DNA of 63,588 nt, counting the filler, from Platydemus manokwari (taxonomy: Eukaryota): assembly GCA_037951405.1 (NCBI GenBank). It is 5 parts of 5 records of this genome, joined end to end, with 100 filler letters (N's around TTAATTAATTAA, not from the genome) between each part and the next. Parts side by side here need not be neighbours in the genome. Positions count along the whole stretch, not along the records: positions 42,027 to 54,563 come from JBBMOY010093343.1; 4 more parts are not named here. The stretch is one strand, 5' to 3'. Each line of letters opens with the position of its first letter. Positions within the stretch are counted from its first letter, which is position 1. Below the pieces are notes generated by a model, which searched no databases, had not been told where the DNA came from, and was given only the letters and a program-made list of their open reading frames with translations. The position numbers were made by a program, and so were the translations under genes. Shown here in pieces: positions 1 to 63,588 of the stretch.

Positions 1-561
1 GTTGCCAACAATGGTCTATTAAAAGCGAAAATCAAATCAGTCAGCTTTATAATCAATTGTCAAAAAAATCAAATCAGTTTTATAATCAATTGTTAATTTT
101 TTGGAGAATAAATTGTTAATTTTTGGGGAATTGGCTTGCAGCAGATTAATCGAATGAATTGTTTATTTTGGAGAATTGGCTTGCAGCAGATTAGTACATA
201 CTTGAGAACATCTTAAGGCGCATATTTAATAGTTTACAGGGAAATGATTTATTTGGGGTTTTCATGTATCAACAGTCTAATTCTAAATGGGGTTTCGGGG
301 ATTTTTTATATGGTGGTAAATCTAAATAAGGTTTAGGGAATTTTATATGATTTGTTTTTATGTGTGCATTTAGGGAGTTTTATATGGTTTGTTTTTATGA
401 GATTAATGTGTGGTGCCATCCCAACAAACTACAACCAACTATGAAAAACAAGCAGCTCATAAAACTCCTCAAGTGTTACTAGCTAGTGATCAATGAAATG
501 ATATTAAAGTAGTGACAAACTGACTTCTACGATTATTTATGAGAAATGACTATTAGAAATT

Positions 562-1101
562 TGTTTGGTGTATAATGAAAACAAGTAAAACATCCACGGA
601 AACCATGGAAATAATTCTCAAAGGGTCGATACACAGAGATTAGACAAGCTCATCTACCTAGAGCCAATCAGATGTTTCCTATTTATCAATTGTTTACAGA
701 ACACGACAAGCAATTGACGCATGCCAACAACAAGTAACAAACAATGACATAAAAGATAAAAGAAAATGTTCTAATAAATTTTCTAAAAGCAAAGTCCTGA
801 AACATCAAGTGGACACACATTATAAGCATATAAAAGGAGTTAGATCTCACTCTACCAGTCTTTCTAGGTCGGGAACTGTCATCTGTGTGACATCTTTGTG
901 ATTTTCTGACAACTAATCCTTATGGTTGGTATCTTTGTCGATGTTTAACTTTCGAGCGTTGATTCTGTTTGAGTTGATTATTGATTTGACTAGCGAGGGT
1001 TTTGATTCCGGACCGTGATTGTTTGACAAATTAATTTTCAGTAAAATATTGTAATCGTTAATTATAATATTAGCATTTAGCGTTAGTAAATATTCTTAAC
1101 A
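562..1101 (+). mobile_element. Diverged solo LTR of the window's TGTT...AACA LTR family
   Basis: Starts TGTTTGG and ends TTAACA. Shares blocks (ccaatcagat; acatcaa..gacacac; tataaaag) with the copies at 10445-10961, 10962-11383 and 50184-50821. Its 3' part matches the reverse complement of ~14640-14730. No TSD seen; boundaries approximate. Confidence 0.5.
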
Positions 1102-1775
1102 GTATAAATTAAAAAGACGACTTCATAATAGAGAAAGCCTAAAGCGCAAAAAATGCAAATACGAGTATGCGTTTTATCCCCAATTTCATTCATTTTTACA
1201 CACACAAGGCATTTGTCGAAGTACTTAAAATATTTAAAACACTGAGTTTTCTGCGCATATCAACCAATATATTTTGAATAAAAATCGAAAATTGATTCTC
1301 AATTATGTAATAAAATACGAACTCTGTTTGCTATAGATGAATCTGGATCATTATTTGATAGCTGACAATAAATGATAGAATTCTACATCAATTTAATTGT
1401 AATAAATAAATTATTCTTAACACTGAAATTTATCAATGAAATTGTTTGGTACTGATATGATGTCAGTGAAAAGATTCAAACTTAAGACTGAGAATGAAAC
1501 CGTATGAGAAAAATTATGAGAACCAATTCAATATATTCAACAAGACCGGTTAATAAAGCTGAGGATACAGATAAAGTTTGGATTAAATGAAGGAAATACT
1601 ATATTTGAGCTTAAATATTCAAACATATCTGGAACTGAATTGCTGGAAAAAATCCCTAAAAATTGAAAAATTTTAAACTTGTCTGAATTTCCTAATAGGA
1701 TCAAACGTTATGACGAATAATAATCATAATATTCTCACGGATATCAATATTCAATCAATAACAGAAATTAAATTG

Positions 1776-1789
1776 TCTGTCATAGCAAC
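1776..1789 (+). promoter_or_regulatory. RFX X-box-like element upstream of the putative tubulin start codon
   Basis: TCTGTCATAGCAAC matches GTTGCCATAGCAAC at 11/14 positions with a perfect right half-site, 29 bp upstream of the ATG at 1818. Confidence 0.35.
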
Positions 1790-1817
1790 AAACTATTATT
1801 AGGATAACAGCAGTGCT

Positions 1818-4309
1818 ATGGTTAGATTTATTTTATAAATTACTTCATTATATTGTTAATTAACCTAAATAATATTTTCTATTAATAATTGATGAAGTAT
1901 TCTATGAATATAATTATTTTTCTAATAACTGGACTAGTTAAATATTAATAGTTTGATTCATTATTATTTGTTAAATTTGCTAGACTCAATTACAACAGAT
2001 GCTCATCGTTAATGCCACTTTGAAATTAAATTCAGTGGGTTACAAACGAAGGTGCATTTATTAAACATGATTTAGAGTTCACGTCGAATAATAAATTTAG
2101 TCAAACAGAAAAGATTTAACTTTAATTATTTTATTTTTATAGCTCGTATTAACTCTGTTGTTAATAGTTTTAATGATGATTTTTATTTATAATAATTAAC
2201 CAAAGATAAGCCAATTTATATAACGTTCTCCAGAGGATTTGATTCGTGTTTGATATTCAAGTTTTATCCAATAAAGTCGCTACTACAAACCCAACCTAAA
2301 GCGTACTATGACTTAAATTCTATGAACCCATCAATAAACAAAGTTGTTGATAAGGTTTTATATAAAAACTTCCTAAAATACTTGAATCTCTTAAATCACT
2401 TTATAACTGCTACCTACCATATAATTTAATTAAAGGTATTTCTAATAATTTAAAAATAATTTACAAAAATTTAAAAATAAATAATTCTTCCCAAATTATC
2501 TTCCCATAAAATGTAATCATTTTACTCAAGTAAAACACTTGTTTAATATTTCTTTAATATTTCTAAATAAATTCCAATATTAGAGAATTACCTGGTTAAT
2601 AAAAGACAATATTCTACAATATATCGGAATATTTTGAAATATTATAATATTAATTATAATAATTTTACTCAAAGAAGATATTTTCTTGTATATTGATAAC
2701 AATAGATGCAAAATAAGCATTATTATTAAAATATTTTTAGAGAGAAGTCATTTGTCTTAACATTGGGCAAGCTGGGGTTCAATTATCAAATGCCGCATGG
2801 GAATTATTTTGCATCGAACATAGCATTGAAGCTAATGGATTGTTAAAAGAGAATTTGTTAGATGAGGAAAACGAATCCTTTAGAACATTTTTCCAAGAAG
2901 TTCCAACTGGACAATTCGTACCTCGAGCAGTGAGTATAGATTTAGAACCCACCGTTATTGGTATGCTGATAATAATTTTATAAAGACTTATTAATTCTTT
3001 AGATGAAATAAGATCTGGACCATATCGAAATCTTTTTCATCCAGATCAATTGATATCGTCTATGGAAGATGGAGCTAGTAATTTTGCACGTGGTTTCTTC
3101 ACAATAGGAAAACGTCAAATAGATTTTCTGACAAATACTATTCGGAAACTTGTTGATGCATGCGAAATGTTGCAAGGATTTTTTGTTGTTCATAGTGTCT
3201 CTGGTGGAACAGGATCTGGATTTTCAACTCTAGCTCTCGACACTCTCACTCTAGAATATACTAAGAGAAACAAATTTCAAATGAGTATCTTTCCTAGCCC
3301 AATGTTATCAACTGCTGTTGTTGAACCTTATAATACAGTGCTTAGCTCAATACGAGCCTTGGAAAATTGTGAGCTGACTAATGTAATGGACAATGAAGCA
3401 ATTTACGGCATTTGCAATACATCTCTTAACATCATAAGACCGACGTATAGTAATATAAACAGAGTTGTATCACAAGTATTCAGTGACATAACGGCCTCAC
3501 TAAGATTTCAAGGTTCATTAAATTCAGACTTAGATCAGTTGTGTACAAATCTTATTCCATATCCTCGAATTCATTTTCCAATTGCTTGTCACACTCCTTT
3601 GACATCAGCAAGTAAAGCTGAGCATGAGCCAATGAATACATTACAGCTAACAAAAAATCTGTTCGATAAAACCAACCAAATGGTAAGTTGTTCTTTGGAT
3701 GAAGGAAAATATATGTGTTGTGTGATCCAATACCGAGGTCGGATTACTCCAAAAGAAGTTAATCAATCAATTTTTGAAATTAAACGAAAAAGTGAAATAA
3801 AATTTGTTGAATGGTGCCCAACTGGGTTCAAATTGGGTGTCAATGGTCAACCACCAATTCGTGTTCCTGGTTCCGACATTGCACAATCAGATCGCAGTGT
3901 CACTATGCTAGCAAATAGTACAAGTATCAAAGAAATATGGGAAAAAATCATTCAAAAATTCGATATTTTATTTTCTAAGAGATCGTTTGTTCATTGGTAT
4001 GTTGGTGAAGGAATGGAGGAAGGAGAATTTAATGAAGCTAGGGATGAAATTGGTGGAATCCACATGGATTATGTTGAGTTGGAAAATTCGGAAGAAGAAG
4101 CACAGGGAGATGAAGCTGGTCCTGTCGAAGAAAAAGAGAAAGCGGCAGTACCGGCTGGAGTTGATCGAGCTGCTACAGAAGAAGAAGTTAAAGCAGAACC
4201 TGAAGCGGAAGAAGAAGAAGAAAAGGTTGAAAAAGAAGAATCGCATGGTAAAGAAGATGAGGATGAAGATGAGGACGAAGACGATGATGAATCGGAAACT
4301 GATAATTAA
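1818..4309 (+). CDS. Divergent alpha-tubulin, ~509 aa; exons 1818-1820 (ATG only, inferred), 2741-2960, 3003-4309
   Basis: Exon 2 reads REVICLNIGQAGVQ...VPRAVSIDLEPTVI. A 42-bp GT-AG intron (2961-3002) leads to exon 3 with SGGTGSG, VVEPYN, PYPRIHF, WCPTGFK and FVHWYVGEGMEEGEF. An ATG-only first exon is typical of animal alpha-tubulins; the nearest upstream ATG|GT I found is 1818-1822, so exon 1 is less certain. Confidence 0.93.
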
Positions 4310-5581
4310 TAATACGCAATTTTGTATAGTTATTAGACACGCTTTTATTGTCATGTAAAAATATTTTTTTAACTTTTAATCCAACCCACAACCTAATTTA
4401 ACCATTTATGTTATATTCATTATTTGGATATAAATATTCAATAAATTTATATTTATTTTTGCTAGTTTTCACTAATATTATAACTAATTATGATATTCAC
4501 TAATTATAATATTATTTCACCCAAGTAATGAGTTAAATTATTTCGAGAAATCTCAAAATCTCAAAATAAAAATGAAATAAAATGCCCGTTTATAAACTAA
4601 ACCAAACTGAAAATATTACTATGGTGTTTTATTGGAAAATTAAATTATAACTTTACAAAATGATAAATTAAACAACATTCAATGCAATAACATAATCTCA
4701 AAGTGCATGATGCTAGGATTTAAGCAATATTCAACGAGTGATTTGAAAATAAATAAAAACAAATGGATTTAAATGTGTATTAAATTATAAGTATGTTTGC
4801 TAATAAGTGAAAGTCGGAATAAAATTCGTATCATAAAATAAAATCATGACAAGTTTATACTTTTTAATAATTTTATGAACATCTCAAAGTTTGATGTTTT
4901 GAAAGTATTCACCAATTGTGTTGATAAAGGGAGTAAAAGTTTTATTTTATATTTTAAAATATTTGTATTCTTATTTAACCAAGTCAGGAAAAGCACTGAT
5001 TTTTAAAAGCATTTATCAAAATCTATGACAGCTAAATAACTTTTCTAGTTCATTGGAGTATACAATAATTTTCAATTCAACTTTATATTAAAATTTGGAC
5101 AAATATTTTTTTAATCCCAGTGGGATCTGAAATCGAAAATTTTACTATATTGGACCACACGTTACATTACCCCTAATTAATTATTGATTAAATTTGTAAA
5201 ATACATATTTCAAAGTTAGACAAAAAGTTTTGTAAATTATAGCTTTATTTAAAAAATATTGCAACTTTATTTTAATTTATTAAATAATTCATTTATTTTG
5301 ACCATTTATTTATCTAATTTTCTTTTTGATTTTCATTTACTAAATCGAGAAAACTTAAATTGATTTTAAATGTATTTGTAATTATTTTATAAAGTTTTTC
5401 TTAAAAGTAAAAAAATAATTTAACAACTACACTGAAAAAAATCATGCATCATCATTTTCCTAAATTTAATATTAATACTATGAAAAAAATTACTTATAAA
5501 AAATTAGTTGTTATAAAATAATTACCTTTTCTTATATTTACACGGTTGTTTTAATTTGCATTATTTTTCACAATTTTAATT

Positions 5582-6763
<1,182 letters not shown>

Positions 6764-7481
6764 TCATATTGATGGAATCTATCTATCTAACCATTCAGTT
6801 TTGACTGTTGATCAATGATAGAATAAATTTTGGCACCGACTAAAATAATAATTTGATTAGTTAAATATTTGGAAAAATGTCATTTTTTGATAATTTTCTG
6901 TTGATTTTGTCGACATTTTTTCATAGTAGTGTTCTCGATATCTTGTCTCAGGTTCTGTGTACAGTTATCGACGATGATGATTTGATGTTCAGGATGATGG
7001 TGAGCATGGTGATGATGACAAAATAGTGGCTTTGTGAACGTTTTTATTGTGCAGCTGGCTGTATGTTCTCTTGTCTTGAAGAAAAAATGGTTCAATTGCG
7101 GATTTATTATGATTTGCCGCCAATTCAAATTTATAAAAAATGCTAAAAATAATGTTAGACAACTTTTGTATTAGAAATGTGGATAATAATCTATTAGTTG
7201 ATGTCATGTTTCCAATTTTTCTAGTTTTGTATAAATGTGGTACATGGTCAAGCCTTAAACGAAAAAGAAATATTGTTGGTTGATTTTTAACAATGGTTAT
7301 CAAATTTGATCCAGTAAACAACTAATTATAGTAGTTATTTCAGAGAAAATATTTTTAAAATTAACTATTTAATTCTAACCACCGATTTTGTCTTAAAATA
7401 TTCAAATTGATTCTCTCAGTTAAAATTATTTTTAATTATAATTTTAAATTAAAGTGACAATTTAACACTTGGAAATTGTTA

Positions 7482-7700
7482 TTATTTGTCACAACAAGGA
7501 GGTATACAAACACAGCAGTCACAATTCCAAGGATTTTTCCCTTTCATTCCAATATTTGTTGGTAAAATATCATGCCGGTATAAAGATCCTTGTTTGAATC
7601 TATGCATTGAATTACATTCTTGAGCTCTGGCATGAGAAGGTAGATATTGTGGTCTTGCCATATTGAAGTGATATCCTGGAGGATGGAAACATGGTAGCAT
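7482..7700 (-). CDS. 72-aa Cys/Pro-rich microprotein, paralog A of an unannotated family
   Basis: ATG in A-rich context (caaaATG); GC above flanks. Strong peptide similarity to 13645-13872 (H-x3-QEC-x5-F-x-QG-x-LYRHDI-x-P-x2-IGM-x-G-x2-PW) despite diverged DNA. Confidence 0.75.
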   Translation of the reverse strand: MLPCFHPPGYHFNMARPQYLPSHARAQECNSMHRFKQGSLYRHDILPTNIGMKGKNPWNCDCCVCIPPCCDK

Positions 7701-9903
7701 TTTGATGAATTGTTTAAATGGTTACTAATAGCTTGTAATAAATTTGATTTTAAATTCTCAATATATTAATATTGAAATTAACGATTGTTATTTTGAATGA
7801 AAGATAATTTATAAGAAAACTATTTTCCAAATTAGCTACATTTTGAAAATGTTTAGATTAAAAATTCATCATTATTACATTGTTTAAATACTAAAATTTG
7901 TTGCTAACTAACAATTAACTTGTTAACGCCTACAATTATCTGTTAACCTGTGTGTAGCACATTTCATTTTTAATAAAATCAAAATTTAACTAATATTCTT
8001 ACTCATGATATTTATACTCATTCCAAATGTGAAATTTCATCTATGCAAATAGCAATAGTTTATTTTAAAGTTAAGTAGTTAAAATTCAAATAAAGTTAAT
8101 CAAGAAAATATAACTTGAAAAATAAAGTTCATTTTATTCTGATACAGTTTTGACATTTCTAATTCATCTCTAATGATTTCTATTATGACGTCACGACGGT
8201 CATTATAATTGTGACCATCAAGTTTCAGAAATTTAATGTAAATATTTACTGAAATAAAAACACACAATTAAACATCTGTAATTTAACAAAATTATTACAA
8301 TTGCTAATAATGGTAGAATGGTATGAACTACAATAGATGATAAATTGTAATCAATTAGGAACTTTCGAGAAGATAAATTATTTCAAAAATAAAGAGCAAT
8401 TTTCAAAATGAACAAAAAGAACAATTTTTAACAATCTCCTAATCCTAAATGTGTTTCATGATTCAAAAATTTTAATCTCAAGCACTGTAAATGGTTAATC
8501 AATTCGATATGTAAGAACCCAATAATAATGATAAATTGTACTTATAATTTTAAAATATTAATTAATAAATTCATTTAAAAGTAAGAAAAATAAATAAAAC
8601 TCTGAAATTTAAAGGTTACTATTATACGTTTGGCACACTATGACCAATACTATAAATGCTATAAATACCTCGCAACCGGAAAATCTAATTAATCATCTCT
8701 AGATGGATATTCAAGTGAGAATTTTAATTTGTAATTAAAATCAAAATATGTCTAGAATTATAAAAATCTGCAGAAAAATCATTGTCGTCAGAGGAATTGA
8801 TTAGTAGTTACTCCAGGCTATAGATGGAAATTTGGGCAAACAGACATCATTTGAGTAGTAACTTCACCAATTGCATTTTTTGTTTGGAATAGTGTCGGTA
8901 CTGTTGGGTAATAACTAACAATAAAACCTGAAAATTATAGTTTAAACTACAATATCGCAGCTCGATTTATGAATAGATACAGTTAAAATTTTATTACAAA
9001 TCAGTAACAAATTATCATACAAGACGAGATTAGTACCCGAAAGTCAAACAAATGTTGTGTAAATCACAAATCAATCTGTTGGGTTGTGATGGTGGTTAAC
9101 AGTTGTTGGGTCAACTCAACAGCGTGAGTTCACTTGCTTTATATTCAAATGTTTATAAAAAGGAATAACAAACAAACTTGTTAAAAAACTTTTATTAAGC
9201 AAATTATATATTACACAAAAAAAATCGATACAAACGCTTAACTCACACTAATTTTAAAACAACAAGTAGGTGAGGTTATCTCACAGAGACCGTGAGAACC
9301 CAAAAAATTGTCTTAAAAGTTTGTTATAGATTTTATTATTGATATCTCCAAAGGAGATCCTTTAGAGTGCGGTTATATTCACTTTTAGGTTTTAATAAAA
9401 ATGTATTTAGTTATTTACTTTCCAATTCTTTGTTAACTCTATCATACTCTAAATTTCAATTTCTTTCTAAGCTTTCACTTTATCGGCAATTTAATCTTAT
9501 CTACGAGTCCGCTTTATTGGTAATTTGATTAATCTCTAAGCGTTCACTTTACCGATATTTTTAAGAGTGAATTGTGATGGAAATCCATCAGCTTATATAG
9601 ATGCTGAGATTCGGTACTTTGTACCTAGCAATTTTCATCACTCTTGTAAATTTTAAGTCATATTTTTACCTTGGACCTTAATGTTTATAATTCTAAAAGT
9701 CCTAAACCTTAAAAATTCTTAATAATTTATCTAACCTTAGAAATTTTATTATTAAATTATTGACATTACCAATTAAATATTATTAAATCATTGACATTAA
9801 AAATTAAATATTCTATTCCTTTTTTCAGTCTCTGATTTATGAATAATAGTATATACGAAATTATATTTTCCATATTTTTAAAATTCTTTATTCTTTACAT
9901 TTC

Positions 9904-9972
9904 ATCCAAATTGAAAATAATTACAAGCTAAAAATGATCCAAATTGAAAATAATTACATGGTAAAAATGATC
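9904..9972. repeat. Two-copy 33-bp tandem repeat
   Basis: atccaaattgaaaataattacaagctaaaaatg followed by atccaaattgaaaataattacatggtaaaaatg. Confidence 0.8.
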
Positions 9973-10444
9973 ACAAAATATAATCAGATGTTATGAATAT
10001 AATGACAAGGATTTACAATCAATATTTCAAGTTTAAAAGTCAGAAATGATCAGAATATCATAAAAAATCAAATCATTAAAATATCATAAGAATCAAGTCA
10101 TTATTGGGAACTGGATTGTCTGGATCCTTCGAATTTGCAGTTCGCAGATTAATCCTTGTTGACATCAAGCGTCTAATTCCAGCTTTGGGTGGCCAACGTT
10201 TCCCATTTTGGGTTTGGTATTAAGGACTTAATAACTATTGTCGTACCGGGTCTTTCAGGTTTTTGTCTGTGGGTGTTCTTGATTTTTTGAACACAGGGTT
10301 ACATCGTGATGGCTGTGGCAGTTGTCGTTTCTGAGGTGGCTGCTATTGCTGCCTCCATTGTAAGAGTTGATGGTATATGGAATCTTTTCGTCTTCGCTCT
10401 CCTCACTATCTGAGTAGAGCCCTAGACGTTCCATATAGTCTTCC

Positions 10445-10961
10445 CAACAAATCAAAAAGGTCACAAGGACCAAGTAAATAACCCTAAAAAGGTCAATATA
10501 CATGTACCAGATAAAGACATATGTCGTTAACCAATCAGATTCATTCTAATGCTAATCCATATTTAGAATCTAAGAATCGACAGACATATACCTACAAACG
10601 GAAGCTAGCTCAAATATCATCCAATCGCACGAGAAATCTAAGGAAAATCTCACGTGAATGGAAAACGAAGATCCTTGACATCAAACAGACACACCCGATA
10701 GGACTATAAAAGAGGTTGAGTTCTATAGATTCCTACCATTCTTTTTTGGTTAGTAACTTTAATGCTTATCTTATGTGTGATTTTATTAATCAGTCTTTTT
10801 GATTACTTTTCATTCTGTTTTTGACTTTCAGGCACTGATTCCGTCTTGAGGGATTTTCTTTCTGAATGTTGAAAAGATTTGCTGTTGTTATTGAGACTTT
10901 GAGTGTAATATTTTAATTAATACCAATTTTAAGATTTAAATTTTTGATTAATAACCCAACA
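10445..10961 (+). mobile_element. LTR-family copy in plus orientation nested within the 8902-11383 element
   Basis: Reverse-complement homolog of ~11040-11383 and ~50470-50821, with TATA-like ctataaaag near 10704. Ends AACCCAACA; a matching TGTTGGGTT lies at 9077. Confidence 0.7.
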
Positions 10962-13644
10962 TAGAGAAAATAAAACAGCCAAAAGACTGGCAGCTGAAAA
11001 TTAAGTAAAATTCAAGAATATAATACAAATTACCGAGAAAAGAAGTCTGGCAGTTACTCATGGAATTCAACCTCTTTTACATACCTATTAAGTGTGTCTG
11101 CTTGATGTCACGGATATTCGTTTTTCATTTGCTGAATTCGTTCATAAAAAGTTATGTTAGCAATTTCCCTTGCATCTCTTGTACGATTGCTAGTTAACTG
11201 AGATTGCAGCCATTTGTTGGTATACACCAGTTGATTTTTAACTTCTAAATATGGATTAATTTTAGAAAGAATCTGATTGGCTGTTGAGACGTGCATTTGT
11301 CGGATCTGGGTATGTCAATCCTCTTAAGGGTTATTTCCCTGTGTTCTGTAAACATTTAGGCTGAATTTGTGATCTACCCAACAGTACAAATAGCCCTATG
11401 CAAGTATTTTACTACAATTGTTCTTTATGGCGTGATATTTTTACACTTAAATTTAGCAACTCAGCAGTCGGATTCAACTTCTATTATTGTATACTTGATT
11501 TACTATATATAACCATTGTTGAATTGTCAATAATGTTTATTTATCTCATTATTATCGATATAAACACGCAATTTAAAAAAGAATCAGATAAGTGGGGACA
11601 GCACAATAATCTAATTAAATATTGCACTAAATAAAACTTGAGATAAATAACATAAGGAAAACATTATCAGACGTGTGTATAAAGACTTAAATTAAATTGA
11701 CTAAGAAAAAGACCACTTGTTAAGGATTTTTTTAAAATGAATTTTCATGAATTTGTTTTAAGTTATATCTCATAATGGATCATTACCATATTCATGTTTG
11801 GGAAATCGTATCTCATTCTTTAATATTTAAGAGCCTGATTATGAAGAATACATCAACTATGGTCTTGTAGTACTTAATCGACGGTATCAACATATTCATG
11901 AACATGAAATGGCAGCAAATAATAGCTTCTTAATCAATATTGATAAATATTAAAAGGAGACGATTGTTGAGGAGGAAACTCATTTTTCTCTCAATATCAA
12001 TGGTGAATAGTTCTATGAATGATACTTTGGTTAAAAATAACAAATGTGTTTTCTTCTTTCTATTCTCCCTTAAACAATATGAACTCTATAAAAAATTAAA
12101 TTTTATTTTCAATAACTTGATTGGGTTTCTATCTGATTCCAAATGTATAAGTAATTATAGTTTTACGATTGAGAGGAACTGAATTATATTACACAATTAT
12201 CAATCTCAATGAAGTTAGATCCTATAGCTTATTTATGTAATTAAAAAGTCAAAATAAATTCTGATACAACTATATGTTAACGTTCGAATAATTCAAATGG
12301 TATAAATAAGCCATTTTATTTATATATAAAACTTTCATAAACAATACTCAAATTATCATTTATTTATCAAACAAATCAAAATTTATAATTAAAAAACAAA
12401 TGAGTGGATTTACTCGTCGAGAGGACGAGTGCCAAAATTACGCATCAATTTACGGTTACATATATTTTTCTAATATGTTATGCAATAATCTTCAAGATAA
12501 AATCCCTTGAAGAATAAATAAATTATATCATTTACCTATAACTTCAAATCAAATGCCCTCCGTAAATGTACTCTCAAACACAACTTATTTAGTCCAATAA
12601 TTGTTAAGCATAGTTTTATTCCAGTACTATCCAAATTATTATCACTTGAAAATTAGTTATCACCATTTCAGTTCTATCAAATGATATTTAAGTAAATTTT
12701 TGTGTCTTTGTCTCATTACGTGCTTCGTGTATATATTATTTTTGAGGTTAAATGCCGGTTAAATGTCGGTGAACTATTTTATTCACCTAATTTTCTGTAT
12801 ATTCAATACACATTATTAATTTTAATCGTGTGTAATTTTTCATTTTGCTTGTCTTGATTTCTAGATATTAATTTTCAATTTACTTTTCGGAATTTCTAAC
12901 TTGTGTATCAGATTTAATTTATTCAGTTTGTTAATCTGGAATGACTCATTCATGTTGGATGTTTATTTTTAATTCTTAATGTGGCTGATTATTTGTAGTG
13001 CGACTGATTATTTTTAATCGTAGTTGATTAATTATGTCCCGGATTTACTATTCTGCTTTATTCAGATATTTATTTAATATAATTATCTTATTCTCCTTAC
13101 TTTATATAAACTTCAACGTTATTTTTAGATATACTGTTATTACTATTACAAATACATATTTCTAATACAAATTTCTAATATACTAAAATTAATTTATTAT
13201 ATTGAGTAATATAATTATACCATTATATATTATTTGTAGTTCTATTTATGAACAAATTATTTATTATTTTATCCATTTCCTATGTCATAAAACAATACAT
13301 TTAATTACCAAAAATGGTCTTGTTCAATATAGAATAGTAAGGATAATTAAAAAAACGAAATTTTCTATTTTATTAAAACCACCAAAGTCAGTAATCCGAA
13401 ATGGGTACTTTTCCAAAAAAAGATTATCAGTGAGCAACCTGTATAAAATTTATAAAGTTACAACTTGATAAGAAAAGTTTTCCAGTACACTTTGAGACAA
13501 GATCCATATACGATAATATTTATAAAATTACATTCTCATCATTCGATAAAAGCATTTTGAAGATTTCTTTGATCAGATAATATTAGAAAACTCTTAAATA
13601 AACTGGAAGTCATCAATGTAATGATTTTATTTATATAATTTTCT

Positions 13645-13872
13645 CTATTCATAATCACATGGGCATCGAGGCTTTAACTTACTGTAAGGATTGCTATGCC
13701 AAGGTGTTCTACCACACATTCCGATTGGACTCGGACCAATGTCATGACGATATAGAAAGCCTTGAGTAAATGGGTTAATTAAACTACATTCTTGACCTTT
13801 TGTATGAGGTGATTGACCAGGTACTGGCTTAATACAGCCTTCATCATTCATTGGATCACAAAAATTTTGCAT
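13645..13872 (-). CDS. 75-aa Cys/Pro-rich microprotein, paralog B
   Basis: Shares the QEC / QGxLYRHDIxP / IGMxGxxPW motif with 7482-7700. AATAAA lies ~14 nt past the stop, and the shared upstream motif sits at the same distance from the ATG. Confidence 0.75.
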   Translation of the reverse strand: MQNFCDPMNDEGCIKPVPGQSPHTKGQECSLINPFTQGFLYRHDIGPSPIGMCGRTPWHSNPYSKLKPRCPCDYE

Positions 13873-14499
13873 ATCAATTAATTATTTGATTTATTAAATT
13901 GCTAATAGTTACAAATTGATTTTTAATGAAGAATATTATCAAATTAATCAACGGTTATTTTGAATTAGTGATAATACTCACAACAATATATCATTTTCTT
14001 GAACTGTTTGTCTATCGTTTTCGTCCAATTGGTGTACTTTTGGATATGATTAGTATGTAAAAAATAATGTTTTATATAAAGTGAGTTTTGTTTTACTATA
14101 AAATGCTAAGTTTTTGATTCATGATGACTATATTGCTATGCATGTATTGTTAAGCAAAACTGAATTTGACGAATGAAATTTATTTATTTATATTGACTCT
14201 AATCAAACCAAGCCAACCTTATAAGATTTTATGAAAATTCGGAAGATAAAATTATAAGAAAAACGAGTTTCTTCAAATATAATCTTGATTTGAAATATGA
14301 TAGTATCGATTTCTTATGCAGTATCTGGTGACCAAATTTTTCATTTTGAATGTTTAGATGAGATTTCTAAATATCTTTCTGGCTTCTGATAGTCATTCCT
14401 TGAAAGGATGTCTGAAATCAAAATTTAAGTGGGTTTTATCTTTAACCAGTTTTCACTTATTGAAATATAGAAGAATCTCGTAGCAAAGTAACAACTTTG

Positions 14500-14730
14500 T
14501 GTTAGATTAGATACTAACTCTGACTGCAAAAATTATAATTATAAACTAATCAACAGTTCCTATAAATTTAATCAGATCGTCATCGTACAACGTTAAAAAT
14601 CGTAAATCAGAGTTACTCAGAAAAAGAAAAGCTCCAAAAGTCAAATGTCAGATCACAATGGAATCATTACCCGAAACATAAAAACGACAGAAAATACCAA
14701 CCATAAAGACTGGTGGTTGTTATCAGAAAT
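14500..14730 (-). mobile_element. Partial LTR-family fragment
   Basis: The block containing ataccaaccataa is the reverse complement of ~900-960 in the 562-1101 copy. Confidence 0.45.
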
Positions 14731-15748
14731 GGTCTCTTTATAGTGATCCAGTACTAAATTGTTATATATTTTTATTAAAGCAATCTACTAATTATTTTCT
14801 TTTAGAATTTTTCTAATATTAATTTAGAATTTTTTAATTATTACATAAAGTTTTATTTTTTACACACTCAACATTTAGCATCATAGAAATCTTTTTCTCT
14901 CTAATCACATATACATTTCTACAAAACTTTACAATGCTAATCGCGTTAGAATAGGGATTTTATTTTGACAAGAAAATTTAAAATTCCAATAAAAATTTCT
15001 GAAAGCCAAATATCAAGTTGGAATCTGACATGTGTGTCACTCGCAGATCTCTGACAAATGCGGTAACGACCATCATATTTTGACCATCAAAGATTATTTT
15101 GGAAAAATGGAGTATTTTTTCAATGTTACCGTTTTTTCAAGTGGTACACAATGAAAAATTTAAATTTAAAGGACTGAGTCTTGAAAAAATGGAGCGTTTA
15201 TCAATCAATATACTTAAATTGGCTAATTAATCGATTACATATCGACAATTAAACAGGCAATTCGATTCAAAAATCAAGCTTAACTAATTGAACTTAAGTT
15301 TTGATATTGTTTATAAATTATTCTTCGCTATTTCATATTTTGCGTACGGCAGATATTGTTAGATTTATTAAATAAATGAAGGTTGTAGGTTGTGTTTGTA
15401 GCAAAACCTAACACTAAATAACATCTCGTATAAATAAACATAAAAATAAGTGCTTAAAAGGCTAGTTGTCATATCACCATTTAGCTTTGAGTATAAGCAT
15501 TATCAATTTTTTCAAAATTTTTCACATTTTTTATAAATTTTTCTTTTAGTTTATTCTGAATAGCTGCTTTGCGCAGAGATATAATGACAAACCGCTGTCT
15601 ACACAACTCATTAATAAAAAATCAAATTCTTATATATGTTGGGGTTCTGCCCAACTAGTTAATTAAAACAATGAATTTACATTGAAAAATATGTATACAA
15701 TATTTGCACGACAGTACGTATAAAATGTGTAATAATTTTTATTGTATC

Positions 15749-15848
15749 NNNNNNNNNNNNNNNNNNNNNNNNNNNNNNNNNNNNNNNNNNNNTTAATTAA
15801 TTAANNNNNNNNNNNNNNNNNNNNNNNNNNNNNNNNNNNNNNNNNNNN
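15749..15848. other. Assembly gap with artificial six-frame-stop linker
   Basis: 44 N + TTAATTAATTAA + 44 N, identical in all four gaps. Confidence 0.97.
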
Positions 15849-16680
15849 TTTTTTTTATAATTTTTTTTATAAGTTTTTTCAAATTTTCCAATTTTTTATC
15901 CAATTAAAATGATTTATAAAACTTAAGGCATACTATTGACTATAGAACTGAATTTCAAATGAGATATTTCATTCACAACTTCATGAAAAATCTAAAAAAT
16001 AATAAATCAATACAGTCCTATAAAATTAGAAATTAGTCATTGTAAATTCTTCACTAAAGAATTATTGAGACACTTGAAGTATGGTAATGTCGATCGATTT
16101 CAATTTCTGAATATATTGTTGAATAAAATGAAAAAAAGTGATCGAAAGCACTATAAAAGTTATTGTATCAAATATAAAAACTTTTTTACAAATTATAAGT
16201 CATGCCTATTATTATAAAATTATTTCTGTATAACCGGAAGAAACAGTTATTAAAGTAATGTTGTGATAATAAAGTGGAAATAAATATCATGTTTTACATG
16301 TTTACCACTAATGTATCGGAACAAGAATGAAATTAAAATATTGAATTGATAACACAATAGTTAAATAGACAGTTATTTACAATTATATATATGTACACAT
16401 TCATTGAATTATTGATTGAAAACATATTGGAAAGCGATATTCTCGTCAAATTAAAAACGGGATACCGAAGTTTAATATCAGATTATCTACTAGTGCTTCA
16501 ATTTTAAGAGCTACTATGTGAATTCTTTTGATCTATTAATGTGAATAAGAAAAAGAGGAAATTTATTACCATGCAGAACATAGAATGAGTTCAACAACCG
16601 ATCACAAAAATATAAAAGGGAATTACAACTGTTGGGATGAAAACATATAAGAATGTACCTTTGACTACTAAAGGTTTTAA

Positions 16681-17697
16681 TTAATTATGTGCTAAACAAA
16701 TGATGCATTTATGATTCTTAGGGATGAAGAACCGTTGCCAAATTGACATACAGGAACAACGATTAAGAGTCGCCTTTATAAATATTCGAAAGTTTCGAAA
16801 TAAGATAACATATGCTACTGAATTTATTACTGCGAGATTTAAATACAGATATGGGTAGTAATAAATGAAGTGATTTGTAACAATCATTGGAACTTTATCT
16901 AAAGAATATAATAGATAATGTACCATATCGATTGTCAAAATCATAACATACAATCCATTAGCAATGAAATTAGCTATGGAAAATCTTGTCACCAATTGCT
17001 TCCGTGAATTTTCAGTTGACGAACCATTGATATTGATTTTACGTTTTGAGCTTTGATAAATGAAATAAATGGAAATGGCATTTAAAACAACAAATATGGT
17101 TACAGGACCAATCAAGGTAAACATGAAATAAAATATTATGAGCAACATTGACTTATTAAATGAACAATTGAACATGATTGTCTTTGTATCATTTGTTCCA
17201 TTGTAATATAATATGTCTGAGATTATGAAATAATTATTATGGACTGACACCAGGCAAGGAGACAGTATTGCAATTATTAGATAAAAATAAACATCATAAT
17301 GTTTACGTTGTAGTTTATAAAATATCGGGAAAACAATGCAGATGAATCTATCGATTGTCAATGCAATTGTTAAATATAAGCTTGTGTTCGATAATTGCGT
17401 CTGTGCTATTTGAGTATGTATGAATTTACAAATGAATTGAACGTATATCGTATTACTAGATTGAAATACGTGATCCTCTTTGTATAGCCAAGTACTTGTT
17501 GAAATCAAAAACAATAAATCAACAATTGTTCCGGCTTTCATAAGAATCATTGCCGTTCTGGATGCGAATTTCTTTTGGAACAAAAATACTAGCAGAAATA
17601 AATTCAATAAAATATAAAAGAATACAATAGTGTATCGAACAATCACAAAACCTATCGAATCTCCAAGATTATTATCGATACGAAATCTCAATGTCAT
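16681..17697 (-). CDS. Intronless orphan rhodopsin-family (class A) GPCR, 338 aa
   Basis: About seven hydrophobic segments; TM1 Asn, TM2 Asp (VDLL), Cys at the top of TM3 (ICK), TIDRFICIVFP (DRY variant), ECL2 Cys, TM5 Pro, and TM7 NSVAY followed by an FRNFR helix 8. Confidence 0.85.
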   Translation of the reverse strand: MTLRFRIDNNLGDSIGFVIVRYTIVFFYILLNLFLLVFLFQKKFASRTAMILMKAGTIVDLLFLISTSTWLYKEDHVFQSSNTIYVQFICKFIHTQIAQTQLSNTSLYLTIALTIDRFICIVFPIFYKLQRKHYDVYFYLIIAILSPCLVSVHNNYFIISDILYYNGTNDTKTIMFNCSFNKSMLLIIFYFMFTLIGPVTIFVVLNAISIYFIYQSSKRKININGSSTENSRKQLVTRFSIANFIANGLYVMILTIDMVHYLLYSLDKVPMIVTNHFIYYYPYLYLNLAVINSVAYVILFRNFRIFIKATLNRCSCMSIWQRFFIPKNHKCIICLAHN

Positions 17698-18829
17698 ATT
17701 TTTGGAATCATTAGCAAGGCATTACTGAAATATTATTGATCTGTCATTTGATTGGTTTAGAAAATGACCAATTGTAAAATATTTTTATAATATTTTCTTT
17801 AATACAAATAAATTCAAATATTTCAATACATGCGAGACGATTTCGAATTTATCGAAATTTGAGAAAATTCATAATCAATCTTTTATAAATATTCGTTTGT
17901 TGGAATAATTATAACTAAAATATAATTTGGTGTCGTGATTATTTTGTGCGACTTACAATGCGAGTGTTGCCTTGAGATCTTCAAATTTTCATCCTTTGAA
18001 ACCGAAATATATATGTTCATGAGGTACATGAATTCATGTTTTAACCCTTTCAATACGACTTTTGGCCAGTGAAAAATTTTTTGCATAACTGAACTATATG
18101 TGCTGCCAATAAATAAAGGAACATATTTACATAATTTCAGATTTATAGAAAACATGGTTTTTTGAAAAAATGCCTCGGGACACATATGTTCCTGCAGTAG
18201 CTTGATGCGAATAATTTTCGCATCATTAATTTTTGAACATTCTCTGGGACTTATATATTCCAGCAGTATTGAAAGGGATAACGTACAAACACTTCGAATA
18301 CATTAAGTTGATGTATTTATTGATTAGTGAAACAAATGAATTGTTTGAATAATGCTTCAAATGAGATTCGTTTAAAAGTCTCTATAATGATATTTTTGAT
18401 TTAAATAAGTAAAAGAATTATGAAAATGTAGTCGTTAAAAATAACATTTTGGTAGACATATATACCAAAAGTGAATCGACAGCGGTTTTGTAGAATTAAT
18501 TTGAAATAATTTTTCTTAATTTTAAAAATTTTCAAACTTATTAAATTATTAAGATAAGTTTTCGTAACTTAAGGAACAATCGAAAAAAATAATTTCATAT
18601 AAATTTAATAATGTAATCAAAAGTTATTAATAACTTCATTAGCTATTTGTTTGGAATTATACCAAAACATATTCGATTGACCAAGTTATTTTCACATAAT
18701 CGTTTCAGCTACGTATGGTTTTTGTTATAAATAGGAATGTCAGTGATTATTATGCGTTTGTGATAACTCGGTACATCGAGATTAAGGTTTTCGTTTATTA
18801 AACATAATTCTAATGAATTTTGTTTCGAA

Positions 18830-19119
18830 ATATGCACACGGCCAAAAAGACTAAGGACAAGATTGAGGAATGGGACGGAGTCGAACTTTTTCCGCATCCA
18901 GCTTACAGCCCAGATTGTGCACCATCCGATTACAGTCTTTTCCGCTCAATGCAACAATTTCTGAAAGGACGCAGGTTTGAGTCGTTTGATGAAGTTGAAG
19001 AAGCGTGCCAAGTGTTCTTTGATTCGAAGCCGTCTGAATGGTACTTTGGCCAGATTCGGAAAATTGCAGCTCGATGGCAAAACGTTATTGATAATGACGG
19101 ACTTTATTTTGAGGGATAG
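18830..19119 (+). mobile_element. mariner transposase C-terminal fragment
   Basis: HPAYSPDCAPSDY (mariner YSPDLAPxD motif), then LKGRRF...RWQNVIDNDGLYF. 5'-truncated; no TIR found. Confidence 0.9.
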
Positions 19120-19507
19120 TTGTTGTTTTAAATAAATTTATGTACTACACTTTTTATTTCCAATATTTATAATTTTTTTAAAATTTTTGTTTGAGCTTCG
19201 GATTTTTATTTGCTTTTTTCTTATGTCTATATATGTTATGTTACGTCTTACTAAATATTGATATGTTACCTGTAAACGTTATTATTATTATTTATTTCCA
19301 AATATAAAACCATAATTTGTAAAAAATATTTTGATTAAATATGAGATTTCACTAAGTGTAACGATTTATCAATTCCAATCTAACTCCAAAGATTTATTTA
19401 AAATTAAAGATAAACATAAATAAATAATTCAATGATGCATTAAAATATAATTGCTTATTAAAATGCTAATAATTATGACTAAAATAAAAGTGCAATAGCA
19501 GTTAGAT

Positions 19508-22500
19508 CAGTGGTTGACAACCACTGTTCCGCGAAGTAAGTAATTATTAAGCTTTGTTATGCTTTATATCATCTTTATATCTCGTTTACAATATCATCAG
19601 GCTCTTTGCAGATAATTCTTATTTAATATTTAGGTGTTGTAATTTAATGTTTCAGTAGAACTCATAAAAAACATGATTAAATATAATAAAAATTCTCTTA
19701 GATTTATTTTATTTTTAGATTTAATTCACCTTTAAATATGGACAAGTATTTCAAAAGAAAAGGCGATGGTGACAAGAAAGATTCTACAACTTCATTTAAA
19801 AAACCAAAGGTTTATCGATTGTATAATTATAATTACTTGGTATTTGGGTTTCACTGAACTGGAGATACACAGATTCCTGTGTGTTGTGTGTGGCCACATG
19901 CTGTCTAATGAAGTAATAGTTCCAAGTAAGATGAAAATGCATCTTACAACAAATCATTCTAATCTTCAAATTAAAAATGTCCATTATTTCCAACGGTTGT
20001 TAGAATCAAATACAATTCAAAGTCAACTATTTAAGAAAACAGTAACTGTGTACAAAAAAGCTCAATTGATTTCAGATGAGTTGGCAAAAAATTTTGATCT
20101 TAAATCGAAGTCTCATGTTTATAAAAAATCACCGATCCTTCCAACATGCAAAGGGATGATGAAAATAATACTTGGCGACAAGACCGAACAAGAAATTAAA
20201 GAAATTAGGAAGATCCCTCTTTCAAACAATACAATTCAGAGAAGGATTCTTGACTTATCTAATAATATTGAGGAAAGTGTATTGCACAAATTTCAAAATA
20301 ATATCTTTGCTCTACAAATCGATGAATCCACTGACATCAGTAACTATTCACAGTTAATTGCATTTATTCGTGTCATCGATGAAGATGCCATAATTAATCG
20401 ATTTCTATGCTGCAAACCCACAACTACAAAATTTCAGGATATTTTTTTTACAATCACAATATACATTGAAAAAATGGTATATCTTGGGATTTATGTGTGG
20501 GAATATGTACCGATGAAGCAACATCAATGGTTGATTAGGTTAGAAGTGTGAAAAACAGAATCCTAACATCGTGTGAACTCATTTCTTTTTACAAAGAGAA
20601 GTATTGGTTTCAAAGATAGCACAAAATGAATTAATGAAGGCGTTGAATCAAGTGATCGAAATTGTAAATTTCACAAAAACTCGGCCGTTGAAGTGGCTGT
20701 GCAAGAATATGAATTCTCATTATGTTTGTTTACTATTGTACAGAGATATGAGATGGTTATCGAAAGAAAGGTGCCATCTCGCATAATTAAGATTTAGAAA
20801 GAACTTTTTGTTTTTTTTGAAAAGCTTGATATGTCTTGTAAATCCCTTAAAAATGAATTATAAATATTCAAAATAGAGTGCTTAAGTGAGATATTTGGAC
20901 ATTTCAATAGTCTGAATAGCGATATGCACGGCAGAAATGAAAATATTCTTACAACAACAGGTAAATTAGTTACTTTTAAGAAAAAAATGAAATCTAGAAG
21001 AAAAGAGTGATGATAAACTATTTGGATATGTTTCCATCAGTTTGCAAAACCTGCGTTACCGAGATGTTTCTCATTATTTGTGAGTATTTGATAATTTTCG
21101 AAAATTAAATTGAAGAACGTTTCCCCTCAACCAGCTTTAAAGAATTTGATTGGATTCGCAATCCTTTCCTAGATTTATCTATAATTAATCTTTCCTTATT
21201 TGAGGTATGTGAAAAGGAAGAACTAGTGAGTCTTTCCCGTGATCGGGGACTAAAATTGAAGTGCACACAACTGGCATTAGCCCCTTTTGTATTTTTGTTA
21301 TAGAAGAGTATCTAATCTTAGTAAAAAAAGTCTTACTGCAATTCTCAAATACGTACCTATGTGAACTGGGCATTTCTTACCGAAACAACATTAAAAATAA
21401 AAAAGTGAAAGACTTAAAAATATTGACGAAGAGTTAAGAGTATATCTTTCTCACATTCGCTCACAAATTGAAGCAGTAGTAAAGAAGCAATAGCACAAGT
21501 GTCCCACTGACATTGTTGGGGTTTCAGATAATAAAGTGGAGCTTAAATAAATTTAAAACAACCACACAGCTATCGAGATAACACAAAATTTTACTCATCA
21601 TTGTGTTGCAATTAATAATAATAAGCCGGATTCGAAATAGATCGTGACTGCTTCGTCTTGATTTATTTTTCACAAATGAATAAATAATAAGCTGCTTCGG
21701 TTAAATTCTTCTTTCGAAAATAACTCGATAATAGAACTACTTCGTATAGATTCTTCTTTTTCAATTGAATGATTAATAAAACTGCTTCTTGCAAATGCTT
21801 CTTTCAAAAATAGATAATAAACTGAATTGCTCGGAACATTTCGTAAAATAAAGTGCAATCAAACTGAAATTGCTCGCTTTTACATACTGATTTTGGAGGT
21901 CGCATGCGTCATACCAGTGTGCTTATTTTTTGTCCTCTTTTATTTCTAAATTTAGAAACTCTCTATGCGTCATGCCTAAATTTAGCAACAGTCTACTGTT
22001 TTTAGCTACTTGAGTTGCTAAATTGACCTACACTTTTTTTAGCAATGACGTGGTTGCTAAAAATATATTTTGAAATTATTTTTTGCTTTTGACCTTGGGT
22101 CCTATCTGGCTGACCTTGAAGTCGTTTAAACAAAAGAATTTGTTGTAGACAAACAAAATTTTTGTTTTATTTATTTTTAAATATTTTTCTATAAGATTTT
22201 GAATTTTATCTGTTTTATTTTTTAGGTCTAATGTAAAAAATTTTTAAATTAAATTTTTTAAGTTTTTAAATATTCTTTTTATTTTTATATAAATTTATGC
22301 ATATTTTATATTATAATGTGTCGGGTAAAGTCGGATTCCACAATATTCACAATTATTATTTTATACCCGGTATTGAATACAACAGGGGTCGATCTTGAAG
22401 TCAATTTTAGTCTATCGCGTGAGATATTATTTAAATGAAAAGTCGATCTTACGTACACAAAAGTTGGCCACCTCTGGAATACAACATATTTTGTATAGAT

Positions 22501-22659
22501 GCGAATAAAAATCCCGTTGTATGATCATCATTGTTTTATAATAATTTAATTGAAAAAAATTTTAAGAGTAGAAAATATTTATTTTTTGTGATAGATGTAC
22601 CGTGAAAATGTATATAGCTCAATAGGGTACCGCGGTGTAAAAAAGGTTAGGAGCCACTG
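19508..22659 (+). mobile_element. hAT (Buster/Charlie-type) DNA transposon with decayed transposase at ~19738-21510
   Basis: Imperfect TIRs CAGTGGTTGACAACC / CAGTGGCTCCTAACC. 8-bp TSD AGTTAGAT vs AGCTAGAT with central TA. Transposase motifs CVVC...HL..NH, PLSNNTIQRRI, FALQIDESTD, RWLS and TYLCELG are broken by frameshifts and stops. Confidence 0.88.
21685..21835. repeat. Degenerate ~45-bp tandem repeat (~3.5 copies) inside the hAT element
   Basis: Recurring taata..ct(g/a)cttc....a(a/g)at(t/g)cttcttt unit. Confidence 0.6.
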
Positions 22660-23484
22660 AGCTAGATGATAGTTCTAGACAAAGAAACGATAAATAAATA
22701 AGAAGGATCTGCTTTAATTGATGATTTAATTTTACTTAAATGGATTCTAGTTTTACTAGAACAATTATTTGTAAGCTATAAATTCTCTTGTGAAAATACC
22801 TGTAACACCCTAAATTCATTTCACACTCTGAAGATGGTAAGAACTGAAGTTTTCGTAATCACTAGCGCTGGTTAAGGTTATAAGAGTTATCTTTAATATA
22901 ATTAACTAAAGAGAATCTTTAGTTATATTGGTTTCAGTTGATCATTGATCATTTAACCAAGAGATTATAAAATAATGAAGAATGAGTAATTTAATTAATT
23001 TTGATCTAAAATTAAAAATTGTATTAAAATTAATTTTTGCATAAAATTCTAAAAAAAACTACATATAAAATTAAATCATAAAATTAATTCATATACAAAA
23101 ATTCATCAAAGTGAAATCAGATCAAATGACCCATTTTCTCAACGAAATAAAATTAAACAAATTCGTTCCATCATATCTTGCGTTGAGAAGATTTTAAAAA
23201 AATTATTTTGGTATGAATATTTGATATGAACAAATCTGATAAAATTCTATTAAGTTATATTCATTGTCTGAATAATTAATTAAAACATCTTAATTCATAG
23301 GTGAATATTTATGAATAATTCAATATCTAATGCTTTTCTGACAGATTGTTTAAATATTTCTCTTAATAAATTGAATTTTAAATTAAGTTTAAAATCGTAT
23401 TAAATGTTTTTGTAATTTTCTTTTTAATCATTATTTTTATATTATGTCTGATTTAGAGTATTTAAGTAATAATAACATTAATTA

Positions 23485-24247
23485 ATGGTGTCAGATTTAA
23501 AGGATAATGTTTTCACTTTAGTCAATCAGACAGACGAAGGTACTAATTTTATTGTAAATAGAATACAAAATGAAACTCCAATTAAGATCCCAAAAATATG
23601 ATTGATGCTTTATATGAAGACAAATTAAAATTATTAAAGGAGAAAAAGCTATTATTAATTGAATTAGCGCAAAAGGATGAACAATTTAGAAAATTATCGG
23701 AAAAATACCAAAAGAAATGGGAAAATGTCTGCAGTTATCTCAGATCTGTATGCTTGATTAGAGTGTTTGAAATTACTTTTAAATAATAATAGATTGAGGA
23801 TTTATGCAATGAGTTGAATATTAGTGACAGCAGATTAGCGGATTTGAAGGAAGATAATGGAATAATATTCGACACACCAATGGATTCAAGTTATTCCAAT
23901 TCATCTTATTTTACCGTCACAGAAACCGAAGATTCTAATTTCACGACATCATCAGAATCACTGGTCGCTACAAATGATACAATCAAGAAGAATCTTAAAC
24001 CGAAAGAAGCATTTCTTTCTTTGAATAGTCTTTCAAATTTGAACGGCATGTATTTATTATTGATGGGAAATAATTTATAAGGAATTTTTCGTTCTAATAT
24101 TCAGATGTTGATAGATCTGATAATGAAAGCAGTGATAATATTTACCCGGCCTATCATTCAACCAATCGACCCCAATCGCATTGCCTTCTCAATAATAATA
24201 AATCATCGAATAATACCAACAATATAGGCATTGATTCAGGTTTGTAG
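23485..24247 (+). CDS. Uncharacterized coiled-coil / Ser-rich protein, ~203 aa; predicted exons 23485-23539, 23587-23747, 23793-24045, 24105-24247
   Basis: Short introns (47, 45, 59 bp) join the ORF-track pieces into one open frame: a K/L/E-rich heptad region, then a Ser/Thr/Asn-rich tail. The third intron needs a GC donor. First and last exons are uncertain. Confidence 0.6.
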
Positions 24248-24979
24248 TGGAGAAAAATTGGGATTTTTCTTTAATTTTCCTTCAATATTTTCATTAATTA
24301 TATCAATGGATAATTATTATATTATTTTTATTAGATAATATTTATTTATATTTGAGATATGAAAGGGTTAGTTTCATTAAAATGTTCAAATACACCAAAA
24401 TGGTGGGGAAATAATCGTTATTTGACACATTTATTGTTTATTTCTCAACAAATTTATCATCCGTCACAGTTCATTGGATTGTAAGGCTTGCGGATTCTGA
24501 TCTGTTTTTGTATCATTCGATCGATTATAAGCACACATTTCCACTGATTGCTTCAAAACGTTTAAAATCTCATGATTCTCAAACGCAACAATTACTTTCA
24601 TCTGCGTTCGGCCATGCTTTCGTGGAAATACGCTCTGGGATAAATCGATTAATTTGAGAGCATAAATCTTTCATATTGTTTCGAAGAGAACGTTTTGAAT
24701 CAATATTGATTGAAGTTTTTCTCAACGTTAAATGCATTCGATAAGGATCAATTACAGTAATCTCAAACCATGATTTGAGGAATGAGATGCTAAATAATTC
24801 GTCGATGATATTTAGCCAATCAACTCAAGAATGAATCTCGTCACGATCGATTATAGGGAATCATCGGTAACGATGAATCACCATTGAAAATATGAATAAT
24901 GTTACCGATTGTCGATAACCAATCGAAATAAATCATTTTTGCATCATCAATGTTTGCAAGGTGTAACATGAGCTATAAT

Positions 24980-25050
24980 ATGTGTATGTGTGTGTACGTG
25001 TTGATACATGACACACACCCACACACATATATATAAATAGAGAGAGAGTG
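24980..25050. repeat. Compound (TG)/(CA)/(TA)/(GA) microsatellite
   Basis: tgtgtatgtgtgtg...acacacacccacacacatatatataaatagagagagag. Confidence 0.8.
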
Positions 25051-25369
25051 ATTGATTGTACCAATCATGTGCCGATCGAATATTTGTACAATTGCATATT
25101 GTCAAATATTGTTTGTCAGTAGTACATCACACACACAAGCACACAATACATTACCGATACCCCCATCGAGATCACCTCCGCCGACATCATTTATCTCATC
25201 GCTCACACAATATTTCAATCGCTTGTGCGTGCCTTCTCTTATATCGTGAGAATACGAGTTCGATTACATCAATTAAAACAATAACATTCTCAGGGCATAT
25301 TTAATTGATTTACTTTTATCAAGGATATTATCGATAACAATGATGATTATATTTATAAATTAGTACTCA

Positions 25370-25568
25370 TTAATTATATTATTATTATTATTATTATTGA
25401 GAAATAATCATTATCAATTTCGCCTTAATGTATAATCATTATTATTATTATCATCTATTATCTGCTATATATTTTTTTAATAAAATTAACGATCATTATA
25501 ATAATAATAAATCCATGTTTTAAGCATTATTATTATTGTCAAGATTATTATTATTATTGATATTATTA

Positions 25569-25603
<35 letters not shown>

Positions 25604-25643
25604 GATATTATTATTGTTATTATTAATAATATCATAATAATAA
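25370..25643. repeat. Imperfect (ATT)n microsatellite running into a gap
   Basis: Long attattattatt tracts, densest at 25545-25630. Confidence 0.9.
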
Positions 25644-25743
25644 NNNNNNNNNNNNNNNNNNNNNNNNNNNNNNNNNNNNNNNNNNNNTTAATTAATTAAN
25701 NNNNNNNNNNNNNNNNNNNNNNNNNNNNNNNNNNNNNNNNNNN
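25644..25743. other. Assembly gap with artificial linker
   Basis: N44-TTAATTAATTAA-N44. Confidence 0.97.
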
Positions 25744-25849
25744 TGAACAAAAACAATGTAATATATGATGAAGATGTTAGAAAGGTTCTTTATAATAATG
25801 TGATAGTAGAATAAAATTTTAAAGTTTAAAATCACACATGCATAAAATA

Positions 25850-26600
25850 TGTTATTGGGAACATGAAAAAGATGCGATTTCCCAGTAGTTTGCTAAAAGA
25901 TATATTGAAAAAATGGTAAATACAAAACTTCGTATATATATAACAGATAAGTAATAAAAATTTGTAAAGTAGTACTATAATTAATATTATAGCATAAAAC
26001 TTCCAATCACCAATTTTTAAAGCAAGTCAAAGTTTTAGTAGTGAGTGAGAAAAATTGAGATTCGTTTGCCAAAAACAGATTTTTGTGATGATTTGTGTTA
26101 CGATACTAATAATGGTATTCACAGTGGATTTTAGAAACAGTAATCAAATTAGAAAAAACGAATTTCAGGAATAGGTTTTTTTATTCTTTCGACATGTTTT
26201 CCATTTTTCTTTGTAAAATGTCAAGGAAATAATACCAATTACTTTTCTAGAACAATGTCATAAATCATCATGTAATTTTCATCAGATAAGAAATGATTTG
26301 AAAATGTGAGAGTAGTATCTCTTCCTACAATTTAATTTCGCTCTCTTGAAAACGAATAGAGAATTACTTGAATCAAATTTCCTAGCCAATTTTCAACAAA
26401 AATATCGAAATATCTTCCTTTATAAGTAACTTCTATAAAATCTAACATGTCCGTCATTCACTTTAAAAGTAGGTAGGGCTTTCAAACCATTTATTACACG
26501 TTTCTGGGTAAAGAATTCAGGAGACATAGAAACAAATTGATAAAATAATCAGAGATGCGGAATTAGCAATTGTAAACACCCATAAGATTAACTACAATAG
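25850..26600 (+). mobile_element. Possible heavily decayed pogo/Tigger transposase remnant
   Basis: Broken frames give segments such as FENVRVVSLP, resembling the DDE_1 NV-x-V-x-FLP region. Many stops. Confidence 0.3.
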
Positions 26601-28619
26601 TGATATCTGATAAAATTTTATAAACAACGGATATGGAATTGTTTTTGATAATGATAGTTTAAAGATCGAATTGTCAACGATAACAATGCCAAGGACTTAG
26701 ACGTGATCGTTATGTTTATTATCACCAAAGTAAAACTTATGCAAATAAGCATAATTAAGTAATCTAGTAACATATCTTGCAGACATATGAATGGGCATTA
26801 ACAACCTTTATCAACAAGTCATGTTAAAGAACATATTCATCTTAATATCACTTTTGATTCTGAAGCTAAAATTATAACTTAATAGATAAACACGAAAAAT
26901 ATCTTTTCAGTGCTAGTATACATCAGATGATCAAATAAAAAATTTGTTTTAATTTTCAACTTTCATGAATTCTTTTCAACTATTTACTTTTGATTATTAA
27001 TTTCTATTATATAATTACACACAAAGATATATATATATCAAAAAGTTATATTAAACGATTGCAAAGCAATCACCTTGACTAATACAAATATAGGGCAGTA
27101 GTAAGTGTAGTCGGTGTTGAACACCATACTATCAAATACCCTCAAGTATAATGTACAATGAGTTAAATAGAAGTATAATCGAATTTTCGATGAGACATCG
27201 AAGAACATTAGAGCTTTTAAAGCACATAAGCAATTTAAAAACCCAAATAAAAATAATAATATGTCCATAAAATTTCCCATTTAACTCTTTTACAAATTTA
27301 TAAATTAAAAATTTTTAAAACTTCCGAAATAGTAAATTTAAAAATATCAAAAGCAAGAAAAACATAAATGCCAAATTTAACATTTAAAATTATTCAAGCT
27401 TTAAAAGCGCACGAAAAATTCAAATACATATGACAAATATAAATAATATTAATGTTAATGATGTTGAAAAATCTAAAATTTCATGTATCTATATAACTCA
27501 TACAATTAATAAAAGATCTCAACCAACTAAAAATATAATTCATCACATTAAGAAATAATCTTATGAAATTTCCGAAATTATAAATAAATATTCTAACATT
27601 AAATTTCGAATTAGTATTAAGAATTTTCCAGAAAATATCAACCATAAAACAAAGTAGAAAAGTTTATATTACAAAAACATTAAGTTCAAATCAAAAATAT
27701 AAAATTGAACAAGACAAATTTTATGAAAAACAATTTGAAGAAGCAATTGTAGATTTTCCTCAAGAATTAAATGATTATTTAAGGGAGGTCGTTTCAGGAA
27801 GTGATGGGAGAATATGTGAATTTGGAAACATAAAAATAAATATGTTTGAAAGGTACCATGAGCACTACCACTTAATTGCGAATTGAGCTGGATGATAATG
27901 GTAACTAGGACGACATTGTCTATCACAGAAAAAAGCCTGAGTCAATAATTCCAAACGAAGCACCAATCGGATAATCAGGATGGTGGGAACTCCACAAAAG
28001 ATTGGTTATTAATGAGAAGTTCGACCACGACTATGTATAATTTATTTCAACTTTTTGATTTATTTTTGATCATAATTGTCTCCAATGTTAACCTTAGCAA
28101 ATGTATATTCCTAAGTCCTTCTTTAATTTTTAATGAATATCAGTAATATTGGCTTATTCGTAATAATTAATAACACTTTGAAAATATTTTCTACTTTTAA
28201 TAAAAATAAAGTTAAAATAAAATCGGACTACACAAAATAATTTATAGACCTCTTAAAATAATAATAATAATAACGAAAACTAAAATTTACGGACAAAAAA
28301 TCATAATTTTTTAAGTGAGATAATTTACTATAGAAATTCTAAATTAACTTTTAGAATTTCTATAATTTATAGGATTATAGAAAGAAATAAAATAAATAAA
28401 TTGAATAAATTTTTTGAAAAATAAAAGTAATTTTAATTTCAAAGTATAAAATCAAAACAATTTTAAATTTCTTATGTAGAATTTCTACTTCTAAAAAAGT
28501 ATAAATAGACTGCAAAAATTAAAATTTGTCGCACACAAAATCTAAATGAGAATGACTTGAATTTAAAAAAAAGAAAAATTATAAGAGGATAATTTAAAGC
28601 TATTAATCCTAAAATAAAA

Positions 28620-30470
28620 CCCCCGTTCCTTTTTAAGACTCAAGCAGAAGGAGCAATGTGTTTTTAGCATAAGGGAATCTCAACTTATATGTCTGATTTA
28701 AATCCGGTAATTCAGTAGAGGTCTTTGTACTGGTATCTATTCTCCTTCCTTTTATAGAGATCTGCACAAACTAGCACCTTCTCTCCGATTTAAAAAATTT
28801 CATGTGTTCTTTTCCACCTGTCTCAGTTAGACATTGCGTTGGCTGCCACTTTAGAATTTTCCTTAGCTGCTGCTGAAATATCATTTCAAGTTTGATTCTT
28901 GAGACTCATATCAGTATGGAAATTGACCTTCCACCCGTAGATTATCTCAAAAGGCGAGAACTTCGTTGTTGATTGATATTATTTAAGTTATTTCACTATT
29001 TATAAATCTGAATGTCTTCTTTATTTCTGTATCTTAATGTTGTTCTTTCTGAATTTTCTCCGATTTAATTTGTATTAGGCTAAATATCTGATCGCATCAA
29101 ACTCGCGTCCTTATCGAGTACAAATATCCAAAATTTGTGCTTCACAGATTGCAAACTTTAAGTTCACTAGACTTGTTTGATATGTTTCTGACCATTGTAA
29201 TTTCTTGTTTCCACCATCGGTTGCGGAATATAATGGAGCCGTCATTAAAGCATAATCCTTGATAATTCGGCTGTAATACTTTGTCACCTTTTAAAAATGG
29301 TACACTCTGGAGTGGAGCATCTCGTATCAGTTCGATTTTGTTGCAATTAGTCTGTAGATCGTCATCCTGTTGCTGATTTTTTCCGTAAAAGAGTACAAAA
29401 TCCAAATTTACCACAACGCCCTAAAAGATCAATTCATCCAAAAGCTATGAATTAGTTCTTGAAAAGTTACTGGTTCTCTAGATAATCCAAACGGGAATCT
29501 GTTGAAACAGTATTAACCGGTTATTGTGTTAAAGCTGTGCATTCTTGGGACCTCGGAATTAGTTGTACTTGGTAATAAACCTGCCCAAACATTCTTCTGC
29601 TAAACATTCTAGAAGTGTTTGGATATTAGGCATGGGGAAACTAAATTTTTCTGTCACTCTGTTGAGTCATAGCTAATCCACACACATCCGAATAGACCTT
29701 TCTTGATCGTTTCCATTGTGTGTTTCTATCTTTCGTCATCTGCATATTTGTCGTTGCATTGTGATGAATCGATTATGGCCGCATCTTACAGCTGAATTCC
29801 GAATGCATTCATAATATCAACACCTCCAACTTTCTTCCAATAGTTATCGATCAGCACTGTGATAGACGCCTCTGAATTCCACAACATCTCTACTTCAGCT
29901 ACGTTGATCAACACTTTACTCCAAACTCTGGAGTCGTCCTTCTTAAACATCTCTTTACATCTAGTTCCATTTCTAATTCAACTCTAACCCATTTATTAAT
30001 TCAACCCCAACGACAAATGTACCAAACAGAGTTGTGGTTTTTTTGATTTTGTACCTCGTACATTACCGGGTCTTTGATTGAATCAAATCGACAGTTATAG
30101 TACAGTTTCTTGTCCATGTATTTCATTGAATACTAACCTCTCTCTCTACCTGAAGCAAGCTTCGGTTCTATCCGTGTTCTGATAGTATGTGATGGTTTAT
30201 AATTACTTGACGCGTTACTTTCTTTTTGAAATGGAAATTCCATCAGTTACTCTGTCCAATTTTTAGCGCTTGAGCATAGCTGTCTCTATGGATTGTACTG
30301 GCTGCCTGGGAATCTCTATGTAAACTCTGTTCTCGATTCTCGAAGACCTTTGAAGCATTGCCGCCTCAACCAACCTGTGAACTCTTATCTCAAAGGTGCC
30401 AAACCATTCGCTCGAGATTTCTTCATTTTTACGGTGTGAAACTTTTTCCTTTTTGGCAACTCCAATGAAC
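28620..30470 (-). mobile_element. Decayed, internally deleted Ty3/gypsy element
   Basis: Minus-strand remnants in gag-RT-IN order: RMCVD...FPMP and FNRFPFGL (RT), STTKFSPFEII (IN). Polypurine tract AAAAAGGAACGGGGG at 28620-28634. Confidence 0.65.
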
Positions 30471-31572
30471 TCATTTATTTGCTCTCCACTTATCCTATTA
30501 AAATCAATAGCTTTCAGAAATGCTAAATTACAATCATTTCGTTAGCTCCTAAAAGACATGCTTTTAACCGAACTAAATTTGTCTTTCTTATAATATATCT
30601 TCGTTTTACTGATAGTTTTATTTTTGAATTAATTCTTAACTGACTTGTTTAAATAAAATCATCACAGTTTCTGCATTAATTTCTAACGGTTTGGATATTG
30701 CACACATCATTATCAGTGACGTATGGTTCCATTTATTGTAGTGGAAATAATAATCTTTTTTTTAACTTTTTTTACTTTTTTTTACTTTAAATTCAATAAA
30801 ATTAGTTTCTTTTAGAAACGCTAAATTATAATACTGTGATTTTATGTTGTAAACTAATGCAGACTCACCAGTTTGGCAACTTATGCATTTTGAATTTTAC
30901 AAAAGTTGAGTTTGGATTCATCCTGTAAATTTAATCAAATGCACCTTCTATTTATCTTATTTTGGTGGAATATTCTTGGATTACTACAGCTTTGTCGATA
31001 ATTCATCATCTTCTACAGATACTCTGATCACAATAGATTCTCACACGATATGGCCTCCTTTCGCAGGCAGTCTAATTCCCTATATGAAAAACAATTCTGG
31101 TTATTGCCACCAGATATTTTCATTGGATCTGCTTCTTGACATTATATTGTATTGTAATTCTTTGCTTTCTTTATAGTGACTATCTACGTTTAATGTATGT
31201 CCAAACTGGCGTCCAAGCCGGATCATTTTCATTTAAGAAAATCGTAAGAATGAGTTCGTTTGTTGAAACACCAGTAACAAGTGCAGTAGCCTCCACTAAC
31301 AATATGTATGTCAAACTTTTCAGGTTATTGGTAACAAATAATATCTTTCAATAAATTTAATGATAATGGGTTTTTATTAACAAAAACATACAAATCAAAT
31401 GAAATCTTTAAATATTTAAAATATATAAAAGTAACATATTAAATGTCTTGGCAATGAAATCATTTTCATTCCGTTTTATCAACAAAAAATCATTAATTTA
31501 AAGATGCCAGTGAATTGTATGTGTCTTATTATAAGTCTTTAAAATAAAAGAGAAGAGTTATTTTAGTTCCTT

Positions 31573-32672
31573 TCAAACGCTCATATCAAATTTAACATCG
31601 AAATTCAGAGGTGCTCAAATAACTCCATTTGTTCCTTGAATTATTTTATTAAAATCTTCTTCATTTACGTTTTTATCAAATTGAACTTTGAATCTTTGTA
31701 AAATACTCGTTAGAAATACAAAAAACTCTATTCGAGCTAATGATTCACCGAGACATTGTCGCTTTCCAATACTAAATGGTACCAATTCATTTCGAGGTTT
31801 GTAGTTCATTTCATTATTAGCAGATTTTATTAGAAAGTGTTCTGGATAAAAATCAAACGGTTTTTCCCATAAATCTTTATCCCGTTGACAAGCATAAAGA
31901 TTAGGAAAAACAATGGAATCTTTCTGAATGAAATATCCATCTACCTCAGTATTTTCTAATGAGGTAAGGATAAAGAAACACCAGATGAAAATCTAAATAT
32001 TTCATCCATAACGGCTTGAGTGTAATGCAAGATTTCTTATCTGAAATATTTGGCATTCTATTTGATACAATCACATCAATTAATTCGTGATAAACTTTAT
32101 CTTGAACATCTTGGTATTTGGCCATTATCAGCATGCTCCACGTTAATGTAGTTAATGTTGTTTCATAAGCACCAATAAATAATTCAAGTACTACTCTTAT
32201 CAATTGCAATTCGGTAAATTGTCTTTCTCTAATTGGCATTGTTTTTTAAGAAATATATCAATGAGATCTTCACCTTCATTTTCAATATCAAATCTAGCTT
32301 TGTGATCATTTATAATTTCTCTCATGTAACTGTGAGGAAAATCAAATTCTTGTAATTTTCCAGCATGCCAGAATAGAAATTTAGATAGTGTAGGCAAACT
32401 TTTAAAAATTGGATACATTGCTAGTGCAGTTTCCACAAAGCTATTATTTTGTGCAAAATTTTCCAAGATATCTGTGAGTGTTTTGAATTCGTTTTGTTCT
32501 CGTTCAAATCTCATGTTTGTTACTAATTTTGCATTGACATTTATCATAAATTTTGGAAAGAAATGTTTCGTACTTACCACTTTTTCACTCGATTCTTCAA
32601 TTTCTCTCAACATCATTGAACATTCATGACTGACAATTTCAGCGGAACGTTGTTTACCCAAACCAAAATCCT
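31573..32672 (-). pseudogene. Cytochrome P450 pseudogene, tandem duplicate of 37399-38934
   Basis: High DNA identity to the intact CYP and retains FSIGKRQCLG. Has frameshifts, an internal deletion near 32220 and a premature TGA at 31615, and is 5'-truncated at 32672. Its 3' flank (~31370-31560) is also homologous to ~37200-37390. Confidence 0.9.
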
Positions 32673-33065
32673 AAATTTCATTATTTGAAAATGAAATCAA
32701 AGTATTTTGAATTGGAATTTACTGAAAATTAGCGATAATCCTTTTTAACCTTAGAAGCAAATTGAGAGATATTCTCAATTTTTACAATTATTTTATAAAA
32801 ATAGGCAATGATATTATTAAACATGTCTGTAATTAACTAACTCGTTTTATAATTATAAAAATTTAAATTTAAAAAATCAAATAACCATGTAGAAGTGTTG
32901 TGATTAAAATGTGAATTTGGTTTTATAATTATGTTTTGTCAGTATTAGATATCTTAAAAAATGAGATATTAACTGAATTATGCGAATAAATTAAACATAG
33001 CAGTTATATATAAAATTAAGTTATAAAATTATCTCATTCCAGAAAATGCATTATAACGAAAGTAG
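32673..33065 (+). repeat. ~390-bp dispersed repeat, inverted copy of 41383-41740
   Basis: Shared blocks such as ttattaaacatgtctgtaattaactaactcg and atcttaaaaaatgagatattaact. Confidence 0.8.
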
Positions 33066-36000
33066 GTAAAAATATGTATATATGACTTTAGGGTAGAAGA
33101 ATCAAATATTTTTCACAAGGATTAAGTTAAATAATGAACTAGTTCATGCAATTATTAATTCAATTATCATCAAACATAACCATAATATAAATAGATTTTC
33201 TCACTCAAGAGAAAGAAGAAAGTATAAAAATTAGCAATATAGACCCCACAAATGGTAGTGCTGGGTCTACCTGCTGTATTGCGCAACAAATAATCGTTAG
33301 ATCCTACCTATCTGACTCCAAAAAGATAGTGTTTAACCACTAAGGTTTATTTTTATACAAAATCTAAAATCGCTTGATTACATCACATAAAATTTAAAAC
33401 ACAATCAAAGGTCCAACCTTTAAATTCAGGTAATAACAATCACGGGTCTATGGTGCGCTCACAAATTTGATTTGAATCAAGACCTGAAAAAATATTAAGC
33501 AAGTCAAGATCGCTACCGACTTATTACATAACGCGAATTACTTAACTTACCTGACTAACAAAGTAACTACTTTTAAGTTAACTAATGACTATTTTTCTAG
33601 GGCTAATCAACGCGGAGAACAACATGGAAGCATTCTCGAGGACGAAAATGGAACGCTTGACTATGCCTTTTGGACTAAGTCCCACTTTAGAGAGAAGTTA
33701 CGGCAAATCCGGAATTACCTCTATCATTTAGAATAAAAATGTTGCAACTGGGAAGCAACTTTGAGACCAACTCTGATGGATTACTGGATCAACATTCATT
33801 CAAGCAATACCCACTAGTGGGCACCCAAAAATACACCATCTGGGAAATAAATCTTAGTTTTTTCCCTACTCCTGTCCTTAACTACATACAAGCGGGGGAG
33901 GCAAACAGTTAAAGACGACCTACACTAACGTTTCTGAATTAATTGATTTATTTTCAACAGTAGCGATGACATAATTGAACAATATTATTTTTCATTTCCA
34001 CATAAATTTAAAACTTCACAGCTATCCATCACTGCAGTCTAAACTGTTCTCTAAATTTACTTAAAACGCATCATACAAAACTCCAATTTTATTATCTCAT
34101 GTTTCAATTTTTCAATACTCTCATCGACAGTAATATATTCTCAATTACTGGAAATACTTTCATTTTTCCATCTAAACAATTTATTTAGTTCAATTATTAG
34201 ATTATACTCTCTTTCACATCTTATTCTTTCAATCCATCGCACTACCTTGTTATTCACCGTCGATATTTCTGATTTCCATTGAGCTTGACATTAAAATTCT
34301 TGCAAATTGATTCTGAATTGATCGTCTTGAAAACATATATGTTTTGGTGAAATCATCTTGTGAAATGCCAAATATTACCACAAGAGAAGTATATAATGTC
34401 CCCTTGTTTGTTACCAATATCTTATTGCGGTAGTTTCGAGAAGATTCCTGTTTAACAGTGTCTCGCACGAGGGCTAATTTTACCGCATGACAAGAGTGAT
34501 ATGTTGTCCCTAACCTTAACCCAGGTAGTCTTTTTTGAAACTTTAAAATCAAATTCTGAAGGAATTTTAGGCATCTCTCAGCTTCAATGGTCTGGCGGTT
34601 CCTATAAAACTCTCTTTCTTTTGTTTTATAGATAATACTGACTTAACAATAGATCTATGACAGTGTAGGGAACTTTTTTGCATTTATTACTCTTATATAC
34701 TAATTACTGATATTTTCTTACCTTCTCCTTTTGGTATTATTTCAATTCCGACAAGTATATTCCTTCTGTTGGTATTGATAATTAATGATTAAATCATTCT
34801 TTTGAATGTTCTCTATAATACTGTGCGATTCGAGTTATTGCGTTCTTAGTCATTTTTATACACCTTAAATTTTACATTAGTATTTAACGAGATGTTTTCT
34901 ATTCCTTGTGATATATTTCACCATTCCTTTTCAAAAATTGTACTTTTTGATTGAAAGCAAATAAATTCTTTAATCATAACTGATTTCATCTTGTGTCGTC
35001 AAAATTTTTTCGGTGAATCCATTGTAATAAGAAATTTTGGTATATTCTAATTTTTCTCAGAGACACAATTGCAAATTTGGGGATCCCCTGAATAGTTCTT
35101 GAAATGCGTGGTGTTTTTGTTCAGTCTTTCAACTCGCATAACATTTCAAAATTACTATGATATCAAAAACTAATAACCACTCCAAGTAGTTGTATCGAGT
35201 ATTTTAATCTCAATTCCCAATATTTTTCTACTATAAATTTTTAAAAGAATTTTGTGAGTATTTAGAACATAAAGTTGCGATGCCTTTCTAATCTTTTACT
35301 TTAGCTGATCATAGGCTCACAGGTGTTTCCCATTTAGGCATGAACTGCTTTCAAATAATAAGCAAATCTAATCTTTTCCAAGTCAATATATATGATATGC
35401 AACTTCTAATTGTGGTGAACTCTTAGTAGCATTTTTATAAACAGTTGATTTGATTTGTTCAGTATTTACCTGCATTGCTTGAACTTCACCAACTTCCCAA
35501 AAAAAAGAAACATTACTTTAGTTTTTTAATTTTAACTGTCAAATTCATCTCATTTTATAATGGCAACTAATGATTGGATTATGGTGACTGTGATTTCATT
35601 TCTTATTACACTCTCTCTCTTGTTTCGGTGCGTTTATTAGAAGGCATTCCATATTTGTGGATTTGGCTCGCTATAGGAAGCTTTCTCCCGAAATTTAAGT
35701 AGCTGATTCAGAATAAATTATTGCATAAACCTTATTGTATTTTACTTTTATCATCACTGCAAGAGACTTCATTTTTCAAATTTGTCATATGCAGATGAAA
35801 CCAAATTTAATTTTTCACATACTAATTTGTCATATGCACAATTTTTGGTTGCAGCATATTTTAAATGGATCTCATTTATTTTAATTTATTTGTTTTTGAA
35901 AGTTGATGAAGTAAATAAATCTCATATATTTATTTTCTCCTTCATCATGGGTTCTATTTGAAGTAGAGTTCTAATAGTAGAATTACTTTTTATTAATTTG

Positions 36001-37398
36001 TTTCAAATAATCGGGTTTCTCTTCTCCACTTTTATGGAGTTTTTAAATTCTTTATAATTAATAAGTTTCACCGAAATTTACATTGACAGCTCTATAACAG
36101 CTCTCATACCATGTCCAAATATACTGCACTTCTTTCGGTTCTTTATTTTACGACGCATTTTGCCTGAAATTACTTTATTTTCCATTTATCTGAGAATAAT
36201 ATGAAATGCTTTATTATCTATAGTTATTTGGGTGATATCAGATTTACATACATTTAAGTAATTTAATCAGTTATTGCTGTCTCTGTGATGAAATTAATCG
36301 TGGAAAGTCGAGAATCCATGAATATCACATTTGATTGGTTTTTTTAATTTTTACATTTTACTAATACCCAATGAAACTGAAGGTGGTGAAGCAGGTCTGT
36401 CGATTTTAATTATTTTCGTTCTTATTGCGTTAAATTAAGGTTGTTAATAAGTTGAAGTGCAATTTATTTCAAATTTAATTGATATTTTGTTAACTCATTA
36501 AGGTTTGATATATGGACCAAACTGAGAGCTCGCTTGTTATTACTATAAATAATTTTCAAGAATGATTTCTTCAGTTGTTTATGTCTAAAATATTTCTAGA
36601 CTCATATCGAATGATCAAATGGTAAATCTTAAATTAAATATTTTAGTTTTTGTTTTCTCAAAAGAGAATTTTTTAGCACTGATAACCTTATCTGAGAAAC
36701 AATCTTTTATTCTTACCCATTAAAACATGTTTCGACCATATATTTAGTATTATACTTCAATTATTGCTTCTCTATGAACATTGATTAATCATCGAGTTGA
36801 TATGGTTTATTCAGGCCACCCGGAGAGTCTCTAAACCCAACAATAAAATTTTATGTTAAAAAATACTTAATTATGTCATATTACTGTCGATTTTTCAAAA
36901 GCAACATTAGTAGAAAATTCAAAGAATAATACTAATCTTCCGAAAATCAGCAATTTAATACACGTCTTCATTTCGAAATATGGCATATCCAATTTTCAAT
37001 AAAAATTTTTTAAAATTTATTTTGCTTGATAAAATTATACTTCACTGATTTGTTCATTATAAACAGTAATCTAAAAAACAATCATCTTAGTTGATAATGG
37101 TCTTATGAGTAGATTATAAAAAATCGAAAATTTTTGTCACAAAACACAATCATAATATAATGAAAACCTTTTTCTTCTGTTTAATAATCAGATATCGATT
37201 TATTTGCAAAAACCCATTTCAAAATCATACAAATTAAATGAAAACTATAAATATAAATATAATTAATTATATAAGCCATGAAATCACATTTATGCCATTC
37301 CATAAACAAATAATCATCAATTTAATAATAAAATGGTGACTGAAATGTGTGCTATTATAAATCTTTAAATTAAAATCGAAATGTTATTTAAACTTTCA

Positions 37399-38934
37399 TC
37401 AAACTCTTATTTCAAAAATAAGATCAAAACTCAAAGGTGCTCTAATAATACCTTGTGTTCCTTGAATCATTTTTAAAAAATCTTCTTCGTTCATGATTTT
37501 ATCAAATCTAACTTTGAATCTTTGTAAAATACTCGTTAGAAATACGAAGAACTCCATCCGAGCTAATGCCTCTCCAAGACATTGTCGTTTACCAATACCA
37601 AATGGTACCAATTCATTTCGAGGTTTGTATTTTATTCCATTATTATCCGAATGTATTAGAAAGTGTTCTGGATAAAAGTCAAACGGTTTCTGCCATACAT
37701 CTTTATCTCGATGACAAGCATAAAGATTTGGAAAAACGATAGAATCTTTCGGAATGAAATATCCATCTACTTCTGTGTTTTCAAAAACTTGATGAGGTAG
37801 GGCCAAAGGAGCCACAGATGAGAATCTAAATATTTCATCCATAACGGCTTGAGTGTAATGTAAAAATTTCTTATCTAACAAATTCGGCATTCTATTGGGC
37901 CCAATCACATCAAGTAATTCTTGATAAACTTTATCTTGAACATCTTGATGTTTGGCCATTAACAACATGCTCCACGTTAATGTAGTTGATGTTGTTTCAT
38001 AACCAGCTATAAACAATTCAAACATCACTCTTATCAATTGCCATTCGGTAAATGTATGATCTTTAACATTATCTTTCTCTAATTGGTATTGTTCTTTGAG
38101 AAATATATCGATTAGATCCTCTCCTTCATTTTCAATATCAAATCTAGATTTGTGATCATTTATAATTTCTTTCATGTAATTGTGAGGAAAATCAAATTCT
38201 TGTAATTTTCCAACACACCAGAATAGAAATTTAGATAGTGTAGGCAATCTTTCAAATATTGGATACATAGCTAGTGCAGTTTCCACGAAGCTATTATTCT
38301 GTGCAAAATTTTCCAAGATATTTGTTAGTGCTTTGAATTCTTTTTGTTCTCGTTCAAATCTCATGTTTGTTACTAATCTTGCAATGACATTTACCATAAA
38401 TTTTGGAAAGAAATGTTTCGTACTTACCACTTTTTCACTCGATTCTTCGATTTCTCTCAACATAATTGAGCATTCGTGACTGACAATTTCAGCGGAACGT
38501 TGTTTACCCAAACCAAAATCCTTGAGAACTTTTAATGCGAAACTTCGTTGAGTGGCCCACAATTCTTTGTCTGTGAATAAGATTCCTGAGTTATGTATTA
38601 CCAGTCGATATAAAATCGTTATCCATCGACCGGAAAAGATGTTTCCTTGATCTTTCAGAGTTTTGGAAAGAACCTTGTTTGAATTCAAAACAATAATTTC
38701 TCGAAGACCCATTTTAAATGAAAATATTGGCCCATATTTTTTACATGCTTTGAAAAGAAATATACACAGTAGTTCACGGATTGATAGAAGATTTCCAACA
38801 ATTGGCCAACCTTCAAATATAGGTAGTGATTTCAAACCATTCGGAATATGTTTCTTGGTAAAGAATTTATTATATGCATAAATGCCAATGATTAATATAA
38901 TCAGGATTATCGAATTAACATTTGTTATGATCAT
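37399..38934 (-). CDS. Intronless cytochrome P450 (CYP2 clan), 511 aa
   Basis: N-terminal TM anchor, WPIVGNL hinge, WxxxR (WATQR), I-helix AGYETT, K-helix EIFR, FYPEHF and heme motif FGIGKRQCLG. Confidence 0.96.
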   Translation of the reverse strand: MIITNVNSIILIILIIGIYAYNKFFTKKHIPNGLKSLPIFEGWPIVGNLLSIRELLCIFLFKACKKYGPIFSFKMGLREIIVLNSNKVLSKTLKDQGNIFSGRWITILYRLVIHNSGILFTDKELWATQRSFALKVLKDFGLGKQRSAEIVSHECSIMLREIEESSEKVVSTKHFFPKFMVNVIARLVTNMRFEREQKEFKALTNILENFAQNNSFVETALAMYPIFERLPTLSKFLFWCVGKLQEFDFPHNYMKEIINDHKSRFDIENEGEDLIDIFLKEQYQLEKDNVKDHTFTEWQLIRVMFELFIAGYETTSTTLTWSMLLMAKHQDVQDKVYQELLDVIGPNRMPNLLDKKFLHYTQAVMDEIFRFSSVAPLALPHQVFENTEVDGYFIPKDSIVFPNLYACHRDKDVWQKPFDFYPEHFLIHSDNNGIKYKPRNELVPFGIGKRQCLGEALARMEFFVFLTSILQRFKVRFDKIMNEEDFLKMIQGTQGIIRAPLSFDLIFEIRV

Positions 38935-39979
38935 GACATGTACTTCATAAGAAAAATTTGATTAATTCTGTTAAATAATGCTGTTTAAATCACAACTTAA
39001 GCATCAACTTCAATGATCTAATCTAGATTATATTGTTTATTATAGCTATTGTAAATCTAATACAATAAAATGTGTGTATGATTAATAAATTCATTTAACA
39101 TCAACGTTGTTTAACCAAGGAATATAGAGAAATATCAGAAATACTTGTGATTTTAATAATTAACAATAAATTATTTTTTTAATTTATTTTAATGATAACT
39201 CATTTGCTAATAAAGTTAAAATAAATATTTAACACAATTGAATGAAGAAAATATCATTTCATAAATATTATATATAAACTATATATAACAACAAATTTGT
39301 TTTAATTATAAAATCTTTCTGAATTATATATTACTTAATAACTTTTACAATTTTATTAAATTTCAAGTTTGTTCATAAAAATTATTAGCAATTGTTTTTC
39401 GGTTCAATAAATGATATTTTATTCCTAATATAAATGCCATTTGAAGCTCTTTAAATTTTTGATTTTCGTATCTAAACAATAATTTATTGTTTAAAATTAA
39501 AAAACTCTGATATCTCTTTACAGAAAACGAATATTTTGAACATATCTCAATTCACAAGGACAAAATTAATTTAAAAATATTATTTGTCATTGGTTATTAG
39601 CATTGATTTTTCCCCATCTATTTAATTTCCTGAATACAGGACTATTACTGTACCCGTGTGTGTCCATCTAATTTCTGAGCCAGATAAATAGTTGTCCTTG
39701 TTCAGTAATTCCAATACGTTAATTTCTTTTGGGTATTTTGTTCCACGTGTATTCCCGAATTCGCTTGCATTTTTTAATTTGTTTCTCCATAATATTGATG
39801 ACGATGGCTCTTCGATAATAATATCAGTTTTCCTGTATTGGTACACAACGTAACATTCATAATTTTTGAAGATTCACTTTCCATACTTTGGTCGTTGAAT
39901 ATTCTGGTTTTCCATGGATCCGAAATATTTTATGAAACAGGTAAAAATTAAAATTTGATCACTTATGATAATAATTCCT

Positions 39980-40730
39980 GACAATTCTAACTTGCTTACT
40001 ACTGGAAAACTTGTAGACACGAGTTTAATTTATTCAACAATGACAGTTACTAGTTTTGTTCATCCAACATTACAGAATACAATTAATACTTGTTTGGTAT
40101 TGTTCTTTGAGTTTTTAAATTTCAAAAGACAACTCTATGGATTTATACTGATTTTCATTTAAGTCATCACCACATATATGACATAATTCTGACGAAATAA
40201 TTATGTTAACAATGAGATTTAAAAGTTATTTGGTACATATTTAAACCGACTTGATAAGTTATGTTTCACTCAATATCTATCAAATAGCTGAAGAAAATGG
40301 AAAGAGTTGGGCGGTATTTTGTGTTATTTCAATAATATTTCATGTTCACTAAGTTATTGGTTGAAAATATTGAATATCATTATTGCATGAACTGATCTTT
40401 TGTATGAAGTTAGTAGTTGAACCCTATTTGTCTGTTGGTTGCAGTAGAATGATTAAAATAGATCCAAATAAGAAATTGATCTAAAAAAATTTGTAAAAAT
40501 ATTTGAAAAAAGAACAATACTTTGTAACATAATACAATACCATCCAATATTTACTGGTTTTAACACATCCTTCTAATAGATTTGAACGCATATTATCCCA
40601 TTTCAATTAATAGTCTGACATCCTGATGAATTATTCATTTTAACATTTATTTAAGTTTGTTTGCGGAGATATAATATTTATTTACCTTTTATTTGACACT
40701 ATTTGAAAGCTTCAGATACATTAAACATAT
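39980..40730 (-). pseudogene. Possible decayed spliced RING-finger gene
   Basis: Minus strand gives LCHICGDDL...CIL*CWMNKTSNCHC (RING-like spacing) and exon-like blocks with GT/AG ends, but with many in-frame stops. Confidence 0.3.
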
Positions 40731-41382
40731 ATTTAGCATTAGAAAATTATAAATTTATTAATAATGATTCATTTGAGTTTATATTAAATAATAAAATCTA
40801 TAATAAACTTATAATAAAATCTATAATATAATCAATAAGTTTAATTATTTAAAATGAAAATTAACTAAAGCTATTGAAATAAAATAGAAATATTTTGTTA
40901 AAGTAATAAAAGAAGCAACAGAAATAAATTTATGTTTCAAGGTTAAATAATGAAAGAGCATTAAATCGAAAATAATGTTATAAGGATCTGAAAATTGAAA
41001 AATTACTTTTATTATCGCGATAATCAAATTAAAATAATTTTCACAAATTAAGTAATTTAATTAAATAAAATAAAATAAATTTCCAAGATTCCTTCGGAGT
41101 GAAAGTTTGAAAATCAGAACAGAATTTACGATTAAAAGACATGAGATAAATATCAATATTAGTATCATATTCAAGGCATTTTGAAAATCTTTATGATTAG
41201 TTCTCAACTTAGTTCAGTTTGAGTTATTAAACTCATAAATCCGAATTGTTTGATGGTTGGATTAATAATTGTTAGTACTTAAGAATTAAACGAGCTTACA
41301 GTCACATATACACAGACTTCTACCATAGTAGAGATAAGACAAGCGCAATGTTTGGCTTAACCAAGATAAAGTGTCCTTAAAT

Positions 41383-41740
41383 CTACTTTCGTTATGATGA
41401 ATTTTCGCGCATGGGATAATTTTATAACTTAATTTTTTATAACTGCTATATTTGATTTATTCGTATCATTAAGTTAATATCTCATTTTTTAAGATGTCTA
41501 ATAGTGATAAAACTAGTCACAACACTTTTATATGATTTTTCAAAATTAAATTTTTTAAATTATAAATCGAGTTAGTTAATTACAGACATGTTTAATAACA
41601 TCATTGGTTAGTTTTATAAAAAATTTGTTAAAATTGAGAACATGTCTCAATTTGATTCTAATGTTAAATAACGGTTCCTCGTTAATTTTCAATAAACTCC
41701 AATTCGACCTACTTTTTCATTTTTTCAAATAATCAAATTT
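41383..41740 (-). repeat. Dispersed repeat, inverted copy of 32673-33065
   Basis: Reverse-complement alignment by eye over ~360 bp. Confidence 0.8.
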
Positions 41741-41926
41741 TAGAAGATTTTCAAGCTCTAGTGTATTTAATATTTGATTTCAAACAACTAAAAATTTTTC
41801 TGAAGTACTTAAATAAAAAATTCAAAACGTTTTTATATAATATTATAAAAGGCTTAAGTTAAGAAAAAGGGTCCTTTGACCCAATTTTAAAGTAATGACT
41901 TTTCGTGAGTTTTTTTATATTAAAAT

Positions 41927-42026
41927 NNNNNNNNNNNNNNNNNNNNNNNNNNNNNNNNNNNNNNNNNNNNTTAATTAATTAANNNNNNNNNNNNNNNNNN
42001 NNNNNNNNNNNNNNNNNNNNNNNNNN
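41927..42026. other. Assembly gap with artificial linker
   Basis: N44-TTAATTAATTAA-N44. Confidence 0.97.
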
Positions 42027-42515
42027 CAATTTTAATTTACATTTTATTCAAATTTTAATCAGATTTAATTTAATTTTATAAAAAATTAAATCAAGGTAAA
42101 ATTAGAAATATTTGTTTAAATATTTGGATTTAAAATATATCGATTGTGTCTTGACTTTTATTGTTTTATTTTAGTGTGTGGTTTTTAAAATAGTAGAGGC
42201 TTACAATGACTTTTATTTATTTTAATTGAGTTGAGAAGTCATAAAGAAAAATTTTATATCTTCACCTAAAATCATTAGAAATAGTTATTTCGTTGAAAAT
42301 TTATAATTAATGAAGACATTGTTATGAATCAGATAATGCTTAAATTAGATAATTGTTAAAAATTTTCCCGAGTAGGTCGTAGCAAACGGTCAAATATTTA
42401 CGCTACCTTATAATATTCCTGTTTGCACTAAATTTTCTTGAAGTTTTAAGTCCTTACCAGAGGTTAATTCATTATTTATTTTAATTATCATCAATTTATA
42501 ATAATATTCTTATCA

Positions 42516-45500
42516 ATGGAGTAAGTTTGTTTTTCATAATTTAATAAGGTTTTCGATCTTAAAATATCTTAAACTCTAAAACACTAGAAATATTTTTGAA
42601 AATTTTCAAAAAATGAAGGTTTGACTTCAATTATTTATGGTGAATAATTTTGAGTAAAAATATTTTTTATTAAAGAAATAATTTTATGAGATTTCGTAAC
42701 AAAATTTTTTATATTTTTCTGTTTTTAATGTAACCTATAGTTTTTATAAAGAAATTCTAGATTTTTCAACCCAAATCTTTCAAACAATCTCTCAGAACAT
42801 ATGTAACATGAAATTGATTTAATAAAAAATTATATTATTACAATGCATTATAAGTTCAATTTTTTCGATTTATTTGGGCTTTCATTAAATATATAGATTT
42901 TAACGAGAACAACGAGCTTGTTAAGGACTGCCCAATGTGTTGCGGTGAGTATAAAATAACCGAAGTTGGTTTTTTATTACAAATCTAAATTATTTATAAT
43001 AAAATAATTGTGTGCTCTAGATGTGCAATTTTATAACATGCACACACGAGTTTTGTAAATCTTGTACGATGGACTGGCTTCGAGAAATTATTATGAAAAA
43101 ATATCCGTGGAAATGGAATTGTCCTTGTTGTACTGATAGGGATTCTAATAATATTGATAGAAATATATATTATGATCAATTAAGAAAAATAATTTCGCAT
43201 GAAGAAAGTCTTTTGAAAGTATTTGAGGAGAAACTTTTGTTCGAGAAATCAAGGCAGTGTTTTAACTTTTATTGGTGTGCCAATGAAATGGTTATATTTC
43301 GATGTGTATTGATTTTATTTCATATGCTATTCATAAATTATGATATTAATAATTGATTATATAACCAATAATAATTAATTAATAATTTTTATTTATTGGG
43401 ATTTGTTGTTAATTTGATATCCAGTACAGCGATCAATTATTTAGAAAGATAATATAATAATTCTTATGAGATTTTCAATGATTAGATATTTAATTTTAAA
43501 ATAATCAAATTAAAAAATAAAATATATTAAAAATGATATTTTGTTTAAATATTTTTGTGATTATTTTTCTATTTATATATCATGAAATAGTAACCGATGA
43601 GTGACCATGGATTTGGACTCGACTTTGACACCATAAAAATAGAGACAGTAAATAATATATAATTTAGAGCAGTGTTCTTGAAAAATTTTGTTCATTGTAG
43701 GCTAGTGATGACGATTTTTGATTACTGTGATTTGTTACTTGTTTATTTTCTTCTGTTTTTCTATGTCAAACAATGCAGTTAATATTATTCATAATTCGTA
43801 TACGAATCAATTGTAATTATATGGTCACAGAGATAGTGGGAAGCACATTCACAAGAACATTGTTTGTTGTTTGACAAATAAACTTCTTTCCCAAATCTTT
43901 CAACCATCGGATCTTATTAAAAAATATTCAATAAAAACAATTTGCCTAATACATCAAAAATGGCGTTAATAATCAATATAAAAAAGAAAATCTTGTTATT
44001 TTTACGTCTACCTTATAAAGTACAGCTAGTTATAACCTGGTAATTTACTTGAATTATCTTTATGAATTCTTATCAATAATTTCATAATGTTTAGAAATAG
44101 TTTTATTATGATAATTTTATAGTGCAAAAAGGTTTTCCAATCACAGAATGGTAAGATGATACAGTGTCCAGAATGTCAACAATATATGTGTGCATCATGT
44201 AAAAGAAGTGTAGGATTTCTTTTCATGTTAATCTGTATTTTGATTTTTAAAATTCCAATATTAGTGGGTACCGGAGCACGAGGGAAGAAAGTGTGATGAA
44301 TATCAACTTCTGATGCTAAATAATTATCTGGGCAATTGGAAATTTTCCAAATACCCCACTCTCAGTAAACAATATCGATTATTTCATAAATTCATTTTTT
44401 TAAATGTGTTTATTACTGTTTAATTTAAAGCAAAATAAACATTTTTTGTTAATTAATCGATTAAAAACCATTGAATATAAATAAAATATAAAAATAAAAA
44501 AATAACATTTATTATTGAATGAATGTTTTATTTAATTTTCTTTGATTTTTTAAAATGAATTAAAACGTTTTATTAAAACAAATTGCTAACTCTGATATTC
44601 AAACAAAAATTGGGTGGAATTTATTTTTAAACAGAATGTGTTGACTGTGGAAAGCGTCATTCTATCGATACCGGAGGAAGTCTTCACTTTCAATGTAGCA
44701 AACCTTTTTGTAGAGGTTGTTTTCAGTTCTTTGTCATGGTGATATGAATATATTTATGTCATTAATTTTATCTATGCTTAGAAATGTGATAAACCCAATT
44801 GTGAAATGACACATTTTCACGGCCATCATCCACGAAATTGCTTGTATTTTCTTCGGGATTATTGTGTAGAAGATTTGGAAAAAATGTTAAAGGTCAGTTT
44901 TGAATAAATATTAATTTAAGAATCAATAGGTTAAGAAGTCAAATAGGTTTCAATAATCAATATAATAATGAAAATATATTTACATTAACGCTTTCAATGA
45001 TCAATATAATTTGCTTGAATATTGTGATGAAATATGTTTGTGTGGAACTTATTAAATTGGTGTTTCAATTCGTGTTTAATATGAATGAACAATTCAATTG
45101 ATTTTTGGGGTTAAAGAAATTTATTACGATTGCCATGAAATGAGAATTGTCTATGAAATTTATTTTTTGAAATGACATATTAAAATACGTTCAGGTACAT
45201 GATTGGTGAGATAAACGAATATCAATTTAATAATAGAAAATTTTTTATCAAATCATCACAAATCTTTTCAAAAGAAATAAATTCAAATATAAATCAATAT
45301 AATGTGAACAAGAAATTAAATAGTTTGTGATCAATTTTTGGAGAACTATGGAATGTATTAGAGAAGGTATTCAATTGGTTGCACCAGATTCAAGATCAAA
45401 TAATTGCACAAATTACATAATATGCCAGTTGTGTAATGAGTTATTGATGTTAAAATACACCAGTTTTAAATTCAACTACCTTAAATTTCTTTGACCCATA

Positions 45501-46973
45501 CAAATATATACAAAATATCGATACATACAATCAACTCATGACAGAGGAGATCACAATATGCACTTCATGAAATGATGAATTAATTCGAAAAATTATTTCG
45601 AGTACATCAATCAATAATCACGACAAATATGTTTTTGTAGCAAAATTGAGAATAATGTCAATAATAAATCGCATGGTTGATAAGAATCTTACAGAATCTG
45701 ATTTTTAGCTTTTCTTTCATTTCTTTCAGTGTAGTTGTTTTGTAATCTGTCTTAGGCGACCATGACTTACTATTTCTGTTATCATAAATAAACCTTTTCG
45801 ATTATAAATATTTGTTTTATATAATATTGTCTCCAAAAACAAATTTCTATTAAGTTAATCGATATTTCGGTAGACTATTTCGATTATTAGTTTGTAATAA
45901 GTTTTATTGGCTAAATGGAATTGTTCCTGTTTTAGTTATCTGATCGTTAGGAGTGTTTTTGAGTGAATATCAATGAATTTGAATAATGAAATAGTTATTT
46001 AGTAGTCGTACAAATTGAATAGCGAAGTTAGATTTCAAGAAAACAATAACAACGGGATTTAAAAAGTATCAGGCCTAAGAAAAATATTAATAATGTTAAG
46101 ACATGATGATCATTCAATTTTTTGATTAAAATTATGCTCTTAAAGTTTTGGTTGTTTGTAATATTTTTTAAAAATTCGGGCCATTTATACATAGGTCTTT
46201 TAATGTTCTAACGAATTGATCACGATTATCTAAACTTATTCTTATCTAGTGTCTCAGATGTTTTAGGAAAATAATTTATGGATTTACAAATTGCATCTTA
46301 TACTGAGAGATAAAAGATTTACACGTTTTGAATTCAATTAAAATATTAGCATCTAAAATTGTGTAAAATCAATATTGAATATATTTTATAATTTTTTATA
46401 GAAATCAGATTATCCAAAACTAACGGGAAAAAGACATAATAATTGTAATTTACTCATTTCACGTGATGGTTATGATGACCATATATGTAATGAAGCGACA
46501 TACGCATCCACTGGATTGTGTGAGTAAGTGTTATTATTGATTTAAATATTCGAGTGGCAACCATTGAGACAACAATTTATAAATGACAACGCAATCATTT
46601 CAATTATTGATTATACATTACTTAACAGTTATAATTAAATTAGACTTTATCAATGAATTATATGGCGATTATTTATATATAAATTCCTAGGAGACATTAT
46701 AAAGAATATCTTGTTCATTTCATCCAACGATACAAAGTTGATCCAGCCGAATTTGCAAATATTAATGAGCTCAATCTAATGCTGTTTCAATCATTACTTC
46801 CTAAATTACACAAAGATAAAGATGAAAACGACAATCTATTTCGAGAACGATTGATAAAAGTCATTGGAAATTTCTTTTAATTTATTATACAATAATTGTC
46901 AAATTAGACGGTCAAGGAATCTTGTCCATTATATGTTCCGAAGGAATCCAATTTGTCATTATTCAATAATTGA
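42516..46973 (+). CDS. HOIP/RNF31-like RBR-LDD protein (~387 aa) with catalytic Cys->Ser; exons 42516-42520, 42741-42802, 42897-42964, 43021-43290, 44123-44209, 44265-44364, 44635-44738, 44782-44892, 46402-46523, 46691-46859, 46908-46973
   Basis: All ten introns are GT-AG with compatible phases. RING1: CPMC...CTHEFCKSC...CPCC. IBR: WCANEMC...CPEC...CASC...HEGRKC. RING2: CVDC...GGSLHFQC...FCRGC. HOIP-specific LDD: HGHHPRNCLYFLRD and GLCERHYKEYLV...DP. The first two exons are less certain. Confidence 0.85.
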
Positions 46974-47249
46974 TGAGAACTATATGGGAATCGTCCAAAT
47001 GAAATATTTTACTGAAAATTGATTTTGTGATTTAATGATTTTGCCGTAATATATCCATTTATAAAGTTTTGTTAATTTTTATTTTCATTTTTCATATGAT
47101 AAAAATAATGACAATGTTTAATAAAAATGTTTTTTGATGTCTTTTATCTGTGTAATTTCATATGATTTCAGAAATCAATAATTGTTTATAATTTAGAAAA
47201 CCGGTATTGGTTAAAATAGAATAAATTATAAATGAATTATGAGATTTAT

Positions 47250-47850
47250 GTTTATCCATATTTATAATATATGATGAGTGGAATTGGTGTTTTTTCTAAG
47301 TTTTTGAAAATTTTTATGATGTTTATGCATAGATTTTTAACTACTTAATCTCAATAAATTCTATCCAGTCATCGTCCTTCATAGATTCACTCATCTTATC
47401 TAGCGGGCTTTGACATAAGCTCAAAAAATCTGCAAATCTTATACATTCATAATCAAATTAAATATAAATTTCTTAGTATCATGGCAATGTTTTTATTTGT
47501 TTTTTATTGGATTTTAGAGGTGAGTCTTTGAAAATTAAATGAAAATCAACGTTTTGGTCCATTAGTTCAGTTTTCCAGCATGTTTATTATCTTTTCTTTA
47601 AAATAAAGATCGTGATCTCGAATTTTTAATCTTTTTATTTTTAATATAATACTCTAATTTTAATTCTTTTTGCTTTTTGGATTTTATTTTGTTTTTTCAA
47701 AGAATAAAATGTTCGTGTTACCCATAAGATCAATTGATTTTGATTTTTTATTCCGAATATTTGTTTTCTGTGGTTAAGATGACCGATCCATATCCATCTC
47801 CCACATTTATATAACCAAAGTATTTGGTTTTGTATTTATCAAATATATTT
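47250..47850 (-). mobile_element. Possible Polinton/Maverick DNA polymerase B relic
   Basis: Broken minus-strand peptides KIRDHD and IRFADFLSLCQSPLDKMSESM resemble the pPolB RDHxH and RFxDS...SLDKL motifs. Judged from memory, not by search. Confidence 0.3.
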
Positions 47851-47960
47851 TACAGATTAAAGTTATATAAAAACGAGTGATATTATCATTATTTTGATAA
47901 TATATTTAAATTTAAATTATTTCAATCGATACCATATTCAAAATTTAAATTCCAACCCTT

Positions 47961-48308
47961 ATGTCAAGATATACAGGTTGCCAATGCCATGATCAGGAAG
48001 TACCATTTCCAAATTGCGTTTTACCATCTGAAACCGCTCGATTAGAAGAATTGCGAATAAGACAACGTGAAGCTTTACAACAGCAAGAGGCTTTAGCAAG
48101 AACACAAAAATGCGTTTGTAAATGCCATCCGGGATCGATTTTCTACGCAGATGGCTTAACACTGAAGCGTGACCGAACGTTAGAAAAACAAATAATGCCA
48201 ATTTATCCAATAATTCCAGATAAATTTCGTCCAAACTTTTCGTACGAAAAAAATTGCCAGAATAAAAAACCCGCATTCACCTCTCCAAATTATAACAGTA
48301 CAAAGTGA
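47961..48308 (+). CDS. 115-aa orphan protein with CQCH and CVCKCH motifs flanking a Q/E/R-rich helix
   Basis: ATG-to-TGA single exon with GC well above flanks and AATAAA at 48347. No family recognised. Confidence 0.65.
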   Translation: MSRYTGCQCHDQEVPFPNCVLPSETARLEELRIRQREALQQQEALARTQKCVCKCHPGSIFYADGLTLKRDRTLEKQIMPIYPIIPDKFRPNFSYEKNCQNKKPAFTSPNYNSTK

Positions 48309-50183
48309 ATGAATCACTCATGCGGAAGATATTGATGTGAACGATTAATAAAGCCATTAGATACTTCATTCTTCATTAATACCTTGAAAATCAATATTTG
48401 ATAAAAGCGAGATAAAATATTTAAAATTTATTATTAATAATAGCTAAAGTAGAACAAAAATTTATTATTTTTTTCAAATAATTTATTAACAATACTTGTG
48501 ACTTCATAATACTTCAATATGTCTGCAGATATATCCACAATTTTTATAGAAAATCTATATTTTATATCATTTTCAATGAAGATTGTAAGTGGCTATCATT
48601 TAATAAAGCATTCATTGAAAAGGATTGGAAAAGTCAATTCATAAAATTTTGCATTTTACTACAATTATTTAAACTAACTAATATCTTCGAATTAATGTCT
48701 TTTGATATAATTTCCCAAATTTTTTAAATTCAAATTTTAAAATCCTCACAAATATAAAAACTTTATTACTTATATATACTTGAAATTGTAGGCAATAATT
48801 AATCATAATGCTAATCACAAAAATAATTAGGATTGTTACTTAATTTTACTTTTAAGGTCTTTTTAATTATTTTATAATAATAATAATTATTAATGGCCCG
48901 AACTCTGATGACTCACGGGAAGTGATGATCCTTAATATTTGATGTTTTTTCTTTTCGATCTTATATGAAGGCAAGATGAGCAGCACCGGATAGTCTATTT
49001 ATTAAAATTTTATAATGGAACCCTATATGGAATTTCTTTCTATTGTTTCTAACTTCTCCAACAGTAACTATAAAAAATTTATAATCACGCTCAATGACAA
49101 TTTATTGACTTTTCTCTTCATATCTTTTAAACTACCGAGCAGGTAATCAATTGAGAGTGATAATGACAGATTTGTGAAATGATTTGTCTATCAAAATCCA
49201 AAATAACACTCTGCTTAGATACAAAAATATATTACTAGAACAATTACAATTGATTTTTAAATAAAGCCGATTTAATCCTTACAGTTCGCAGTAATGACTT
49301 AACAAGCACCATATGTTGAGTACAACCAATTAAAGAATGAGCTTTGATCAGGTAAATACGAAATACACATACACATATTTATATGATTTTAACGCTAAAA
49401 GCATTTTACTGAACTTCTGGACCAAATGGCCTTTTCTTTTGACTATGGTAAACGATTTCAAATAACTAGGTTTTACCAGATAACAAATGGACATACACGA
49501 ACATTGAATATGTAGAACAGTAATGGTTTTGATCACGAACAAATATCTTCCAACAGTAGTAAAATCGAGCAAAGGCACTGTCCGATGTTGATATATTTAT
49601 ACGATTTTTGGATTTAATTAACCGTTATTTCTTTTATTATTTATATTTTTGGGTTTTATAATTCCAAAGGATTTTTATAATTTATAAAATTTAATTCTAC
49701 TTCCATGCGGGTGTTTTTGATTTATTACATTATTTTAAACCATTTTTACACGCGCTTTAAATAATGGCTAAGTATATTTCAAAAGGGATTTTCCATTTAT
49801 TATTCAGTTCTATTTATTATTATTTTATTCATAATATAAAATTCCTAAGATTAAACTATACACTCAATATAGCTAATTTTTTCATCCAATAAAGTATTTT
49901 TTCATAATATAAAAGATAAATGTTATTTAGACATAGATGAGCCAATTGTCAAAATTAATTTAATGGATTTCTCAAAACATCAACAATAATAATATTGATA
50001 AAATAAAGAAATATTAAGCATTCCATCCAAACAAAATATTCATTTTACAAATATCTTTTTCTTATATCAGATAATCTCCTTTTTCGTCTGAAATCTACTT
50101 ACAGGTAATTCACTTTCTCATCACATTATTTCATACAAATCTCGAAAGTCGTCAAAAAATATTCTTCAGCTGTTTCGAATAAT

Positions 50184-50821
50184 TGTTGTGGTAAAACCGT
50201 TTTCTTCCAAAAATATCCCTCACACTATGTTTCAATGTCTTGTGTTTCATTTTAATATTATTGTTGCTTTATCAAACAACAATTTGAATCTACAAATCTG
50301 TATTAAATAAAATAATACACTCAAAGTCTCAATAATAACAACAACAAATCTATACTCAATTCACAAAGAAAATCATTCAAGATTGGATCAGCGCCCAAAA
50401 GTCAAACACAGAATGAAGAGTAATAAAAAAAACTGATTACCAAAATCACACGTAAGGTAAGCGCTGAAATTACCGCCGAAAAAAGACTGGCGGGAATCAA
50501 TGGAACTCAACCGCTTTTATAGACCTATCGGGTGTGTATGCTTCATGTCACAGATCTTCGTTTTCAATTCGCTGAATTTGTTTGTGAATTGATATACTTG
50601 AAATTTTCCTTATATCTCTCGTGCCATTGGCAGATATTTGAGTTTGCTGCTGTTTGTAGGTACGCGCTTGTCGATTCTTAGCTTCTAAATGTGGATTAAC
50701 ATTAGAATGAATCTGATTGGTTAACAGAACTTAGTTTATCTGGTTTGTGTGTATTGACCCTTTTTAGGGTTCTTTCCTTGGTTCTTGTGACCTTTTTGAT
50801 TGATTCGTGATATACCTAACA
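50184..50821 (-). mobile_element. ~640-bp solo LTR of the same family
   Basis: TGTT...AACA termini and strong similarity to ~10445-10750 (inverted) and ~11030-11383. TSD unclear. Confidence 0.7.
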
Positions 50822-51249
50822 TTATGCATGGTCATTATAAATATTAACTCAAGGAAAACATTTATAGATAAATTTTATTTTTAATTATAGTTCGAAATTT
50901 ATAATATTCTGTTTAAAAAATCAGAACCGTGAATGTTGACTGTGTCTATTTGTGGGGATTTATTTCTTGAGATGGGTAGATCTCTACATTCAAAAATTGT
51001 GAAGCAGAGTTAGTTTGCGATTTTTCAGTATTTTCACCCACAAATGTAAAAAAGTGTTCCTTAATCTTTTTCAATATCATTAATTTTCACGAATGATTTG
51101 ATATTAAAATTTAATTTTGAGTATGTGTTTCTAAAGGTACATATTGAACTTTAATTTAATAAAAAATTTCAATCTTACCGGAAAAATGTGTGAGTAAATT
51201 TATATTTTCAGTGTTCCTCATAATTCTGTGTATTTTTGCTTTTCTGGAT

Positions 51250-51721
51250 TGACAAAGCATTTTGAATGATGCTGTTGGGTTCTACTTCTAAATTACTGAA
51301 TAATCACTGACACCAAAACTCGAAGGCTATAGATTTTATTTCCTATCCGCGTACTGATCAGTAAGACTTAGAAATACTTGCACCACTCATAAACATAATC
51401 AAAACCTGGCTTTCAACTTCAGATTTATGTGTAATTTTTGTGTGATGTTGTATCACATCTTTGCTTTCCATGGCTTATAAGTTTTTGCAGAAATGGGATT
51501 GTGTATTGTTGTGTGGCTATGTCCGTTTTTTCAATTGATAGTTTAACACCAAACTCCAATGTGAATGGTTGGTTACCATGCCTGTATGATTGTGTAGGTA
51601 TGGAAATGTTTAAAGTGCTTAAACAATGGTCGCAAGGTGTAAATCCGTTTTTCTTTTGCAGAATTTCATCACACTCAACAATACCATATTTGTCCCAAAA
51701 CTAATGACCGGGCTTAGACAT
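51250..51721 (-). mobile_element. Possible decayed hAT (BED finger) transposase 5' part
   Basis: Minus strand MSKPGH*FWDKY...CDHCLSTL...YRH resembles a BED zinc finger; contains stops. Confidence 0.3.
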
Positions 51722-54109
51722 TTTCAATTAAATATTAAGTAATATATCAAATATTAATTTTATCTTCATCTTCTAACCATTGGATCTAGTTTTGTCATGT
51801 TTCGAGTTTAGTTTTATTTTTATAATTTGTTTTTGCAATTATGAAGAAGTAGATTTACTAACAAAGCTCATTTGTTAATGATACTTTTATGTAACCTCTT
51901 TTTAAGTAAAAGTTTACACTTTAATTTGTCGAGTATGGATAAAACGTAATTCTAAAAATAATATTCTAACTACTTTCTACATGATTTTTTGCATTTGCAT
52001 AGAAACTTTATAAAATTTCCAAAACCACATTTGAACACGTGCATTCAAGCTGCTAATTGAAAATCAATATTTTTAAAATTGTAAATCGTCTTAATAAACT
52101 CCTGGTGTGTTTAGTAATGTAGTAGTAATTCGTTCTTATCAAATAATTGGAAAATTGTTCAAAGCATGGATATATTTCATATATCCAGCTGATAATACGA
52201 TAATCTTTTTGAAATGAATTCTTTGTATCCATATAAGTGAATTTTTGGAAATAAATTACTTGACTAAAAAGCGAATTTCTAGACAGTAAAACCCAAAAAA
52301 TGCGCACCCATCGATGAATCGATAATCAACATGAGATAATATTTCCAGAGTACATAAGAAATTCATTACAACTAATTTAATATAAATGCAATAGGGATTT
52401 CCAATATAAAATTCAAGACATTGCACCATTTATTTAATACGAACGATTGATATTCGATCAATTTCTTCAATAGATAAATTAATAAACACAACTTTGCATT
52501 TAATATGATTCCATTATAATTGTATAGGAATACACAATATTTTAAGCTTTATTTTATCTAAAACCAAATCAATTTAATAATTAAGTGACGAAAATTAAAC
52601 CAAATTGTCTTCAAACAAGGCACTAAACTTAAAATAAACAGGGAAATCTTATCGAACCATAAAAGTGGTAAAAATCGATAACTTACTCACATCAAGAGAA
52701 ATTTATTCGGAGAATAAGAAACAACCGATAACGAAATTTATGTAAATTGAAATTAGTATTTTTTTTACTGTAAGTTAATAGTAAAATTATATTTTATAAT
52801 TTTGTCTTTTCTTGACAAAGGAACAAGAAATGGTAGGAAAAAGCACCGAGATAAAAAATTTCTCTAGTAGAAAATTTCAAGACAATTTGCCAACACAATG
52901 ATGTTCAAATATTTGCTTGTTCTTGTAGATGTAACTCGATAGTTTTATAATTTAGTTTACATTTACAAGCTGATACATTTTTTTTATTAAGAAGTATGTC
53001 AAAACGACTTTAGGAAAGTTCAATATGAAAAGTATGTTTAACCAAAATATTCATACAAATTATTTATATTAACTTTAAAATTCTCAAAACAGTCACAAAG
53101 TTTTAACTTGAAAACACTTGATAAATGAATTTGACATTAATTCCAACTAAACATCAAACATGCTATATAAAATAATCAGCTCTTGCAAGTGGGTTTCTCA
53201 AAATTATTAAAAATACTAAAAAGTCAAATGTTTATTAAATATACAAAACTGCAGTTAAATTAATTAGATAAATATCATTAATTTTATTTTAAAAATGTAG
53301 TAGTAATGAATTTGTTAATCACAACATAAATAATTTTTAAAGCTATTTAGTATGAAAGATCTTTATTAACATTATTTTTATAGTATTAATTGGAACAGAA
53401 AAACAATAAAACTGATCGATCTATTTCAAACTATCAAGTCACTTCAAATAATCCATTGAAAACTACACAAAAGCAAAAATATTGGAAATCTCAAATAAAA
53501 TTTAGCCGATTGTCCACGAAATTTATTTCAAAACAATATAATTGACAGAAAGATATAGTAAAATATTAAAATAATGATGAGGATGACACATGCAAAAAAT
53601 TATCATTGATATTAAGATTACCACCACCAACAAATAGTTGAGAATAGCAAAAGACAGCGCTATGCCTCAGTGTTTTGTTGCGGTGGAGAGTCTAGTGTTT
53701 TATCTTTGTTTAAATACTTTTCTTCTGCTCTCCATTTCTCTCTTGGCTGACTGTAAACTTTGATGATCTAAGTAAAATTTATAATTATTATTATATATTA
53801 TTATTGTTATTATTATAAACATCTTTTATTTAAATTTCAAATTATAGTTTTGGATGAAGACCTTTGTAAAATTGATAATCGCTTATTAAAAAAGTTGTAA
53901 TGTTTCTATTGCAGTGGAATAACTTTTCATAGATTTAATCCAACCAAATTTATGTTGTACATTATATTTGTATAAAATACTTCTGTAAATCTGGTCTGGA
54001 TTTATAAATTAATCGAAACATTTATTTTTCGAATAGAATATTGCAACAAGATTTAAATTTGTGTTAAATCAGTGATTTTTGAATGAATTTTGCAACACCA
54101 ATCCAAATT

Positions 54110-54473
54110 CAGAGGTGTTTCATCCATATTGTCTATCTGTGACAATTCATAGCTAAACTGCTACCGGGTATTGATAACAAATTTGTGGAAAGATAGATGA
54201 ATTTTTCTTCATAGAATTCAAGTATTCTTTGGAAAAACTTGTTCTTGTTCTTATTGCCAAACCCTGACGTTTTCTAAATTTGTAGCACCAAACTGGATCT
54301 CCCTTAAATTCAGTGATATATTGAGCTTGTGCAATTTTCTTAGCCTCCTGCATGACCATCTTTGTTGAGGCTACAATGCCTCTCTGGCGGTGCTCTTCAT
54401 GCTTTGGCCACATTTCTCCATGTTTTGGTAAATGTCGATTTTCTTTAGGTGTTAGGATCCGAATCCAACCCAC
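54110..54473 (-). mobile_element. pogo/Tigger transposase fragment
   Basis: CENP-B-type HTH (EAKKIA...FKGDPVWCYKFRKRQGLAIRTRT) followed, after a frameshift, by NMDETPL (first D of the DDD triad). Confidence 0.8.
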
Positions 54474-54563
54474 AATGAGTTATATAAGCACATATCACGC
54501 CCACAAATATAATAATATAATTTAATTCCAAAAATAAACCAAATCCTATAAATAGAATTTAAT

Positions 54564-54663
54564 NNNNNNNNNNNNNNNNNNNNNNNNNNNNNNNNNNNNN
54601 NNNNNNNTTAATTAATTAANNNNNNNNNNNNNNNNNNNNNNNNNNNNNNNNNNNNNNNNNNNN
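54564..54663. other. Assembly gap with artificial linker
   Basis: N44-TTAATTAATTAA-N44. Confidence 0.97.
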
Positions 54664-57600
54664 AAGTAACTTACAGCAAGATGTATGAATCACACTACAA
54701 GAATGAGAAAAGACGGATGACAAGAGAAGCATCTTGTTATGACAGAAATAAAGATTTCTATCCAAACCATGAAGTAAAAATGAGTCATACTGATGAGGTA
54801 ACGGCAAATAGAAACAATGATGATGATGGTGAAACAGAGATACAAGAAAATAATGAGACAATGGAGAGACTGGCGTCTCAAGACATAACGTTGGAGTGCG
54901 GAGAGAGTCTTAATGCAGTTATGTTACAAGAAGACAGTAGAGGATCACTGCTCTTTCACAACGGTCTAGTAAACAACCGGCCAGTGAGAATTTTGAGAGA
55001 TTCAGGTGCAACCATTTTAGCAGTAACCAGGGATTTGGTGCCACAAAACCAGATCTCGAAAGAAAGGGTGCAATGTATTACATTCGGTGGCAGAATAAAA
55101 CATTTTAATCTTGCCACTATAGACGTGAAAACGCCATTTTTGGAGGGTACTTTCCAAGCTCTCATACTACCAAATTCTATTTGTGAACTGGTCATAGGTA
55201 ACCTGCCTAAAGTGAAAAATCCCACAGACAAAGAGATAGAAGATTGGGATCTTAAATATGGGTTTGCTAAAAGTGATGATACACAAGCAAATCTTGTATT
55301 AACCAGAGCAATGGCAAAGAAAAAAGGTGTCGAACCAAAAGAGTCAGTAGTGCAAAATGATGCACGACTGCCTGCAAGCGAGTCAGTGGATCATACTCAA
55401 AATGATGATGATACTCAAATGAGAAATAACACTCAACCCAATGACAACCCATTAGTTGGTCCAAATACCAACAAAAATGTAAACACAATGTTTGAACAGA
55501 ATGTTCAGAGGGGTGAAAATCCACTTGCTAAAGAGCAAACTGTTGATAAATCATTGTCTGGGTGCTTCAAAAAGATTAAGGAGGGATACAGATCATGTAA
55601 AAGAGGTTCTGTTAGATTTTCTCTCATTAATAATATACTTTTCAGATTGTATGAAAACACATTCACATCTTATAAACAGATTGTGTTACCATGTAGCCAC
55701 AGGCTACAAGTTTTAAGACTGGCTCATGACATACCAATGTCTGCTCACCTGGGAGTGAAGAAAACTACCAATAGAATTAAAAAACAATTCTTTTGGCCTG
55801 GTATGACCAGGGATATAAGGGAGTATATTAAAAGTTGCCATACGTGCCAGAAATTGGCAAAGAGAGGTAGCATTCCTCATGCGCCTGTACAAGCAGGCTA
55901 TATTACAGCTATCCCCTTTCAAAGGATCTCTATGGACATCATAGGTCCCTTGCCAGTGACATCAGAGAGTGGTAACAGATACATCCTCACAGTAATAGAT
56001 TTTGCAACAAGGTGGCCTGAGGCCAAAGCTTTATCAAAAATTGACGCGGAAAGCATATGTGAGGCACTGGTGGATATTTTCTCTAGATTTGGTTTTCCTG
56101 AAACTATTCTATCGGACAATGGTCCACAATTTGTGTCACAAATTACTAAACAGGTAACAGAGATGTTGGGTATAGAACAACATTTTTGTTCCATTTACCA
56201 CGCCCAATCAAATGGACTTTGTGAGAAATTGAACGGTGTCCTCAAGACACTTCTGGGGAAAATAACAGTTGACTACCCAGAGAAATGGGACATTTTCCTT
56301 CAACCTGCACTTTTCGCGCTTAGAGAGGTGTCACACGAAAGTACGGGTTTATCGCCCTTCCAATTAATGTTTGGGGGTAACCCTAGTGGTCCATTGAGTT
56401 TATATGCAGATCTCATTAAAAAGAAAAAAGAAAATGAAGAAAAAATTGAAGCATATTCATATGTACTTCAATTGAGAGAGAGGATAATCAAATCCTGTCA
56501 GTGGGCATCACAAGCAATAAAAGATGCGGGTGAAAAACAAAGATTCTATGCCAATGTCAAAAGCAAGATGAGAGAATTAAAACCTGGAGACAAAGTTCTT
56601 GTCTTATTACCAGAAAAAGAAAATAAACTTATATGTTCTTGGAGAGGTCCATACAATGTTCAGAAAAGAATATCCAAGGTGGACTACATCGTGGATATCA
56701 ACAATAAGAATAAAATCTTGCACATAAACATGCTTAAAGAGTATCATGTCAGAAGACCTGAATGGTCAAATGAACAAAATGCACATGATGATAATGAAAA
56801 TGTGTCTTTTTCTGCTTTTTTGTCCACATCTGAAGACAATGACATTCAGACAGATATACTACAGGACATAATTTACCCATCATTATCTCAAAAAGAAACC
56901 TATCTAGATGTCAAGATTTCTGATCATCTTGATTCTTATCAGGTAGAGATAATTAAAAATTGCCTGCTTAAGTTCAGAGAAGTCTTTTCAGACATTCCTG
57001 GGGTAACTTCAATAATTGATCACAAGATTACTCTTAATTCAGAGTTACCAACTGCTCAGAAATTATTTCCTATTCCTTACCATCTTAGACAAAAAGTAGA
57101 CCAGGAAATAAAAGATATGTTAAAGATGGGAATTATAGAGGAATCTAATGCTGAGTTTTCCTCTCAACTCTTGATTGTCAAGAAAAAGGACAATTCTCTT
57201 AGACTGTGCATAGATTACAGAAAATTGAATTCAGTCACTAAACCTGACAAATTCCCTATGCCTAATGCACAAGAATTGCTATCTCAAGTTGCAGATGCAA
57301 AATATTTCTCTAAGTTAGACCTTACTAAAGGTTACTACCAAGTGCCTTTGCACAAAGATTCAAGACAGCTTACAGCTTTTGCAACAGCTGACAATTTGTA
57401 CCATTTCTTGCGTTTACCCTTTGGTCTTTGTAATGCTCCTATTACATTTGTGAGGTTGATGAGGAGATTGTTTAAGGGACAGAAAAATGTGGTACATTAT
57501 TATGATGACATTCTTTTATACAACCATTCATTTGCTGAACATGTTGTTAATTTGGAATGTGTGTTAAACATTTTGCATGCAAATGGACTCACAGCTAGAC

Positions 57601-58298
57601 CTTCAAAGGTTGAAATTGCCTTTGATTGTTTATCATTCTTGGGTCACACAGTTGGTCATGGTTCCATCAAACCAGAACCAGACAACATTAAAAAAATTTT
57701 GCATATCAAACGACCACAAACAAAAAGACAAATAAGACAGATATTGGGGTTGATGAACTTCTATGGACATTATATTCAGAACTTTGCTGAAATTGTATCT
57801 CCACTATCTGACCTGTTAAAGCAAAGTACAGGTAGGAAAATTCAGTGGACTGACAAACATGAAGGTGTCTTGAAGAAAATAAAAACGATCTTTTCTTCGC
57901 CACCCATTCTCAGAGCCCCAAATTTCAACAATACTTTCGTATTGTCAACAGATGCATCTTCTACAGCACTAGGTTATGTTCTACAACAAGAGCATCAGGG
58001 CACATTAATGCCAGTACTATACGGTTCTAGAAAACTGACACCCACAGAATGTCGTTACAGTTGCATAGAGCGAGAAGTTTTAGCTCTTCTGAATGGCATT
58101 CAAAAATTCCAGAGATTTCTATTAGGGAAGCCATTTCAAGTTTTAGTAGACCACAAACCTATCAAGTATCTATCAACTAAAAATGTTCAGAATGCCAGAC
58201 TCATGAGATGGTTACTGATATTACAGGAGTATTCTTTTACAATCAAGGCTATTCCTGGGTCTCAAAATATATTAGCTGACTTTTTATCCAGAACTTAA
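54664..58298 (+). CDS. pol: Gypsy-class pol with Gmr1-type order protease-integrase-RT-RNaseH (5' end cut by the gap)
   Basis: PR: LRDSGAT. IN: HHCC (AHD..AHLG..CHTC), D-D-E (MDIIGP, SDNG, NGLCE) and GPY. RT: RLCIDYRKLN, LPFGL, YYDD. RNaseH: TDAS, ERE, VDH, ADFLSR. Uninterrupted >1205-aa frame. Confidence 0.95.
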
Positions 58299-58969
58299 AT
58301 GTTACACTGTCACATTTATGCTTGTCAGAAGTTATGTCAGTAGTTCAATGACTAGACAATAAGGACTGACATATTTATGAAGATAAGTACACAGATCACT
58401 CACATTGATCTTTTTCTATCAGGGTTGCGTTGATGTCTGGATGATTTGTCCTGGGCCAACCTTGACCTGGGAAATATATCGAGCCATGTGTGTGGTCGGA
58501 CCATATAAAAAGAGCATAGCTGGGACAAACAGAATACCTCGTCACAAAAGCTCCCGAAGATACTTGCCATATGGAAAAAGTATCGCAGTATGAAAGATGG
58601 TTGAAAGTATTCAATAAATGTATCAGAATATATTACATGTGAAAAGAAAAAAAAAGAAAAAAAAATAAGAAATGATGAAAAAAAAATTTTTTTTTTGCAA
58701 ATTGAAAAAAAAAAAAAATGAATGTAAACTTTATATTACATAACATAATTTTAATTTGACTACCACTAGTGTTAAATGCATTTAGACTGATCATTGCCTG
58801 ATGTTGTTTAATTAGCATATGAAGATGGGCCTGATCTATATTACATATTATTATAATGATGTAAGGTATAATGATGATTTGAACAATGATATGATTATAT
58901 GGATTCTGGGGCCACACATAACCCAAAGGTAAATTTACAGAATCTGACGATTTGTAAATTTAAAACCGT

Positions 58970-58981
58970 GGAAGGGGGGAG
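58970..58981 (+). other. Polypurine tract
   Basis: GGAAGGGGGGAG immediately before the TG at 58983. Confidence 0.8.
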
Positions 58982-58982
58982 T

Positions 58983-61900
58983 TGTGATGCCACAAGACAA
59001 ATTCTGTGCGCTTATGCACCGAAACAAACATTAAATGAACATAGAGTCAAGGCCACTACAGTCTAAATTTAGACATGATGAAACAACGCGGAGGGCTGAA
59101 GAGGGGATAGCCAATCGTGGAGCTCGAAGAGCTTTACGTCATCCCCAGAACGTCTTTCAGTCGGAGACCCGCGAAATTGCAGACGACACAGTGGGCTTCA
59201 TAAGCAATGGCTGGGCCGAAATCAAGAGGACTCTGCGATGGAACTTTAAGTGGTGTAGTTAGTTTAGGTGTAGCTGTAGTAGGAATTTTGTGTGTTAATT
59301 ACAACTTAGTGGTAGGAGTAACTTATGCCAGAGGTCTTCAGAAAGACGAAATATTGTGGTGTAGCAATGTGGGGAGTTGTCAATGTGCAGTTATAGTTGG
59401 ACGGGCGTCACCCGCTAACTTTAAACAAGATATCGGTGAGATTTGCACAGTGAAAGAAACTTGGCACGGTCCTGTGAGGAAGAAGGATAAGCCTAAAGTG
59501 CGGTGGAAACAGGTGAATTACAAGGGATACGTCGACAAAGGAGGTTCGACTGAATATTGGAATATAACCCGGAGTTAAGGGTTAAGTAAAGAAAATATTG
59601 GATTCTCGGAGAAGGAGATCCTGGAGTTTATGTTCAAAGAAGAAGAGTAAGTTTAGAGGTGATGCAGGAGCTAAGTATTGTGAACAATGTTGCTAAAGGC
59701 AAAGTTGAGGAGTCAGAGAGGTGAAGAAAATGAATTCCTGAATTTTGAAGTGGTGGAGCAAATGGTGTGATGCATATGATTTAATTAAGATGTGTATTAG
59801 TATTTCGCACTCATCAAGGTGATGTAAGTAGTTATCCTTTGATATATTGTTTGATGGTATGAGGTACAGTATTCGATGTTATAATATTGACGATGAGTCT
59901 ACGAAAAAAAAGCATGTATTAACTCTTTGACGGTCCTGAAGTTTAAAGTAATTTATAATTAAAAAAGTGAACGTTCCACTAGATTCTGAGTACAGTAATT
60001 TAAAGTTGGATAATTAAGATTGTTCAGTAGCTATGATTAGAATCATTACATGAGAAGGTGAGGCTATAAAAGGAAAAGTGGGTGGCCTAATGAGACAAAG
60101 AAGGTGGACAGAGTGATACAGAGAAAATTAGAGCTCTGACTTAGGTCGGAACGTTCAAGGAAATTATTATGTTGGGAAAGAATTTAAAGGCGGGAGTTTG
60201 TGTGCCAAATGAGTAATTAGCCCAATGATGAACTGTCAAGGTGAAGCGAGAATTCACTAAGGTGAAACAGTGGTGAATTTTCAAGGAAATGATAACTGTG
60301 CACAAATATTGAGAAACGGTGAAATGTTAAAGACTTCAATTCTTCTGATAAAGTTAAAGATCTTACAGAGAATTCTGATGTAGAACTCTTCTGAACTTTA
60401 TGTGATTCAAGCAGAATGTCTTCTGTGCTCTGAAATGGAGTTCAGTCTCAATTCCTCTATCTTCGAGAAATTCAACAAGGTAGACTATTAGTTCGTCTCT
60501 TAAAGGGAATATTCCTTCAACGATCACTATTGACAATATCTTGATCTATATACTATCTGAATATCTGGTGCAGATGAACTGTGGTGCAGACTCTTGTAAT
60601 CGAATGAAAGCACAGATTCGGTGATGCACAACAATTAGTGGGAATGCTGACAGAGCAGTAGCACTTCCTATTGGATCAGAGAGGAAATTAAAGAGGTAGG
60701 CGTTGACGGACTCGACGAGGCTTAATGAGGCATTGAACAGAGATATATATTCATAAATAAAGGCGACAATAGAGATGAACCTGGAGAAGAAGGTGTTCGG
60801 CGACTGAGAAAGAAAGGGGGTGTCACTCAGATCGAAGGCCTCATCATAACGAAAGCTATTAAGTGCCTTGTTAAATACCAAGGCAGAACAAAGGTAGGAA
60901 TCGACAGCAAATTGTGTTGGTATTGGAGGCCAGAGGTGAACTGTTGATTTTCATTGCCCCTTACTCAATGTGACAAGATCTTAGGGGGTAATTGCAGCCA
61001 ACAACAATCAGTATTGGAAATAGTCTCCCTCGACTATAATCTTCTCTTCGAGATCCACGGGTGAGGTGGTCAATAGATGCAGATCGACTCAAAGTGACAT
61101 CGAACCTTCAATCTCAACCCCACGAGGCACTTACAGCAAGGCCCCTTCATCCTTCTGGGCTATTGGGTGCTACGATCGTTTGGGTTGAGGCATTACAACT
61201 GGCAAACCCCAAATTTCAACGTTTTCCTTCTGATCAGCTGTGGAATATTGGCTGTTAGCGTGAAGCAATTATCTACACTTTACAACAGGAAAGTACATTC
61301 ACTTTCTTTACTTCGATTATCGAGTCACAACAATACTAATAATTGGAAATAGGAGAATACAACAATTATAACAATTAAGTATAATCAAAATAAGATTCGA
61401 TAACTCAGTGTAATTCTTTGATTACCTTCCAGGAAGAAAAATGTGTGTAGATAGATAAAAGTATAAGTGAATGTGAAAATACTTATCAATAGCATCAGGT
61501 GGAAATTCTCAAATAATCTTCGAGTAAATTGGAGATATATTAAGATTCGAATTTCTTCAAAATTCCTGAGATCATTCAACTATTGGGGCCTCTTATGAAA
61601 GCTACTTTTCAGAGGGCCTATACACATCACTGCCTTTGAGCAAAGGGAAGCACATTCATCGATTGCAATTTTTCAACAATGTTCATCTGCTAAGGAGCTG
61701 GTCACAATCCGAGCTCCAAATCAACTGATCCAGTTTGACTTTCAAATCACTGGGTTCGCATGAAGGTAACATTGCTGACTGGCTTCTGATTCAGTCAGAA
61801 TCCTACTAAAGTGAGATACCTCTGTCACACTTGGAGAGTTACAAGATATGTATATCTATGTTGTGGTTGTGCATTGTAATGTGTGAAATGTATTGATGAT

Positions 61901-62024
61901 TACATATTACAGGTTGGCATATCAACAATTTACTTACAGCTACAGTGATCAACAGGAATAAGTTAAGTGAAGCGAACTCACAAGGTGCTGAAGAAGTGGT
62001 GGAATATAAACATTTCAACATTCA
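58983..62024 (+). mobile_element. Putative ~3-kb LTR (or LTR plus long leader) between pol of one copy and gag of the next
   Basis: Begins TGTGATG after the PPT, has TATAAAAGG near 60065, and ends in CA (62020 or 62024) before TGGTGGAG. Only one copy is in the window, so the 3' boundary is inferred. Confidence 0.6.
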
Positions 62025-62026
62025 GC

Positions 62027-62035
62027 TGGTGGAGC
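62027..62035 (+). other. Putative primer-binding site
   Basis: TGGTGGAG is complementary to a tRNA 3' end ...CTCCACCA (tRNA-Ala-like) and lies 78 bp before the gag ATG. Confidence 0.45.
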
Positions 62036-62112
62036 AAAAATTTGCTAATACAAAATAAATTGAGCTGAGAACTGGGCACTACACTATAACAAAATACAGC
62101 TAATCAATCAGG

Positions 62113-63588
62113 ATGGCAAAAGCATTTGATGCCTGGGTTAGAACAGCAACGAGTCTAGGAAAAACAGGTGATGATTTAATACAGTGGTCAGAGCTACAAT
62201 ACAACTTGGAAAGAGAAACACTACAGAAGGAGAAAGAGACACTACAGAAACAGAAAGATACAGAAGTAATGGAGAAGGAAAAAGAAAGAGAGATGATTCA
62301 AAGAAGAGAGGCTGGTGACAGAGAACTTGAAAAAGTAAAAATAGAGATGCAGATGAGAATGCAATTAGAATCAGAGAAGCTAAAGGCTGAAAGTGAAATA
62401 AAGAAATTGGAAATACAGTTGCAATTGGAGCAGCTAAAGATAAAAGATGCTGAAACTCAGAGAAATGGAGGAGATAGAAGAAATCAGCAGAGTCATCAAT
62501 TGGGAACACATTATTCTGTTAGTCACAGAATAAGACTTCCAATGTTCAGAGATAACGTGGACGGAATTGAGGAATTCCTTGACAGGTTTGAAGAAATAAG
62601 TGACATGGAGGGCCTGGAGAAAAAGTATTATGCTACAAAGTTAACAGAGTTCTTAACAGGAGAAGCACTGATAGTGGTGTGCGCACTAAATCAAGAGGAT
62701 AAAAAATGTTATGAAAAGGTTAAAGAAGCACTCTTGAGTAAATATAAAATAACAACTGAGAATAACAGAAGAAAATTTGTAGATTGCATTCCCACTAATA
62801 AGCAAACCTTCCATGAATATGTGTCAAACTTGGAGAGACTGTTCACAAAATGGATAACGTCTGCAGAAATAAAACTTGAATATGAAGCTCTGAAACAGCA
62901 GATTTTAATTAGTAAAATTCTTGAAACTGTGGATAACAAAATATACAGCCATATTATTCAAAATAAGCCAAAGGATCTGAAATCCCTGATTAAAATAACT
63001 TCAGACTTTTGCGAAGCTCATCCTCAAATACCCTTAGGGAAATCCAGAACAACTGAGCTTGAGAGGAATGTAGCTTTTACAGCTAAACTGACAAATAGCA
63101 ATCAAAGATTTGCAAATAAACCCATTATGCAAAGCCAACAGAGGTACAATGAAAGTGATGGATTTGGATGTCACAATAATGGAGGATATAAAGATAACAA
63201 AAACTTTCAAAGGAACAGACTTCCTACTAATCAATATGAGGGAAAGATAAGAGAAACTAGGTGGAATGGAAGAAGAAACTTTGGAAATAATGGCTTCAAT
63301 GGGAGATTTAACTCTCAAAGAAAAATATGGAGACCACAAAGGAACTGGGCAAGCTGGAGACCAAAACAAAAAGTTTACCAGCAACCTCAAAGTTACACTA
63401 CAAGAAGTAGTTATGCTAATGTGATAAATAATTCTCACAGGTACAGTAGTAACCAGAGAGATACACAACCAGTATCAGCAAATCTGTTGATGCATAGCAA
63501 TGAAGTAACTTACAGCAAGATGTATGAATCACACTACAATAATGAGAAAAGATGGAGGACAGGAGAAGCATCTTGTTATGATAGAAAT
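62113..63588 (+). CDS. gag: Gag (coiled coil + SCAN-like capsid + N/R/G-rich region) continuing in frame into pol; runs off the window
   Basis: Open frame MAKAFDAW...RLPMFRDNVDGIEEFLDRFEE...LTGEA...YEKVKEALL...LERLFTKW...; 63503-63588 repeats 54664-54749 in the pol frame. Confidence 0.9.
   Translation, partial: MAKAFDAWVRTATSLGKTGDDLIQWSELQYNLERETLQKEKETLQKQKDTEVMEKEKEREMIQRREAGDRELEKVKIEMQMRMQLESEKLKAESEIKKLEIQLQLEQLKIKDAETQRNGGDRRNQQSHQLGTHYSVSHRIRLPMFRDNVDGIEEFLDRFEEISDMEGLEKKYYATKLTEFLTGEALIVVCALNQEDKKCYEKVKEALLSKYKITTENNRRKFVDCIPTNKQTFHEYVSNLERLFTKWITSAEIKLEYEALKQQILISKILETVDNKIYSHIIQNKPKDLKSLIKITSDFCEAHPQIPLGKSRTTELERNVAFTAKLTNSNQRFANKPIMQSQQRYNESDGFGCHNNGGYKDNKNFQRNRLPTNQYEGKIRETRWNGRRNFGNNGFNGRFNSQRKIWRPQRNWASWRPKQKVYQQPQSYTTRSSYANVINNSHRYSSNQRDTQPVSANLLMHSNEVTYSKMYESHYNNEKRWRTGEASCYDRN

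Follow-up and report, generated by a model that had tools for sequence, protein, structure and literature searches.

An alpha-tubulin gene of Platydemus manokwari with glutamine in place of Glu254, and its divergent relatives in flatworms

The dynamic instability of microtubules rests on one alpha-tubulin residue, Glu254, which, together with Asp251, completes the E-site of beta-tubulin in the neighbouring dimer. Glutamine resembles glutamate in shape and has no capacity to act as a base. To our knowledge, hydrolysis-dead microtubules are known almost only from laboratory mutants. Two further traits, Lys40 and the C-terminal tyrosine, are typical of alpha-tubulin without being universal, and the tails of canonical alpha-tubulins are about 14 residues long.

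The consequences of changing Glu254 have been described for engineered human tubulin. The E254A substitution blocks GTP hydrolysis in the lattice, whereas with E254D hydrolysis is approximately four-fold slower and catastrophes hardly ever occur (PMC7018511). According to QM/MM calculations, Glu254 deprotonates the lytic water directly, without a water wire (PMC10319017). The first-pass annotation of the locus considered here had taken this role of Glu254 in lattice hydrolysis as established, and the mutant data and the calculations bear it out. More generally, microtubules of E254 mutants hydrolyse lattice GTP slowly or not at all, seldom undergo catastrophe, bind EB proteins over the length of the lattice and nucleate readily (PMC7018511, PMC8764682). 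The two studies describe E254A, E254D and E254N, and E254Q is not among these mutants; the term has no occurrence in PMC7018511.

A natural precedent exists in coccidia. According to a bioinformatic survey of apicomplexans, alpha3-tubulin carries threonine at position 251, glutamate at 253, glutamine or histidine at 254 and a tail of 48 residues; it was predicted there that GAP activity is slowed or absent and that the polymers are stabilized (PMC10056924).

The gene described below was found in a window of 63,588 nucleotides (filler included), composed of five joined parts of the genome of the flatworm Platydemus manokwari (GCA_037951405.1); the gene lies in the part derived from JBBMOY011245874.1. 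Its features are collected in Table 1. Joining of the two coding exons produces a frame that is open over 508 codons, and the region of the second coding exon contains a long ORF (3050-4309), which matches alpha-tubulin chains of the PDB with E-values of about 1e-132. The position of the 42-nt intron is shared with three related contigs (L001, L003 and L004), and the context of the acceptor preceding codon 2 is common to the window and the contig of the orthologue, L001. No tRNA was found in a tRNA scan.

Table 1. Coordinates of the alpha-tubulin gene and its elements (positions are those of the whole stretch).
Feature	Positions	Strand	Remarks
AG splice acceptor	2739..2740	+	directly precedes codon 2 (AGA GAA GTC = R2 E3 V4)
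Coding exon A	2741..2960	+	alpha-tubulin residues 2 to about 75; exon model, translation
Intron, 42 nt, GT..AG	2961..3002	+	phase 1, within the Asp76 codon
Coding exon B	3003..4309	+	remainder of the GTPase domain, intermediate and C-terminal domains, tail; TAA at 4307-4309
End of T7 loop and start of helix H8	3521..3553	+	N-S-D251-L-D253-Q254-L-C-T-N-L
D253 and Q254 codons, GAT CAG	3533..3538	+	T253 E254 in canonical alpha-tubulins; family signature
C-terminal tail, 73 residues	4088..4306	+	37 D/E, 7 K/R; ends in ...ESETDN
AATAAA, probable polyadenylation signal	4440..4445	+	131 nt past the stop; sequence only

No Met1 codon adjoins the first coding exon, and it is expected upstream. In the paralogue contigs L003 and L004, which come from another sample, a mini-exon ending in ATG/GT is followed by a short intron and then by codon 2. 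By analogy, a similar ATG mini-exon would be expected upstream of the window gene; candidate ATG/GT sites, identified from the nucleotide sequence, are at positions 310, 384, 922 and 1818. A Met1 supplied by a spliced leader ending in AUG (SL trans-splicing) had also been considered and was dropped as the favoured option, the mini-exon of L003 and L004 being an ordinary one. Thus, the description of the gene as intact in the first-pass annotation stands as far as the 508 open codons and strong purifying selection (see below) are concerned, although the Met1 codon has not been located.

The gene product is, judging from its sequence, a very divergent alpha-tubulin of the tubulin/FtsZ superfamily. 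Both the Tubulin (PF00091; E-value of 2.9e-30) and Tubulin_C (PF03953; E-value of 1.2e-40) Pfam domains were recognized. When the product of exon B was compared with PDB chains using phmmer, it aligned without gaps to residues 93-448 of TUBA1B (E-value of 8e-133), and all of the best 60 matches listed were to alpha chains. In phylogenetic trees, which were built without beta- or gamma-tubulin outgroups, the protein is placed among the alpha-like sequences. With canonical alpha-tubulin (TUBA1B, PDB 3j8x_A) it shares both domains, the N-site residues (G10, Q11, A12, Q15, E71, D98, S140, G143-G146, N206 and N228), N249 of the T7 loop, D251, N258, K352, the alpha-specific loop lengths and the GEGMEEGEF motif; the GQAGVQ motif is encoded by exon A. 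Nevertheless, its identity to canonical alpha-tubulins is only about 54%, and it differs from them in the substitutions T253D, E254Q, F255L, Q256C and N101S, as well as in the signature SGGTGSG, found instead of GGGTGSG. The last signature and N101S are common to the window protein and its orthologue P0007. In addition, the H1-S2 loop is three residues shorter than the canonical one, the aligned position 40 is occupied by N or E, so that the K40 acetylation site is absent, and the 73-residue acidic tail lacks the terminal tyrosine, ending in ETDN. The family to which the protein belongs departs from canonical alpha-tubulins at approximately 70 positions whose conservation in the latter is 95% or higher, many of them at the surface or in loops.

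The replacement of Glu254 is unambiguous at the level of the alignment. Translation of positions 3521-3553 yields NSDLDQLCTNL, and the segment 'dldqlc' of the query is positioned under 'dltefq' of TUBA1B. The codons are GAC (3527-3529) for D251, TTA (3530-3532) for L252, GAT (3533-3535) for D253 and CAG (3536-3538) for Q254. Both the glutamine at position 254 and the new aspartate at position 253, which had been read from the nucleotide sequence in the first-pass annotation, were therefore recovered in the gapless alignment. The change lies well outside chance variation: in a reference set of canonical alpha-tubulins comprising 74 distinct domains, each of E254, F255 and Q256 is invariant (74/74), and T253 is present in 71.

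A word search was used to look for relatives of the window protein. Glutamine was found at position 254 in six of the 120 best matches, and glutamate in every other match in which the motif was found. When limited to the T7/H8 region, the word search retrieved three proteins only. The window protein, the six matches and one additional sequence, P0271, form what we refer to as the core clade (n=8), which received a support of 97 in a quick tree and of 93/90 in a more careful one. All eight members possess D251, D253 and Q254, a combination of the latter two residues that is found in none of the 74 canonical domains, and their tails are 40-105 residues long and mostly acidic. The core-clade proteins are 55-60% identical to each other, which is about equal to their distance from canonical alpha-tubulins; the D-Q motif has thus been retained through long divergence. 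Four of the members (P0007, P0028, P0032 and P0092) originate from one run, and the family therefore appears to be multi-copy per genome, unless this run, with contigs ranging from 38 to 57% GC, mixes organisms. P0271 is encoded on a 1460-nt contig (L005) by an uninterrupted full-length ORF that continues across both intron positions, and for this reason the contig is probably the mRNA of a core-clade member.

The window protein is sister to P0007 (support of 100/100), the orthologue encoded on the genomic contig L001. The two proteins are 86% identical, and their genes agree in the acceptor preceding codon 2 and in the positions of the introns. The nonsynonymous distance between them is 0.087 in the core and 0.43 in the tail, whereas dS is saturated (maximum likelihood estimate of about 12; undefined by NG86 and YN00); GC3 is 24% in the window gene versus 78% in the orthologue. 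Purifying selection on the core is thus strong, whereas the tail evolves under weaker constraint but retains its acidity and shares the final six residues with P0007. Outside the window, the D-Q motif is encoded by different codons in six other contigs of other runs, Gln254 being specified by CAG in L001, L004 and L005 and by CAA in L002 and L003. Since Q254 is invariant across the whole clade, it is a selected trait of a natural isotype and not a slip. The comparison of orthologues for Q254 conservation and dN/dS that had been proposed in the first-pass annotation thus came out in favour of conservation, with Q254 in 8/8 proteins and an orthologue that likewise lacks Glu254. The idea of a natural isotype, put forward there, holds as well; what has to be amended is the treatment of the protein as a single oddity, as it is a member of a multigene family.

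In order to extend the family to named organisms, a profile search was performed against 1.84 billion cluster representatives, in which 146 further alpha-like representatives were listed. A recognizable T7/H8 motif was present in 101 of these, and about 27 lacked E254 (one deletion artefact was set aside), the residue being replaced by Q, D, H, A, S, V, G or L. Two of the clusters without E254 are named, those of Fasciolopsis buski (I-Q at positions 253-254) and Sparganum proliferum (P-Q), whose branch is very long. The Fasciolopsis protein, used in turn as a query, revealed a trematode clade, supported at 100/100, that includes proteins of Fasciola gigantica (TPP57341), F. hepatica (THD23318), Opisthorchis viverrini, O. 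felineus, Clonorchis, three Paragonimus species, Echinostoma caproni and Calicophoron daubneyi. The named relatives are thus trematodes and one cestode, and named members of the family are so far confined to Platyhelminthes. In databases, the trematode Q/H254 proteins are labelled merely 'Tubulin alpha chain', and no account of a D253-Q254 or Q/H254 family was found in the literature searched on E254 and flatworms.

The trematode proteins resemble the window protein in the lack of Glu254, in the N-terminal sequence MREVI..GQAG.QLSNA.WEL and in the possession of long tails. However, they are only about 45-50% identical to it, and residues 253-256 are mostly T-Q-L-E, as opposed to D-Q-L-x; the exceptions at positions 253-254 are A-Q in Calicophoron, I-Q in Fasciolopsis and T-H (codon CAT) in F. 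hepatica. Their tails are also rich in serine, whereas that of the window protein is acidic. The trematode sequences therefore constitute a sister or related clade and are not orthologues of the window gene. An acidic residue is always located near position 254: D253 in core-clade proteins, E256 in those of trematodes and D251 in either group.

In the careful tree, a group with moderate support (87/76) unites the core clade with that of the trematodes and a small number of unnamed sequences, and a single clade (99/99) holds the canonical alpha-tubulins, whether from plants, fungi or animals (a tapeworm among them). All non-canonical sequences are on long branches, and their placement outside the canonical clade consequently reflects fast evolution and is no guide to age. 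This topology would fit a loss of E254 that happened only once, but it does not prove it.

Information on expression comes from the F. hepatica member of the family, which has H254 (THD23318.1, UniProt A0A4E0RQL1, locus D915_005547). In the spatial transcriptome of the adult fluke, D915_005547 is a marker gene of the testis cluster (AUC of 0.825; detected in 90% of the spots versus 38% of other spots) and of the ovary cluster (AUC of 0.715; 85% versus 45%) (PMC11484910, supplementary data 2). The gene is thus expressed and gonad-enriched, in both testis and ovary; the ovary signal in Fasciola argues against a purely sperm-specific role. The interpretation given in the first-pass annotation is thus supported in part: GTP-locking, service in cortical or axonemal microtubules of sperm and compensation by D253, all suggested there, are hypotheses. 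The 'testis-specific tubulin alpha' of the same atlas was considered as the Q/H254 gene and rejected, as it corresponds to a different locus, D915_001685 (A0A4E0S3J4). For the window gene itself, no RNA runs containing it were found.

Compared by description, the window family and alpha3-tubulin of Toxoplasma gondii and its relatives have in common Q/H254, an acid at position 253 and a long tail (PMC10056924), that is, three of the four alpha3 features, the exception being D251. The latter is replaced by threonine in alpha3, which also has an insertion in the N-terminal MREI, whereas the window protein keeps D251 as well as R2-E3. As coccidia belong to a different eukaryotic supergroup, independent origin of the two groups by convergence is likely on comparative grounds. 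The engineered E254 mutants share with the window protein the changed residue, but are single changes in a canonical chain, whereas the natural protein carries many more.

Taken together, we are inclined, with somewhat better than even confidence, to assign the gene to an old family of divergent, multi-copy alpha-tubulins that always have another residue in place of E254 and in which activation of the GTPase is presumably lost or weak, resulting in stable lattices. The protein would most likely be an alpha isotype with little or no ability to activate GTP hydrolysis on the underlying beta-tubulin, thereby giving rise to long-lived microtubules. The alpha fold and the GTP-binding residues of the N-site are kept in the family, whereas Glu254 has given way to glutamine in the core clade and to glutamine or histidine in the trematode clade. 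Within a protofilament, the T7/H8 element of alpha-tubulin enters the pocket that holds the nucleotide of the next beta-tubulin below, and Glu254 accepts the proton from the attacking water there; with glutamine at this site, hydrolysis of GTP on that beta subunit should be very slow or fail altogether. Lattices, or patches thereof, rich in the isotype may remain GTP-like and resist catastrophe, while the long acidic tail and the lack of both the terminal tyrosine and K40 could provide for distinct binding partners and modifications. The sequence features and their conservation, the purifying selection, the structure of the family and the gonad-enriched expression in a fluke are shown by the present data, whereas the pairing with beta-tubulin, the lost activation of hydrolysis, the stability of the arrays and the tissue in which the protein acts in P. 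manokwari are inferred.

The constant presence of an acid nearby means that the catalytic base might have been shifted or the reaction merely slowed. In this case, D253 (or E256 in trematodes and E253 in coccidian alpha3) would substitute for Glu254, or D251 would suffice, and microtubule dynamics would be tuned by slower hydrolysis and not locked. The uniformity of D253 in the core clade, at a position where 71 of the 74 canonical domains have threonine, is in line with such a shift, and so are the recurrence of an acid beside Q/H254 in three separate groups and the retention in all eight core-clade proteins of D251, the second residue implicated in catalysis. E254D tubulin, moreover, still hydrolyses GTP, albeit four times more slowly (PMC7018511). 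On the other hand, taking one methylene off the side chain at position 254 itself already slows the reaction four-fold (PMC7018511), and a carboxylate shifted by one residue along the helix faces elsewhere. In the QM/MM calculations E254 always acts directly, without a water wire (PMC10319017), and position 253 is not acidic in the trematode clade, so that D253 is no general requirement of Q254 proteins. We therefore consider a relocated catalytic acid unlikely, though a serious contender.

Less probable still is that the protein is not an ordinary lattice subunit. Its dimers might occupy special places, such as a cap, seed or template, or it might have a non-polymerizing role, in which case the missing glutamate would signify the loss of a function that is not used. 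The low identity (about 54%) to canonical alpha-tubulins, which are otherwise near-invariant in eukaryotes, and the roughly 70 changed positions, many of them at the surface or in loops, do suggest that the protein may not act in the ordinary way, and E254 is replaced by varied residues in about 27 of the 101 motifs of divergent alpha-like representatives. On the other hand, the N-site residues, N249, D251, N258, K352 and the alpha loop lengths, which an assembling subunit needs, are all kept, and within the clade position 254 is not free to vary. As for a sequencing or assembly error or a decaying pseudogene, to which the separation of Met1 from the first coding exon and the failure to find an RNA run with the gene might point, we regard it as highly improbable: the 508 codons are open, the GT..AG intron is at a conserved position, the D-Q motif recurs with different codons in six other contigs, the core dN is 0.087 against a saturated dS, and a separate ATG mini-exon is normal in the paralogues.

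The novelty of the loss of activation that we favour is lowered by the published coccidian precedent. The idea itself is already known from alpha3-tubulin (PMC10056924); the present case is a selected alpha-tubulin without E254 as a family trait in animals. A broader proposal, which we advance tentatively and would not yet lean towards, is that flatworms possess an old multigene family whose alpha-tubulins by nature cannot set off GTP hydrolysis, that arrays of the germ line or other long-lived arrays are built as microtubules permanently in the GTP state, and that coccidia evolved the same solution independently, with Q/H254, an acid shifted to a position nearby and a very long tail. A conserved natural family devoid of E254 would show that the nucleotide state and stability of the lattice can be set by the tubulin sequence and not by MAPs, and the family would offer a natural reagent for work on the GTP lattice. 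The likely convergence with coccidian alpha3 suggests that there may be a general way of making arrays stable. Finally, tubulins of parasitic flatworms are drug targets, and isotypes of this kind may affect the action of microtubule drugs.

The divergent alpha-tubulin gene lies in a compact locus, as a phosphatase gene is located only 1.3 kb downstream of it; the GC content of this tubulin-phosphatase locus is 28%. The protein encoded by the phosphatase gene ends in ...RRTPDYFL, as is typical for PP2A-like enzymes.

Several repeats were also found in the window. The piece carries direct repeats at its 5' end, recognised by eye; their units include ...aatcaattgttaattttt.ggagaat... and ...ggcttgcagcagatta... 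The inverted repeat, which may be a transposon remnant, is associated with similar ORFs on opposite strands (10521-10709, + and 11108-11296, -). Each copy of the dispersed repeat contains a short Cys-rich ORF, and the two ORFs (72 and 75 aa) resemble each other (e.g. ...QGSLYRHDILPTNIGMKGKNPW... versus ...QGFLYRHDIGPSPIGMCGRTPW...); neither of them had a Pfam match.

Features outside the tubulin gene (window positions)
Feature	Position	Strand	Remarks
Short direct repeats	40-200 and 290-400		5' end of piece; spotted by eye only
PPP-family Ser/Thr phosphatase catalytic subunit gene	5592-6763	+	several short exons; Pfam Metallophos match
Dispersed repeat, two copies	7482-7808 and 13645-13975	-	copies ~6.17 kb apart
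Inverted repeat	arms 10657-10787 and 10999-11129		131-nt arms, 70% complementary, 211 nt apart

Four family paralogues were recovered from run SRR33002330, on contigs L001-L004, the GC contents of which differ widely (38, 40, 54 and 57%); this spread reflects either a single genome of heterogeneous base composition or a mixed sample.

Among the divergent alpha-like cluster representatives P0121-P0266, E254 is absent from approximately one quarter of the recognisable T7/H8 motifs, its place being taken by D, Q, H, A, S, V, G or L. In three related representatives (P0154, P0156 and P0164), one residue appears to be deleted at this site.

Trematode-clade proteins (P0280, P0285-P0288, P0291 and P0305) read T-Q-L-E at positions 253-256, whereas Asp occupies position 253 in the core clade, the D253-Q254 alpha-tubulins that include the window protein. 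Compared to the canonical E254-F-Q256, the trematode motif looks as if Glu and Gln had exchanged positions. Residue 254 differs between sister species, being Gln in Fasciola gigantica (P0280) but His, encoded by CAT, in Fasciola hepatica (L006, positions 5760-5774; JXXN02002213.1). This difference matches the Q/H alternation at position 254 reported for coccidian alpha3-tubulin (PMC10056924), a natural alpha isotype without E254.

What the first reader, a model, noticed from the sequence alone, without database searches (positions are those of the whole stretch)
7482..13872. Unannotated microprotein family: two ~70-aa paralogs with a QGxLYRHDIxP...IGMxGxxPW core
Seen: SHARAQECNSMHRFKQGSLYRHDILPTNIGMKGKNPW aligns without gaps to PHTKGQECSLINPFTQGFLYRHDIGPSPIGMCGRTPW. 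The genes are on the same strand ~6 kb apart with Cys/Pro-rich ends. Protein conservation with diverged codons implies purifying selection on ORFs small enough to be missed by annotation, and I recognise no family. Inference: S/F-LYRHD resembles the Mn microtubule-binding motif of MAP6/SAXO proteins, and both genes share a contig with the E254Q tubulin, suggesting a possible specialised microtubule-stabilising module.
Basis: partly seen in the sequence, partly recalled or inferred. Interest (0 to 1): 0.75.

Follow-up and report, generated by a model that had tools for sequence, protein, structure and literature searches.

The report
Two paralogous orphan microprotein genes
Two small genes 6 kb apart encode related 72- and 75-residue proteins that are kept by selection but match no known family, and their proposed link to microtubule-stabilising MAP6/SAXO proteins stays a weak, unproven resemblance.

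Summary
Two intact minus-strand ORFs, 7482-7700 (72 aa) and 13645-13872 (75 aa), share an ungapped 39-residue core at 51% identity (E 3e-14). They are the only two copies in the 911-Mb genome.

One orthologue exists, a 74-aa ORF on a 1.2-kb metagenome contig, 73% identical to the second gene. DNA similarity to it stops at the ORF edges. Codon-position identity is 0.77/0.84/0.49 and dN/dS is about 0.06, so this is real coding sequence under purifying selection. The first gene is supported less directly (dN/dS 0.17-0.30 against its paralogue).

Pfam, PDB sequences, the ESM Atlas, viral contigs and an exhaustive profile search of 1.84 billion representatives gave no family. The one extra hit is a tandem-repeat artefact. 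AlphaFold predicts disorder.

The MAP6/SAXO idea is not established. The core aligns in register with the Mn-like motif (PF-x6-YR-x-D), but five tests give only P of about 0.005-0.2. The genome's own SAXO repeats score 16-44 bits on their PSSM; the microproteins score -5 to 0. The other SAXO hallmarks are absent. Nothing tests a functional module with the neighbouring E254Q alpha-tubulin. No RNA evidence could be obtained.

The parts
7482..7700 (-). Paralogue 1 coding sequence, 72 aa plus a TAA TAA stop. The whole CDS lies in one ORF.
   Evidence: ORF list. No stops in this frame, against 1-5 in the other five frames. An in-frame stop lies 7 codons upstream of the ATG. GC is 0.375 against 0.22-0.26 in the flanks. 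dN/dS against paralogue 2 is 0.30 over the whole protein and 0.17 in the core.
13645..13872 (-). Paralogue 2 coding sequence, 75 aa plus a TAG stop. The whole CDS lies in one ORF.
   Evidence: ORF list. The orthologue P0001 is 73% identical over 97% of its length. dN/dS is 0.06, and DNA similarity to the orthologue contig is confined to the ORF. An in-frame stop lies 3 codons upstream of the ATG.
7518..7634 (-). Conserved core of paralogue 1, residues 23-61, from H-A-R-A-Q-E-C through the PW.
   Evidence: BLASTP alignment and the invariant columns of alignment A1.
13690..13806 (-). Conserved core of paralogue 2, residues 23-61.
   Evidence: BLASTP alignment and alignment A1. Core dN/dS against the orthologue is 0.047.
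7701..7808 (-). Conserved upstream region of paralogue 1, a candidate 5' UTR or proximal promoter. It contains the exact 12-mer ATTCAAAATAAC at 7787-7798.
   Evidence: Collinear DNA homology between the two loci runs from about -105 to codon 59. Repeat family D1. The 12-mer occurs only twice in the window, at matching positions upstream of the two genes. Any function is inferred, not shown.
13873..13975 (-). Conserved upstream region of paralogue 2. It contains the same 12-mer at 13954-13965.
   Evidence: The orthologue keeps only a partial copy (CAATTCAA) at a similar distance upstream.
13626..13631 (-). Candidate AATAAA polyadenylation signal, 14 nt after the stop of paralogue 2.
   Evidence: Sequence and offset list. 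Such hexamers are common in this AT-rich DNA, so this is weak.

Best explanation
These are two tandemly duplicated genes, each with its whole CDS in one exon, for a lineage-restricted protein of about 8 kDa that is rich in Cys and Pro. Shown: both reading frames are intact, there are only two copies in the genome, and a third member exists in another organism. The sequence has evolved as protein. Synonymous sites are saturated, while a core of about 30 residues (QEC...F-x-QG-x-LYRHDI-x-P-x-x-IGM-x-G-x-x-PW) and Cys5, His23, Cys29, His43 and Cys70 are invariant. Inferred: the protein has no signal peptide or hydrophobic segment and is predicted to have no fold of its own. It therefore most likely acts inside the cell as a short, partner-templated ligand. 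On this reading the invariant core docks as a linear motif on a conserved partner. The variable Cys-bearing ends would add metal binding, disulfide cross-links or lipid modification. The partner is unknown; the microtubule lattice is one candidate and is treated as a rival below. The duplicates also keep about 100 nt of upstream sequence, which suggests shared regulation.
For: ORFs and their similarity. Only two copies in 911 Mb, by protein and by profile search. By contrast, the repeat lying between them has at least 2648 first-look candidates. Orthologue P0001, 73% identical, seen on two independent metagenome contigs. Selection: dN/dS 0.06 (paralogue 2 against orthologue) and 0.17-0.30 (between paralogues), codon-position identity 0.77/0.84/0.49, similarity ending at the ORF borders, Fisher P 2e-11 and 9e-4. 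Exon-like GC, with GC3 of 0.21-0.22, close to the tubulin exon's 0.24. In-frame stops just upstream of all three ATGs, and a conserved M-x-(x)-F/P-C start. Disorder: AlphaFold2 mean pLDDT 47 with no secondary structure. GRAVY is -0.6 to -1.0. Upstream homology and the shared 12-mer.
Against: There is no transcript or peptide evidence. Paralogue 1 has no orthologue of its own, so its constraint is inferred only from comparison with paralogue 2 and the orthologue. The disorder prediction rests on a three-sequence alignment and may simply be a failed prediction. The docking-motif mechanism is inference from composition and the conservation pattern; no partner has been identified. The databases searched are dominated by prokaryotes and metagenomes, so the lack of relatives is weak evidence for lineage restriction.
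Confidence: 0.55

Rival explanations
1. A miniature SAXO/MAP6-type microtubule binder. On this reading each protein carries one degenerate Mn-like module (PF-x4-S-x-YR-x-D-hydrophobic-x-P). It binds the microtubule wall or lumen and stabilises it, possibly together with the neighbouring E254Q alpha-tubulin.
For: In most tests the best-scoring window falls in the Mn-like register. Against the published motif 2 regular expression (PMC3280300), the orthologue matches 9 of 23 positions (shuffle P 0.005) and paralogue 2 matches 8 of 23 (P 0.02). That is within the 5-12 range of this genome's own SAXO repeats. hhalign aligns PF...YR.D in register. The genome encodes true SAXO proteins, so the organism has cilia or flagella. 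By eye only: paralogue 2 and the orthologue have KLKP followed by a CP motif. This recalls the K-S-x-K-P inter-repeat and the terminal CP motif of SAXO units. A catalytically altered alpha-tubulin lies 3-9 kb away.
Against: PF05217 gives no match at E up to 10, and its six-frame search of the genome hits other contigs only. A PSSM built from 19 own-genome repeats scores real repeats at 16-44 bits and held-out ones at 5-28 bits. The microproteins score -5 to 0 bits, next to a random window ORF at -3.6. HMMER gives E 0.05-0.09. hhalign gives P 0.064 and probability 0.9%. In the reciprocal test, 15 of 200 shuffled sets do as well. Paralogue 1 matches only 6 of 23 positions (P 0.21), and its best window there is out of register. 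The aromatic F/Y position is Ile in all three proteins. There is one module instead of 6-12, and no N-terminal Cys cluster. pI is 6.0-8.7, against 8.25-9.05 reported for SAXO. The three sequences are homologous, so their P values are not independent. The resemblance was also chosen after the fact.
Confidence: 0.15
2. A small metal-binding or disulfide-cross-linked structural protein. The invariant Cys and His residues (C5, H23, C29, H43, C70), together with the C-terminal CPC or CC clusters, would bind zinc or form cross-links. That would be comparable in kind to small Cys-rich structural proteins of sperm or cuticle.
For: Five invariant Cys/His positions among the 26 invariant columns. There are 5-8 Cys in 72-75 residues, and paralogue 1 has a Cys cluster at its C-terminus. 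A structure that depends on a ligand or cross-links could explain why AlphaFold sees no fold.
Against: No CxxC or HxxxH spacing typical of known zinc-binding modules. No Pfam or PDB match. The most strongly conserved stretch, LYRHDI...IGM.G..PW, is mostly not Cys or His. The Cys in IGMCG is Lys in paralogue 1.
Confidence: 0.15
3. Not independent functional genes. The ORFs could be terminal exons of larger genes, or decaying copies of a once-coding sequence. Paralogue 1 in particular could be an untranscribed duplicate.
For: No expression data could be obtained. Eighteen open frames of at least 78 codons occur in the window, so an open frame alone proves little. Paralogue 1 has a higher dN/dS and a divergent C-terminus.
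Against: All three ORFs start with a conserved Met preceded closely by in-frame stops, and conservation ends at the stop codon. Synonymous sites between the paralogues are saturated, yet both frames remain open, with dN/dS significantly below 1. They are not repeat-derived, since only two copies exist.
Confidence: 0.1

Closest known systems
SAXO / MAP6 family (Pfam PF05217 SAXO1-2; Mn and Mn-like microtubule-binding modules; Dacheux et al. 2012, PMC3280300)
   Same: It has a short Pro-rich motif in the same register: PF, then six residues to a Tyr-Arg, an acidic residue two positions later, then a hydrophobic residue and a Pro. Cys residues sit at the termini, and paralogue 2 and the orthologue have a CP motif near the C-terminus. 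The protein is predicted disordered.
   Different: There is one candidate module instead of 6-12 tandem ones. No match to PF05217. It scores -5 to 0 bits on a PSSM on which this genome's real repeats score 16-44. Ile replaces the conserved F/Y. There is no N-terminal CVC...CTC cluster. Two of the three members are not basic. The proteins are 72-75 aa, whereas true SAXO genes in this genome show single exons of 100-230 codons. Microtubule binding is untested.
Small microtubule inner proteins of cilia and sperm that have solved structures
   Same: Small size, predicted disorder when alone, high Pro and Gly content, and presence in an organism with cilia or flagella.
   Different: No sequence match to any PDB chain, by single sequence or by profile, at E up to 10. 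No localisation data.
Taxon-restricted (orphan) small-ORF proteins
   Same: Under 100 aa, the whole CDS in one exon, no detectable homologue outside one close relative, a duplicated gene pair, and easily missed by annotation.
   Different: Selection is unusually well supported for an orphan gene, with saturated synonymous sites and dN/dS of 0.06. The core of about 30 residues is sharply conserved, which points to a specific binding function rather than a young, drifting ORF.

Membership tests
SAXO/MAP6 (PF05217) | Match to the Pfam SAXO1-2 model at or above its gathering score | tested here: not met
   hmmscan of both proteins found no family at E up to 10. A six-frame PF05217 search of the whole genome found 13 places on other contigs, 12 of them over the cut-off, and none in the window.
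SAXO/MAP6 (PF05217) | Tandem array of Mn-like modules (6 in TbSAXO, 12 in PfSAXO and MmSaxo1), separated by inter-repeats of about 18-20 aa | tested here: not met
   There is only one candidate module per 72-75-aa protein. Own-genome SAXO exons show 3-5 units per exon, with a period of about 33-34 aa.
SAXO/MAP6 (PF05217) | Mn-like motif consensus, with conserved T/S and F/Y six residues apart | tested here: inconclusive
   Matches to the published regular expression: 9, 8 and 6 of 23 positions, with shuffle P 0.005, 0.02 and 0.21. Real units match 5-12 of 23. The own-genome PSSM gives -5 to 0 bits against 16-44 for real units, P 0.02-0.09. HMMER E 0.05-0.09. hhalign P 0.064. Reciprocal test: 15 of 200 shuffled sets do as well. 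The T/S position is Ser in two of three and Phe in one. The F/Y position is Ile in all three.
SAXO/MAP6 (PF05217) | N-terminal cysteine cluster (motif 1) | tested here: not met
   There is a single conserved Cys at position 4-5, plus one more at 13 in paralogue 2. The only Cys cluster is at the C-terminus of paralogue 1. The motif definition comes from PMC3280300.
SAXO/MAP6 (PF05217) | Binds microtubules and stabilises them against cold and nocodazole | not testable with these tools
   This needs co-sedimentation or a cell-based stabilisation assay.
Structurally characterised ciliary and sperm microtubule inner proteins | Sequence similarity to a chain in a solved axoneme or doublet structure | tested here: not met
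   phmmer with both proteins and hmmsearch with the three-sequence profile found no PDB sequence at E up to 10. A fold comparison was not attempted because the model is unusable (pLDDT 47).
Dispersed repeat or transposon-derived ORF | Many copies across the genome, often carrying stops | tested here: not met
   Exactly two copies were found by protein and by profile search. The same tool finds at least 150 scored matches (2648 first-look candidates) for the inverted 62-aa ORF pair lying between the two genes.
Taxon-restricted small-ORF protein | Protein-coding constraint together with no detectable homologue beyond close relatives | tested here: met
   Constraint. Relatives: only P0001 in the word search and in the exhaustive profile search of 1.84 billion representatives. 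The second hit there, P0002, scores 15.6 bits and E 1.3e3 per unit once its 13 identical repeats are reduced to one. Caveat: eukaryote coverage of these libraries is limited.

The most novel reading that the evidence does not exclude
The family is a minimal, single-module descendant or convergent mimic of SAXO/MAP6 proteins. It would have one degenerate Mn-like module between Cys-bearing ends. It would have been duplicated next to an alpha-tubulin whose GTPase-activating Glu254 is replaced by Gln. The small proteins and the tubulin would together build an unusually stable class of microtubules in one cell type, for example sperm or cilia.
Probability: 0.1. Interest if true: 0.7.

Novelty: new member of a known kind. 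Interest (0 to 1): 0.35.

Why it matters
It shows that comparing paralogues can recover real, selected microprotein genes of 72-75 codons, which gene callers tend to skip in an AT-rich, highly fragmented animal genome. It also supplies a sharply defined motif (QG-x-LYRHDI-x-P-x-x-IGM-x-G-x-x-PW) that can be searched for in transcriptomes. If the weak Mn-like resemblance proved real, these would be the smallest SAXO-type microtubule binders known. They would then give a one-module system for studying how that motif reads the tubulin lattice. As the evidence stands, this is an orphan family of unknown function, of moderate interest.

Tried and rejected
1. Pfam scan of both proteins at E up to 10: nothing.

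2. PDB sequence search with each protein and with the profile: nothing.

3. ESM Atlas feature search with both proteins: no usable hit and low recognition scores.

4. Word-index protein search. Paralogue 2 found only P0001. Paralogue 1 found no candidate.

5. Exhaustive profile search. The second hit, P0002, is 13 identical 134-aa units. Its E of 3e-22 is a sum over identical copies; one unit gives E 1.3e3. Its Pfam hits are the same artefact, with no stretch significant on its own. Rejected as a relative.

6. Metagenome and viral contig scans with the profile found only the known orthologue contig and nothing viral.

7. A weak own-genome hit on a 319-bp GC-rich contig (E 1.17, with a stop codon) was translated once. 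It looked unrelated and was dropped without further searching. A second weak hit (E 3.7, with a stop codon) was not pursued.

8. AlphaFold2 gave pLDDT 47, so no fold search was run.

Exact-protein look-ups found no record.

11. A full-text search for three core peptides found no paper.

12. The bacterial promoter and terminator scan is not meaningful for this eukaryotic locus.

13. The presence of SAXO genes shows only that the organism is ciliated or flagellated.

14. The third word-index protein search was left unused. The only remaining use, the neighbouring tubulin, would not change the verdict.


Full report
OBSERVATION

The window piece (1-15748) is AT-rich, with GC of 0.21-0.35. The first is at 7482-7700 (72 aa) and the second at 13645-13872 (75 aa). 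Their ATGs are 6172 nt apart.

BLASTP aligns residues 23-61 of each without gaps: 20/39 identical, 28/39 positive, E 3e-14.

ARE THEY GENES?

Four lines of evidence say yes.

1. Copy number. Protein and profile searches of the whole 911-Mb assembly find only these two places. As an internal control, the same tool finds at least 150 scored matches, out of 2648 first-look candidates, for an inverted pair of 62-aa ORFs lying between the two genes. The microprotein ORFs are therefore not repeat-derived, and the contig belongs to the main genome.

2. An orthologue.
- The word-index search found one protein, P0001 (74 aa), 73% identical to the second gene over 97% of its length. It is encoded on a 1222-bp JGI metagenome contig and on a second, ENA metagenome contig.
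- DNA similarity between that contig and the window is confined to the ORF. The single significant blastn segment covers codons 18-72, and the flanks do not align.
- Identity by codon position is 0.77/0.84/0.49, and pS is 0.745 against pN 0.194. This gives dN/dS of about 0.06, or 0.047 in the core. Synonymous change exceeds non-synonymous change with Fisher P 2e-11.

3. The two paralogues. They are saturated at synonymous sites (pS 0.70) yet keep open frames. dN/dS is 0.30 overall and 0.17 in the core, with P of about 1e-3.

4. Gene-like anatomy.
- ORF GC is 0.375 and 0.391, against 0.22-0.26 in the flanks, with GC3 of 0.21-0.22. The tubulin exon in the same window looks much the same.
- All three ORFs begin with a Met followed by a conserved Cys, and in-frame stops lie 3-11 codons upstream. 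Conservation ends at the stop codon.
- The neighbouring PP2A-type exon ends TPDYFL followed by TAA, so the standard stop codons apply.

The coding sequence of each gene therefore lies in one exon. The evidence is direct for the second gene and indirect for the first, which has no orthologue of its own.

The two loci also retain collinear DNA homology from about 105 nt upstream of the ATG to codon 59. This stretch includes an exact 12-mer, ATTCAAAATAAC. The 12-mer occurs only twice in the window, both times on the minus strand, 82-98 nt upstream of the two ATGs. I read this as a shared 5' UTR or proximal promoter, which is inference.

No transcript evidence could be obtained.

WHAT FAMILY?

None that can be detected.
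- Pfam at E up to 10: no hit.
- PDB sequences, by phmmer and by profile: no hit.
- ESM Atlas: no usable hit.
- Viral contigs: no hit.
- Full-text search for core peptides: no hit.

An exhaustive HMMER search of 1.84 billion representatives with the three-sequence profile returned P0001 and one other protein, P0002. P0002 consists of 13 identical 134-aa units. A single unit scores 15.6 bits, which is E 1.3e3 at library size. Its apparent E of 3e-22, and its odd Pfam hits with no individually significant stretch, are artefacts of summing identical repeats.

The family thus has three known members. These libraries are dominated by prokaryotic and metagenomic sequence, so the lack of animal relatives is only weak evidence of true lineage restriction.

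PROPERTIES

- The proteins are about 8.3 kDa and hydrophilic (GRAVY -0.6 to -1.0). They have 5-8 Cys and 9-11 Pro and no hydrophobic leader. pI is 8.7, 6.8 and 6.0.
- There are 26 invariant columns. They include C5, H23, QEC27-29, F35, QG37-38, LYRHDI40-45, P47, IGM50-52, G54, PW57-58, P68 and C70.
- AlphaFold2 on the three-row alignment gives mean pLDDT 47 and no secondary structure.

This pattern is a sharply conserved linear core inside an otherwise variable chain with no predicted fold. It fits a short protein that becomes ordered on a partner. That is my preferred mechanism, but it is inferred.

THE MAP6/SAXO IDEA

I tested this in five ways.

First, the published definition (PMC3280300) requires:
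- an N-terminal Cys cluster (motif 1);
- 6-12 tandem Mn-like modules, with conserved T/S and F/Y six residues apart;
- a CP motif in the last module;
- a basic pI.

The genome does encode true SAXO proteins. PF05217 finds 13 places on other contigs, 12 of them over the cut-off, and none in the window. Neither microprotein matches PF05217.

From those own-genome exons I extracted Mn-like units and ran these tests:
- HMMER with the repeat model gives E 0.05-0.09 per protein.
- A PSSM from 19 units scores real units at 16-44 bits by leave-one-out, and units outside the seed set at 5-28 bits. The microproteins score -5 to 0 bits (shuffle P 0.02-0.09), beside a random window ORF at -3.6 bits.
- hhalign aligns PF...YR.D in register, but with P 0.064 and probability 0.9%.
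- Against the published regular expression, the orthologue matches 9 of 23 positions (P 0.005). Paralogue 2 matches 8 of 23 (P 0.02), and paralogue 1 matches 6 of 23 (P 0.21). Real units match 5-12 of 23.
- In the reciprocal test, the microprotein profile scores real units slightly above shuffled ones; 15 of 200 shuffled sets do as well.

It is statistically marginal, the three sequences are not independent, and the motif was chosen after the fact. The architectural hallmarks are absent: there is one module rather than an array, no N-terminal Cys cluster, and Ile at the F/Y position.

Membership is not supported. A SAXO-like mode of action is not excluded, and I put it at about 0.1-0.15.

By eye, paralogue 2 and the orthologue also have KLKP followed by CP. 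This recalls the K-S-x-K-P inter-repeat and the terminal CP of SAXO units. The spacing differs, however, and paralogue 1 lacks it. I treat this as a lead only.

THE 'MODULE' WITH THE TUBULIN

The exon at 3050-4309 is clearly alpha-tubulin (E 7.5e-133 to alpha-1B). It reads DLDQLC where alpha-tubulin reads DLTEFQ, so Glu254 is Gln. It ends in a long acidic tail.

The link to the microproteins is proximity only. A PP2A-type exon lies between the tubulin and the first microprotein gene. The shared upstream 12-mer is not found near the tubulin. The orthologue contig is too short to test synteny. The module idea is untested.

VERDICT

The two ORFs are a real, selected, duplicated microprotein gene pair of an undescribed family. 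Their function is unknown.

The best-supported working model is a partner-templated linear-motif protein with Cys-bearing ends. The SAXO-like reading is a low-probability but testable alternative.

Interest is moderate. The result is solid as gene discovery, but it carries no functional evidence.

Noticed in passing
window 10521-10709 (+) and 11108-11296 (-): Two convergent 62-aa ORFs, 43% identical, form the arms of an inverted repeat (I1 arms 10657-10787 and 10999-11129). The ORF has at least 150 scored matches (2648 first-look candidates) across the genome, many carrying stops. This looks like a dispersed foldback or MITE-like repeat inserted between the two microprotein genes.
   Followed up: partly
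window 3050-4309 (+): An alpha-tubulin-like exon covers residues equivalent to about 92-448 of alpha-1B (E 7.5e-133). It reads DLDQLC where alpha-tubulin has DLTEFQ, so the catalytic Glu254 is Gln. It has an acidic tail of about 65 residues that does not end in Tyr.
   Followed up: partly
window 6416-6763 (+): The last exon of a PP2A-type serine/threonine phosphatase catalytic subunit, ending TPDYFL then TAA. It lies between the tubulin and the first microprotein gene and shows that the standard stop codons are in use.
   Followed up: partly
window 7787-7798 and 13954-13965 (-): The exact 12-mer ATTCAAAATAAC occurs only twice in the window, at matching positions 82-98 nt upstream of the two microprotein ATGs. 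It lies inside about 100 nt of retained upstream homology. The orthologue keeps only CAATTCAA at a similar distance.
   Followed up: partly
G000 contigs behind L010-L021: At least ten contigs carry true SAXO (PF05217) exons with 3-5 Mn-like units each, so the organism makes cilia or flagella. These contigs fall into two GC classes, 0.39-0.44 and 0.24-0.33. This may only reflect how much of each short contig is exon.
   Followed up: no
window 10255-10503 (-): An 82-aa ORF with an acidic Ser/Glu stretch lies directly beside the repeat element. It has no Pfam match.
   Followed up: no

Follow-up and report, generated by a model that had tools for sequence, protein, structure and literature searches.

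Can a HOIP-type ubiquitin ligase that carries serine in place of its catalytic cysteine still serve the cell, or is such a gene on its way to being lost? This question is raised by a gene of Platydemus manokwari, for which the sequence-only reading proposed exactly this replacement. The RING2 cysteine is essential for the function of RBR ligases, and the nearby histidine, H887, is required only for aminolysis (PMC7458406). The window, that is, the whole stretch of DNA analyzed, was 63,588 nucleotides in length including filler; the gene was located in the piece occupying positions 42027–54563, and all positions given below are counted along the window.

Gene model and family assignment

Eight exons bounded by AG and GT were reconstructed on the plus strand between positions 42897 and 46880 (Table 1). 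The spliced frame consisted of 349 open codons with a TAA stop and encoded the RING1-IBR-RING2-LDD module of a HOIP/RNF31/LUBEL homolog. The piece was AT-rich, with a G+C content of about 25%; the corresponding fractions were 0.34 in the exons and 0.16–0.25 in the introns. Exon I gave no significant match when searched alone and was placed by its phase and by colinearity between exon F and the last exon (J). The spacing from exon A to the next exon was identical in P0002, one of the two relatives described below. Since exon A starts in the middle of a codon, at least one upstream exon must lie beyond the piece; no upstream exon was found in the 870 bases preceding exon A (42027–42896), and, thus, the gene extends in the 5′ direction past the edge of the piece. 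The sequence-only reading had counted 11 exons; this number was not reproduced, eight exons being found in the piece.

Table 1. Features of the HOIP-like gene and of its surroundings, with positions counted along the window.
Feature	Position	Strand	Content
Exon A	42897–42964	+	RING1, first C-x2-C (DCPMCCGEYKITE); mid-codon start; non-consensus donor GTTGGT
Exon B	43021–43290	+	Remainder of RING1 (C-x-H-x2-C-x2-C ... C-P-C-C), helical linker, IBR start (WCANEM); donor GTTATA
GC peaks in intron B–C	43567–43911		Two peaks with short ORFs
Exon C	44123–44209	+	IBR core (CKKVF...QCPECQQYMCASCKRS); weak Pfam IBR match, E 0.005; colinear with P0002
Exon D	44265–44364	+	IBR end (WVPEHEGRKC) and IBR-RING2 linker
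IBR-RING2 linker	44305–44364	+	LNNYLGNWKFSKYPTL, within exon D
Exon E	44635–44738	+	RING2 (Rcat); acceptor ...aaacag, donor gtgata
Active-site position (human C885)	44679–44681	+	AGT, Ser; one base from TGT
Catalytic His position (human H887)	44685–44687	+	CAC, His, kept
F-Q-C	44688–44696	+	Site of the three-residue (9-base) in-frame deletion; one Cys of the pair left
Exon F	44782–44892	+	Zinc-finger insert and LDD start (KCDKPNC...HFHGHHPRNCLYFLRD); PDB RNF31, E 2e-8
LDD R-D pair (human R935/D936)	44854–44859	+	Kept
Exon I	46402–46523	+	LDD middle, three Cys (NNC..., HIC..., GLC-E); consensus donor GTAAGT
Last exon	46691–46880	+	LDD helical base (RHYKEYLV...); TAA stop at 46878–46880; Pfam PF18091, E 6.7e-7
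ORF 3′ of the gene	47961–48305	+	115 codons, ATG to stop
Transposon remnant	53889–54479	−	pogo/Tc5 type, extends as far as the edge of the piece (54563)
Transposase HTH ORF	54156–54479	−	Tc5 transposase HTH (PF03221), E 6e-6
NMDETPLNLD-like stretch	54056–54160	−	Downstream of the HTH ORF, in another frame

Two of the introns start with GTT, not with GTA or GTG (GTTGGT at 42965–42970 and GTTATA at 43291–43296). The junctions implied by these donors match both relatives residue for residue, protein colinearity being the sole basis on which they were set. Further exons in 44893–46401 or 5′ of 42897 were considered and rejected: the candidate ORFs had neither Pfam nor PDB support, their phases did not fit, and they were also unneeded, as colinearity with the HOIP chain numbering was satisfied without them.

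The RING2 profile, composed of exon E and the relative P0001, matched RING2 of human RNF31/HOIP with an E value of 2e-11. For the RING1 profile (the gene, P0001, and P0002), the best PDB match was RNF31 (E 4e-6), and exon F was aligned with RNF31 from the PDB at the start of the HOIP LDD. The last exon matched the HOIP C-terminal domain PF18091 at profile positions 59–89 (29.8 bits, the cutoff being 23) and, weakly, residues 152–181 of the RNF31 chain in the PDB. Along the chain of HOIP, the matches of the gene were colinear (residues 15–56, 61–97, and 152–181 of 4LJO). Because RNF31 was the best solved-structure match for three parts of the protein, and given the PF18091 match and the colinearity, these alignments assign the gene by descent to the HOIP/RNF31/LUBEL family, of which it is a fast-evolving and very divergent member. 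Its earlier designation as a HOIP-like homolog with a conserved LDD is thus supported for RING1, RING2, and both ends of the LDD.

The zinc ligands of RING1 (C3HC4) and IBR as well as the other cysteines of RING2 were in place, and so were three cysteines and a histidine further down. In exon F, every Cys and His matching the human chain was kept, with the zinc-finger insert (C..C and H.HH..C) intact. The LDD contained the motif HGHHPRNCLYFLRD, the HGHHPR.CL..LRD motif, the HYKEYLV helix, and the R-D pair. The earlier statement that the gene is otherwise intact therefore holds for the eight-exon model, in which all 349 codons are open within the piece and the remaining ligands are kept.

Compared with human HOIP (RNF31; PDB 4LJO, 5EDV, and 6SC5), the gene has the same order of domains, RING1-IBR-RING2-ZF insert-LDD, and shares the catalytic His and the zinc-finger insert; the acceptor-ubiquitin motif LRD and the HYKEYLV helical base are conserved as well. 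In contrast to human HOIP, the LDD has a middle part shorter by about 14 residues, the identity in RING1 is only about 23%, Cys885 is replaced by Ser, and three residues including one cysteine of C890/C893 are missing. The Gln of the human catalytic triad is also replaced, by Pro in the Platydemus gene; this position is Lys in P0001, and, therefore, Gln is not conserved in the lineage anyway. The region corresponding to the N-terminal PUB/NZF/UBA part of human HOIP, in which PUB is a vertebrate feature, lies beyond the edge of the piece.

Among invertebrate members of the HOIP family, Drosophila LUBEL (CG11321) and its aligned orthologues share the conserved RBR-C region with the Platydemus gene. 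The R/D pair in the LDD of LUBEL is needed for activity, as the mutants R2754A/D2755A demonstrated (PMC5090701). The thioester-forming Cys and the zinc ligands were described as “perfectly conserved” in a HOIP-family alignment including D. melanogaster, A. mellifera, and P. humanus (PMC5090701); while these proteins keep all of them, the Platydemus gene has lost the Cys and one zinc ligand.

Neighboring features

Several other features were found in the piece. The minus strand at the edge of the piece contained what is left of a DNA transposon of the pogo/Tc5 type (Table 1). Its HTH-encoding ORF and the NMDETPLNLD-like stretch are in different frames, and no DDE domain was recognized in the remnant; because of these two facts, the element looks decayed.

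Just 3′ of the HOIP-like gene, an ORF of raised G+C content was identified (47961–48305 in Table 1), encoding Cys pairs as well as a helix-like stretch rich in Gln and Glu. No match to it was found in Pfam, in the Atlas, or by word search; it may be an orphan gene, or it may belong as an exon to a gene that was not recognized.

The intron between exons B and C (832 bases) contained two G+C peaks of 0.37–0.40 in 60-base windows, with short ORFs on both strands. The relatives have no residues at this point; therefore, these ORFs are not exons of the HOIP-like gene. An Rfam search from position 43600 on returned nothing usable.

The catalytic site in RING2

Exon E reads CVDCGKRHSIDTGGSLHFQCSKPFCRGCFQFFVM from position 44637. 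Where human HOIP has GGCMHF, the Platydemus gene encodes GGSLHF. In the profile alignment, the Ser was placed on the Cys of GGCMHF in human HOIP and of GGCLHF in P0001, and the His was placed on H887; the assignment to C885 was made via the numbering offset of 4LJO. Between HF and QC, three residues are missing in comparison with both P0001 (HFDCRQC) and human HOIP (HFHCTQC), which are of equal length there. The deletion removes one Cys of a C-x2-C pair (human C890/C893), that is, one of the four cysteines of the first RING2 zinc site. The replacement of the catalytic Cys, the retention of the His, and the loss of three residues including a zinc ligand had all been proposed from the sequence, and all were confirmed by the alignments with P0001 and human HOIP. 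Of the features expected of an active RBR, RING2 of the Platydemus gene thus retains the catalytic His, while the thioester-forming Cys is absent and the set of zinc ligands is incomplete.

A canonical version of the exon was sought elsewhere in the piece: when the piece was scanned in full and in all six frames for the motif of another Cys-bearing RING2 exon, only the reported exon was returned. RNA editing was rejected as a means of restoring the Cys, AGT being convertible to a Cys codon neither by A-to-I nor by C-to-U changes. Selenocysteine was likewise rejected, there being no TGA.

An error of the consensus or a haplotype-specific lesion would leave a functional allele with TGT and the full loop. 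AGT and TGT differ by one base, and only one sequencing run containing the stretch was found; it was DNA-like and probably the source assembly's own, so that it does not count as independent. No RNA run was found among the runs containing the stretch. On the other hand, this run contained 100% of the sampled 31-mers, and an error would have to account for the substitution and for a clean 9-base in-frame deletion at once. At least five more substitutions were present at otherwise conserved RING2 positions (P, Y, A, L, and A). Since the substitution, the deletion, and these five changes would all have to be wrong, we consider an artefact or a rare allele unlikely.

The engineered human mutants offer the closest experimental parallel. 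HOIP C885A is inactive. With C885S, which is the same exchange at the same residue as in the Platydemus gene, an oxyester arises slowly; it resists DTT, is labile in acid, and cannot be transferred to the substrate (PMC3432797). Another group did not observe this oxyester (PMC3463842). These are point mutants made in the laboratory in an otherwise wild-type RING2, while in the Platydemus protein a zinc ligand is missing as well and RING2 contains more substitutions. From the published behavior of C885A and C885S and from the essential role of the RING2 Cys, we infer that the Platydemus protein would not build Met1 chains via the canonical thioester relay.

A ligase that still works would have to use the Ser as a nucleophile activated by the His, forming an oxyester, or employ another cysteine of the rearranged RING2. 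In its favor, the Ser is followed two residues later by the retained His, ubiquitin can be loaded onto HOIP C885S as an oxyester (PMC3432797; PMC3940038), and the acceptor-ubiquitin platform is conserved, for which there is no obvious use unless ubiquitin is handled. Such activity is nevertheless improbable: the oxyester of C885S was slow and not transferable (PMC3432797) or was not seen at all (PMC3463842), an RBR acting through Ser was not described in the literature searched, and the remaining RING2 cysteines align with zinc ligands and not with a free nucleophile. The suggestion of an ester-based variant in the sequence-only reading runs contrary to the same C885S data. In its most specific form, a naturally selected RBR with a Ser nucleophile would be loaded from E2~Ub with a long-lived oxyester on a HOIP-type RING2-LDD. 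It would then serve either as a ubiquitin-charged trap or sensor or as a ligase that relays the ester to some acceptor different from the Met1 amine; this we regard as very improbable.

Relatives and rates of change

A HMMER search with the RING1 exon over 1.84 billion representative proteins yielded only two true relatives, P0001 (UniParc UPI00060A8EAE; E 4e-20, 48% identical in RING1) and P0002 (E 1e-10, 40% identical), both being fragmentary gene models found in UniParc only. Word searches for the gene returned the query itself or nothing, and metagenome scans returned nothing. The lineage is very poorly sampled.

P0001, the nearest relative, is the only one of the two that reaches RING2, where it is canonical and of human length (GGCLHFDCRQCGAKFCGGC, with GGCLHFDCRQC). 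It resembles the Platydemus gene in the extent of identity (48% in RING1 and about 50% in RING2), in the positions of the exon junctions (WCANE / W..EH), and in a lineage-specific C-x4-C in the IBR; it differs in that the active-site Cys and the full set of RING2 zinc ligands are kept. As judged from this single canonical RING2, the Ser and the deletion are lineage-specific and arose in the lineage of the Platydemus manokwari gene. The sequence-only reading had named retention of Cys in all close orthologs as a finding that would speak against a pseudo-ligase. The sole relative covering RING2 does keep the Cys; however, it is distant (48–53% identity), and, therefore, its Cys is not decisive against that reading.

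The linker between IBR and RING2 looks unusually diverged (Table 1); P0002 has KNDPDL there, and P0001 has KTDTDL.

Changes private to either gene were counted from the printed alignments with human HOIP as the outgroup, over 31 columns of RING2 (C871–C901) and 88 columns of RING1. In RING2, P0001 agreed with human HOIP and the Platydemus gene differed at 7 of 31 positions, with no position showing the reverse (exact binomial p ≈ 0.016, or p ≈ 0.03 without the gap column). The seven private losses comprised the catalytic and the deleted C together with P, Y, A, L, and A. RING1 showed five private losses in the Platydemus gene and two in P0001, a difference that was not significant, and the identity of RING1 to human HOIP was similar throughout (23% for the Platydemus gene, 26% for P0001, and 27% for P0002). 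The contrast of 7:0 with 5:2 indicates that the excess change is concentrated in the catalytic domain, as far as small counts compared post hoc can indicate it.

The share of possible substitutions creating a stop in the 349 codons was 6.2%. If the gene had drifted neutrally by about 0.1 substitutions per site, a value derived from the RING2 changes, about 6.5 stops would be expected, and the probability of finding none would be about 0.0015; this estimate treats P0001 as ancestral and the changes in RING2 as neutral, and the counts behind it are small and were chosen after the data had been seen. The lack of stops where about 6.5 are expected argues for continued constraint outside RING2, with the reservation that small post hoc counts and P0001 taken as ancestral underlie the argument.

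These data bear directly on the possibility that the gene is an unprocessed pseudogene or else a redundant duplicate, in either case a recently disabled copy in which the active site was hit first and which is too young to have accumulated stops and frameshifts. Two independent lesions in the catalytic core, one of them removing a structural zinc ligand, would be expected of such a copy, as would a RING2 exon scoring below the Pfam threshold: exon E reached 16 bits with IBR_1 (cutoff of 27), while RING2 of P0001 reached 46. The canonical state of P0001, the IBR-RING2 linker, which also looks degenerate in comparison with P0001, P0002, and human HOIP, the two non-consensus donors, and the lack of an RNA run among the sequencing runs containing the stretch are consistent with it as well. 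Against decay, 349 codons have stayed open in a genome of 25% G+C, all the other Cys and His ligands and the LDD motifs are intact, and the excess change is restricted to RING2. The exon borders are all usable, including the unusual donors, whose junctions are matched by both relatives. A disabled copy is a possible reading, somewhat less likely than the one given below.

Possible function

The combination of a lost catalytic residue with retained ligands in RING1, IBR, the zinc-finger insert, and the LDD, together with the R-D pair, is the pattern by which a pseudo-E3 is recognized. Since the parts that bind partners are kept and the canonical RING2 chemistry is presumably lost, we read the gene as encoding a putative non-catalytic HOIP-like protein, a pseudo-ligase, with its binding surfaces kept and retained for binding or scaffolding. 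We assign this reading a probability of roughly 40%. A pseudo-ligase had already been proposed from the sequence; the open frame of 349 codons, the retention of the other ligands, and the acceleration confined to RING2 favor it, the Cys of the sole relative covering RING2 counts against it, and the proposal is kept here as tentative.

In such a protein, the canonical RING2 reaction would be lost, as the thioester-forming Cys has become Ser and one cysteine of the first zinc site is deleted. Docking of E2~Ub would be preserved through the zinc ligands of RING1 and IBR. The zinc-finger insert would also be preserved along with the catalytic His, as would the LDD, which includes the R-D pair and provides the acceptor-ubiquitin platform. 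At most, the Ser might slowly take up ubiquitin in an oxyester that is a dead end. Loss of the zinc ligand could also destabilize RING2, an effect as compatible with decay as with repurposing. We infer that the pseudo-ligase would be retained by selection and would have a regulatory role in Met1-ubiquitin signaling.

The known pseudo-E3s BARD1 and TRAF2 provide a precedent of an E3 fold without catalysis that has structural or regulatory roles (PMC13061254). They differ from the present case in that they are of the RING type and do not bind E2, whereas the Platydemus protein is an RBR without the thioester-forming Cys. In a compendium in which 14 human RBR E3s were curated and treated as active, only the RING-type BARD1 and TRAF2 were named as pseudo-E3s (PMC13061254), and in our literature search, we failed to find a report of an RBR E3 naturally lacking the RING2 Cys.

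If the gene is only a dying copy, it represents ordinary gene decay. If it encodes a HOIP-type protein that has no catalytic Cys and retains the surfaces for E2 docking and for acceptor ubiquitin, it would be the equivalent among RBRs of the pseudo-kinases and the RING pseudo-E3s, and it could show how a fast-evolving lineage tunes Met1-ubiquitin signaling or gives it up.
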